Part shown: in pieces, positions 1 to 64,000 of the stretch
Layout of the letters: every line of letters starts with the position of its first letter
Numbering within the stretch: position 1 is the stretch's first letter
Assembly (NCBI GenBank): GCA_964036045.1
Contig: OZ038378.1
Coordinates: 53,816,001-53,880,000 of the forward strand
Length of the DNA stretch: 64,000 nucleotides
Source: Eutreptiella sp. 'Long Island Sound 2002'
Taxonomy: Eukaryota > Protista > Euglenida
Direction: 5' to 3'
Position numbers and translations under genes: made by a program
Notes under the pieces: generated by a model
Database searches by the model: none
The model's input: the letters and a program-made list of their open reading frames with translations, nothing else
What the model was told of the DNA's origin: nothing

Positions 1-1153
1 CTCAGCAGCATCGTGGGACCACGTGTTGCAGAGCATGCTAAGAAGTGCCACAGTTAGTACCTTGGTGAACGCGCTGCACGGCTGCTACAAGGCCTGCAAT
101 GACGTCTAGCAGGACCTATGGTCTCAACGCCGTGAAGGTGGCCGTGTCCCCTCCCCGTAGGTACTTCCGCTTGTTTGCAGCCGATGTGCCGTCACGACGC
201 CGGTGTGGGTACACTAGTGCGCCTGTGCCCCAATGTGTGGATCGCGTTGTGAGAGGGATGGCAGGTGGTGGCCCAAAGCAAGGTGGGTGCTACGGCACTT
301 GAGACAGATGTCTAGCGCGTGGAAGGTGATCTGGCGTGACTTGCAAGACGTGCAATGCCTAGATAGTGCCACTACCGTGATGGTCCCTCCGCCGTGCTCC
401 CCCTACTTCTATGGTGGGCGGCACTGGATGGTGACTCCTGGATCTTGTGGCTCTGGCATCATAGGGGAGGCCTAGCGACGCTATGAGAATACGGCACGCT
501 ACGTGTATGACACAATGTGGATGCCCACGTGGGGCGCGTACTGGGCGCTATCCGAGGGGTTGTTAGTGCATGTGCGAAAGACATGGTATAATGGAAGTGG
601 CCTCGTCCGCAATTGTGCATGCGGCAACGGCGGGTGCATGTGCTGTTTCAACCATTGCGACGTGGCAGGTCATGCTGGCCGAATAGTGCGCATTACCGCC
701 CCCGCATGGATAGCTGGAACGAAGTATAGCTACGCCCTCGTGCCTTGGGTCGCCAACTACCACAGTAAGGTATCATGGGTCGTCCCGACCAGGGTAATAA
801 GCCCCAAAACCCTGTAGCGTATTCCCATGACAGCGGGGTCTATACTAGTGACCTAGCCATGGCAGTCACAAGGTTTCAATCTCGGGTTAATTTGGGTGAT
901 TACATGAGTGGGCACACGTCCTCACGCCGCCATCTCCGGTGTCCGCAAAGAGCTGTGGAGGGCAGCCGGATGGACCGGGCTCTGTGTGGGGCCAAACCAG
1001 CGTGGATGGCCACACGAAGAGATGGTGTGTATCGCTAATGGGTTACAGGTGGGGAATGTTGTTGGCCGGAGGACTTGGTACAGGCTTTATGGGCTTTGAG
1101 GGGGTACATACGTGGAGTCTTGGGGTACGACACAGCCGCTACGGGGGTGCCCC

Positions 1154-1500
1154 TTGACCCCGGGAACAACTCAAGGAGGTATTGGGGCTGCCCACGGGCC
1201 CCAGCAGAAAATTCCTTGGGGTACAGGGGTGTCCCCTGACCTGAAGACCAACTCAGGGAGGTATCGGGGCCGCGCACAAGCCCTAGGAGAAAACCTGTGG
1301 GGGTATGGGGGTGACCCCTGACCCCAGGACCAACCAAGTGAGGTATAGGGACCGCCCAGAAGCCCCGGGAACAAATCAGCGGGAGCACCGGGGTGTCCCG
1401 TGACCCCTAGAACAACTCATGGAGGTATTGGGGTGTCCCTTTGACCCCTCAAATAACTCACAATGGGTACTAGGGCATCCCTTGGCCCCTCAAGAGAACT
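1154..1500 (+). repeat. Degenerate minisatellite, ~83-bp unit built from ~41-bp halves
   Basis: tgaccc...aacaactc...gaggtat recurs near 1154, 1237, 1320, 1401, 1442, 1481. Confidence 0.75.
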
Positions 1501-2964
1501 ATAAGGACTCTGCGTGCGGGCATGTACATACCCTAACCGCCTGACCTCTCAACACATGTCGAGTGGCACGGTGACGGAGGCCGTGGCGGTGGCGGCTGCA
1601 ATACGTTAGGCGCAAGGGTGAGGGGCGAACATGCATGGCAAAGGCGGTGGCAGCAGGCAAGGGGTGCCGACGGCTCCGTAGTGTTGGCGGCGGTGAGGAA
1701 CGAGAAACGTCCCGCATGGCAGTTATGGCACTCCAGCGCACGGGGCAATGCGAGTGGCGGTAACAGTGAATGCCTCGCGAGGCATGGCGGGCAAGGTGGC
1801 GTGTCAAGTGTGGCTTGTGGTGGCCTATTGTACACAGTATCTTTATAAATTGTTTAGGGGTTGAGGCAAAGCCCAACGCTAGTCGGCATGCCACATTGTA
1901 CGTGGATGCCAAATCTGCGGCCTCCTGAGTGCCGTGGTAGGGACAGCATAACAACGGGAGCTGGCCAATCAGTGCCGGCAAGGGTCAAGGTTAGGCGTCA
2001 GGGCATTGTATGTGGGCCGGACGAGATGGGCCTAGTCACCACAGCCCGGGGCGAACCTATGGTGGGTACCCCTCCATGTGGTCGATAACCAAGCTACGGC
2101 ACCCGCCAGCCCGAGTCCTAGCCAGCAAAATTCACAAGATGTGCCTCTCATGCCGCGGGGTGGCCGGCATCCCCCTTAAAGACCCTCGTGTTATAGTATA
2201 TGTGAGTATGAACAATTACAGCAGGCTTGCTCAGACAACCGCCTGTGGGCATGGGGGCACTCGACTATATATGGGGTCATGCGGGAGGCTTCATAAGGTG
2301 CACCTATCGTCATTCGGCGGCTGTGGAAAGTTATGTTGTGCACATATGGATTATTGTATTTTGGGGCAGGGGAACCAGTACTGGTGCCCGTGATGGGCTA
2401 CAAGTATCGAACCTGTGCGACGCGGAGATGGGAGCAATGAAGGCTTAGGGCCAGGCGAGGCTAGAGCTCCCCATGAATCCCGGCTCCAAGTCTGTGGGCT
2501 ATTGCAAGCGCGGTACCAAGAGGAGGGATGAGGGTGCAAGTGGGTGGCGGGGGTAATATGGCGTGGTGCGCCCGGAAGGAGTACAACGAAGGGGCGTGAC
2601 GTTGTTTCGCCGCATGCGTGCTGCTTTGTTTCTTGGTTGGTGTCGTGCACCCACAGGACGAGCCCTTGCGTGCTGCTTGATGCTGTGGTCTTGTGTTGCC
2701 GTGCCTTGCCCCCTTACCGCCGGCAATTCAACGGGCCAACGCTCATCTCCGTTGCTAATGCTAAAGCTCTGCAGTAGCCACTACCCCAAAAGTCTGGTTG
2801 GCCGGTATCCCCTGTCATCTGGGTCCTCCGTTATGCTGTGGGCCACCTCAGGCAGCTCTGGGACCCATGGGATCGAGCAAGGCAGGAACCACCCGTCGGT
2901 GCGAGGTGCCCGGTAGCTCTAGTAGACGGCATGATAAGTGGTTATGAGTACGACCAGGACTATA

Positions 2965-2969
2965 TATGT

Positions 2970-3001
<32 letters not shown>
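2965..3001 (+). repeat. (TG)n microsatellite
   Basis: Read directly. Confidence 0.95.
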
Positions 3002-3004
<3 letters not shown>

Positions 3005-3882
3005 CGACAAGATTGTGTTAAGGTCATGGCCATGCGATACCTTGCGCCGTGCTTTTACAATAAGGTTATTGGGGTGTTATTCCCGGTCGCCCTTTGCACA
3101 TTGAGTTGATGCCATAATTATACTTTTGTACATGGCAATGCTGTCAACACATCAATGTGGCACCACTCCACTTGGTGCCTAATAGCGGTACATTTGGGTG
3201 CACCAAGCAATGCAAGGCCTTCTCCAACTATCCAACAATACTCTTCCATTTTGTTGCCTTTCATTTGTGACATTACAATCCGCTATAGCCATCTAAAGAT
3301 GGTCTATAGTTGATGGATGCAACGGCTACCCCTCGAGCAAGTGTAGGCACCGGTGTGACGCATTTGATCTGTTTAGCATGCCTTACTTGGAGCCACTGTT
3401 TGCGAAGTATGAGTTGTGTTTGCGGGAATGGCAGAGGAGGACCTTCCCTCATGAAGAAGGGCCCGCCCCCACTGCGTTTGCGACCCAATTACCCAGTCCT
3501 ACCTGCCGTACCCCATGCCACCTGCGCACCTGTACGCACGAACACAACAATACCACACTTCAGCAGGGTATTTGGATTGGTAGGAAGTTTGCGTATCTTT
3601 GTTCTTATGTATGGCAGCTTGTGTACTTGTGGTGCTTGTTTGAACGCGCACGCCGAGATGCTGTTTTTCTGACCTAGCAGTAATCTTCTTGCCTTGCAGC
3701 TGTGCCAAGTAGTTCCCAGCATGTCCAAGCTTAGTGTTGCATTTGTTTGTGCTACTCTCATGTGTTGAATTAGTCTGGAACTCCAGAGTTTTCAGACACA
3801 TTGGGGGCATGGGCAGTTTGTCTAGTGGAGACAACCCCCCCCCCCCCTGCGCCACTCGGTCAGGGTGCGATGGGTGTGTGCC

Positions 3883-4530
3883 TCACGGGATGGCGGCCTC
3901 GCCATTCTTCATGGGAAATCGGACAAAAATGGCCATTTTTGGGTCAAAAGTGGGATTTTGGCCCTGGGAACGACAAACCCCCAACCTATATGTCGGCATC
4001 GAGACCCGGGGCAAAAGCGTATGGCACCTGGGACACACCATGTGCTGCTTGTGGCGATGGCACAACTCCACGTGGCCGGGCACTTCAACCAGCACCTGGC
4101 CATCTCTTTGCGCTTCCTTGTGTACACCGGAACGCCGACCTTTGGGTACACAACCACCGTGAAACAGTGGACGGGCTTGTCCCCCTGCACCCCCGTTGCC
4201 CTTGTTGCCAGCTTGCGGCGAAGCGGCGCGAGATCCTTCGGCGTGTGGCGCTTCTTGTTGCCCCCAATTCCCCATGCACGAAGGCGCTGCTGGTGGGCCG
4301 CCTTCCGCTGCTTCCAAGACGTTTCGTTGACCGCCGCTGGCGAGCATACACAGGCGCAACGTACCACAAAGCGCCAAATGCCAAAGCCTCGGACTATGAA
4401 AGAACTGCTGCACATCATCATCTTCGATCTTTCGGACTCGCCGGCCGCCCAAACGCGAGCCACTAGCCTGCACCCACGAGGGGCAACGGTGACAATGCAC
4501 ATTGGAAGAAAGGCGTCTTAATTTTTCCAA
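3883..4530 (-). pseudogene. Decayed ORF carrying another copy of the Tudor-like module
   Basis: PKGRRSGVHKEAQRDGQVLVEVPGHVEL resembles PKGVERGTVRGIHGRKYGAVWVEYPGG and WVRVLGDVEL. Confidence 0.35.
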
Positions 4531-7500
4531 CTATATGCTTCGGGTTTGGGGGGTGGAAGAGAATCATTCTTGGCCTCGGTGCGCAAGTGTACCCTCCTAA
4601 CCAATGACCAATGTCGCCATAACACTAGATGAGCGTGCCCCACCAATAGTCGACAAAAGAGGCAAAAAGAGGGGTAAAGGAAGGGGAGCGTGTGGCTTGG
4701 AGACCATGGCCTCTACCACTGTTTGTGTGACCAGTAGTGAACAACGGTGGTCTTTGGGTGGATGTTACATGTTCCAAGCATTGTTATATTGAATAATTTG
4801 AATTTTGTGACCCGTGGCGATATTGTATGGGGTGATGTTGAGTGACAAATTACTTGCAATGGTAAACTTTTGCTTACAAAGTGCTTGCAGCAGTGAAGTT
4901 TTTGCCTACAAGGGAGCTTGTAAATGAGGCAACATTTCGATTGAGGCCAAGGTCCAAAAGTGCACGGGGAAGGAGGACAACACAAACATGTGTCAAACAT
5001 CGAGCTAACGCTTTCGAGAAAATGAAGATTATTCAAGCATTCAATCGAAAGTGTGGGACGTCATGAGTGAGCAATCAAGACGAGTGGACAAGTGGCATTT
5101 GGACAATGGGGCAAGAAGTGTATGACTAAGCAAAACAAAGCTCTAGCCAAGGGTTGCACCTCGGCTACTTTCCATGGCATAATTCTTGGGGAGAAATCGA
5201 ACAACCTTGTGACCTCTTCGGTGAAACTTTTAAATCTGCACATGCATGTTGCTTCATTGCTATGCTGCACAGCTAAATGGATGCATTATATTATTTTGGT
5301 GGTACAACCAACCATCAAATATGTGTGATATTAGTAGGGTTGTTTTCCAATTCACGAGAAACAATATTTACTCAATCTCAGCCTAGAGTTTACTGGGCAC
5401 GTCCTATGGTGCCACAACCAAGAAGTTCCTACAACCACAACGTGGGTTTGTCATGGGAACTTGGACCACCCTCACAACTTGGACATGCGACCACCATGGA
5501 GCATGGAGCATGGCCCAGGTTGCCACAGAGTTTCTTCTCCATCATCTGCGGAGCTTTTACTCCCCCTCCGTAGAAATTCTATCTTTTGTTTATTCAAATT
5601 CATCCCTTCTCAATCGAAATGTACACGCACTCTCTCTCATCTCCATGAAAATTCCATCCATCTAGCACCATATTGCAAAGATAACATCCACGAAGCACAT
5701 CAATTGCAAACAAGTTGACGGGCACTTTTGTAGGTATGATGGCCGCCACTGCTACACCAGGTATAAGGGACCACAATGAATTGTTTTTTCATTATGTTTA
5801 TGAGGTGGCAACTGACAATGAAGAGTCACTTGTGATAGTGGCGGTCTTTGTGCTTCTAAGGATTTGGCCGGTGGTGGTCTTGCTGCTCAAGTTGCTGATG
5901 GTGACGTTTCTGCTAGTGTCCCTTTGCTGCTGTTGTTGCTTGTGCTCCTCATGCACTTGGTACCACGTGCTTCAACCAATGACCGGGACTCCATTTGAAT
6001 TGCATTGGACGCCATGGAGTACTCCACCTACTAACTAATATACACATCCAAATGATATCATGCACGTGATATTACCAGGGGGTAAGTTGAGAACTAATGT
6101 TGGATCCCACCATTTGTTCTTTTCCCCTCCTTTTCCGGAGTGGCGCCGCACGTTGTGATCGGCCGTCACCTACCGGTCAACATGTCGTTGAGTTATTTGC
6201 CAACCGCCGCCGATTTGCGGGTGTTCGCTATTTCACATGATTTGTGCATTGCACACCTGGCAGGCATCACACCCACTTAGCCAGACAAGCAATGCACACC
6301 CTCATCACGACCATCGGTGTCATGGTTGGCAAACGTCGTAGCGGACCTGAAAGAAGACTGTGTCTTTTGTTGTATGCCAGTGGTCGGCAACGGGCCTTGT
6401 GCATTAAGGGGGAACTTAAGCGCAATGCGCACGCAGTGCGCCTATTTGGCCGCACTAGAAACCCATGTTTTGTGACACTCTGGGAATCGTTGTTGTTTGA
6501 CAACAGGTTTTGATGCTTCTTCCACATTGGTAATGTAGAATTATTGGATTTTCACTCAGTTTCCCCCATTTCCACCCCTTTTCACACACTCTTTGCTCAT
6601 TTCTCCGCTCCTTTCTAGGCTGAATTTCTCCCCACCATAGGGACCCGAGAAGGCAAGGGTGATGTAGCCATATTGATGTCTCTCCACCATGGGGACCCGA
6701 GAAGGCATTTATTGGTCGAAAGACTTCGGATGTTCATGGTTTCTATTGGGCATGTATTGAGCACTTGTCTGTACGCGTGTGGCATTAGGGCCTCGTAAGG
6801 AGTATATGGAGGGGATCCGGTACTGAGTTGCATGAGGTACGCTTGCATTTGCAACAATTTTTGATTCGAAGACAAGTACGGTACCATCCATATGGTCCAT
6901 GGGAACACGTATCTTGCACATGTATGGATCGCACCTACACAAGAGGACAATGATGATGAGAATGTTGTGGGTAACGATGGGGATGTATGTGTCCTTGGTT
7001 ACACCAAGTCTGACTCTCAGAAGATGTCCCTGTATGGCAAGTGTCACCTGCAATGTTGTATGGAATGCATTGCCACACACACATATGACAATTTGACAGT
7101 GCTTTATGTCTGCAACTGTGTCATTTTGTGCACACAAGTTGATTCTGATTCAATGTTTACTGGACAATTGAACCAAAAGAAGGACCTGTGTTATTGAGGG
7201 TGGATACCCAGGGTGGCGGCCATCGCCATTTATGGTTTTGCGCATTTTGCATGATGTCTTTTGCAAAGGGAAGGTAGTTTGCAACAGTTCTTGAGCTAGG
7301 GTAGTTGGGATCGCCTAATTTTTAAGGCCATTTGGAAGGAAATGCCTGGGGGCTCTTCAGGCGGACCTAGCCGAGAAGTAGCGCGCAGTGCAAGGATTCC
7401 CCCTTCGTGTGCCTTTTGGCTGTTTCAAGTTGTAATACGCTGTTGTCTGTGAGAACGCTGAGCATAGAAACGGCCCTGTCCAAATACTTCAGATCTGCTT

Positions 7501-7625
7501 TCCCGGTCTTTTGTGTGCACAATTGGAGGGGGGGGGGGGGGGGTTGCGATGTTTTGCATTGCCCACTCTGACCCGATGAGTGGTTGTGTGAGTGACGTTT
7601 GTGACCCCATCAGCCATTGCTACAG

Positions 7626-7868
7626 GTGCTGGACACGTACATCAAAGGGGTGCGGGAAGACGTCGCGATGCTGAAGGCTGCGGATTTTGACCAGCAGATT
7701 GGAGCCATCCGTGAGGAATTTAAGAGCGAGATCAAACGGCTGGAGGTCCTCCAGAACGGCCTGCGAACAAAGTTCGACGAGGAGGTTGAGCAGGTTGCGA
7801 CGGACATGAACACGACGCTGGAGGAGACTAGCCAGAGCATTGCAGAGGAGATGGACCGTTTGGCACAG
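7626..7868 (+). CDS. Host gene exon (81 aa, coiled-coil), phase 0/0
   Basis: Acceptor ctacag|GTG and donor CAG|gtgtgg. Translation VLDTYIKGVREDVAMLK...EEMDRLAQ is heptad-like and E/K/Q-rich with GC3-biased codons; the ORF turns to nonsense past the donor. Confidence 0.8.
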
Positions 7869-8449
7869 GTGTGGGAGGCATTTTGGGGGTCGACAGCAGA
7901 GGTGCCGTTTTGTGGTGGGAAATTTGCCTCGGACCAGCCTGTGACCATGCACAGACGTACACTCACATGTGCACCAGGGCGGGCATTCGCACACAGGGAG
8001 CATAGGGAGCATGGTGCAGGATGCGGCGTGCACCAAGAGCACAATACAACCAGCGTGCTCGGCATGACACTGGCATTGCGGGCTGTTGGTTGGACAGAGG
8101 GGGCTCAACACAGCCAAAAGCACTGGTACTTGCACCTGGTCAGCAAACAACTTTGATTTTTCATCTACGCGAGATCCATTTCGGCTCGGGGCTTAAATGA
8201 GTGTCGAAAATTCGTTTTTTTTTCCACACACACTCCAAGGTCCCATTGCAACACAATTGGCCCTTGCATGAATGCATGTTAATCCCCAAGGAAGGACTCT
8301 GTCTGCCAACCCGTCACTTGTGAGCACTTGCCTGCACACCGCTGTGCCAACCCCTGCACATTTCCCTGTCCAGGGCTGTAATTGACACAATAGTGAATAT
8401 ACCCCGGCAACAACTATGTAACGAATTAATGCAAATAATATTGACACAG

Positions 8450-10150
8450 GAAAAACAACATATTATCAGCACTTCTACTGGCTTGTACTGACTTCATGGC
8501 ATCTCGGCTGATGGGCAGGGTACCATGGCAAGTGATGTTGCACCATCTGTAGACTGTGCTATTGGCGTTAGAAAACAAGGTCACCCTGGCCACTGGGTCC
8601 ATTGCAGATTGCGCTTTTTCGTATGTTTTTGTTGTTTACTTCGATAGGATGTCCTTTTGACGAGATGCCATTGGGAGTCCAACATGACCCGTGTGCACCT
8701 GAGTGGAACCACCAGCTTGCATGATTTCTTGGTGAGCCAATTTTTGGCCTAAAAGCTGGGTCACCGATCTAGCGGGCCTCCCAACCATGCGCAATGCCTT
8801 GTAGGTATTGCACCGCTACCGACACCACTAAAGGTCCTCTTGGAAATGGCCTAGTGTCTCCAGGGCCACCCACCCAAAATCATGGGCCTCATCTAAGCGG
8901 GAACCCACGCTCTAGCCCCAAGCTAGAACAAGTTCCACCACTAGATTCCCCTGTTGGAATAGGTTTCAGCCGTGGGTTCCGGCACAGGGTCTGGAGGAGG
9001 TTTGGGCACCCTGATTATATTGTTTGTGGGAGGAGCAACAGCCACAATTGCCATGGGCGGGGGTGGGAGGCACCAAGTGACATGAACAGCAGTGTGCCCC
9101 GGCTTTGTTGGGGCTGGCCACTAGCCAACCACATTCGACGAGGATCGAGGAGTCGACAAAGCGGCTCTCCACCGGTCGAATTGGCGGAGCATCTTTGGTT
9201 TGCTGTCATCCGTAGCGACAACCATCCGCATAACTGCCCACTCCGGACCACCAACAGTGACCCAAGGGGGGTTCCGTAGCACAAGGTTGGACCAAACGGT
9301 GATAGATGGGAGCCCTCACTCGCTTGTGGACGAAGGGGCTAAGGGGAGATGTGTCGGGGGAGACGGAGATACTCGCTGGGTTGATGGGTTCATCACCAGC
9401 AGTGGCCTTGGGTTCGGGGAACTATTGGATGTCGAGAGTGGTGTATGTGAGATAAAGCAAACTTGTGGCTGCAAGGTCATAGACCCCATGGCGGCCTTCT
9501 CCTCTTGAGGTTTTTCCGATGCTTTAGGCTCTTCCTTGGACCTCGGGCTAAGGTCCGCGACAGCGGGTTCTATACAGCTGGTGCACTACATCTCTTTTTC
9601 ATGGTTCCATAGAGGGGACTTGTTGCACCTCAAGCACACTTTGCCGCAGGGTGCACAACGACACTCAGCAACGGAGCACCTCGGAGGTGGTGAAACCTGG
9701 GAAGAAGTGCCCCTGTTGCTCGAACCCCCATTGAAACCGGTTCTTGTGCCGAAACCCCCACTCGCACCCCAAGTGGGGGAGGTTCTAGCGATGGGTCCTT
9801 CACTAGAATCACAGCCAACACACGTGGTGATGGAATGAGTTGTGTCATCCTTAGGCCCCTTTGAAAACGCACCTTGGGGACTGTCCACGCTAAACCTTGT
9901 GTAGGCAAACCCTCTACAAAAGTTATTGAACCGCCCAATGGGGTCCTATTCTCATGCACAACACCATTTGGTGACCGAGGCCGGGGGGGGGGGGGGGTGA
10001 CCGCTTCCGCCGGGATTTCGCAAAGAGGAAGACAACCTATCATGCTTGTCACTCTCCAGCACACCGTGTGCCACTTGAGGCGCAAGTGGTGCCCTTGCAG
10101 CAATCCGGGCGTCAGCCCAAGCAAACCTGTCCACTCCTTACACAGTTGTG
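8450..10150 (-). mobile_element. Degenerate LTR-retrotransposon-like gag/protease remnant
   Basis: FVEGLP gag-like segment, Cys/His knuckle-like CLRCNKSPLWNHEKEM*C, Pro-rich spacer, and weak protease-like LDEAHDF / RTFSGVGSG segments. No LTR or RT seen. Confidence 0.35.
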
Positions 10151-12438
10151 GAAGTGCATGGCTTGCTTAAGCCGGAGGGTTGGTGGGGACCTGGTCATTC
10201 ACCGATGGCTCCATGCGGAAGAGGTGTGGCGGTGCGTGGCCATTGCGGGCGGAGATGTAAATGGAATTTTGCCTTGGAATGTTCAAAGGCTGGATCCACT
10301 TGCACACTGGTAGTGTCGGGGCGGCACATGCACCCTCGCCACTTGGAAGTGCGCTTCATCGTCACTCTTGCTTGCATGAAAGAAAAGCGTGTCTAAAGTC
10401 TACTATGCACTATACAACAAAGGTTGCATCAATGCCTTTAGGGGGTCTTCTTTGGAAATTAGGGGCTTAGAGGCCAAGGGGTTGTGAGCAGAGTCATGCT
10501 CCCTCAAGCACATTGCCATGCCCTTGCATCTACGTTGCTAGCAGGCAGCTCAATAGCCACATGGAAACAGGCCAACAACCTTGTTAAGTGCATGGTGACC
10601 AACGGGATTGTTCAGTTGGTATTGCAGGAAAAAGTCACTGGCTTACAAGCCCATCGTTCCAATGGCCCTAGTTGACGAACATATTGTGGTAGTCCGCAAC
10701 GCTGCTCACAATGGTCTTTCCCCTCACATCGCTAGCAAGGTGTGACAACATCCTGCCTTTTTTCAACAAGCGCAGCCCTTGGTGACATTGAGTTGTAGCT
10801 GGACCACATACGGACCACTAGTTGCCCTTTTCTCTTGTCGCCGCCATCCGTTCGATGGGGGTCAACTTTTGAATCAAACACGACGACACTTGCAGGCAGC
10901 GTTTTATGCATCCCATAAACGTGGTGCACATTGAGACCAGTTGCAATCCACCGCTACGATGGTTAGACAAATGAACACCAGCATGTAATGCAAAACCAAG
11001 CAATCTTGGCCTTCATGTTGCTTTTTCTTACGACTTCGAAAATTGGCAGCAAAACACAAGTGACCGTGGATAGCTGGTATAGCTGAGTACAAAGCCAATA
11101 TTAGACTCTTACAACAAGCGATGCATATGCATACAATGGTGTATCATTGGGCGTTTGCAAGAACCCTTCATACTCTAGTGATTAATGAAATAGTTTCGTG
11201 CGCACCAAGGACACTCATTGATTGGGGGGGGGTGTTCAATCGTCCGCATCCCGCCCCAATCGCTGGGGCCATCCCGCCACATCACATGTGGTTAGACTCC
11301 TTTGGGCGAGTTGGCCTGGTATGTGTGGCCCATGACGCCTCTCAACATTGCCCCCCCCCCCCCCCTACCTTGCATAACGCTCCACCTTTTGGCCCGTTTC
11401 CGCCCGTTTCCCCAAAATGTTTTTCTAAATACAGATGCTACGGGGCATGTGTTTGACGCTCGCTACACATGCTCCCGTTTTCAACCTCTGTGCAACATCT
11501 TGTGATGGGACCACTCCCTTTTAAACAAGGCCGCGGTCTCCCGGATTTTCCGCAACGGGTGCGTGCGACTATTTGGTTGCCATATACGCGCCGTACCCTG
11601 CTAGGTATTCCAATAACAAAGCCACGTGGTAAGGCACCTACACTATGTGCTTTCTCCGATAGCATGCCATAGCTATCTGATGCTTAGTTGTGCCATTTCC
11701 GTTCACGGTGGTGTAGCCCCGATTCCATGTGCTATTGTTTGCCGGGGTGTATGGTGGCCTATTCCACTTCCTTTTATAGTTATGAACACTTCTTTTTTTC
11801 ACTGTTGTCTCATACTGACTTGGCGTCCCTTAGTTCAATATTGCCTTGGCGACCTTGAGATGAAACTTATTTTAGCCCTCGTTAGTTGGACCATCAGTTG
11901 TATTAACCCCCTTTCCCCCCTCCCCTCCTTCGACTTGCCCCCTGACTTTCCATGCAAGTCTTGCCACAAACATGAATTGAATAATCCAGACCAAGGGCAT
12001 TAGTGTGGGTGCAATTGCCAACCTATTAATAAGGTGAAGGACCCGTTGAGCAGCATTCTTGTAAGCGGTGTGTGTGTTCTCAAAAGGAGACGGGAGACAA
12101 AGAATGTCTGAAATTGATGCCATGAAAAGTGGAGACCGCTTGCAAGGAGTAAACTCCCGGGTGTTACATGGGATTTGGTGTTGCTTGTGATTCCAAACGG
12201 CCCAATTCTCCTTATTTTTCTCCCCAATTGCAAAAGCCTTCGGCACCGCTCCAAAGTTGCCACCTGCTGTTGTTTCATGTAAATTTCACGTATTTCCTCC
12301 AAATATTTTGCTTTCCTTGAGGAAGAGCGGTTGGATCCTAGTGTGTCCGTTTCACACACACTTGTTCCACCTCCTCCTTTGTCCACGCGAGTTTCACCAG
12401 CGGAGTTGATTGGGCGGTACATTTGTGGCCTTGGGCAC

Positions 12439-12440
<2 letters not shown>

Positions 12441-12491
<51 letters not shown>

Positions 12492-12506
12492 TGGGTGTGG
12501 GTGTGT
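12441..12506 (+). repeat. (TG)n/(TGGGTG)n microsatellite
   Basis: Read directly. Confidence 0.95.
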
Positions 12507-15500
12507 GATGCCGGGACCGAGCTCCGCAATCATAGCCTTTGTTTCGTAGCAACACCTGTTGTACGATCGATGGCCGCTCAAGCTGTAATTTTTTTACATG
12601 CGCAAGAATGCATTCATTTTATTTTCACAAGTGTCAAATAGATCCTTAGTTATTCCTCTGGGCAGGTGCATGGTCTCGTGAGATTTGTACATGCTTTGCC
12701 CTGTTTGTGCCATTCTTGTGCCATTGGTGGGGTCAATTGGAGATTGCACTCTTTGCTAGTAGCTATCTCACCAATTGCTCAATTTTTCTTTTTTCCATTC
12801 CATGAGGTAACCTTGACCATTGTTATTCTTCACCTTTGGTGCCGTTTTTTGTTCCCCCCCATAGGTATCTCAAAAGGAGAATTCGCTTTTACGGCTCCAT
12901 TATGTGCCCCACCACCCTCAACCCCCATCCATCGCGGATTTGAGAGTAATTATTAGTTGAACAGTTTTTGTTCCAAGAAACGTGTATGGAATATTTTCTC
13001 AGCTTCGCCAAATGTCCCTTATCTACAAACGGGGTCATCACTATGAGGAGGATTTCCGGCACAAGATGCAGATGTGCACAGCTGTGTTTTGCTTTTCCGG
13101 CATGTTGTCAAGAGACCGATTGCCTTCGATTTAGGGAATATGCCCCTTTAGATTCTTTGAGGCTGAGTAATGGCCGTCTCTTTATATGTTTCTTGGCAAA
13201 TGCTATAGTTCCCTTCCGGATCTTTGCAATACAGCTGACATTTTAAGCATGGCAACATGAAGTGATGTTTTCTTCCTGAGACAATATGTAGGAGTCTATT
13301 GCATATCTTGGAGTCATCTTGTACACCTTTTCCGAACTTTTTTCCACTTCACGAGGGAGGTGCATTTGTGATTGTTTTCGTCACGGAATGCGACTCCCGG
13401 CGGTGCTCAAGAAGTTCCCGTTTTGACTAGATTGAAGAAAGATGCGTTCTTAGAATACTCCCAAATGCTGTGATGTTATTTCATCGACCATTTCTGTCAT
13501 TGGCCGCGCAAGTTCTTTGTCTTTGGCACATTTGTATTGGAAATGTATACAAGTAGAAGGAAAGCCAATTCATCTTTGGCATTTTATAGAAACGTGCAAG
13601 TGCTCTTCTTCATGATAATACTGCTAGATTCACCATTTATGCTCAGCTCTACTAGAACGATGGCCATGTTTGTGACGCAAAACATGATTTTGCGCACTCT
13701 CAAGTGTTGGGCCCCGAGACACAAATTCAGTGCCGCATTTGGTATTTTACCCTTCAGAATGCATGCAAGTGAGTGGTGCCCCCTATCCCTTTAACAATTT
13801 TGCATACCTACTCAGAAGGTTGGCTGTTATGCTTCACCAGTGTGTTTGCTCTTTGTGCACAGCGGCACTATTGGTGGGCCTTAGACTCGCCATGGCTGGC
13901 ATAATATGCACCCAATTGTCCCAACCATGTCTTCTAGAACCCTACGAGTGCTGAAGAGACCGAGTATATGCGCATATGGACGAAATATGGCTTATTGGCG
14001 TGCATATGTGTCCTCTATGGCACATATACGGGGTATATGTGGCTGTATGGGCATGTTTGGGCTATGGAGATTGCCAACCAAGATGGTGCCGATGTTTTCT
14101 ATTGAAAGCAGCGTCATATGTCGCTTGGGGTGCCCATTTCACGCATTGGTACCCATCGGTTGTCGATTGGTACCAAATGTCCCTCATGCACAGTAACCCA
14201 ACTTCACTAATATTGCCCTAACTCCCTTAAATCATTCGCAATGCCCACAAACCCAAGCACACGCGTAAAGTAAACATCAAGGGCGATATGAAAGAGCCCT
14301 TGAAGTCCACTCAACTCATTGTGGTTGGCGAGCAATGGCGACATCGAGTTACTGAGGGAGGTAAAAATGCCCACATTCACGGATCTAGGCGCTTGTCACA
14401 CCAAAATGACCGCCTTGGAACGGCAGTTTTTGGGTCTCAGTAAGTCAAAATCTGATCCGTCAAGTCCTCAGAAATGTCAACTGATCGCGGCGGCGGGATT
14501 GCGGCGACGGCAACAGGCGACTGTAAAAGACAGTCCTCTCCTGGCAGAATGCGAGATGTGCGGATTTGAATATGGGAATCGATGAGGAATTGGATTCCTG
14601 ATCGATTCTGCACATTGGAAAAATTTGCGGCGCCCGCAGGCTGCTAGTTATGCCGCGAATCCAGAAAAAATTGGTTTAACAGGGGTGGGGATGGTCCATG
14701 AGGTCCTAGGTACCGCTTCAGAAGGGTTAGGCAGTTGCCGCCGTGCAACCCTTTTGATGGCCTCCCAGGCATCCTTCAAGTGTGTATTGTTGTGGACACC
14801 GCTGTGTGGGGTTATCCTTTCTGCGGTGTGGCAACGATGCAGAGGACTCACGTCTGGGCCGCACATTTGGGGTAAGGGAGTTGGCAAGGTGGCTATGGCC
14901 ATACATCCGCCATATGTACTCTCTGCCAAGGGCTTGCTCTGGGGACGAGTTAGACCGGGTGTGGGTTGCATTGACATCGTAATCTGCAACGAAATAGCTG
15001 CTTTGTGCGGGGTCCTGCAATAGCGGATGGTGGCAACACATACCCTTGACGACGTAGTCCAAACCTAGCTTTGTTTGGCCAAGGAATCACAGAATTTAAG
15101 GGTGACCCCCCAAGAAATATTGGTAGTGATCTACCCTGATGCCACACCCCTATCTTAGACGGGGCAAGTTGCCCACCTCAGTATATCGACGGAAAACACC
15201 CAAAAACGGTTTTTTCGGGCTTTGTCAAATTTCGTGGTGTTTTTTTTTGGTATGAAGAGGTGTAGCTGATTTTAACCCTCTGAGAACGTATGTTTGGTGG
15301 TGTGCAATGTGTCCGTACAAAACCCACTGTTTGGACAGGGTCACTTTTTGAATTGCAACCCTGGTCCCGTGCTTTCCTGTTTCCCATGTGCATTGATCCT
15401 ATGTAATTTCAAAAAGTTTCTAGATCCACACACTTTTCGAAGTTCCACCCCAATCAAACGCAATTTTGCCGGTGCTCGTGTCTAGAGAATGCTTTTCTTG

Positions 15501-18231
15501 CGGCCCCCTCCGGCGCGCAATTCGACAAACATGCCTAATTTATGGAGCTTTTTGAATTCCACCTCATTGTGCTCCCCTCATTGGCTTGCGGCCCGGTTCT
15601 ACCATACAAAATGGCCCTTTTATGTAGCCGTATTGATATCTCCCGTGCCATGGGGACCTCGAGAAGGCACGGGTTTTGTTGCGGGGTGTTAACCGGGGCG
15701 CAGGGGTTAGGTAGCCACTATGCCCGCATGTGGGCCATTTCTTATTTTGTCCCCGTGCTGAGCATTGGGAGCCAGTGATTTCTCCCCAGTAGCGGGGGAC
15801 ACTTGTTAGATGCAATCGTCAGCCCGCGGAAAAGGGGCTCCTGACGCGGCCCGCCGCCACCCACATTGAGCATTGTGTCCGATCCATCTACTCTCCAGGC
15901 GCTCTCCTAGTTCCAGACAAACTAAGCAATTTGCAACTTTTTAGGGGGCGGGGGTGTCGCTGGTTGTCCGGTTCCCATGCGAAAAATCTTGGTCATGCCC
16001 CCCAAAGCATAGAAGAGGTGTAGACACCTTTGCACAATTTCACCAATTCAACACACGTTTTGATGGATGGTGTCTGTTTCCAAACACTCACCACCAATTC
16101 TGAGGTCAGTGAGAAGCGATACCTCGATACCTCGTTGACGTTGACCGTTTTGTTTAGTATGGTTGTGTTCCCCGGCTGATGAGCCAGGTGCCGGGCACTA
16201 CAGCAGGTCCCTCTGGTCTCTTGCGTTGTTTGTTACCAGGAGCTAAGTATGGTACAACCGTTGATGGATGCAGCTCTACGGGACGAGGAGCTAAAGGTAC
16301 CCTTGCTAGTGGCGTTCTCTGCACAGATGAGGGTCAACTAGTGAACAAGACGTAGTATAGCGACATTCCCTGTGCCACGTCAACAGTCACCGTGGCCATG
16401 GTGGTATAGAGTGTTTGTAGGCCAAGTGTATATAATGTGGCAACTGTGCAAGAAGATGGTGTTTATTGTCTGGTGTTTGAGTGCCCAGAGCCGATTCCAC
16501 CGGACGCACTGGATACAGCTACCACGGCCAGGCAGGGCTGGACATCGCCACACCGTGGTGGGCGCAGCGACCATGGCATCACCCCCCCCCCCCCATCCAC
16601 GCCCCTGTTGCCATTGGCCGGGCACCACACAGCGCTCGCCGGACAGGGCGGGGTAGCCGCCGTCCGTTGGCCCGAGCATTGCACAGTGCTGTGACGCGGG
16701 GCGCACCTGGGTTGCTAGGTTGCGGGTGCGAGCACAACATGCACTCTACTGCTATCGGGCGGTCACTTGATGCTTCTTCTACAGAGTCGCCAATCGCTAC
16801 ACATGCAGGGCCGGTTCGAGAGGTAGATTCCTCAAGTGGGCTCGGGGCTGGGTTGACAAGGCCTTGTCGAAGAACTGCACATGGGTTTCGGATGGCATAG
16901 AGGCTACTGGCCACCAGGTGTACACCATGAAATTGGAGTTTGGAGGGATGGACGAAGCGGGCCACCCCAATGGAAAGGAAGGATCACGCCGCCGCGTCCG
17001 CAGTGACTGCGTGCAGGAAGTTGCTAAGAAAGTGGTGTTCGTCCACGAACATGACTTGGTCACACGGCAGGGGGGGGGGGCGTGGAGGTCGAAGGGGTTA
17101 GGTGTTGCAAGGCCTATGGGCTGGCGTGTGAAGCAGGATTTGATCAGGCACTCGGTCGCCCGGAAGCTTTCACCGGCGAAGGAATCCCCTTGGTTGCGCG
17201 CTTTGCCTGTGCGGAACGGGGGCACCAGGCCTTCGCTGGTGAAGGGTGGATCCGCAGGCGGCTGTAGATCTCATCAGCCCACGCTCCAAAGTTCCACAAG
17301 CCGGGAAGCGCCGCCACGAGCGGAGAGCATGCATAAGGGGGCTCCCTCAGGAAGTGTAGGATGATGGCTCTGCTAAAGGAAAAGGCTCTTGGTATGCAAA
17401 TGGCTGCATCAAGCGGGATTAGGAGGTTGTTGTCACTTGCGAGCCTCGTTGTTGGCCGAACACCACCGGTGGTACAACTGGCCCATGCCGGAAGAAAGAT
17501 TATCCAGAGATCAAACGAAGGGAAGCAGGTGGTGGTGGCATATGACAACTAGTATCACAAACGGTATTGTAGTAATTTGTACGGCCTAATTGCCCTCTCA
17601 ATGTAATCACTATGTGAGTCGTGCATGCAACTGCGATTGCTATGAACCTATAATCCCCCACACTTGGTGATCTTCTCCGATGCATCCCCGAGGCAGCACA
17701 TGCAATAGCCTGCACTTATCACTCGGTCTCACGAGCAGTTGAAGTTTTGAGGCGCGATCCACTAGATGCACGATACATAGAGGCCCCCCTAGATTTGCAC
17801 CGGGACCATATTCGTTCATTACAGTGGTACCCCGTGACGCTAGCTCACTTGGCCTCCAGTTGAGATGAGTACTGGCTTCACATTACGGAACAAGCATTGG
17901 CCCTGCAAGTTCACAGCCGCCACATCATGCCCCTCTTAATGGACAAAAATGTATTCTACAGCCCTCCAAGCTCATGTATTGTCAGCCGTACAACCCGTTC
18001 AAGTTGGCCGAGCGCTAGGCAATTATCCCCATGCTATACGGCCGTTGGCACCCGTAGAAGTATGGATGTACTATGATACACCGCACGTACTTATCCATTT
18101 TGGGGGTACCTTGGACATCAATTTCCCACCGTCCATGAAGAGAGTTGTTACACAATGGGAAGCAATTTTGTGTCCTAATGGTAGCACCCCCCCCCCCCCA
18201 TTTTAAGGACCACATTGGACACAAGGCGGCA

Positions 18232-19000
18232 TCAATTATGGCTCGTCTTGGCCTGATTGGCTAAGCCGAAGGACCTCCTGCACTTCAATATTCCGGTTGC
18301 GTTCCCCATGGGTAACGTAGTCCATGACTGCGATTGGGGTTGTCGACCTGCTGGTACATTCCATACAACACGCAAAGTGCTCGAGTTGAGCTTGGTACTG
18401 ATTGTGGCATTGACCATGGCACCTTGCATCGTCCCCTACGTACGCACAATGTGTGTCACCCTCCTATTGTGTTTACACTGGAATGACGTTGTCCCGGCTT
18501 GTTCTTACGCCAAGCAAGTGCTGGAGGCCATCTTGAGTCGTCTCGGAACCATGTGCCGGGTGTGCCCACAGAGGAAGACCTTGGAACATACCTTAGACCT
18601 ATTCTTCACCACCAAAGCGCGGAACGAACAAGACACGGGGCGCTTTCCCAGTGTGTACGTTACAATTATGTCCGGACGGCTTCACTTAATTTTGTTGGCC
18701 ATCACGACAAACCGTAGGGTGCATCTTGAATCGAGTAGTGAGGAAAACGACGCGTTTATCGCTGTTTCCGACGACACCCAAATTTCCGACCAAACCGCCA
18801 GGCAATGGTGGGGAGACTTTCTACCACATATTCCTCACAAGGTCCATGTGTCTAGTGACACGTGCTACGTGCCTCCCCACATATCAAGGCCCGCGGTCAC
18901 AATTCTTCGTACGAGAGACCCTTGCAAACATGTTGGTAGAGATGCACACGTTCACGGGGTATTTCCCTTCGTACGCACTTGAGCGCAAACGATGTTCCGG
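18232..19000 (-). pseudogene. Decayed relative of the accessory ORFs
   Basis: NSSTLRVVWN resembles ORF-C NARPIRVAWR. The downstream 20-mer gcaattttgtgtcctaatgg (18162-18181) recurs at ~25929-25950. Confidence 0.4.
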
Positions 19001-19403
19001 CCAAATCCCTCCACTGTTCAAATAAAAATGGCCGAAACAAAAAACGTTCGAAGTTGATTTCCCCCCCAACTAGGCACACCCATACATGCCAAGAAAATAT
19101 GTTGTTAGCTAGCCTAGCGGCACCCCGCTATTACTGTCACATTTGGTGTATTCCGTGTTGTTGAGCGAAAAATACTGGCACTCAAAAACACTTTTTGCCG
19201 GAACACCACCGGAACACCGCCGGAAGAAGTTACCGGAGGACCACCGCAACACACAAGCGACACAAAGAGCAAAGTGTGGATAATGGGTAAGTGAAACATA
19301 GATTGTTGGTTAGGGTGCCAGCAAGGGCACATGGGGTTAGGCTCTTTGTACGTCCCTTGACTACTCCTCCAGCGGGTAGGCGCAGCGCAAGGCACCCCGG
19401 AAC

Positions 19404-20150
19404 TTACCTCTCCTTCTCCCTCGTCGACCGCCCGCTCGTGACCCACCATGCCTTCACCCTCCACCTCGGCGACCTCCACCCCCATGCCCTCATCCCGGCT
19501 AGCCGCCAGTGCACCGTCACTTGCCCTTGGCCCATCTTGGGCCCTTGGCCTCCCCCATCCCCATCCCCATCCCTGTCCCCGTCCACGTCCCCGTCCCCGT
19601 TCGTGGTGTTCGCGTCCTTGTCGTCGTTGTCACCCTCTCCCTCTTCGACCGCCTCTGTCTTCTTCCACTTCTTCTCGAGCAATCTCTTGGCTTGCTTTTG
19701 GGTCCGCCACACGGCCTCCTTCGGCACCCGAAAAAGTTCCACGTCCCCCAGGACTCTCACCCATGTTTCTCTTTTGCGGCGGTCCACCCGTGGCAAGGGC
19801 CTCCTTGCCGTTCTCAATCCCCCACACCCACTTGTCGCAAAAACAAAAACGACATAATCATTTCCCCGCGCCTTGTAATTACACACACCCCCCCCCCCCC
19901 GCCCCCCTTGCCTTGGCCTTGGCCTCGGGCTTGGGATGGGGGTATCCCTTGGCATGTCCGCCATTGGGCATGTGGGGGTGGCTCGGGGCGAGGGGGTTTG
20001 TCTTCAAGATGGGCTTGGGGGCCTTCTTGGGGGGTCGAGGAGTAAGGGGGTGGTTTTCTCTTTGGGGGGCTGGGGGGTCTTCTTGCTGCGTAGGGGCGAG
20101 TCGGCAAAACAAGCGGACGAGTTGGAGATAAGGGAGGAGGAGGCCGTTGC
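19404..20150 (-). pseudogene. 3' half of interrupted accessory ORF of outer element (ORF-D) with Tudor-like module
   Basis: ATASSSLISNSS... continues ORF-B in frame. Later DYVVFVF...WVRVLGDVELFRVPKEAVWRTQKQAKRLLE parallels the ORF-C module. One TGA near 20004. Confidence 0.6.
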
Positions 20151-20152
20151 GG

Positions 20153-20183
20153 CCCTAGTGGCCCAAATTAAAGTCAATATGTT
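20153..20183 (+). repeat. Left TIR of inner transposon
   Basis: ccctagtggcccaaattaaagtcaatatgtt. Confidence 0.9.
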
Positions 20184-20582
20184 TAATATTTGGCCAAAAA
20201 TTAACACGTTAATCTCAAGTTTCAATTTTTTTTAGGGGGGGTTAGGGGTTTTGCCATGAAAATTATGACCCCCACGGGTTGCCTTACCGGCTTGGATGTC
20301 ATTTTCCCCCGGGGGTTGGTGGGGGGGTCCTACCCATGTGGTTGTTTCAAAATGTTAAAATGGCTCTCGGCTTTAATTTTTGTTTTTAATTTTTCCATTA
20401 AATATTTGAAAAGTTAAAAATTAAAGGGTCGCCGGCATTAATATTAATCTCACAAATATTAACTCATTCCCCCAAATATTAACCCTCCTCACAATGGCAC
20501 AACGCAACATGGAATGCATCATGTGTGTGTTTATGTTTCTTGTCCATGGCCATTGTGGCCCCTTGGGTCCCTATCCGGGCCC

Positions 20583-23070
20583 TCATACCTCGTGGGACCC
20601 CGTAGTGGGGTCCCACATCTTTGCGGGTCCGGATGGGAGGTTAGTGGGGTTAGTGGGGTTAGTTGGGTTAGTGGGTTCGGTGGTAGGGTTTGCTTTCGGG
20701 GGGTTAGGCGTTTCGTTTGTGGGGGTGGGGGGTTTGGTCTTCTTTGGGCCCTCCGCCCGGGCCTCTTCCCGGTGCCGCTCGGCCTCCTCGGGGGTGGGGA
20801 AGAGGAGGGAGCGGTTCACCTCGTAGAGGGTGGTGCCGCCCGGGTATTCCACCCAAACGGCACCGTACTTCCGCCCGTGGATACCACGGACGGTGCCCCT
20901 CTCTACGCCTTTGGGGTAGGGTACGTGGACGACCGTCCCGATGATCGGATCCTCGGGACGGTCGTCCTTCTTCTCGGCACCCTTGGGGGTGTCGGTCTTG
21001 GTGGGGGGGGCGGGGTTGTGGTGGCGGTCTTGGGGGGGGGTTGGTGGGTTTGGGGGCGGGGACAGCCTTCGTAGGCCGTGCGGTGGTGGTGGTGGTGGGG
21101 GGGTTTCGGCCTTTTGGGCCGGGGGATCGCCCCGTCGTCGCTTTCGTCCGACGAATGGAAAGAAAACTTTCGTTTCTTGGTTGGGTGCCTGGGGGGGTGG
21201 GGCTTCGCTTGGGGGGGGTTTGGGGCGGTGGTGGTGGACGCCCCCCCCCCCCTCCTCCCCCTCGCTCACCCCGCCCCCACCCATGCTCCCCCACATCTCC
21301 TCATCCTCCCCCCCCGCGTAGCCCACCTCCTGCATCCGAGCCCGCTCCGCGGGCCGGAAGTGGCGCGGCGCCACCCATACACCGCTCACCACGCGCGAAG
21401 TCTCCCAAACGTGGAGACCTCGCAAGAGAGCAAGGCCCAAGGGTGGGTCTCGGGCCACGATCCGATGGAGGGACCCCAGGGGTACTTCCTGGGATCCTTC
21501 GGCGTCTCGCCAGGCCACGCGGATGGGCCTGGCATTCGTCGCGTTGACCACGACGTCAATAACCTAAAAACAAAATGAAAGAAAAATAAAAATAGATTAA
21601 TTTTTTCAGCGACATTTTTAATTTTTCGACTTTAATATTAACTGCTGACTTTTAATATTTCGACCGGCAGCGCAAAAATTAAATATTAACCTCGAGAAAT
21701 TAAACGTGCCGTCCTAAAAATTAATGCACGCACGCAAAACACATACCTCAAAACTCCCGTTCACTCCGCCTGCCTGAACTGCCCCCATGGCTTCCCAGAA
21801 GAGCGCGGCGGCACTATGCTACACCACAGGGGCCACAGGGGCTCCCGCGCTGGCCATCGGGGCCGCCTGGGCCCCCGGTTTGGCCGCGGTCGCCGACTTG
21901 GCGGCGCGGGACTGGGGGACCAAGCCCTCGTACGAGGGCTGGCACCCCGGGTCGTAGATGGGGCGGGGCAGGGCCAATACAGTGGCCCAGTCCGCCCCGA
22001 AGGCCACAGCCTTGCCCTGGCGCCGCTGCCTGACCCAGCCCAGCTGGGCCCAGTGCTGCAGCAGCACCAGGTAATGCGGCGTCCCAAAACGGACGCCGCG
22101 GGGGTCGAAAAGCAAATTCAGTGCGGGCAAGGCGCCCACACTGATTCCCTCTGGCATGGGGGCAAGGGGGGCACCGGGAAGGGTTTTCCAGACCCAGACC
22201 CCCCCCTGGAGGCATCCTTACCCCAGGTGCCTCCGTGTTTCCCCTCGTTCCGGCGGATCCAACACCGGATCAACCGCCGAAAAATCCACATGGCTGTTAC
22301 GTGGCTATGGGGGGGGGGAGGAAAAAACGGGTTGATCCCCCGCGCACCCCTCTTGCAGCACCTGGGCTGAATAGGGGATCGGCCCCGCCTTTCGAGCGGT
22401 GGCAGATTGGGGGCCCAGAGCTTTGAGAAGCCACTGGGGGGGGGGGGGGGTCATTGGGGGGGTCAACAACCTCAACTACCCCGTCCCCGTCCCCCTCGTC
22501 CACCACCACTTCCCCCTCCCCCTCATCCTTGACCCCCCCCCCCCCAGGCTGGCCTCTACCCCCCCCCTGCCCCTTGCTCCTCTCCCTCTCTCTCCTCTCC
22601 CTTTTCTCCTTCTTTTTCTTCTTCTTCTCCTTCTTCTCCTTCCGCCGCCTATCGGAGGAGTCGTCGCTTGACTCCTCGGTTGGCGGTTGAGCGGCGGGAG
22701 GAGGTGCTTGTGCTAGTGCTGGTGCTGGTGCTAGTGCTGGAGCTGCTGCTGCTCTTGGATGAGCTGCAGCCAGTCGTTGCTCCACTTGTGCCATCTAAGA
22801 GAGCGAGAGGATGAAAATGAAAATTAAGAAAAAATTAATTTTTGTGCACCCAACTTAATTTCTTGAAATTAATATTATCCATCGAAAAATTAATTAATAT
22901 ATTAAATATTAATGACCGCGCCTATTAATATTAATCTCAAAATATTAAACGGATCGACGGAAATATTAATTCGTATACGCAAGCAAGCATGCACAAGCAA
23001 AACACATCAGGGCTTCGTTGTTCGCTTTGAACATGTCGGCCAACATCTTTTGCATGGTCGAGGCGTCCAT
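20583..23070 (-). CDS. Accessory gene of inner transposon (ORF-C): coiled-coil N-terminus, K/E-rich NLS-like tract, Pro-rich linker, Tudor/SH3-like module
   Basis: Putative exons ~23070-23008 (MDASTMQKMLADMFKANNEAL; donor not canonical), 22794-21747 (acceptor ctcttag|ATG, donor GAG|gtatgt; one frameshift, one TAG) and 21563-20583 (acceptor tttttag|GTT). Exons are separated by AT-rich introns. Confidence 0.65.
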
Positions 23071-24996
23071 GGCAAGGAGAAAACAAAGCTAGTGGTGGGG
23101 AAGCAAGGGTGGAGGTCGGGGGGCTATGGGTGGCCATGAGTTTGGCCATGGTGCATGGGGCGGTAGGGGGGGTCCCGTAATTGCGTAGCGGAAGGTCAAA
23201 TTTTAAAAACCACCACTCCCACACTTGGGAAACTACCTCCCCCTCCCGCTCTACTTGGGTTGCCCCCGGCATCCCCCCCCCCCCCCCCGGCCCGAGTGGT
23301 CATTGTATGCGCGCTTAAGGATGGCGTTGAGGCTCTCAACGACATCCGCGCACACGGCACCCAACCCAACCCCCAAGCGGCGTGCATTGGCCACGGCCTT
23401 GGTGACATCCTTCTCCAAATACAGGAGGTAGTTTGATTGACACGCCTCCTTGCAACAATGTGCACGGTAGGCGCGTGCCACCTCAGCCGCACGTAGGTCC
23501 CCGCGGGGCGGCTTGTCCGTGTACAATTTCCGGAGGAGGTCACACATGGCCACGACGGCTTGCCATTTGCCATCCTCCGGGACGTAGTCCAACAACGGAC
23601 CAAGTTCCTCCCACGCGAGGAACAACGCACGGGCCTCCTCCCCGTCGGGTGCCCCCATGGCATCCAACTTCACACCCGTGCGGGCCCGGTAGAGGACCCG
23701 TTGCACGGCGTCGGTGTTCTCCTTGGGGAGGTCCACAAGGCGTGTCTGGATGAACGCCACTTGGAGCCGGCCAATGGCCATGCAACAATGGAGGATGCAT
23801 AGGAAAACCATGCACCGGTCAACCACAATGTGTGGATCCCCTATGCATCCCCCATTTACCAAGCTACGGCCGGTCTCCTTGTAGCGGCGGCAGGCCGCCT
23901 CCTCACTGTCCAAGGTGCGCCGGGTCTCCACATTGACCCATGCCGCCGCAACCTTGTCCCACACCCCCATATTGTAAATTCAGCCCACCAAGGGCGAGGT
24001 GGACACACCGATAAGGCGCCGCACGAACGGTTTGTCTCCCCCGATGACCACCCTGCTTGGCACCCAGCGTGACACCCAATGAAACTTCTCGCAGTCTTGT
24101 ATGCACTGCAATACCTACAAAAAGGACATGGATTAATATTTACATTAATTTCTCGAGATTAATATTAAGTTAAATTTTCAGTCGGCGTTGATATTAACCG
24201 AAAACAAGATATTAATCTCGAGAAATTAACGCAAAAAACGCAAAAATTAACAAACAACGAATGGGCCACAAACCTTCAAGTTGTCGGCCCATATCGTTGC
24301 AAGTGACGCCATGTCCTTGTCCCCGCATACGGCCATCCCTATCACCCACAAGTACGCGGGTGTGCGGCCCCGTGCGCCGTGGTTGAGGAGCCCAATGGAG
24401 AGTTGGGTCCAAGTACCACCGGCGCACGGGTACGCATCCCCACGCACAATGAAGGTGAGGGGCCTTGTCCAATCGATGGTCTCCACTAGCGATGGGTGTG
24501 ATTGGACGTACCGGGCCCATGAGGGTAGCGGCCAAGAGCGCCCACTCGCGGGGGGATCGGGGACGGACACGGGTGGTTGTAGGTCAAGGGGGGTGACCAA
24601 CTCCTTCCACGCGTCCGTGAACGCTTCCCGAGTGGGGATGGGTTGGGGGAACTGGAGGCCCGTTGCGGCCGTGTAGACCGACCCCCGGCGGCTCATGTAC
24701 TCCATCATGTGGCGGAAGCCAACCTTGGGGACGTTCAAGTTCATGAGGAGGCCGATGAGGTCCGGAGCCGGGAAGAGGTGGGAGGCATATTGCTTCACCG
24801 CCTCCACTTGCTTAGTACGAATAAGGGAGGGGTAGCCAACCTCCATGGCCTCGGACCATCGGGCCCGGGCCAAAGGGGATGAGGCCACCCACTCACCAAG
24901 GGGTTGGGAGACCAAAGGGTCCCGCAAACTCTTGGCCCCGCTCAAACACACGAGCGTCATGTTAAGCTCGGTAAGGGTGTCCCGAGAGAAAGGCAT
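22937..24996 (-). pseudogene. Spliced DDE transposase (CMC/Transib-RAG1-like), one in-frame TGA and one poly-G frameshift
   Basis: Exon 1 24996-24274 (MPFSRDT...DNLK, 241 codons), GT-AG intron 24273-24115, exon 2 from 24114. Motifs: FIVRGD (D 24436-24438), VVIGGDKPFVRRLIG (D 24034-24036), CILH, NY...GLGAVCADVVESLNAILKR (E 23335-23337; compare RAG1 SIGAWASEGNESGNKLFRR). TGA at 23980-23982, frameshift at the G-run ~23275-23288. Confidence 0.8.
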
Positions 24997-25266
24997 AACA
25001 AGGGCTATACAAGGGAACATGGTGGTGTGGAGGGGGGGGGAATGCGGGCAACCGGAGGGGGGGTGTCCAAGACGCCCGCCAACACAACATTGGAACCTCT
25101 CTACTATACCGTTGTGCAACAATATACCACGTAACACCCCTTATAGGTCCGCATATGTGCATGGAAAAATGGATACAAATGGCCCAATCACAAAAATTTA
25201 ACTTTAACCTCTTAATATTTGCGACATTAATATATTAACGCTCTCATGTATTAGAAATTAAAAATT

Positions 25267-25297
25267 AACATATTGACTTTAATTTGGGGCACTAGGG
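25267..25297 (-). repeat. Right TIR of inner transposon
   Basis: Reverse complement reads ccctagtgccccaaattaaagtcaatatgtt, one mismatch to the left TIR. Confidence 0.9.
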
Positions 25298-25765
25298 GGA
25301 CTTGGAGGAGGGCTTCGATGAGGACTGGCCCGGAAGCCTCTTCCTCTTTTTTGGGCGGCGTGTGGAGGGGGCTGTGCGTTTTCGGTTGGAGTTCGTTTTG
25401 TTTTGGGGCTGGGGTTTGTTTTGGCCAGGTGGTAAGGCTTTAATTTGGTTTGTGGGGCAGGTTTTCGGATTAGGGTGTGGGCTGGGGGGCGTCGGGTGGG
25501 CACTCATGACGGTGGCTGCTAGTTGTTGGCTCTGAGCGGGGGCCGGCGACAAGTCGTCAATGCCGCCCCTGCCCTCCACTTGCGTCTCCAAGGCGCCACC
25601 GCAGCCGGCCAGATGGTCGGCCAGTACCATCGGCACCTCCAATGCTTTTATTGGTTCTAGGTGCACGTCGTGCAGCAGGGCGGTGTAATCCACGCGCCAG
25701 GGGTCGCATGCAAACCACCGCATGATGAGGCGCATCGCCCGCAGGTCACCAAGATTGATCTGCAT
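25298..25765 (-). pseudogene. 5' half of interrupted accessory ORF of outer element (ORF-B)
   Basis: MQINLGDLRAMRLI...SSSKPSSKS ends exactly at the inner TIR. INLGDLRAMRLI...DYTALLHD resembles ORF-C ISVGALPALNLL...HYLVLLQH. Confidence 0.65.
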
Positions 25766-26047
25766 CTCCTCGGCGTAGAGACAGGCAGCAGAACAATGTG
25801 CTCCGGTGACGTTCCGGCAACTTGTTCCGGCCGTTCTAGCGACGTTCTTGCAGCTTTCTGTGCTATAAACTGAACACCGCCGGAACACGTTGATGGAACG
25901 TCGCCGGAACAGGGCCGGGGGGAACACCACGCAATTTTGTGGCCCTAATGGCCCCTATGGCATCCGGCAAAGGGGCATACCCGCACTCAGTCGCGGTTCC
26001 CTTTTAGGGCCGCTCCGGCCTGCCGCAGCTGCGCGGACGACGTCCTC

Positions 26048-27446
26048 TCACTCTCCATGCACCGCGTTCAAGTGCTTGCGCTGTGTGTCTGTCTGGCACT
26101 TCACGCGGAGGGCACTAGGGCGCGATAGGGTGTGGCCGGGGACGTGGCCGTGGTACTTGTTCTTGTGCGTGACCCGATAGATCCCCTTCTTCAGTATCTT
26201 GACCCAGCTTGGCCGGAAGATCACAGTGTCCTTTCGCGGAGTTGGCTTCATATCGCCCGCACGATGGTCAGCCCCACGCTCAAAAATGAGCTGCCAGTGG
26301 CAGCTGCCTGCCACTTGCCTCGCGGCGGGAAGCAAATTTTCCACTTGGACGTGACTGGGCAGCCCGTCATTGGGGAGGGGTGCTGTGCGCCCGGACCCCG
26401 CCCTTGTCACCCATGTTGCCAAGAACAGCACCTGGTGCATCCCCATCCTCCTCCCGGCGCCACTGGTAGTGGCTCTAGGCCTTGGTGTGCAACTGCTTCC
26501 AAAGGGAGCGTTGCAACAACCACTGAAGATTGTAGATGGTGGGGTTGGGGGTGTTCAGCATGCAAGCATCGGGTGCAGGGGGGGGGGGGGGGGCATCTCC
26601 CTTGTCTCGGGGAAGTTGGCAGCTTTGGCTGCCACGCTTGAACACGACCTCTTGCGCATTGCCTAAGTGACATGCAAGAGGCTGGGCCCAGCCCCCCCCC
26701 CCCCCTTGTAGACTCCCAGCCCCCCTTCTTCCTCCTCGGCAACCACAGGGTTCCCCTCAGCGTGCCCCTCTACGCCCACCCCAAGCTGAACAATGCCGTC
26801 CGCCCCTTCCTCTACCTTCACGCCACCGTCACGTGTGCCCCCACTGGCCAGTTTCGCCTCCAACTACTTTAGTGCCCTTTATGCCTCCTTTAGGCAGCAC
26901 TTCCCCTCCAAAAGCTTCTTCGCCTGCAGCCATCCCCCCGGGAACATCTCCAAGCTCCCGACAACGACCCAGCTTGGCCTTCCATCTGGGAACCTTCCCT
27001 CGGAGGCTTTGCAGGTTCCCCCTTGCCTCCTCCACATCCCCCAACACCACACCCTCATCTGCCCCCCCCCCCCCGTCACTCCCCATTGTCGGGCACGGGC
27101 AACGGCGGATGATCCCCGTTCACTTTGTTCTTGTCGTTATTGTCGGTGTCGTTGTTGGTGTTGGTGTTGGGGTTGGTGTTGACGAGCTGGGGCGGTGTTG
27201 GGGTGGCCCATGGTGCCCGTTGCGCTGGGGCGGCCCAAGCGGGCCGAGTAGGTTGATTAGGGGGATTGTTGGGGGTGCATGAGGGTCTGTCGAAGCCAGC
27301 ACACAGCTTGTGGGTGGGCATGAGGCAGTGGTTGTAGGGGTAAGGTCCAGGGGTGGTGCTGCCGGAGTTTGGCGCAGTGCGTCCCCCTCCGACGTCTGGT
27401 CCTTTGAATAGATGAAGGAGGGCGTGTTGGGGGAGGGTAGTGTCAA
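26048..27446 (-). pseudogene. Frameshifted ORF-A of outer element, function unknown
   Basis: Patchwork of overlapping minus-strand ORFs broken at G/C runs. Its C-terminal part (HGHVPGHTLSRPSALRV) resembles translated 18232-19000. Confidence 0.45.
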
Positions 27447-27634
27447 CTACACCTAACTTTCTTGTTTTGGGGACGTTCCAGTAACTTGTTCCAGCGGTGT
27501 TGCAGTGCCCGCATGAACACCGGCGGAACGTTCCCGGAACAAGTTACTTCAACGTCGCCCGAATAATTAAAATGAACAGCACTTTTCGCGCGCCCATTGT
27601 GCACAGCGTGCACCATGACCCCTCAGCGGGGGAG

Positions 27635-27945
27635 ACCTAGTGGAGGGCACTGCCCCTTGGGGCTCATGGGACCGCACAGCGGCCCGTTCCGCCCCTGGGC
27701 GTTTGGCTACTCCCTCAGGGGACCACATAGCTGGGAGCACTGCCCCTAGGGTTTCGGCTACCCCCTCAGGCGACGACATAGCGGCCGGTGCTGCCCCTCG
27801 GGAAGGGTTAATGCCTCGGGGCAAGACATAGCGGCCGGTACTACCCGTCGGGTTTGGCTACCTCCTTAGGGGGCAACATACGTAGGGCACTGCCCCTAGT
27901 GGCTTGGCTAACCTTTCAAGGGACAACATAGCTTGTGGCACTGCC
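27635..27945 (+). repeat. Degenerate ~50-bp minisatellite
   Basis: gcactgcccct...ggcta...acatagc recurs about six times. Confidence 0.7.
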
Positions 27946-29275
27946 CCAATTCCACACCCCGCGCAATCGCCTAGGCCTTACCCTTCCGCCCCTAGCAAAG
28001 GCCACTCGCGGCCATGGCATGCCATTCGCTTAGCCCCCAGACCACGCCCCTTCGCCCCTAGCAAAGGCCATTCGCGGCCCTGGCATGCCATGGTGCACAT
28101 GTGACACACTACACATGATGCTTGATGCACATATTCACCCACATGCATGCACACACAACCACCTGCATGTTTCGTGTTGCCCTCAACAGAGCGGTCAACA
28201 TGCCCAGCAAACCGGTGTTGACGGGCATGGCCATGTTGTGGAACAGAGGACAAAAGTGAGCTAAGGAAGGGCGGTGCAGAATGGGTTGCGGACTCTAGGG
28301 AAGCCCTGGGAACACAAGGAACATGGCGAACAACATCGTGTTGGTGCAGCTGGATGTGATATATATGTACATATGTCTGTTTTCGTGGGGGGGGGGGGAT
28401 TGGGGGGTTTTTGGGGACCTAACAAGTTTTTTGGCGAAATAGGCTCAGTGCGCAAAAATATCGTTCCATAGGGGGGGGGGTATGTGTATATTTTCGGAAA
28501 AGTGCTTGAAAAGGGCTTTCCAATGAACTAGGTCCCGGGCTCCAAGGTGCTAAGATGATGGAGATATTGTCTGTACACTTTTTTCGATTTGGTTTCCCGC
28601 TGCCGCCAGATTTTTTGTAACATGTGTGTGGACACACAAATGCGAGGGAAAATGGACCGCTGCTTGAGTTGAGCACCTTGTTGGACTATTCTTCTTGCAT
28701 TTTTGAACTCGTCACATCAAAATGCACCATTATACCTTGTATGGTTTTTGGTTGTAGTGACGATATGTTGGAACTATGGCCGATTCTCTCCCAAACCCTG
28801 GTGACCTCTGTATTCTGCAAAGACATGCCAAAATCCTAGAAACATCAAACTTGCGCCCTGATTTCCGAATAAATATGGTCTCCTACCACCCCCTAACCCA
28901 TACATATCCGAAAAGCCCTCCTCTCGGAGATTCCGAAAACTTCACCATAGCCCTACCTACGGAACAACCTTTTTCCGGAATTCAGCCTCCACCGACATAC
29001 ATGTGCAATCTGTGCAACCAGCTCTGCAACATAACATACTATTTTTGACCAAGGTGTGTACAATCATGGGCAATTTTCTCCAAAATATGGTGTCCTGACC
29101 CCCCCCCCCCCCGAACCCATACATCTCCGAAAAGCCCTTTTAAGGGCTTTCCGAAAAGGTACAACATAACCCTCCCTTCCGGACAGTATATTCCAACAAA
29201 TTCGCTAAAACGGGCAAACCCTCCGTTAGTTCCCCAGTCCCCCCCCCCCCCCGGGAAACAGACAGATATATAAAC

Positions 29276-31067
29276 CTATGGGAGCACCGGCCCCAGGGCG
29301 TCAGCGTCTGGCTCAACAGAGGCCTCCATGCGTCCACATGTACTTTGCCCGGTTGCCTTTTGCTTGCTACCACCCTGGGCATTGTGCTCGTTACAGGCTT
29401 GCTTTACGAAGCTGTTCAGACGTTTAATGATGTTGTTGGAGAACATTGCCCTGCCGAAAGGCCATATGTCCTCCAATAGGCGGTCTGCATCCGCCTCCAA
29501 AAATATGAGGTACCGTGACGCATACCTGGGCGCACAATGCTCGCGGAATCGCACCTGCTATAACCGGGCACTGGGGGCGGGCACCCACTCATAAAGTGTG
29601 GTACACGTCCCACAGCACCTGTGCCACATACACGACCGCCTTGTAGAGCGGCTCATACGGTGCCACACCCAACAACAAGGCTAGGTTGAGCCATACAGCA
29701 AAGAGACGAGAGGTCTCCTCACCGTTCGGGGGGGTCCTTCCCCAAATGGCACCTAGTGCGTTGATCATGCAGCGTGGCCTGCATGGTCACGCGCGTTACC
29801 CGATTACAGGGCGCAATCTGCTCATTGGCAAACCGTTCCATGTTGCCATTTGTAGCCGCCCGAGTGCCATGCAAAAGCGCAAAATGCACATGACCACCCA
29901 ATAGCGCGCAGTGACCACCACGGGGTCCACGGAGCAGCTGACGCTTTAAGGGACGGTGTCCCTAACTAGAAACATGTCCGCTGCTCATGATCCGAGTCGT
30001 TCGTTCGCACCACATCTTTGCCCATCCAAATGCGGGCATGAGAGTCCCACATGGTCTCATGGTATACAGACCCAATTTTTGGCCCGGTGAATTCCCAATG
30101 ATTAGACGCACCCAAGGGGAGTAGTCCCCCAACCAAAGATGGGTCGGGTGATCATGGGTGTCATAGATGACCTGTTTGGTGTCCACAAGGAGCTGGATTG
30201 CTTGAAAAAACAAAGGCAAATTGTTGGAACCAAATTTTTCCAACGGGCGTTAAAAACAAATGGTAGGAACACCGGCCGAACGTCGCGGGACAAGTTACCG
30301 GAAGGTCGCCAGAGCAATTGTTGGTGCACAAAACACACCTCGATGTTGGCTTTCCAAAGGGTTGCCAAGGTGGCCATTTGCCTCTCCCCACAGATGGCGA
30401 GCCTGATGACCCATACGCATGCCGCGATGTGTCCCCATAGGCCCATGTTGTTCATTCAGACTCTCAATTGGGACCACTCCCCATCTACGCATGGAGAGCC
30501 ATCGCCCCTTACAAAGAATTTCAAGGGGAAAGACCAATCAATCATGCGGCACAACGGGGGCTTGCTCGCAATGTAGCGAAGCCACAATGCCCTCGGCCAA
30601 CTGACACCTGTGGCCTTCGCAGCGGATGTGCTCACCAAGGGTTCCAACTCAAGCGGCAGGGCGAACAGCTCGGGGGAGCGCTGCTAGAAAGCCCTCTTGG
30701 GGCAGATTGGGCGAGCAAACGGCAACCCAATAGTTGCCGTGTACTCCAACCCCCGGAGGGTGTAGACCTCGGAAAGGGTACGCCATGCTGATTAGGGCGC
30801 ACGTAGTTTTAAGATGCGTTCGCCACACTCAAATGGGGGAAGGACCTCGGAGGCGTACTTAGTGATTGCCTCTTGCTCCACCTCCCGTACACAAATAGGT
30901 TGGGCCAAACACAGGGCCACAGCAAATTGGCTTCGCGCGTGTGGGCAGGAGATGGCCCATTCTGCCAAAAGCTCCCCTACAAGATACTTGTCTTGAAGGC
31001 ATAGGGCACCCGCCAAAGGCACAACATGGGTGGTTACTTCCTTAACCCGCGTCTTTTTCGAAGGCAT
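29276..31067 (-). pseudogene. Decayed paralogous CMC-type transposase
   Basis: Colinear with the 22937-24996 protein: IDWSFPLKFFVRGDGSPCVDGEWSQL vs IDWTRPLTFIVRGDAYPCAGGTWTQL; MATLATLWKANIE vs MASLATIWADNLK; CILRFCMALGRLQMA vs CILHCCMAIGRLQVA; RYLIFLEAD vs NYLLYLEKD. Same intron position (donor 30338). Multiple stops and frameshifts; third catalytic position reads K. Confidence 0.8.
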
Positions 31068-33224
31068 GGTAATGGTAGAAAAATGAGCATGGATGACCAA
31101 AATTAAAAATGCACACCGGAGTGGAAGGCATCTACGGACGTATGTAGCACCTGTACCAAGGAACAACACTAAAAACGACCACTAGACACGTCAACAAGGC
31201 ACAAACATAACGGGTTAGGTCATGCCCCACCGTTGCAACGACATAGAATCATCGCTCTGAATACGAAATAGTAGTTCCGTTGAAGACCGACAACCAAAAT
31301 TTCGAAATGTATACGACTAGGGGAGAGTGGGAATAATGCCACAAAATATACTAGCAGGTCCCTTTTGACAAACGTAGGTCCTAGACACACTAGACAAGCA
31401 AGAAGAGGACCAATACCAGAATTGGCAAACTTCGCAACAAACTGCATTGGACCTAGTTGTCGGGTCCCTGCAATTCGTTCCGGTGGTGTTCTGGTAGGAA
31501 ATGTTCCGGGCCGAAACTGTTCCCACTTGGAACCGTTTCATCGGAACAACCTTTATGTTCAAACATGTGCGACAATTGCAGCGGAGTACGACGATGATGT
31601 GGCACTGGATGCTTTCGTTGTCACGGAATCTAGTTCACACTTGTTCGTGGCAGACTTGATGGTGGACGTGGATGCTCAAGACCACGGACCACCACGTGTT
31701 GTTGTACTTCAAGAGATGGAGGAGTTTGAGCTTGTGAGTGTTGGTGCTGATCCCATGGGCTCTTGATGTCCGACCAACACGAACATTATACCTTCAAGGT
31801 GTGTTTCTCGAACCAAACGCATTGCTACAATTCGGTTGTACAATGCCGGGGTTCCACCACACACTGATTCGGAGCAGCACGGCACGGGTGTGTTCAATGG
31901 CAGTGATGGGATGTGCGCCTATGTGTGGCACCACAAAGAGCAAGACCCTCCCCCCCCATACAATACCGCGCTTTCGCTCAAGATCACCACTCCTTAGTCT
32001 AGAACAAGACATGGTGTGGTTTACTTTTGCTCTCCAACGAATAATCCGATTGTGTGTGTCTGTCCTCGGACATCATCTGTTTTTCAACACTTGTCAATTG
32101 CCAACAATGACACACAAATGTCCGGAACCGGGCACGTAGTCGTGTCATACCCATTTATAATGTAACCGTGTCTGGAACCACACACCATATAATTTTTGCA
32201 CCCTATCATTTGCATTGCCGTGTTGTGTATGTCTAAAAGGAGACCAATTTCTAGGAGTCATGAAAACAATCCAAGTGTTCGACTCCACGGAAGGATAGCA
32301 CAATAATTGTGCCAAAACCAGTGTCCCGGCAATAGGTCGTGATGGTTTTTAGTGCATATCACTATATGATTTCACACATTGCAGTATGTGATCCCTCAAT
32401 GATACTATGAAACATTGATAGTCAAGCCGACCCCCAAAAAAATTAATTGCAAGAATGCATGTGTCACAGAACAGTAGGTGCACATCGCGAAGCGTGGAAT
32501 GTGAACAACCCGCTTTTTAGGAGCTATTGGGTTTATGATTTTGCCTCTTGCGCCCCACATGTCTGACTCTTTACAAGGGAGCACTCGACCGTTCCAGAAC
32601 TTGTTCATGAATCTTGCATCCTAGTTTTGTGTTGTGGATGACGGCCATGGATGACGGCCAAGTCAAGCAGGAGCGGAAGAGCAACGAGCTAGCATGGGGG
32701 AAGGATGGTCGGCTCCAAAATGGGGACTAAACTGAACACCAGGAGGTGGTGGTGCCACTCAGCAGACTCCAATGGGTCAATAAAAGGGAACACGGCCAAA
32801 TGAGGGTCATTAATTAATAATAATAATTAATGCGGACAAAGACAAAGACAAAATGGCTGAACTACGGAACAATCCTCCACGAATAGCAAAAATCAGAATC
32901 ATGGTCTGGCAGGACGCAGTGGGAGTACTAGATATTTTCGGTGCAGCCTATCACCAATGCATGTCGCTGAACCTCAAAGGAGTATATGAATGCCCATTTG
33001 GAGCCGCCGGTGTGGGCCTTGCATTTCCTTGCCCAAGTGGCCCGCATAGACATCACGGTACACGTGCAAGACTGTGTTGCTGGCATGTGGCATGTATGTA
33101 TCCAGTAGTGATGCCCGCGGATGCCTACGATGCCACAATGTTTCTTGTTGGAATGCCATCCTTTCTCACCGCTCGCTCGTTGCTCATCATAGTCCATGCA
33201 GACCTTGGGGCTGGGGGCTGGGGT

Positions 33225-36200
33225 GGTGCAGCTACTCTGATTTTCCGTTAAGTCAGGGGGAGTGCAGCCCGCAACAACCTTGCTGAAGCTTAGATTCTGC
33301 ATGGAACTTGCATGTGTCGCAGGGGACCGAGATGCGCTGCTGGAAGAGTCGATGCGAGAACATCTTGAGGTGCTGTACAAGGTGTGAATAGGATTGTCAG
33401 GTTCCACACGCAAGTGGCCTTCGGTGCAGTGTTACATGGTTGTCTAATTTTGAGGTGACACAGGTGGTACATGCGTGTTACGGCCGGTCTTGCACAGGAC
33501 AAAACACGTCACTGGACGTCAATCTATGAGATGTTGTTTAAATTCAATTCTAACAAGAGTGAAATATGGCATTTTGTCTAGAATAGACAAATCAAACCAA
33601 AACCTATCTCAAACGTGCATGAAATGACCACTTTCTCTAGTTGCAGGCACGAGACGAGAAAATAGTGTAGAAATTGATAGACTGCGCATTGAGACGTACC
33701 ATACCCAAAAAACAAGTCACCATACAATAACACTTCAGCGTCAAGGGTGGCCCGGAGAACACAACAATGCGCAAAAGGGGCGCATAGGCCAAAGGGCCGG
33801 AGGAGCACCCTCACAAGGTACCACCAATTTTATAGCCTTTTAATACGCTGGCCATTGCGCAGGTAAAACAGAAATGTGTTCAACCAACAACAAACAGGGC
33901 CCCCTCAGAACCAACTCTTTTCTGTGCCATGAAAGCGGTTCTTCCATGCCCGGAAACTAATCATGGGCTTTTGGGCAGCAGGTGTCTCAGAAGGGGATAT
34001 TGCTACCTCAAGATGTGCAATAGCTCATGGCTTAGCCTTTTTGTTGCCTTTACCTTTGGATTGCGACTCGGACACCTTGCTTGTGTCGCCTTTGGGTGTA
34101 CGGCCACCATTTTTGCGAGGTGGTGCTACGTGCTTTGGGGTAACATACACAGTGTCCTCAGGGGCACCCCCCCACTTTTTCGACCTCCTCGTCGGCCCCG
34201 GTTCCGCCTCTGCCTTCTCCGGCACACATTTGCTGTCCTTATGGTAAACATGCTCAAAATTCTGAGAGACTCTAGACCAAGGAATGGGATTCAAACCATT
34301 GGCGATCCACAAATGGGTGCGAACCAGGGAATTGTTGGCTACCACGGACTCACGCTGTGTTGGCCAACACAGGACGACACTGATGGGCAAAGGCATTGGC
34401 ACTTCAAGTTTGCAGGCCGGTTGCACGGAACCGCTAATGACCAAGAACCACAAGGTGCTCGCTCCCGAGGATATTGCATTTGCAAGGTGGTGCATGATGA
34501 AACGTCCGCACAAAGCTACTGGACCATTGGGCCATGACAAAGAACAAAGTACCGCGGCACCTGCACAGACGAACATTGGTTTTAAGACCACTATTGATGC
34601 AACAAGTGTGACTCAGGTGTGTGGTTCCAAACACTTCCGCAGATTCCATAGGCATGGCACCGGGTTTTCGGTCGTGGCCGTGTGGTTCTAGACAAACACG
34701 ATGAATTGGCACTAAGCACATCGAAACCTTCTCAACACGTGGCTGCCAACACCACGTGGAGGCTCGGGTGGTGCAGCTACTCTGATTTTCCGTTAAGTCA
34801 GGGGCCATGCAGCCCGCAACAACCTTGCTGAAGCTTAGTCTCTGCATGGAACTTGTATGTGTCGCAGGGGACCGAGATGCGCTGCTGGAAAAGTCGATGC
34901 GAGAACATCTTGAGGTGCTGTACAAGGTGTGAGTAGGGTTGTCTGGTTCCAGACACAAGTGGCCTTCGGTGCAGTGTTACATGGTTGTCTAATTTTGAGG
35001 TGACACACAACAGAAAAAATACATGCGTGTTACGGCCGGTGTTGCACAGGACAAAACACGTCACTGGACGTCGAACTATGAGACGTTATTTAAATTCAAT
35101 TCTAACAAGAGTGAAATATCGCATTTTGTCTAGAATAGACAAATCAAACCAAAACCTATCTCACACGTGCATGAAATGACCACTTTCTTTAGTTCCAGGC
35201 ACGAGACAAGAAAATAGTGCAGAAATTGATAGACTGCGCATTGAGACGTACCATACCCAAAGAAAAAGTCACCATACAATAACACTTCAGCGTCAAGCCT
35301 GGCCCAAAGAAAACAACAATGCGGAAAAGGGGCACATAGGCCACAGGGCCGGAGGAGCACCCTCACAAGGTACCACAAAATTTTATAGGTTTATACTACG
35401 CCGGCCATTGCGCAGGTAAACCAGAACTGTGTTCAACCAACAACAAACAGGGCCCCCTCAGAACCAACTCTTTTCCGTGCCATGAAAGCGGTTCTTCCAT
35501 GCCCGGAAACTAATCATCGCCTTCTGGGCAGCAGGTGTCTCAAAAGGGGATATTGCTACCTCAAGATGTGCAATAGCTCATGGCTTAGCCTTTTTGTTGC
35601 CTTTACCTTTGGATTGCGACTCGGACACCTTGCTTGTGTCGCCTTTGGGTGTACGGCCACCATTTTTGCGAGGTGGTGCTACGTGCTTTGGGGTAACATA
35701 CACAGTGTCCTCAGGGGCACCCCCCACTTTTTCGACCTCCTCGTCGGCCCCGGTTCCGCCTCTGCCTTCTCCGGCACACGTTTGCTGTCCTTATGGTAAA
35801 CATGCTCAAAATTCTGAGAGACTCTAGACCAAGAAATGGGATTCAAACCATTGGCGATCCACAAATGGCTGCAAACCAGGGAATTGTTGTCTACCACGGA
35901 CTCACGTTGTGTTGGCCAACACAGGACGACACTGATGGGCAAAGGCATTGGCACTTCAAGTTTGCAGGCCGGTTGCACGGAACCGCTAATGACCAAGAAC
36001 CACAAGGTGCTCGCTCCCGAGGATATTGCATTTGCAAGGTGGTGCATGATGAAACCTCGTACAAAGCTGCTGGACCATTGGGCCATGACAAAGAATAAAG
36101 TACCGCAGCACCTGCACAGACGAACATTGGTTTTAAGACCACTATTGATGCAACAAGTGCGACTCAAGTGTGTGGTTCCAAACGCTTCCGCAGATACCAT

Positions 36201-39200
36201 AGGCATGGCACCGGGTTTTTGGTCGTGGCCGTGTGGTTCTAGACAAACACGATGAATTCCCACTACACCGATCGAAGCTTTCTCAACACGTGGCAGGGAC
36301 TGGCAACACCACGTGGAGGCTCGGGTGGTAGCTACGCTGTTTTTCCCCTAAGTCAGGCGCCATGCAGCCCGCAACAACCTTGCCGAAGCTTAGATTCTGC
36401 ACGGAACTTGTATGTGTTGCAGGGGACCAAGATGTGCTGCTGGAAAAGTCGATGCGAGAACATCTTGAGGTGCTGTACAAGGTGTGAGTAGGGTTGTTCG
36501 GTTCCAGACGCAAGTGGCCTTCGGTGCAGTGTTACATGGTTGTCTAATTTTGATGTGACACACAACAGAAAAAATACATGCGTGTTACGGCCGGTGTTGC
36601 ACAGGGCAAAACACGTCACTGGACGTCGATCTATGAGATGTTATTTAAATTCAATTCTAACAAGAGTGAAATATCTCATTTTGTCTAGAATAGACAAATC
36701 AAACCAAAACCTATCTCACACGTGCATGAAATGACCACTTTCTCTAGTTCTAGGCACGAGACAAGAAAATAGTGCAGAAATTTATAGACTGCGCATTGAG
36801 ACGTACCATACCCAAAGAAAAAGTCACCATACAATAACACTTCAGCGTCAAGCCTGGCCCAAAGAAAACAACAATGCGCAAAAGGGGCACATAGGCCACA
36901 GGGCCGGAGGAGCACCCTCACAAGGTACCACAAAGTTTATAGGTTTATATTACGCTGGCCATTGCGCAGGTAAACCAGAACTTTGTTCAACTGACAAAAG
37001 ACAAGGCCCCCTCAGAACCAACTCTTTTTGTGCCATGAAAGCGGTTCTTCCATGCCCGGAAACTAATCATGGCCTTCTGGGCAGCAAGTGTCTCACAAGT
37101 GGATATTGCTACCTCAAGATGTGCAATAGCTCATGGCTTAGCATTTTTCTTGCCTTTACCTTTGGATTGCGACTCGGACACCTTGCTTGTGTCGCCTTTG
37201 GGTGTACGGCCACCATTTTTGCGAGGTGGTGCTACGTGCTTTGGGGTAACATACACAGTGTCCTCAGGGGCACCCCCCCACTTTTTCGACCTCCTCGTCG
37301 TCCCCGGTTCCGCCTCTGCCTTCTCCGGCACACGTTTGCTGTCCTTATGGTAAACATGCTCAAAATTCTGAGAGACTCTAGACCAAGAAATGGGATTCAA
37401 ACCATTGGCGATCCACAAATGGCTGCAAACTAGGGAATTGTTGTCTACCACGGACTCATGCTGTGTTGGCCGACACAGGGTGAGTCCGTGGTAGACAACA
37501 ATTCCCTGGTTTGCAGCCATTTGTGGATCGCCGATGGTTTGAATCCCATTCCTTGGTCTAGAGTCTCTCAGAATTTTGAGCATGTTTACCATAAGGACAG
37601 CAAACGTGTGCCGGAGAAGGCAGAGGCGGAACCGGGGACGACGAGGAGGTCGAAAAAGTGGGGGGGTGCCCCCGAGGACACTGTGTATGTTACTCCAAAG
37701 CACGTAGCACCACCTCGCAAAAATGGTGGCCGTACACCCAAAGGCGACACAAGCAAGGTGTCCAAGTCGCAATCCAAAAGTAAAGGCAAGAAAAAGGCTA
37801 AGCCATGAGCTATTGCACATCTTGAGGTAGTAATATCCACTTGTGAGACACTTGCTGCCCAGAAGGCCATGATTGGTTTCCGGGCATGGAAGAACCGCTT
37901 TCATGGCACGGAAAAGAGTTGGTTCTGAGGGGGCCCTGTTTGTTGTTGGTTGAACACATTTCTGGTTTACCTGCGCAATGGCCAGCGTAGTATAAACCTA
38001 TAAACTTTGTGGTACCTTGTGAGGGTGCTCCTCCGGCTCTGTGGCCTATGTGCCCCTTTTGCGCATTGTTGTTTTCCTTGGCCCAGCCTTGACGCTGAAG
38101 TGTTATTGTATGGTGACTTTTTCTTCGGGTATGGTACGTCTCAAGAGGAGCACCCTCACAAGGTACCACAAAGTTTATAGGTTTATACTACGTTGGCCAT
38201 TGCGCAGGTAAAACAGAAATGTGTTCAACCAACAACAAACAGCCCCCTCAGAACCAACTCCTTTCTGTGCCATGAAAGCGGTTCTTCCATGCCCGGAAAC
38301 TAATCATGGCCTTCTGGGCAGCAGGTGTCTCACAAGGGGATATTGCTACCTCAAGATGTGCAATAGCTCATGGCTTAGCCTTTTTGTTGCCTTTATCTTT
38401 GGATTGCGACTCAGACACCTTGCTTGTGTCACCTTTGGGTGTACGGCCACCATTTTTGCGAGGTGGTGCTACGTGCTTTGGGGTAACATACACAGTGTCC
38501 TCAGGGGCACCCCGCCACTTTTTCGACCTCCTCGTCGGCCCCGGTTCCGCCTCTGCCTTCTCCGGCACACGTTTGCTATCCCTACGGTAAGCATGATCAA
38601 AATTCTGAGAGACTCTAGACCAAGAAATGGGATTCAAACCATTGGCGATCCACAAATGGCTGCAAACTAGGGAATTGTTGTCTACCACGGACTCACGCTG
38701 TGTTGGCCAACACAGGACGACACTGATGGACAAATACATTGGCACTTCAAGTTTGCAGGCCGGTTGCACGGAACCGCTAATGACCAAGAACCACAAGGTG
38801 CTCGCTCCCGAGGATATTGCATTTGCAAGGTGGTGCATGATGAAACCTCGTACAAAGCTGCTGGACCATTGGGCCATGACAAAGAATAAAGTACCGCGGC
38901 ACCTGCACAGACGAACATTGGGTTTAAGACCACTATTGATGCAACAAGTGCGACTCAGGTGTGTGGTTCCAAACACTTCCGCAAATTCCATAGGCATGGC
39001 AACGGGTTTTTGGTCGTGGCCGTGTGGTTCTAGACAAACACGATGAATTGTCACTACACCGATCGAAACTTTCTCAACACGTGGCAGGGACTGGCAACAC
39101 CACATGGACGCTTGGGTGGTGCAGCTACTCTAATTTGCCGTTAAGTCAGGGGCCATGCAGCCCGCCACAACCTTGCTGAAGCTTAGATTCTGCACGGAAC

Positions 39201-40667
39201 TTGTATGTGTTGCAGGGGACCAAGATGTGCTGCGGGAAACGTCGATGCGAGAACATCTTGAGGTGCTGTACAAGGTGTGAGTAGGCTATTCTGGTTCCAG
39301 ACACAAGTGGCCTTCGGTGCAGTGTTACATGGTTGTCTAATTTTGAGGTGACAGACAAAAGAAAAATTACATGCGTGTTACGGCCGGTGTTGCACAGGAC
39401 AAAACACGTCAGTGGACGTCGATCTATGAGATGTTATTTAAATTCAATTCTAACAAGAGTGAAATATCGCATTTTGTCTAGAATAGAAAAATCAAACCAA
39501 AACCTATCTCACACGTGCATGAAATTGACCACTTTCTCTAGTTCCAGGCACGAGACAAGAAAATAGTGCAGAAACTGATAGACTGCGCATTGAGACGTAC
39601 CATACCCAAAGAAAAAGTCACCATACAATAACACTTTAGCGTCAAGGCTGGCCCAAGGAAAACAACAATGCGCAAAAGGGGCACATAGGCCACATAGCCA
39701 GAGGAGCACCCTCACAAGGTACCAAAAACTTTATAGGCTTTTAATACGCCGGCCATTGCGGAGGTAAAACAGAAATGTGTTCAACCAACAACAAACAGGG
39801 CCCCCTCAGAACCAACTCTTTTCCGTGCCATGAAAGCGGTTCTTCCATGCCCGGAAACTAATCATGGCCTTCTGGGCATCAGCTGTCGCAGAAGGGGATA
39901 TTGCTACCTGAAAATGTGCAATAGCTCATGGCTTAGCCTTTTTGTTGCCTTTACCTTTGGATTGCGACTCCGACACTTTGCTTGTGTCGCCTTTGGGTGT
40001 ACGGCCACCATTTTTGCGAGGTGGTGCTACGTGCTTTGGGGTAACATACACAGTGTCCTCAGGGGCACCCCCCCACTTTTTTGACCTCCTCGTCGGCCCC
40101 GGTTCCGCCTCTGCCTTCTCCGGCACACGTTTGCTATCCTTACGGTAAGCATGCTCAAAATTCTGAGAGACTCTAGACCAAGAAATGGGATTCAAACCAT
40201 TGGCGATCCACAAATGGCTGCAAACCAGGGAATTGTTGTCTACCACGGACTCACCCTGTGTCGGCCAACACAGGACGACACTGATGGGCAAAGGCATTGG
40301 CACTTCAAGTTTGCTGGCCAGGTGCACTGAAACCGCTAATGACCAAGAACCACAAGGTGCTGGCTCCCAAGGATATTGCATTTGCAAGGTGGTGCACGAT
40401 GAAACCCTCAACCTCCGTACAAAGCTGCTGGACCATTGGGCCATGACAAAGAACAAAGTACCGCGGCACCTGCACACACGAACATTGGGTTTAAGACCAC
40501 TAATGATGCAACAAGTGCGACTTAGGTGTGTGGTTCCAAACACTTCCGCAAATTCCATAGGCATGGCACCGGGTTTTTGGTCGTGGCCGTGTGGTTCTAG
40601 ACAAACACGATGAAATGGCACTACACCGATCGAAAGTTTCTCAACACGTGGCAGGGACTGGCAACAA
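33225..40667. repeat. Tandem array of ~1.55-kb units with an internal inverted segment
   Basis: Units start at ggtgcagctactct...: 33225, 34770, ~36326, 39118. Copy 3 folds back at 37469/37470, the inverted arm is 37470-38144, and the forward orientation resumes at 38145 (equivalent to 36907). Confidence 0.95.
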
Positions 40668-41319
40668 TACCTTCTAAGGCAGCGGATTTTCTGAAATCAC
40701 CCGGAGCTAAGTGAAACTCATCGACTATTGTTTTGTCAACGACCGTGGAATCAAAAAGGATTCTACAAAGTGCCTCGCTGTCATGCATCTTGTGCAGCCC
40801 ATCCAACACGCCACTGACATCGCAAGCATCACCAACCATGAGAACCAGCGTGCCACACACCAAATTTGGGCTCATAGTGGAATAAATGCCTCCATATGTC
40901 CCTTGGACACCTCCACAATGATCAAACAGTATGGCATGTTCGCAACCGTGGAGTACCCAGCGCCATGCCTATATCATGCACGAACCCTTCCAGCCACCTC
41001 TGTCTGGGGGCATCGCACTGAGTTCAAGGTTGACAATGGGGCGCTTCAAGGCTTCGCAGAGGGTAATGTATGTGTGATCACTCTATATTGCAGCCGTTAC
41101 AGCGTTCTTCGAGGGGGGACAGTAATTTTGCGTACAGCATTTCCAGCTAGAAACCGTGAAGATGTTGTGGGACTTGGACAGCAGACATTTTTCACATCTT
41201 GCCCGTTCGGGCAGTGTTATGCGAATGCCATCAACCAACTCATTTTCCGGATGGTACAGGTGCTGCTCCCACAGACGTCGAACCTTGAGCTGCTTCGCCC
41301 TCTTTGAAATCATCGCCAT
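39926..41319 (-). pseudogene. Decayed SF2 RecQ-like (Y'/Tlh-type) helicase
   Basis: LCRILFD...IVDEFHLAPGDFRKS (DEFH 40711-40722; compare RecQ DEAH...GHDFR and yeast Y' IVDEFH), in-frame TAT downstream, then MEFAEVFG...SGLKPNVR, and a K-rich tail ending KKAKP*. Walker A is unrecognisable or degenerate. Confidence 0.5.
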
Positions 41320-41496
41320 TGTCAGGGGTGCTAGAGCCCATGTGCCGCGTTACCTCCTCAAGGTCGGGGGGGATGGGGTCCCTAAGGCACCCCCAAAATG
41401 CAGCCTCACTGGCAGCCCACGACCCTTTAGTCCATCAGCAGCCGATACAGCCTTCGCACCCATTGCTTTTACCTATGCTGTGTGCGACCAGCCAAA

Positions 41497-42040
41497 AACA
41501 CATTTGATGGATATCAGAAATCACCCAAATTGTGAGCACGCTTCAGACTTGTGAAATTCCACCACTCTCAAACACACTTTTGAGGCCCACCTTTCGGTGA
41601 GATTTTTTGCGGGGTCCTTTTTTTTGGGGGGGGGGGGCAACATGCGCCGTCCAAGCCTATGGCAAACATCCATCAGGCCATATTTGTCATAAATGTGAAG
41701 TCTTTGTCCACTATTGGGGTGAAGGCTTTGGCGTAGCGAGCGATACCCGTCCCTCGGCAATGTAGTTTTGCCTACGTGGCCTCAATGATGGGGCTTGTGT
41801 TGTCAACATTGACATGGTAGCCAAACTAAGTGACCAAGTGCAACATTTTTACGGTTTTTGCACACGTTAAGTGGTTGGGGTGCGAAAGAAGTTTGAGTGT
41901 ATATGAACAAATGAATGCAACACATTTGATGGATATCAAAAATCACCCAAATTGTGAGCACGCTTCAGACTTGTGAAATTCCACCACTCTCAAACACACT
42001 TTTGAGGCCCACCTTTCGGTGAGATTTTTCGCGGGGGTCC
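41497..42040 (+). repeat. ~120-bp direct repeat pair (41497-41617 and 41919-42040)
   Basis: aacacatttgatggatatca...gaggcccacctttcggtgagatttt present twice, near identical. Confidence 0.9.
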
Positions 42041-45000
42041 AGCAAATGCAGCTCATGCATGAGGTTTACAACCGGTGCAAGAAATTGTGGGCTAGGCTCT
42101 CAGGAGTGCAAGCAGCTTCACCCTCTTGTTGATTTGCCCAAAGAAGTCCGCTACCATTTTTTTTTTGTAGGGGATCAAGCGCAATTGTTTGGTAGGGGAT
42201 TTGGAGCACAGGAAGTCCGGCTTCATCAACACTCTGAAGAAGAAGCTGACGCCCAATGAAGGATCCAAGGTGTTCTGGGGATAAGGGTTATAGCCGTCAT
42301 TTTTGCTCAAATTTGGGATGCATTAGAAGATGATGCAAAAAGCATCCTTGCTGCTCAGCATTTGTACCGAAAGGGGGCAAAAGAAGGCCGCTTTGCTATA
42401 TGGACAAGGAGGCTTTTCATGCAATGCTTATAGGACCCGGCTGTTGACTACCTTGTGGTATAATTTTCTCTTCAGGATGGTTGGTGGTAATGTGTGTGTT
42501 GCTGTGGATGTCTTCTTGCACTGTTTGCACCGTTGCATTTTATGTGGAAGAAGTGTGGCAGCTGACGAGTGCATAGATAGGTGCAGCCCGGGCAAACACC
42601 GCACAAATTCGGAAGTGTTGGGCGAAGTTAGGCTTGGAGTCCACCCCTTGGGTGCATTAGGTGGTGGCGCGCTCTGCTGCCCTACTCAAGAGGTTTGGAA
42701 TTTTGTACCTCTTCAACGGCATCCACCACCAACCTTACCAAGTGGCGGTAAAGAATAGTATGCGGTGTTGAAAGCCCCGCTCGTCCTGCCGTGGTCTGGG
42801 GCATGTGATTTGGAACGGAGGCCATGGACATGGGCCTCCGAAGGATTTGCGGGGGCTCGTTGGGAAGAAAGGGGGGCCATATGAGACTAGTAGGCGCCAT
42901 CGCCACTATGCATAATGAGTGAAACCATATTATTGCTTTTGTTGTTTTGGTAGGGAGTCGTGGGTTGACATGTGCACATCCCCATCGCACCGCCGGAACC
43001 TCCACTCGAAACTCCGTGCCCGAATCGGTTCTAATGCCAGACCCCACGCCGGAACTCCACGCTAGAACTGCTTCTGGCGCTAGAAACCTTGCTAGAAGCC
43101 CCACCGGAACCGTGCCCCAACCAAGCTTGGCGAAACGAAGGGTTGTACACGCCCTTCAGATGACAACATAAGAAATGTAAACACATGGATTTGAGCCCAT
43201 GACTCCCAACTTCCAAAGAGCCCGCCGTCATGCCTAGTTCCGGCGCATTGCTTCTTGTGGGACACCCCAAAATGCCCGCCGTCCCACCTCTGCCATTATA
43301 CATATTGAAATTTTTTTGCAGTGTCTACACCGTAATAGTTATTGCCTCGGGTTTTTCTTGCCATCTATAGAACATAGTAGCCATGGTCTCCATCACAGGC
43401 TGGTGCCTCACGAATGTTGTACTTTGCGTGGGGTCTATGTGTTGTTTAGTCCTTATTCCAGTCTAACGAGGCCAAGAAATCAAGGAAGCCGAACATGTGC
43501 ACACTAGGCGGCGGTGCACACGATATTTGCGAAGTAGGCATAGTATTTGTATAAGGTTTGTTGTTCTATTGTCATCATTAGAAACATTGTGATGAAGAAT
43601 TTTAAAAGTGTTATCTCACACTCTGCATGTTTCTATGCCCATCCGTGCGTTTTTCGTTGTCAACGGCGTCGGAGGGAAAGGTGCACCAGCAACAAAAGTC
43701 AATCTTGAACATTGTCTTAATGACCAATTTCTTTGCTATGTGCCAACAACACGTGCATTGCAAGCGGTTGGTAGATCCAATGTGCAAGAAATAAAAACGG
43801 CCGGGTGCCTCAACATGACCTGTTTGATGGAATGCCTTTGAGCAAAGTGCATTTGTGGTGGAGGCCAACCTAGCTCATTTCCATCCATTTGAACCAATCT
43901 TCCCTTCGTTTCGCTGTTTTGTGAGGCCAAAGTAACACCGTAAATCTAGATACCTTAGCTAACAACGGTGCACACGTCAAGCTAGGGGTCACACAAGCCA
44001 CGGTCGCTACGACACTCCCACAACAGTGATGATGGGAGTTGGGACGAGGTCAACAAAATTCAAGGGGTGCCCACATAGACAAATGCAAGGCCCACCAATG
44101 CAAATGGAAGGAGATGGCAATCGAGAGGCAGATGGGGACGATGGTGGCCAAGAGGAAGAGGAAGAAGAGGAGGAGGGAGTTGAACAAGACAACGCCCAAG
44201 GCGGTAGCAAAGAGGTGGCGGACCCCACACAACACGGATATGGAGGCGGAGGCAGCCGTGCAAGAGGTCTACAAGTGGATTGCGTGGAAGGGGTATGCAC
44301 TCTTAAAGCAACGTGTGTGGTTGGGGACAAGGTGACACACCAATTGCGCCTCCTTGGTGGCCGGCAACTTGATAAATTCTGGACGAGCCTACGGCTTTGA
44401 AGTGTTGTGTCGGAGATCACAGACATGTTCCACCAATGCCCAACGCAAAACATTGGACGAGACAGGAATAAATCCCCCTCCCCGGCGGCAATTTTTGCAT
44501 ATACCTAGGGCGGTGCATGCAATATGCTTTCGTGGGGTTTGTTTCACCATTTTGGATATGGTGCCAACCGACGCCTGGAAAAGCACTCGGAAGTTTTGGC
44601 ACCAAAATCAAGCCGGAAAACGCAACTGGTCTCGCAAGGAATGTTCCATGGGCCCTTGAGTGGATTAGTGCCCTCGCCGATGCAGTGGGCGTGTGCAGAA
44701 TTAGACTAGTAGCACACTATCGTTACACCACTCCATCCCGCTCTTGCCTGCCGGCGGCTCATAGAATTGTTGATGGTTTGACGGGATTACTCTGTTGCTC
44801 AAAGTGGTCTTTTTATTGATGCTAGTGCGGTTAGCGTATCTAGGGCTTTCGCCCAAGGCTGTGCCATACCATACCATACCTGCCGGCCAAGCTTCCATGG
44901 AACGCTCGGAGGAAATTATGGTGCCACTTGTGGCAGGTGAAACTAGAGGAATTTTAGTTGAACGCTTGATGCCCACTTTGCTTGCAACGAGCCCTATGGG

Positions 45001-47573
45001 CAGAAATGTAGAAAAGGTTGCGGACGTTTCTTTCTTATGCTCTTGTCTGATTTACCACTTTCTGTCATCACACTTGCAACAAAGATGTCCAGGTAGCTAG
45101 TCCAATGCATCCTTTGCTCCCTCCTTGCACAACTAGATTTCGGATTTTGAGGGGGACCTTATGGATGCCGATTTAGGAAATGTGGAAATGCCTGAACCCG
45201 GGGACGTGCAGCCTTGGAGTCAATATGCCTTGGTCGCATTATGTATGCGGCACAGCCCGTCAAAGACCATCGAGTCCTGGATGTTGAGGGTGTTTCTAGA
45301 CCGTGCCATGCCATGCCATGCCATTCACGCTAATGATACACTTCTAGCCATGCTAACGCATAAGAAGTATTCTAAGCTTGTTTTAACAACAGTGAGGTGG
45401 CAGGCAACGTAACCCCAAGCAAACACCAAATCTCCCGTGGGGTCCACAACTGCGACTTTTGCATTATGGGTCCAGACCTGAAGTATAATATGGACCATAC
45501 TTTTGCGCATGAATCTGATGAGAGCCCCCGTGTGCATTGCATGTGCCTAAAGACTACATTATCCACCCGCCCTAATGAAGTTCTTTGCAAATTCAAATGG
45601 CCCCAGACCAATGTAGTGGCTTGGTTTGAAGAAGCCAACGCCAAAAAGAGGTCCAAAAAGGTATCATGATATCATGCAACGTCTAGTTCCCTGCCCCCGT
45701 CCTTTATCCATGTGCCTTTTGAGGTTTTGAGGGTGATGATAAACCACGCTTTTTGTGAGGAACCCCATTCAAAAATCCATAGCACCATGCGCGCAGCTGT
45801 CACCGCGGCTCATGTCATAGAGGTTTTGAGGGAAAATGAATGGTGGCACATCTAGGACCAAGCCCTTTTGGGGAATTGGGAAAAGGTGATCACCCCCCCT
45901 TGAGGGGGAGGTTTTCAAGACAGACTGTGTGCCCACATACCACCCTCGCGGCCCTCTATGGGGCATAGAGTTGCATTTGGTTCCTACTCCGAAACCTTCT
46001 TAGCAAGCACAAAAATGTGCTGAGTTAAGCTAAGCGGCGATGGTTGCATGGCTTTGCACCAAGGGTCCATCCAAAGAGGCCCCCCGAGGAGACACAGCAC
46101 AGTCTTTGCCTTTCATTGTTTCAACCCCCGGAGACACTGCAGAGGACCCGCTTTTTTGACCAAATCATCAAATTTAGCCTTCAACCCCTTTACACTGTGG
46201 GTTGGGGCTCTAAACTAGGTGGTCACCTCCTTTCTGACCTTGTCCGACACTCCCAAAAAGCTGCAGGCCACCAGGCACCTCTTCTTGATGGCCAAGTGGC
46301 CTTCTTTCCTGGGCACAACGTCGGCAGTGGCTTCATGCAGTGTTTACGCCCCAGACGCAAAGCCAAAACAGTGCCAAAAGTGCGAAAAATGCGGGGAAAA
46401 TGCAAGCTGCCAATTGCGACAATTGCACATTTTTTCACTCTACAGTGTTGGCTCTTCTGCAAGAAAAGTGAAGGAAACTTCCAATCATGGTTTTGGGACT
46501 ATTGGGGCTACAAACAACAATGCAAAAACAAAGTAACATCGCCTTGTCCTGAGCAACACCCATTGAAAATTCTTTCAAATGTGTACAGGAGGGGTACTGT
46601 GTGTGCACAAATATCCATTGACATGCCATCAAGAGGAAAGTGTGTTCTGCCAGTCAAGGGTCACAGCTCATGTGCAGTCCCAATGATATGCCACCCTGTT
46701 TTACACAATTTGGTTTCATTCATTTTGCTTTTGTATTCCAAAATGTCAGCGTTCATTGACTTTTCTACCCCTTGCGACCTCAGCTCTGGTGACCTCCCCC
46801 CCTCACCACACTATGCACGCAACAAGGCCCAGGATAGTGTGGGTACCAGATGGTGCAGTCTCCTTGGCAACAGTGTGAGGAGCAGTATTGCAGCTCTGCT
46901 ACTTTTTGCCACAGAAGTAACGTCTCTCCTACGAACAACAGCAGAAGGGTGAGATTCCCTACCATACTTTGCACAAAAAGCTGGCTGCAGTATCTCTTTT
47001 GAGAGAGCAATGGTGTAAGAAGATCAACGTGGACTTTGCAAAATTGGAATTCCCTTGCTTTTCATCTTCAAGCGGAATGGTGCATTTTTCATTGCATCTT
47101 TTATCACATTTTTGCATCTATCCTCATTTTTGGCACATTTCTTTTCGAATCATATATCCCCCCCCCCCCCTTTCCTGGAGGCTGTTCATTTTCACACATA
47201 GAACGGAACCCCCCCCCCCCCCTCTCCAAACAAGGCTGTCCTGTAGGAAGGTGATATTTCTTTTTCTTTTTCACTTAGGACACCTGAGGTTTTGGGTGCA
47301 AGTCATCAGATGGCAGTAAGGGTTCAACCGAGAGCAATTAATCAACTGACAGCAGTTGGGCAGTGACCCACGGCAGTTCCTGACCGGACAGTGCACTGTT
47401 GGAATCCAGATGTACTGGAGGCCTGCAGGTTCTTTTTTTTTTTCTTGGTTGAGGCATGACAGACAGCCCTGAGTCCAGAGCGCTGATATTCATGGTCATC
47501 ATCCTCAATTTTGACATACATGTCAATCCCCCTCCATCCATCCCACGTCCCAGATTTTGTATCCATGGTGCAG

Positions 47574-47876
47574 GTGATTCAGACACGGACAGAGGCTGAA
47601 GTTGAGCAGCGAAATGAGCAGTACACGCAGCTGTACGACATGATTCAGGCGCAAAATGAGCGCCTCACCGACCTATACAATCTGCAGCGCTCGGCCACGC
47701 AGCGCTTCGAGAGCATGTATGGCCTCCCAGAGCAGGCACTCAGCCCACGCATGCAGGCGCCGCCGTCTGGGTCTGGGAAGCCCAAGAGTAACAGCTCCCA
47801 CAAACTGTTGGGCTTGCGCTCGGGCTCGGGCTCGGGCAGTGGCTTTGCCCCCACGGAAGTCCCAGTCAGTCCCGAG
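47574..47876 (+). CDS. Host gene exon (101 aa, coiled-coil plus S/G-rich linker), phase 0/0
   Basis: Acceptor gtgcag|GTG and donor GAG|gtatgt. Translation VIQTRTEAEVEQRNEQY...PTEVPVSPE joins in frame to the 7626-7868 exon and continues its coiled-coil character. Confidence 0.8.
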
Positions 47877-48512
47877 GTATGTCCGTGTCTGAGGCATTAG
47901 GGTGTGAGGTACATGTTCTACAGCAACACTGATCGCCAGGTTGGCTCCCGAGCGCTCAGGGGTACTCGCTGTAGATGGTGCACCCAGTTGCTAAGGCGGA
48001 ACTCAGAATAGGTGCCAGCGGGGCTCCACTCCACACATCGCCAGCAGAACCCGAAGTGTGTGCCCCTCAGTGAACCGGTCCCTGCAGCTCTTTTGTGGAC
48101 GGCTGATGTGCATCTGTGTGCACAGTGTCTACTGGTGGTCAGAACGAGAGTTGAGGTGGACAGGTGGGTGGCTATGCAAGTGGGGCTAATGTAGCGGCAG
48201 GAGGGGAAGCTAGCATATACACCCGCAAACAAAATTTTAACATTTCCGGCTGACAGACAAACAGTGTGGACAGGACATGCACACTACCCCAGCGGCCTTA
48301 CGAACAGGCAGCTCTTGGGCCCGGCCATTGTGCCAGTAAGTAGATGACAATTGTGTTACCACCTTCTGTCCAGTCCCGGCCCACCCTTCCCCAGCATCCC
48401 TCGTCTATGCCCCACATTTTCAGCCCTACACCCCGTGGGGCTGGCCTTGTGGGCCCGGTGCCGAGGTGGCGTGGTCGGAGGATGGCAAGGAGCAGGCGCA
48501 CCACCCTGTCTG

Positions 48513-48838
48513 CCTATAGACACCGTGCTCAGTTTATAGACACCGTTGATGTTTGTAGACACTGTGCGCCGTTTGTAAATGCTGTGCACACTTGTAGACA
48601 CTTTTCACACACCCACATACCGTGCACAGTTTCTATACACCTTTGTTGACATAGACATAGACATTGTGTACACATGTGGGCACTGTGCAGGTATGTAGAT
48701 ACTGTGCGTGGTTTGTTGACAGGGTGCACAGTGTGTGGACAGTGTGCATTTTTTTGAGACGCCATGCAGAGGTTTGCAGACATCATGTCCATTATGCAGA
48801 CACTGTGGATAGTTTGCACACACGCACACGCACACAGA

Positions 48839-48877
<39 letters not shown>

Positions 48878-49090
48878 CAGTTTGTCAAGGTTTATAAGTA
48901 CCGTGCACTGTTTGTAGGCACTGCCATCGCAGACACTGGCTATACCTGTGGATATTGTGTGCTGTTTGTTGACAATGTGCACACAACTAGACACTGTGCA
49001 CAGATTATAGACACATGTAGCCTCCCTGCACACATGCACACACCGCACCCGGTTAGCAGACACCTGTGTATAGTTTGTAAACACCATGCA
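48513..49090 (+). repeat. Degenerate ~19-bp minisatellite with embedded (CT)n at 48840-48873
   Basis: Consensus approximately tttgtagacactgtgcaca. Confidence 0.75.
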
Positions 49091-49753
49091 TGGTTTGAAA
49101 GCAGTGTTCAAGATTTCAAGGGGCCTGCGGTAACAGGGAGTAAAAACTGAGGTCTTATCGATATTACTGATTCCAACAGACCTTATAGTTGTGAGTAAAT
49201 GCGCATTGATTGCAACTGCGAGTAAATTCGGAAATATGTAACTATGAGTAAAAAGAACAATGATATCAATAATATGTGGTCGGTTTTGGGATGCCAAGAC
49301 AGGCAGTTTGAGCCCAATTTAAGCTCGTTTCGCCTTGTCATGGCCTGCCAAAGGTGCTAAAAAGCCTTGAAAACGGGCCATTTTGGGACCACGAATGTGT
49401 CACAAATGCGTCAAAAACGCCTTTTTTCCAAAAAGGATTCTAGATCACTTGGGATGCCCAAGCGAGTGAACTGAGCCTGTTTTGACCTTTTTTTTGGACC
49501 ATCAAACCCAATCCCATTCAAATGTCCTTCATTCAAATGTTCAACGCCATTTCTAGCTTTTGCAATTGCGAGCTACCATTGAGCCAGGTGGGGAGCCATC
49601 CAGAGTTGGGAAGACGGGTGTCAATTAAAGAATATGTATGTACACACACACACATATATAAAAATATCTACATCTATATAGACATATATGGCATATGCAA
49701 ATTTGGCACCCGGATTTGAATTTTGACACACATGGGGCCCCAACCCCCCATGA

Positions 49754-49811
<58 letters not shown>

Positions 49812-49812
49812 T
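49754..49812 (+). repeat. (TA)n(TG)n compound microsatellite
   Basis: Read directly. Confidence 0.95.
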
Positions 49813-50241
49813 TGTATAGAGGATATATATCCTCTAATGTACACCCCTCTTCCCAACTCCACATGGCTCCAAGTGCAGTTTTAGGGTAGGCCACAAGCGT
49901 ACAAGATGCATTTGTAGTGACCCAATTTTGTTTGTGCAAATTGTGAACGCACATGGCTGTGATGGTGTGAATATTGCAACGGTTGCGCTTGTTGCTCACT
50001 TTTCAATGAGTGGCGGATGTGTGGACGAACTGAATAGAAGCCACACAATGGTGGGTCTTCCTGTGATGGATGTAGGGGTTGATGCCCTCTTGACATGCAG
50101 CAAATTGTAGCTTCCATAGTGTTTGTCCAAATACAAGGTTGCTAGGGTTGATGCTTTCTTGCTAGTCAGCACATCCCAGCATGCACAGTCACCATCGACA
50201 AAAGAGGTTGCACGGGCACATGCCATCATACTGCAATGCGC

Positions 50242-50272
<31 letters not shown>

Positions 50273-51347
50273 GCCCACAAAATCCCCACACTGAAGTGAG
50301 TTATTGTTAGTCGCTTACCGGTCCCATGTCTCACTCCAACTTGTTAGATTGGCTTTGGTGCTAGTAGGGATACCAAGTCAAGCCATTGAGGTCGAGGTAT
50401 TTGACTCTTCAAGAACGGACCAAGGTTCATCCTACGAGACACAACTACTTTGCGTGGGAGTGGATTCTATGGGGAACTGGTTCACACTGGTGCAGGACAA
50501 TGATCTACAAGGACCTATTGCATTTGAGAGAGGCTGGTACATGGGTCCAAAGGGACACACTCCAAGTCTACATGGACAAGCAACACACCCAAGCCCACAC
50601 CCACACTGATGCATGGGAGGCCATAATGCAAACTCGAGGAAGCACGCCAAAGTACGGGAGTCCATACCCCCAACTCGAGGGACCACACCGAAGTGTGGGA
50701 GTCCATAGCCCCAAGTCAAGGCGCCACAACCTAATTGGTGTGTTTCAGAGTTTTGGTTGAGGTTGTTTGGGTTATTCATTGTTGCATTGATGTTTGCTAG
50801 GCGTGAAGGCATGTTTGATATTGTTGAGGCCCTATTGTCCGCAATGCCCCCCCCCCCCCCGCATTGTGAGAATTTGTTATTACCTTCATAAGCAACTTGT
50901 CTAGCACAACTTTCTTGTGCGGCTGTAAAAAGGCAGAAAATAGCCATGTCTTGAGAAACGGGGAATTAGAGATGGACAAACCCTCCAAACTGATATGTTT
51001 CCCCAGCCAATCCGGCTGCACTAGCAGCCTAGCGGCTCTAGAACACTCTTTCTCGATATCGCAAAGCCCTGTATATGGAGGTACCAGACAAACAAGAACC
51101 ACACACAACTAACCACTCCTTATCAGATTTGACAAATAGTACATCATCCAAGCAGTGGTCAAACTATACATCATCCCATGACTCACACCCTTTAGGCAAC
51201 GCCAGCATGCGCAGCAACCGCCCCTCTATCAGCAACTACCTCTTGGCCAACTGCCGGCGAAAACCGCCGCTCAAAAGGCAGGGATCTCAAATCACACACT
51301 CGTGTCGCACCCTACACTCGAAGCGTACGCCAAACCTTGGGAGGCAA

Positions 51348-51443
51348 CTTCACGGAGGGACAACAATTTGTCTAGCTTAATCAAAAAACACTTTGCTTCA
51401 CGGAGGGACAACAATTTGTCTAGCTTAATCAAAAAACACTTTG
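51348..51443 (+). repeat. Perfect 48-bp tandem duplication
   Basis: cttcacggagggacaacaatttgtctagcttaatcaaaaaacactttg x2. Confidence 0.95.
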
Positions 51444-52049
51444 TAGCTCTAGGTCGCTAATTCACCCCCCAACTAATGAACTCCTCACGCAAAATGTAAA
51501 GAATGGGTCGTCTCATTTCCAAATTGGGCCCATCATATGCTTTGTTGCCTAGCTTTTACAATTAGATATGAACGAACACTTCCCTTTTTTCTTTTGGGTA
51601 TGATAAAAATTGGTGCCATGGGCTTCTTACCAAACCGTGGCATGCATTGGCATGCCCATGACTCTCCAAAGCGGACACCATGGCCCTTTCTGCTTCCGTC
51701 AACTCCTGACTAGGTACTTCCACAGAACCCATAGCCTCAACGGCCTCTACCAAGATCAAATGGTCCCAAACATCACATAGCACTTGCCTCTCCTAGTCTC
51801 TTCTCAGCAATTTCTACACGTATAGTTTTGTGACCTCTTCAGTTCTTGACATCACCAGGTCCTGATCCCCTAGGATTGGGATTGATGGGTGGCACACCCC
51901 GAAACATCCTTTTCGACAAACTCATTATATTCGTGTGATGTATAATGTATGGAGATCGCTTGTGACTGCCACGTTTCTCGCTATTGCTGATCTTCGTGTG
52001 CCAAAGTTGTTGTTCCCCACGTGGATGTTGGTTAAGTGGCTAGCTGTGG

Positions 52050-52390
52050 ATGCGGTTGCATGCCGGTCACCGCGTGGGGTCCGATAGGGTCGGGTGCTTC
52101 GATGGTTTGAAAGGACATGCAGGTGTTTGAGTGCCCGGATTGGGTTTCTAGCCAACAAGTGGCAGAACTTTGGAGTTCAGAATTGGGTGCGCACAGTCAA
52201 GTGGCCATGTTACAAGATAACATGCAAGCGGTCCGGAATGCTATTAATTTACGCTCGCATACAGGGTTATGGCTTGAGAATCGCATTCTTCGTGCAGTAA
52301 CCCATCGGTTGAGAAGGTCGGCGTTGGTGGTCCATGGGGTATATACACCAACAAACTTACAGCCGACGGATCCCTTGTCGAGGGTCGCTA
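52050..52390 (+). mobile_element. DIRS/VIPER-like RNase H remnant
   Basis: SSQQVAELWS...VAMLQDNMQAV...NRILRAV...VHGVYTPTNLQPTDPLSR matches the RNase H signature of tyrosine-recombinase retrotransposons (ELxA...DN...Y/HxP...NxADxLSR). Confidence 0.6.
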
Positions 52391-52629
52391 GCACGAGTCA
52401 CAAGTGTGTCGCACAGGCGGTCACAACTACGATTGAGGAACATCGTCTGAAATCTGCATTGCCGGTAGGTGAAGGATGTTTCTTTTGTCTCAGTATGAGC
52501 GATGTTCATTGCATGTATAGTTGGGGTCACCCCTCAGCTAGTCAGTGGATTTTTTTTGTGGTTTTCCAGATGGATTGCTATGTATTTGTGGAGGTTGTTA
52601 GACATGTGAAGTTGAATACATAAGATAAA

Positions 52630-52957
52630 GTGGCCTAGAGGATTTTGCTAGGAAATCAATGATTTTTGAGTTTTGGCTGATGCACGTGTGCTGTGCTGGT
52701 GAAACATCCATTGTTGTGCTAACAGTGGTTTTGCCAATGAATGTATAATAGCTGAGATCCATTGCTTTTTGTACACAGATTATTTGATTGCTTTGTGTAG
52801 CTGGGTAAAGCCAGTAGGCCTGCCCATCCACCCGCATCTATTTGTGTGCACATTGGTGACTATTGGTGAGTTCTGCATGGCTGCGGCCTAGAGGATTGTG
52901 CTATGCAATCAATGATTTCTGAGTTTTAGCTAATGCACGTGTGCTGGTGAAACCAAT
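52630..52957 (+). repeat. ~75-bp direct repeat pair
   Basis: ggcctagaggatt.tgcta.g.aatcaatgattt.tgagtttt.gct.atgcacgtgtgctg at ~52632 and ~52885. Confidence 0.8.
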
Positions 52958-53309
52958 GCATGATAAACTGATGGGACGAAATGTCATAAGGGGACACCAA
53001 TGGAGAGCAGGCTGGGGAGTGGTTGCACATGAACGGTGTGTTCGTGTTCATGTTTTGTGCAGCATGGTACACCTCGCCACAGGGGAGAGTGTGACCCTGC
53101 CTCCTCAGTGATGGGGGCTCCAGGGCCCCTGGTCCGGAGCTGCAGGTGGTCCACAACCAGATCATGATGGGCCACAGCATGAGGTACCATTCCTACTCCT
53201 ACTACTACGCCGTCTTGGTTATTCGCAGGCTAGTGCCGCTCTTTCTGTCACGTGCCCATGCACCTTTTCACCCGCCTGTACCCTTCAACTGCGCCCCTGT
53301 GCATGGCAG

Positions 53310-53504
53310 GTGTCGGCACAGATTGCAGAGCTGCAACTGCAGGTGTTAGAGCTGAATAACAAACTCTCTGAAACGACTTCAATTGCCCAGAAATACGAAA
53401 AGGACTGGGAGGCCCAAATTTCCCGGCTGATTGGCCAGGCCATCGTCCCGGACCTCAGCTCCAAAGCAGAGGTGACGTGGGTCAAAGAGCAGCTGCAGCA
53501 GATG
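53310..53504 (+). CDS. Host gene exon (65 aa, coiled-coil), phase 0/0
   Basis: Acceptor tggcag|GTG and donor ATG|gtaaag (alternative AAG|gtgcct at 53510). Translation VSAQIAELQLQVLELNNKL...WVKEQLQQM. Confidence 0.75.
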
Positions 53505-55799
53505 GTAAAGGTGCCTGTCTTCCACCACGCCCTTGCTCTCTTACTCCTTGACTTCTGCTCTCTCTTTCCCACACGTTCTTCTTCGCTCACTCCACCAACA
53601 CTCCCCTTCTTCCTGCAATTTGCTCCCTCTTTCCCACCTCCTCCCACATTTAAACGCAGGTGTAAACAACACCCCAATGAATCCAGTGCAAGCAACAAGC
53701 AGGTTACCAAGCAAGCATGCCACCCAGCCGTTACACTTTCCCCTCTTCCCACTTCCCAACTTGGTCCTTTCGCTACTCATGTTTGACATTGACAAGTGGC
53801 CTCCCCAAATCCAGTGATTGCTGAGAATGCAACAATGGCAAATTGCAGCCTGAGCTGTGGGTCGCAGGTTGGAAGGTAGCCCTCACAGGCATTCACAGCT
53901 TCGGCCCGAACACAGTCAGTTTTGTCCCAAATCTCTTCGGCCAAACCTCTTGACCTGCTGATTGGTCTATTGTACTGGCTGGCGTTGTCTGTCTCCAGGA
54001 TTCAACTCCTCAATATGTCTAAATTCTGCGACGAAATGGGCCCAAAATGGCCCAGTGACTGCACATTTTGGCCACAAAGAAGGTTGGCGCTATGTGACAC
54101 GATATATGAATCTAAGACCCAACTTTTTACAGTTTCCACCATCCAGATTGTCCAAATGTAGCAGTGGAGCTCAAAACGGCTCTCAAACATCTGTTGCAAC
54201 GTGCACCCATTTCTTTCCACTCTTGATTCCAATGGCGCCTGTTTTATAAGGCACCTTGGAACTTGTAGCGCTTGAATTGACCGGAATTGACTCAAAGTGG
54301 TCTAGTACCGCTGTTGGAAAGCATGAGACCCATTTTTGAGCAACTTTGGATTCCAAATGGCCCATTTTCAAGTTCGTACTGGGTGGGTATATGTGCACTC
54401 TGGCTGGTGCAAGTGTGCACTAGCCATGGTGTGCACCGGGGTCCATTTTGACCCATTTTGACATCCAAGGCGGAGCCTACATGCCAATGTGTGAGGAGGG
54501 CAGTCTCTCCAAGTGGTCTTTACAAGGAGTGCGGGCCAATAAGTGGATCAAACTGAAAGAAGCGGGCAGGGTACACGCCACAAATGCAACCTGGTTCAGC
54601 AACATGGACAGGCCATGTGATTCTGAGCCAGAGAATGCGCAGCACACAGCAGCGTCCAGTGAGCCTCTGGAGGCTCTGCCCAAAGGAGGGGCCACACGTA
54701 CCCGGTGGCACACCCTCTTGGATGTGGGGCTCCAATCTACACACGCAGATCCCGTGGGAAGGGGCCGGAATGCTACAAGAGAAGGGAAAGAAAAAGAGAA
54801 AGCAAGCCTCGTCTGTGTCAACGTCATCAAATGAAGATAAAACTTTTTTGCTTTTTTGCCCTACACTGGCTAGCGATAGGGCTGCATCCACTTTGAGCCA
54901 CAGCTCGTCTTCTACCTCTAGCTCTCGCTCAGCATCAATGACCCTTGGGTACCTGCAGTGCAGTGCACTGCATTGTGAGTGGCATAGCTCTAGCATCAAC
55001 GGCTGTTGCTCTCTTACTGTCCAGCGGCAACCCAGCAGTTGAGCAAAACCATCTGAATATCACAGATTTATGGAATACGTATTTCTCTGAGCCTGGACTA
55101 CTTTCAAGCAAAAGGAAAGAACACCAAAAATACCTCAAATTTTCAGCACCACACCTTTGGGAGTGTGAAGTGCGTTGTAAAAGTATGCAAAAATAAATTA
55201 ATTGTGTGTGCAAAAAACTCAATCTCTCTACTATGTTTGGTTTGCACTCTTCTTTTGCCACAGCATGTTCAGTTTGCGTTTATATTTTGAAGTGATCCCC
55301 CGTGAAACTGTTGTCCCTCCTTTGACCGTTGAAGGCATCAAAATTCACCCCGAAGAGAGGTTGTTAGATCAAGCGCAGGCGCGAGCGTTGTATACCCCCC
55401 CCTTTTTGTGTAGCATACCATTCACGTAGCATACCCCAATGTATGGTTTGTGACGTCTAACCCCTTGTAAAATCATCATTTTAGGACCAAAAATGATCCT
55501 CCAATGATTTTTTGGACTTTGACCCCGTACCCCCCCCCCTCTTGGATACCCTTTTTTTAAGGGGGGGGGGTCAAAACTTCTTTGCGTGTTGTGGCCGCTC
55601 CGTGTGTGTATTTGGACTTGGATCGTGAAGAACTTTTTTCTTGTATATGGACGTGCTAACCCATGGCAGGGTCCCAGGTCCCAACTCCACGTGCCCCCAG
55701 CCCCCCCCCCCCCCCCATATGGCCCCTTGCCAGTGAGGACTTAGCCGTTTTTACACTGGATAGGCTGTTTAGTGGCACGTGAACGTTTTTTCAAATTCA

Positions 55800-56564
55800 A
55801 TTTTTGATGAAACCGTTCCGTTGCCCCTAAGATGGGTTTGGGTGATCATTTGGTGACAATAGGGGTACTTGAGCCCCCATGGGGACCCACGTAGTGGCCG
55901 CTAGGCCTATGTAGCCTGTGCCATGAGCCCCCCGAAAGCCCCAAAATCGCCTCGTAGAGGTTGTTAGACCGGAGCCACGCAGGCCCGTATATAGGGGAAA
56001 ACACCACATACCCCCCTTTTTGGGCCCTTTGGGGGCTATTCGCAAACCCTACTTGAAGGGGTTGAATTGTTAGTTTAACCCCTTGTAAAATCATTATTTT
56101 GTCCAATAAACACGTCCCCCAATGAGTCCGGACCTGCCCCCCCAAGCCCTCCCCTCTTGAAACCCACTTGTTTGGGCTTTTGAGGGAGGGGGGGGAGAGG
56201 GGGGGGTTAAAGGATTGACCCGCCTTTTTTTTTGCGTCACGAAAAAAGTCATGAATCTTCTAGTTTTCTTCGATTTTGAGCCGAAAAAATGTTTCCAGGT
56301 CTCAACTCCATATGGTTTGTATGGGAGGGAGTGGGACGAGTGCTCATGCAGTTTATGCACTTTTCCGCCATTTTCGCTATGTTGGCGCTTTTGGCGACCT
56401 CGGTGACCCTGTGGTACCCACTATGAGGGGTGTGAGTGGGGATGTTGTGACAACATATGCCTACTACGATACGAGAGGCGGTTTTTTTGCGGTGTGTAGC
56501 CTTGGTGAGGGCCGGTCAAAACCCGTGCCAAAGGCGCGAAATGACTGTTTCCACCAATAATGCC
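55800..56564 (-). repeat. Non-coding repeat family copy, inverted relative to 60860-61830
   Basis: The reverse complement of 56010-56564 matches 61260-61830, and that of 55800-55960 matches 60870-61030. Confidence 0.85.
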
Positions 56565-58816
56565 TTCCCGTTCATTGCACTATCCGCCGCATGTGCTTCA
56601 ACAACCAGAGTGTAGCACGTGAGGAAGATCCCGTCGTCAGGAACAAGGCCTCTTTGAACTACACAATGAACCGGCCCTGGTGATTCATTGGGAAGGCGCA
56701 CCAACTTGACGAACAAAAGGTGGAGCCGCCGTTGGTCACCCGCAAAGGACGTCCGCACCCTGTCAAATTGCTTCATGGCAAACTCGCGAACTTGTGGTAG
56801 AGGAGCCGTGTAACCGTCGGAAAGAGTTGTCACTTCCTGTGCCGAAAGACCACGCACGTCCTCAAGGTAGATATCTTGATGAGGGGGTTTCCCTGCGACG
56901 GTCTCCCAGTGAAACTTGTTGTGGGCCGCCTTGACCTCTTGTCGTAGCTTGTCAATGATGTCGATTGATTCTTGCACGAGAACATATGACCAGCGTCGAT
57001 CGGAGTCCTCCCCATGTGCCTCCAACGGTGTGGTACCGTCTGCCCCCTTGACACGGTTGTCCGACATGCCAATCGGTAGTGGTGGTGGTAGGGAGGGGAT
57101 GGTGATGGGGTCGTTGTTGTGTGTCACCCATAGCCCAGCGGACGTTGTTCCTGGCCCATGTCCACTCCATTGGCAAGGGGAGTCGCTTCGGAGGGGTTGC
57201 ACGGGGCTTGACAAACTTGGATCCTTCTCCATGGACAAGCAGAGGGAGTGCTGCCTTGCCATGATGTGTTTTTCCGAGGGGCCCCTTCGGGGGCATGTGC
57301 TCGGAGGTCCAGGCACCCGTCGTTATCACGGTTCTCGAGGTACACCGTCTCCTGGCGGCCATCCCCATCCACGGTAGCGTGGGCATACTCAAATAGGTCC
57401 TCCAGGTGGAGATCTGGGTTCCCTCGGAGAATGTCGTGGAGGACGTCGCTGAAGCACCCGGGGGATCGCTTGGCGGTGAACGCGGGCAGCATCTTGACAT
57501 CCGCCATTGCACCATCGCATTGCACCGGCCTACGCTCCCTTGCGAGGATGCATTGCGTGGGCATTTTGGTGATATGGACCACTGTTGCCCCCGTCTTGGC
57601 CTCCACACTGCCAATCCACCCCTTGGCAAGGTTGTCCACTTTGGGCATTGCAAAGAGGACAAAGGTGCTAATGCAAGACAGGTGCTGTGGACAGGTTTCA
57701 AGACAGGGGGCTGTCCGTAGACAGGGGGTGCAGGCAAGCTCCAAGACAGGCGGGTGTCGTAAGGCAGCTGGCACAAGACAGGGGGGCTGTCGTTCGACAG
57801 ACCCACTATTTTGTGCAAAGACGGGGGCAATTGTGAAAAAAAAAGTTGGCCGAAAGGCGAGCGCACAACGCAACAACTTGTATATTTGGGCTAATTTCAC
57901 CTGCCTCAGTGCACAAAAACCCCAAGAACATGCACCGGTGCAGGGTATGGGGTGCCAAAAATGTGCTGCGAAAGGGGGGGGGGGGTTGTCGGCCTCATCT
58001 TGTCTAGCTGCACCTTAGAGGGCTAGCCTGCGGGGGGGGCGGGGGGGGGATCCTTCTTCGACGCCCCCCACCCCCCACAACACGGTGTTGCCCTTGGCCA
58101 CCTTGATGTCTTCCCGCGCCCACACAGGCTGCGAGGAGACGAAGGGGTGGATGGGGAGATGCCCCGACCGACACAGACACCCGCTGCGGTGCTCCAGGCT
58201 CCGCTGGCCAGTACCGGTCCTAGTCCACACGCACGGGGAATGGGGAGGCACGGGGGGGGGGGGGGGGGCTCTGGGATGCAGCTGCAGCTTGCTATGCCGG
58301 AGCGTTCCAGGGACGCCAGTTGGGGTCCCGCCCCGCAAGCTGCAAGGCAGGGGCCGCCCGGGATGTAGAGGCAACCGCTTTGTTGGATATCGCAGTCTTA
58401 GTCGACGTCGAAGTCTTAGTCGACGTCGAAGTCTTAGCCGTCGTCGTCGTCGTGGTTGTTGCGGCCGGTGCGGTTGCGGTCGCCAGGGACCAGGCCGGGG
58501 CTGGTTAGCCCCGCGACTGTGCCAGCTCGCGGCGGAGGGCGTTGATCACGCCCTCAAGGGACGCACTCTGGCGCTGTAGGGAGGCGATCATCGCCCGCTC
58601 AGCTGTGGGGGAGGGGCGTTGCTTGGCGGGTTCACCGCCCCCTTGACGCCCCCTGGAGCGGGAGCGGCTGCGTGCCGCCCCCTCGTTGACAGTTGCGGGC
58701 GGCACGCCGGCAAGAAAAGGTGCCAGCGCCGCGCTTATGGCCGTATGGACCGTGGGGCGTTGTAGGAGGGCAGCCAGCTGGGTGGCCACCCCCTCTTGGT
58801 CACCCATCGTGCTCAT
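56516..58816 (-). mobile_element. Decayed ORF1-like (gag-like) coding region
   Basis: Pyrimidine-rich leader 58960-58817, ATG 58816, coiled coil ERAMIASLQRQSASLEGVINALRRELAQS, T/S/K low-complexity tract (18-bp repeats 58395-58440), then 258-aa and 266-aa overlapping ORFs. Confidence 0.35.
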
Positions 58817-59003
58817 GGCGCGCGGGCAAAGGAAAGGGGAGACGCAAAAGCGTCAAAGTAAAAGATAGGAAAGTTGTAGCGCAGCTAGGTAGGAAGGTTT
58901 ACAACAAGAGGCCTAAAAAACATACAGAGAGGGCATTCGTCCTTTAGTGTCCACTGGAATATGTACATAGGTTGAAGGGCGCGGGGGGTGGGCCAAATCC
59001 AGT

Positions 59004-60706
59004 TCAGGCGCCCGTGGCCTCCCCTACAAGCCCTCCACCTAAGTCTGCACGGCAGCAAGGAGTGACAAGCCAAAGGCGACTACGTCTCTCGCGTGTGGGC
59101 CTTGCGACGCTGCCGTAGCTGCGGCAGCGTGGAGTCAGGTGGTGAAGGCGCGGAAGGCACGTTCTCCACAGGGTCAGTGGAGCCCTCCCTCGCAACGCCG
59201 GCTGCGGGGCGGGGGGGGGGGGGTGTCCGCTATGCACCTGGCAGCTTGCGGCTGCAGCCCCTGCGACCCTGGGGCGGGGATCGTCGCAGTGGCACAACGC
59301 AGCTACTCGAGGCCGCTGAAATGCGGCGAAAAACTTTCGGGAGCGACGCCGGGGGGTCGTCCACCGGCGGTGCGGTGGGGGTTTCTCCGCGGGGGAAGCA
59401 CAGGGGGGAGCAAAGAAGCCCCGCAGTGCAGGAAGCTCCCCGGGCAGATCGGAGAAAGGATCAGCATCCCCCCCTCCCGGTTGTGTTGGTCCCACACTCA
59501 CATCCCTCCTATGGTCAGTTGGAAGGTCAAGTTGGGGGCGCTTCGGGGATCGGAGGTCCCCGGGCTCTAGGGCCATGTGGGGGCGAGCCCCCCGTGTCCT
59601 AGGGGGGGGGGGGCGTGCACCGGCGAGCAGTAGGGGGGCCCGAGGTTGGAAGGGCTTGGGAGGCGGGGCGCGCTCGACCGAGCCTAGAGGAGAGCGCCGA
59701 CCCCCCAGCGCGCCGGTCTTGGGGCACCAGCACATGCCGGCGCCGGTGCGACCCGAGGCGGGGCCGCTGGGCACCGTGCGCCCACCGCAGAGCCACCATA
59801 CCCTCGTGTCCGGCACGGCAGCAGCGGTTGATGTCCCAGCCAAGGCTTCTGCACCCGGGGCCCATGCTTCAAGCAGATGGCGCCCTGAGTGCCGCTACCC
59901 GCATGTGGTAGGCGGCTGCGCTCTGGAGCCGCGAGCGGAATGCTCTTGGGCAACGCCCGGGGGGGCCCCTTGGCGTATGATAGGAGCGCGGGGCCCCCTT
60001 CGAGGGGGCAGGGGTAGTAGTCTCCCCAGAAAATGGTTGCCTAGTGGCGAGCATATACAGGCCGGCCTCCGCAAGCGCCGTACCTACGTGTCACGGCAGT
60101 GAGTCGCCAGTGAGTCGCCAGGCGCATAAGCTGCAACATAACCTTGTGGCGAGCCGCGAAGAACGGGCGGGCTAATAGGCCAGTGCACGCGTCGTCCCCC
60201 GAGTGGGAGGCGGGAGCGACACCGCCCCAGGGGGGGTCCGCACAGCAGTGTGCCAACCACTAGGTGGCGCTCGACCACTCCGGCTGCTTTGCACAAGATC
60301 TGGGCCCGTTCCCTCAGCGGGAGGCGCGTGCCCGGCAGATGGTGATCAGGGGAGGCTAGGAGTGCCCGTCCCACAAAGGCCTTGTAGTCTAGGGCCAGCT
60401 CAGCATACGACACTACCGCTGGCCCCGGCATGCAAACTAGCGCCCGTGCACATTGGACCAAGTCCTCGACAAAGCCTTAGGGCCACCGCGAAAGCGGCGG
60501 GGCCCCTGGCCGGAGGCGCGGCTGGTGCAGAGCCGCATCCGACTGACAAAGTTGTCCCAGGGGAAGGGGTTGCGGGGCCGCGGTCGCGGCTTGTCTGGGG
60601 ACAAGGAGTCCCCGTGGCCCGCTTGGTGCCCGTGGCCCGCTTGGTCCCCGTGGGTGGCGAGGACCGCCAGGTGCATGCTGTACAAGCAGTACTGAAAACC
60701 ACACAA
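59004..60706 (-). mobile_element. GC-rich 3' fragment of a probable non-LTR retrotransposon ORF2
   Basis: Frameshifted R/P-rich coding with PFPWD...VVSYAELALDYKAFVGRALLASP. I recall similar C-terminal LINE motifs but have not verified this; no RT core present. Confidence 0.35.
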
Positions 60707-61889
60707 AGAGGGTCTGGAACATGCTTTACATAGCAGGTTTCGTCATTGTGAGTGGTCATAATATCAATTTCGTTTTGCACAAATTTCATTTTTGACTTGT
60801 ATGAGGTGAAAATGGCTCAAGCAGTTTGTGCACACACCAAATGCCATTGAACCACCTACAAACACTACTTTTGAAGCTTTTGGGGGGCCCATGGCTCGAG
60901 CTAGATGGGCCCAATGGCCACTACTTGGGTCCCCATGGGCGCTCAAGTACCCGTATTGTCACCAAATGATCACCTGAACCCATCCTAGGGCCAACAGAAG
61001 GGTTTTGGCAAAAGTCCAAATGTGAAAAACTCTGTTGCTTACGGCAAGTCTACCTGGCTGAGAATTTATCCCAAGCAACACACACCCAAAATAGGGTAAA
61101 AACTACAGAAATACGGGCTAAAACATGCTTTGCATGCCTTGGATGGTCATTTTGGGTGATAACAGCAGCCAAAAAATAAATTTCGAAAAATTTGATTTTG
61201 GAGTTAATCAGGGTCAAAAACTGCATCAGCAGGTTTTGCAACGGCCCATTCACTCATAAAGGCATTATTGGTGGAAACAGTCATTTTGCGTTTTTGGCAC
61301 GGGTTTTGACCGGCCCTGAGCAAGGCTACACACTGCAAAAAACGGCCTCTTGTAACCTAGTAGGCATATGTTGTCACAACATCCCCACTCACACCCCTCA
61401 CAGTGGGTACAACGGGGTCACCGAGATTGCCAAAACCACCTGCATGAGCGCTCGTCCCACTCCGTCCCATACAAACCCCATGGAGTTGGGACCCGGAAAC
61501 ACGGTTTATGGTCAAAATAACAAAAACTAAAAAACGCATGACTTTTGCCCCAAACAAACGGGGGGTCATTGTTTCGACATTTTTGACCACCCCCACTCCC
61601 TCAAAAGCTCAAAAAAGTGGGTTTCAAGTGGGGGGGGTCAGTGGGAGCCCGAACCAAAGCCTCATTGGGGGATGCCTCTTTTGGACAAAATAATGATTTT
61701 ACAAGGGGTTAAAGCAAGGATTCAGCCCCTTGGGGTAGGGTACGCGAACAGCACCAAAAAGGCCCAAAGGGGGGGGCGGGGGCGTTTTCCCCTATTTACC
61801 GGCCTGTGTGGCTTTGATCTAACAACCTTTGCAAGGTGGTTTTCAAGTGTCACTAAACGACTTACACAACAGCAATTTTATTGCCTTCG

Positions 61890-62680
61890 GCAAGTCCACC
61901 TCGCAGAGAATCTACCCCAAGCAACAACACACACCCAAAATAGGGTAAAAACTACATAAATACGGGCTAAAACATGCTTTACATATCTTGGACGGTCGTT
62001 TTATGTGATCACAAGATCAAAAAAATAGAATTTAGAATCTTTGAGTTTTGAGCTGTATAAGCTGAAAACGTGCATAAGCAGGTTGTGCACCAAGCCCGTT
62101 TGACCCCCCCCCCCCACCGCCCCGCACCCAATACGCAAATAGGGTGAACAACACATAAATACGGCCTACAACATGCCTTATATACCTTGGATGGTCATTA
62201 TAGGTCATCACGGAATCGAAAAATTCAGAACCTTCCATTTTTGAGCAGCCCAAGGTCCAAAACTGCATAAGCAGGTTGTGCACCAATCCCTTGGGAGACC
62301 CCCCCCCCCGGGCCCAATACCCAAATAGGTGCAAAACACAGAACTACGGCCTAAAACATGCTTTACATACCTTGGATGGTTATTTTAGGCTATTACGGAA
62401 TCAAAAAAAAAGTTTCGGACACTTCCATTTTCGAGTTGTCCAAGGTGAAAAACCGCACCAGCAGGTTGTGTACCAATCCCTTGGGAGACCCCCCCCCCCC
62501 GGGCCTAGTACCCAAATAAGGTGAAAACCATGCAAATACGGCCTAAAACATGCTTTGCATACCTTGGATGGTCATTTTAGGTGATCACAATATCAAAAAA
62601 GTAAGTTTCGGAAACTTCGATCTTTGAGTTGTCCAGGGTCAAAAACTGCATGAGCATGTTGTGCACCGGCCCATTCACTC
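61890..62680 (+). repeat. Four tandem ~190-bp units (plus one at ~61040-61255)
   Basis: cccaaatagg(g)tgaaaac...aaatacggcctaaaacatgcttt.cataccttggatggt...aaaactgcat.agcaggttgtg repeated. Confidence 0.85.
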
Positions 62681-64000
62681 ATGAACTTGATATCCGGCAC
62701 GTTAGGTCACACAATGGATTCCAAAGCCCATAACAATGAGGACCAACGGCTCATACATACCACCGCGCTTCCCAGGAAGGCGAACAATGCAGTCGGATGG
62801 GCAAATCAACGACTTGCCAGCCACCGTGGGGAACGGCAATGTGTCCCATGGCTGCAGCAAACCTCGAGAACTGAATGGAACGAAGCACCAGTTTTGCCGC
62901 CCCTTGCACCATGGCCCCTCCACCTGACAATCTTGGTGAAGTCGGACCATGCACAGGATGCAACAAGAAGCAAAGCGCAAGCAAAAGGTCCCCTTGCACG
63001 TTGTGTCAAGAAGAGCTGGTGTGCTGGAGCTGCTCCCAGGCTGGTACATGTTGTTGGGCGTGCCGCACCCACCCACGTTGGCACTTGGAATTCAAGGCGA
63101 AGACGGTCACCGACATCCCTAGTCTACCGTGTACGGCAAGCTTCTTCATGTTCCGCGACGAGAATACCCACTTGTATCTCACGGTGGTTGACATGCCTTG
63201 GGCAGTCGCGGAAGTGCGGAGGATGGGGGACACCGCACCCAGCCCTGAGCATTGTCCATGGTGTGACTTTTGCAATGGCAACTCCATCATTTCCACCGCT
63301 TCCGACACCGTTCTTGCCACCGTGCACGTCCCCCCGGGTATGGGTATCATCCTTTGCAACGTATAGTTTGGGGGCTTTGCATTTCGGTCTCCTCCTGTTT
63401 CGCAGTTCCCAACCACACGCGGTCGTGTCTTTTGGTGCACGCTTCTTTCCCCGCAAACGCCTGTCTTGGATTATTGTATGGCGCGGTACTACGGCTGGAT
63501 CACCCCATGGGAAAAACAATCCTCAAGGGTTTCCAAGTTGGCAACACCAAAGAAAGGAACCGGGCCCAGTGTGGCAGCGGCGACAGCGAGACGGAGGATG
63601 CAGTGCATTGGACGTGTGCCTGTCAGCATGTGCACTACCTAGACAACTCCCACTCTGCGCACAACGCGCGTTTGCCAATTTCTTGTGCGATCCGTGTGTT
63701 GCGACAGCCGCCTACGACAGGCATCAAGACAGCCCCATGTCCCGTGACAGCCCCCCACGACAGCCCTACCGACAGCCTCCAACGACACACCGTGTCTTGT
63801 ACCTTGTCTTCATCCCTTTGTCCCACGACAGCCCCCCTCTCTAGTCTTGGGGGTACGAACCTGATATCCGAAGGTCTCGGCCCACACCCGGGATAGGCAG
63901 TTTCACTGTTGCAGAAAAATGACCACAAACCCCCAACAAATCTTCATATTTCCGAAAACACCACTTTTCAACCAACACTGTTTTGGGGATTCCTCTTGTG

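Follow-up and report, generated by a model that had tools for sequence, protein, structure and literature searches.

[quoted passage not shown] DNA transposons of Euglena are barely characterised: about 33% of repeats are unclassified and 4.6% of the genome is assigned to DNA elements in the Euglena genome paper (PMC11252322), and a literature search turned up Merlin families only (PMC8101967). Here we analysed a 64,000-nt stretch of the euglenid Eutreptiella sp. 'Long Island Sound 2002' (contig OZ038378.1, positions 53,816,001–53,880,000; hereafter the window, whose numbering is used throughout). Positions 20153–25297 very probably hold a non-autonomous copy of a multi-copy cut-and-paste family with a RAG1-fold DDE transposase of the CMCT clan, nested in an older relative. 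This adds a well-documented member to a known class and involves no new mechanism. The features are as follows.

18965–20152, minus strand: left part of the host transposon, with a sharp left end starting CCCTTCGTACG
20151–20152: left copy of the 2-bp TSD (GG)
20153–25297, minus strand: whole element, 5,145 bp, all coding blocks on the minus strand
20153–20183, plus strand: left 31-bp terminal inverted repeat (TIR), starting CCCTAGTGG
20586–21563, minus strand: partner coding block, 326 codons, starting directly after a 3' splice acceptor (TTTTTAG/GTT)
21564–21744, minus strand: putative GT-AG intron (GAG/GTATGT ... TTTTTAG), AT-rich, with palindromes
21745–22794, minus strand: segment B, 1,050 nt, with an ATG (MAQVEQRL...) right after the acceptor; open to 22300
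22795–22980, minus strand: AT-rich spacer, either an intron (TGC/GTATAC ... CTCTTAG) or intergenic with a possible trans-splice acceptor at its end
22981–24114, minus strand: predicted transposase exon 2
23337–23335, minus strand: predicted catalytic E, exon 2
24036–24034, minus strand: predicted second catalytic D, exon 2
24115–24273, minus strand: phase-0 GT-AG intron (intron 1), 159 nt, with a strong AT-rich hairpin inside
24274–25137, minus strand: predicted transposase exon 1; 288 codons without a stop, first ATG at 25020
24438–24436, minus strand: candidate first catalytic D in exon 1, motif VRGDAYP
25267–25297, minus strand: right 31-bp TIR, finishing CACTAGGG at 25297
25298–25299: right copy of the 2-bp TSD (GG)
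25298–30983, minus strand: right-hand portion of the host transposon, which carries a decayed transposase homologue of its own

An earlier reading, made from the sequence only, had proposed a complete element with CCCTA termini, 31-bp TIRs and GG on both flanks. On re-reading, the two TIRs again matched at 30 of 31 positions (89% over 38 nt when the arms were extended), and GG lay on either side. The ends fall exactly at 20153 and 25297. In the 35 ends sampled across copies, similarity breaks off precisely at CCC, the flanks beyond are unrelated, and every terminus reads CCCTAG...CTAGGG. Searching the 2.28-Gb genome with the TIR 31-mer, a check that the same reading had proposed, returned 445 matches when as many as 3 mismatches were allowed (224 on the forward strand, 221 on the reverse), and the reversed 31-mer returned none in the same search. 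Deletion derivatives of 1.5–4.9 kb retain both ends, among them one of 2,967 bp with the TSD TG. These observations confirm 20153–25297 as a member of a multi-copy family of TIR transposons.

Tabulation of flanking duplications showed the same dinucleotide on both sides in eight of ten end pairs, comprising all five pairs from the chromosome-scale assembly (GG, AA, CA, TG and GG) plus three of another five (CA, CA and CC). With a matching dinucleotide expected by chance in 1/16 of pairs, the probability of at least eight matches in ten is ~9e-9, and a 3-bp duplication was supported by no pair among the ten. Consistently, the flanking repeat has 16 uninterrupted paralogues that are colinear with the two flanks joined by a single GG, with no indel at the joined junction in the alignment. 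Coincidental matches around an element that makes no TSD, or one of another length, would account for the two unmatched pairs (TA/AT at L031 and AC/TT at L092), and G-runs in some flanks (the 20153–25297 copy and L028) do blur the boundary; however, the pair table and the exact fit of one GG to the empty sites rule this explanation out, and we consider it extremely improbable. The 2-bp TSD proposed earlier is thus solid, as are the CCC...GGG ends, given the 31-mer matches, the flank pairs and the empty sites. The target has no fixed sequence.

The sequence-only reading had also offered restoration of an outer reading frame as proof of the boundaries. The frame does continue: on the minus strand, with 20151–25297 removed, ...SSSKPSSKS (ending at 25298) runs in frame into ATASSSLISNSS from 20150. 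As proof the argument carries little weight: each of the three frames reads through the joined junction (267, 180 and 137 codons), and frame restoration on its own cannot discriminate between TSD lengths. The outer ORF does occur uninterrupted in 28 paralogues, with 172–411 stop-free codons across the site. This outer "ORF" is part of a related but older transposon, whose sequence likewise begins with CCC; a CCCTTGGCACGCG-type terminus is common to at least 26 paralogues of this host transposon. Its transposase homologue (30983–29369) has 34–55% amino acid identity and contains stops. When the partner ORF was compared by tblastx with the host ORF in which the element is inserted, all matches were of low complexity and rich in Pro and Ser; it is the transposase that relates the host element, taken as a whole, to the inserted one. 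The right end of the host element was not located in searches with up to 3 mismatches and up to 8 errors.

Calling the insertion young, as had been done, overstates the case. Other copies are 88–97% identical to the 20153–25297 copy and most have broken ORFs, and a TGA at 23982–23980 in exon 2 is private to this copy, with TCA in eight of eight others; a second assembly, 99.994% identical at this locus, calls the same 239-aa ORF. Given this private stop and the 3–12% divergence, the copy is neither intact nor very young. In addition, a poly-C run in exon 2 (23263–23288) changes the frame relative to intact copies. Because of the TGA and the possible frameshift, the copy is predicted to be unable to make its own transposase and hence to be disabled, that is, non-autonomous.

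The predicted transposase is encoded by at least two exons separated by a GT-AG intron. Intron 1 retains its GT-AG boundaries in most aligned copies, and in the uninterrupted relative P0203 the final residue of exon 1 aligns at residue 101 and the first of exon 2 at residue 102. An alignment of 17 relatives (A1) retains the motifs GGDxPW..RLLG, LHCxMAxGRL, APDGEET and DVVESLNRxLK; it contains neither a Cys pair nor a His pair that is conserved, the sole invariant His being that of LHC. Pfam gave zero matches for all inner ORFs and the 17 relatives, even at an E value of 10, and phmmer with the exon-2 ORF found no match in the PDB. A profile search produced a colinear alignment with RAG1L at E = 1, which is not significant. 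Since modelling of exon 1 failed (pLDDT 39, shallow MSA), the first catalytic D is a candidate placed by its GD motif and by pairwise alignment to P0203.

The two exons were modelled separately, and the exon-2 model reached a pLDDT of 77. RAG1 headed the Foldseek list for this model (E values of 8e-5 to 2e-3), and VIA-align superposed it on RAG1 residues 694–1008 with Z scores of 14–16 over ~275 aa. Scores for other structures were 14.4 (BbRAGL), 8.6–11.9 (HzTransib), 6.3 (P element) and 4.4 (Hermes); RAG1 thus ranks ahead of Transib and well above P element and Hermes, in keeping with a RAG1-type catalytic core. The ends of the aligned range pair D14 of exon 2 with RAG1 D708, and E247 with E962. 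Two separate leads point the same way: RAG1_ZnC2/ZnH2 clusters came up at 0.92 in the Atlas, and the profile alignment with RAG1L is colinear. On this model the exon-2 half, in which both the second D and the E lie, is predicted to adopt the RAG1/Transib fold, which would assign the element to the RAG1–Transib–EnSpm/Mirage/Chapaev (CMCT) clan, and not to piggyBac or Tc1/mariner.

Downstream of the transposase exons, the partner block contains a Tudor/SH3-like-looking stretch at about 20770–20945. The block is open in the 20153–25297 copy and in one of eight others; its ORF has no Pfam or PDB match, and a word search matched same-genome copies only. Both splice sites of the preceding putative intron (21564–21744) are intact in L031 and L092, and in L095 CAA replaces the acceptor AG. 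The element had been described as a two-gene transposon. However, GT-AG introns lie between the coding blocks and the partner ORF starts exactly at a 3' acceptor, so that this ORF could be a separate second gene or one more exon downstream. On the latter possibility, splicing would yield a single long protein in which the transposase has a Tudor-like module at its C terminus. The coding blocks all share one strand, with AT-rich GT...AG spacers between them, exon 2 ends in phase 0 at TGC/GTATAC, the next block begins in phase 0 directly after CTCTTAG, and the Tudor-like block begins directly after TTTTTAG. However, no frame of segment B (22794–21745) stays open in any of six copies, the ATG directly after the acceptor at 22795 also fits the start of a second gene in a trans-splicing organism, and the similarity of transposase relatives fades shortly after the W.FLYF...PR..C motif. 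A single protein is therefore possible but somewhat doubtful.

As to class, piggyBac ends begin CCCTAG, and the termini of the element are likewise 5'-CCCTAG...CTAGGG-3'. A piggyBac-type element is nonetheless ruled out by the TSDs and the RAG1-like fold, and its probability is negligible: the flanks are GG, AA, CA, TG or CC and never the TTAA target, and neither a DDD piggyBac transposase nor a Pfam match to one was found. Tc1/mariner is ruled out too, TA occurring in none of the eight matching TSDs. An ordinary EnSpm/CACTA–Mirage–Chapaev (CMC) member closest to the 2-bp-TSD types, representing no distinct lineage, is a further candidate. The first-D motif, GDxxP......W..L.....N.G, looks CMC-like, and a second coding block lies downstream of the transposase, as in En/Spm. 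To our knowledge no CMC structure has been solved, so RAG1 as the best structural match is no argument against this assignment. A 2-bp TSD also occurs in CMC elements (PMC6004678, PMC12730594). Nevertheless, neither Pfam Transposase_21 nor any other family matches, the 17-sequence alignment lacks the C(2)C and H(3-4)H motifs that define the group, and the element ends in CCC...GGG where CAC...GTG would be expected; we regard ordinary CMC membership as rather unlikely. Tentatively, the family and its relatives may instead form a separate euglenid branch of RAG1-fold transposons that lacks the zinc sites and is distinct from EnSpm, Mirage, Chapaev and Transib, with CCC...GGG ends, a 2-bp stagger, spliceosomal introns bearing TIR-like palindromes, and the Tudor-like module as partner. 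If so, a RAG1-type core would be able to work without its two zinc sites.

For the CMCT-clan RAG1-fold family that we favour, the transposase would bind the TIRs, cut at the CCC/GGG boundaries and link each 3'-OH end to the target at phosphates with a 2-bp stagger; the dinucleotide would be duplicated when this stagger is repaired. By analogy with RAG and Transib, cutting probably involves nicking and the formation of a hairpin on flanking DNA. The 20153–25297 copy would be movable only in trans, by enzyme from copies in which both transposase exons are open.

The exact ends, TSD, intron structure and fold-level assignment can serve as a reference when the several hundred copies are annotated. 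A RAG1-fold transposase without the clan's zinc motifs and with a 2-bp TSD, in a discobid protist, would widen the range of the RAG1/Transib/CMC clan, and the element offers a test of whether the zinc sites are needed for catalysis. Like CMCT-clan members (PMC12730594), it is a cut-and-paste TIR element with a short TSD (its 2 bp falls within the 2–5 bp of the clan and the 2–4 bp of CMC), a predicted DDE enzyme structurally related to RAG1 and, as often in the clan, possibly a second gene. It differs from them in lacking a C(2)C or H(3-4)H motif, in ending CCC...GGG where CA...TG (CAC...GTG) is usual, and in its euglenid host; no CMCT family profile (Pfam Transposase_21, Plavaka, RAG1 domains) was matched by its ORFs or the 17 relatives.

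RAG1, ProtoRAG RAG1L and Transib (PDB 4wwx, 6xny, 6b40 and 6pqn) are the best structural matches, with equivalents of the predicted D and E of exon 2, and there is local alignment with RAG1L at an LHCxxxG-type motif and along a YL....E.V stretch. Their TSD is 5 bp and their ends are heptamer-like CAC, whereas here they are 2 bp and CCC; where RAG1L has its zinc-binding His pair (YLHKVIEH) the present family reads YLLYLEED, the H(4)H aligning with L....D, no conserved Cys pair is present, and sequence identity is only 10–18%. Animal CACTA-type elements (ENS1_Cis, CMC-NA; PMC6004678) resemble the present family in their 2-bp TSD, TIR-based cut-and-paste transposition and deletion derivatives; they end in CAC...GTG, and the comparison covered ends, TSD and derivatives.

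The inner element, a terminal inverted repeat (TIR) transposon of 5,145 bp, begins with CCCTAGTGG at 20153 and ends with CACTAGGG at 25297, and is directly flanked by GG at 20151–20152 and 25298–25299. Its TIR arms are identical at 30 of 31 positions, and a repeat finder lengthens them to 38 nt at 89% identity. A search of the 2.28-Gb genome with the TIR 31-mer, allowing up to 3 mismatches, returned 224 forward and 221 reverse matches (445 in all, against 0 for the reversed control). In all TIR ends read, similarity breaks off exactly at CCC and the outer flanks are unrelated. Deletion derivatives of 1.5–4.9 kb retain both TIR ends.

Both flanks of the inner element belong to another repeat, each with at least 40 paralogues at 72–85% identity. 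When the window flanks were joined with one GG, 16 uninterrupted paralogues were colinear across the junction (...CCGTTGAGGACTCC... in the paralogues; ...CCGTTGCGG followed by ACTTGG... in the window), and the sole length variation among these 16 lay in an upstream (GGA)n run. Together with the 31-mer copies, these empty sites bear out the ends proposed in the sequence-only reading. That reading had relied on restoration of a reading frame. On the minus strand a frame does continue once 20151–25297 is removed, with ...SSSKPSSKS running into ATASSSLISNSS, and the outer ORF whose uninterrupted form it had proposed to look for was found in 28 paralogues, with 172–411 stop-free codons spanning the site. 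However, the frame argument is weak: all three frames are open over the joined junction (267, 180 and 137 codons), and the empty-site paralogues are therefore the stronger evidence.

The proposed 2-bp target-site duplication (TSD) holds in 8 of 10 end pairs and agrees with the single GG of the paralogous empty sites. All five pairs readable among the fetched loci had identical flanking dinucleotides: GG (window copy), AA, CA, TG (a 2,967-bp deletion derivative) and GG. Five further full copies came from ERZ25074135, a contig-level assembly of the same genome in which the same locus is 99.994% identical across 16.6 kb; three of these matched (CA, CA, CC) and two did not (TA/AT in copy L031, AC/TT in copy L092), and none of these end pairs supported a 3-bp TSD. 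At 1/16 per match, 8 of 10 has a probability of ~9e-9. No fixed target sequence was visible among the pairs read. The mismatched flanks of L031 and L092 are an outcome expected from recombination between copies or flank mutation. An additional, third TIR lies 3.7 kb upstream of L092.

The surrounding, outer repeat is a transposon in its own right. On the left it stops sharply at 18965, and its CCC-starting terminus type, CCCTTGGCACGCG, is common to at least 26 paralogues with unrelated flanks. It also holds a decayed homologue of the inner-element transposase (30983–29369, minus, the same strand as the inner element's; 34–55% amino acid identity, with stops). The locus is therefore a CCC-ended copy nested inside an older transposon from a related family. 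A search for the right end of this outer copy found none; the copy extends to at least 30983. Two 4.3-kb elements elsewhere (L093:5841–10194 and L094:5841–10100) share the TIR type, have an almost identical exon 1 and carry TSDs of 2 bp (CA and CA). Their remaining interior differs, with 64–68% overall identity to the inner-element family and 85% to each other; they represent either a chimera or a sister family.

Coding blocks and candidate catalytic residues of the inner element
25137–24274, minus: transposase exon 1, 288 codons, first ATG at 25020, ending in AAG before GTTTGT
24438–24436, minus: candidate catalytic D (VRGDAYP), in exon 1
24273–24115, minus: intron 1, 159 nt, AT-rich, ending in TTTTTGTAG
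24114 to ~22981, minus: transposase exon 2
24036–24034, minus: second candidate catalytic D (GGDKPF)
23337–23335, minus: candidate catalytic E (VVESLN)
22980–22795 and 21744–21564, minus: two AT-rich GT...AG spacers downstream of exon 2
22794–21745, minus: segment B, in which no frame stays open in any copy
21563–20586, minus: partner ORF, beginning directly after the acceptor of the second spacer

Both splice sites of intron 1 are kept in most aligned family copies. In the uninterrupted relative P0203, residue 101 aligns with the last residue of exon 1 and residue 102 with the first of exon 2, and this contiguity supports an exact, phase-0 splice. The coding layout beyond exon 2 is compatible with more than one gene model. 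The further blocks beyond the GT...AG spacers are present, but the claim of a two-gene element goes beyond them, as one long spliced gene may also account for them. The downstream splice sites are retained in L031 and L092; in another copy, L095, the acceptor ahead of the partner block reads CAA, not AG. For a trans-splicing organism, the acceptor and the ATG after it at 22794 would be compatible with a second gene. The Euglena spliced-leader 24-mer has 5,458 genome matches (control, 0), dispersed along chromosomes and not solely in arrays.

Five AT-rich modules built on a TTAATTTCTCGAGATTAATATTAA-type palindrome lie ~1.2 kb apart (about 20372–20482, 21567–21725, 22816–22970, 24114–24250 and 25212–25290), in introns or spacers and adjoining the TIRs; some hold a GACTTTAAT motif resembling the internal portion of the TIR. 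The palindrome's 24-mer arm has ~999 genome matches with up to 2 mismatches, and intron-1 RNA is predicted to form a long hairpin (−39.6 kcal/mol, z −5.7). The modules could be protein-binding sites or intron structure.

The description of the element as young was overstated. Other family copies are 88–97% identical to the window copy, and most carry stops or frameshifts in exon 1 and the partner ORF, both of which are open in the window copy. Exon 2 of the window copy has a TGA at 23982–23980, a codon that reads TCA in all 8 other copies compared, and the identical truncated 239-aa ORF is called there in ERZ25074135. A poly-C run at 23263–23288 changes the frame relative to intact copies. This frameshift may be an assembly error, since a second homopolymer differs in length between the assemblies (C15 versus C16 at ~22435–22450, their sole difference over 16.6 kb); other frameshifts located in this genome's numerous poly-G/C runs may have that origin too. 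Both transposase exons are open in at least one copy, L092.

Pfam gave no match for the element ORFs or 17 relatives. Exhaustive HMMER searching recovered 505 relatives, some of them 31–48% identical along the whole exon-2 product and many located on short contigs from metagenomes or Logan; the lineage may extend beyond this genome. The alignment of 17 sequences keeps GGDxPW..RLLG, LHCxMAxGRL, APDGEET and DVVESLNRxLK; neither a Cys pair nor a His pair is conserved in it. The catalytic candidates are spaced by 81 and 233 residues. Seven relatives (P0136, P0138, P0145, P0152, P0203, P0205 and P0212) with 31–43% identity to the transposase sit on 1–6-kb ENA-metagenome and Logan contigs.

The exon-2 product, modeled with the relatives' alignment (pLDDT 77), drew RAG1 structures as its leading Foldseek hits (E 8e-5 to 2e-3). 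VIA-align Z scores were 14–16 for RAG1 (residues 694–1008, about 275 aligned), 14.4 for amphioxus RAG1L (BbRAGL), 8.6–11.9 for Transib (HzTransib), 6.3 for the P element and 4.4 for Hermes. The aligned ranges of the model put the second D on RAG1 D708 and the E on E962. A non-significant but colinear profile alignment sets YLLYLEED opposite YLHKVIEH of RAG1L, so other residues take the place of the zinc-binding His pair. An independent lead from a protein atlas gave RAG1 ZnC2/ZnH2 clusters at 0.92. The exon-1 model (pLDDT 39) has a strand-strand-strand-helix around the GD motif that is compatible with an RNase H start and carries no evidential weight.

The analysis establishes the exact ends, the 2-bp duplication, the multiple copies and their deletion derivatives, the nesting and the RAG1-type catalytic half. 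The family would move by a DDE cut-and-paste route in which the strands are transferred with a 2-bp stagger; if RAG and Transib are a guide, hairpins would form on the flanking DNA. The window copy would rely on transposase provided in trans. It is a solid reference copy for a euglenid RAG1-fold transposon family.

Among known families, piggyBac has the CCCTAG terminus in common with the inner element, but its TSD and fold differ and rule it out; Tc1/mariner has a 2-bp TSD too, but is ruled out by its target sequence. Animal CACTA-type elements with a 2-bp TSD are known (PMC6004678). The inner-element family has the fold and short TSD of the RAG1/CMC-type clan, but lacks its zinc motif and terminus and matches no family profile. 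We file the inner element as a variant within this clan, outside every named superfamily.
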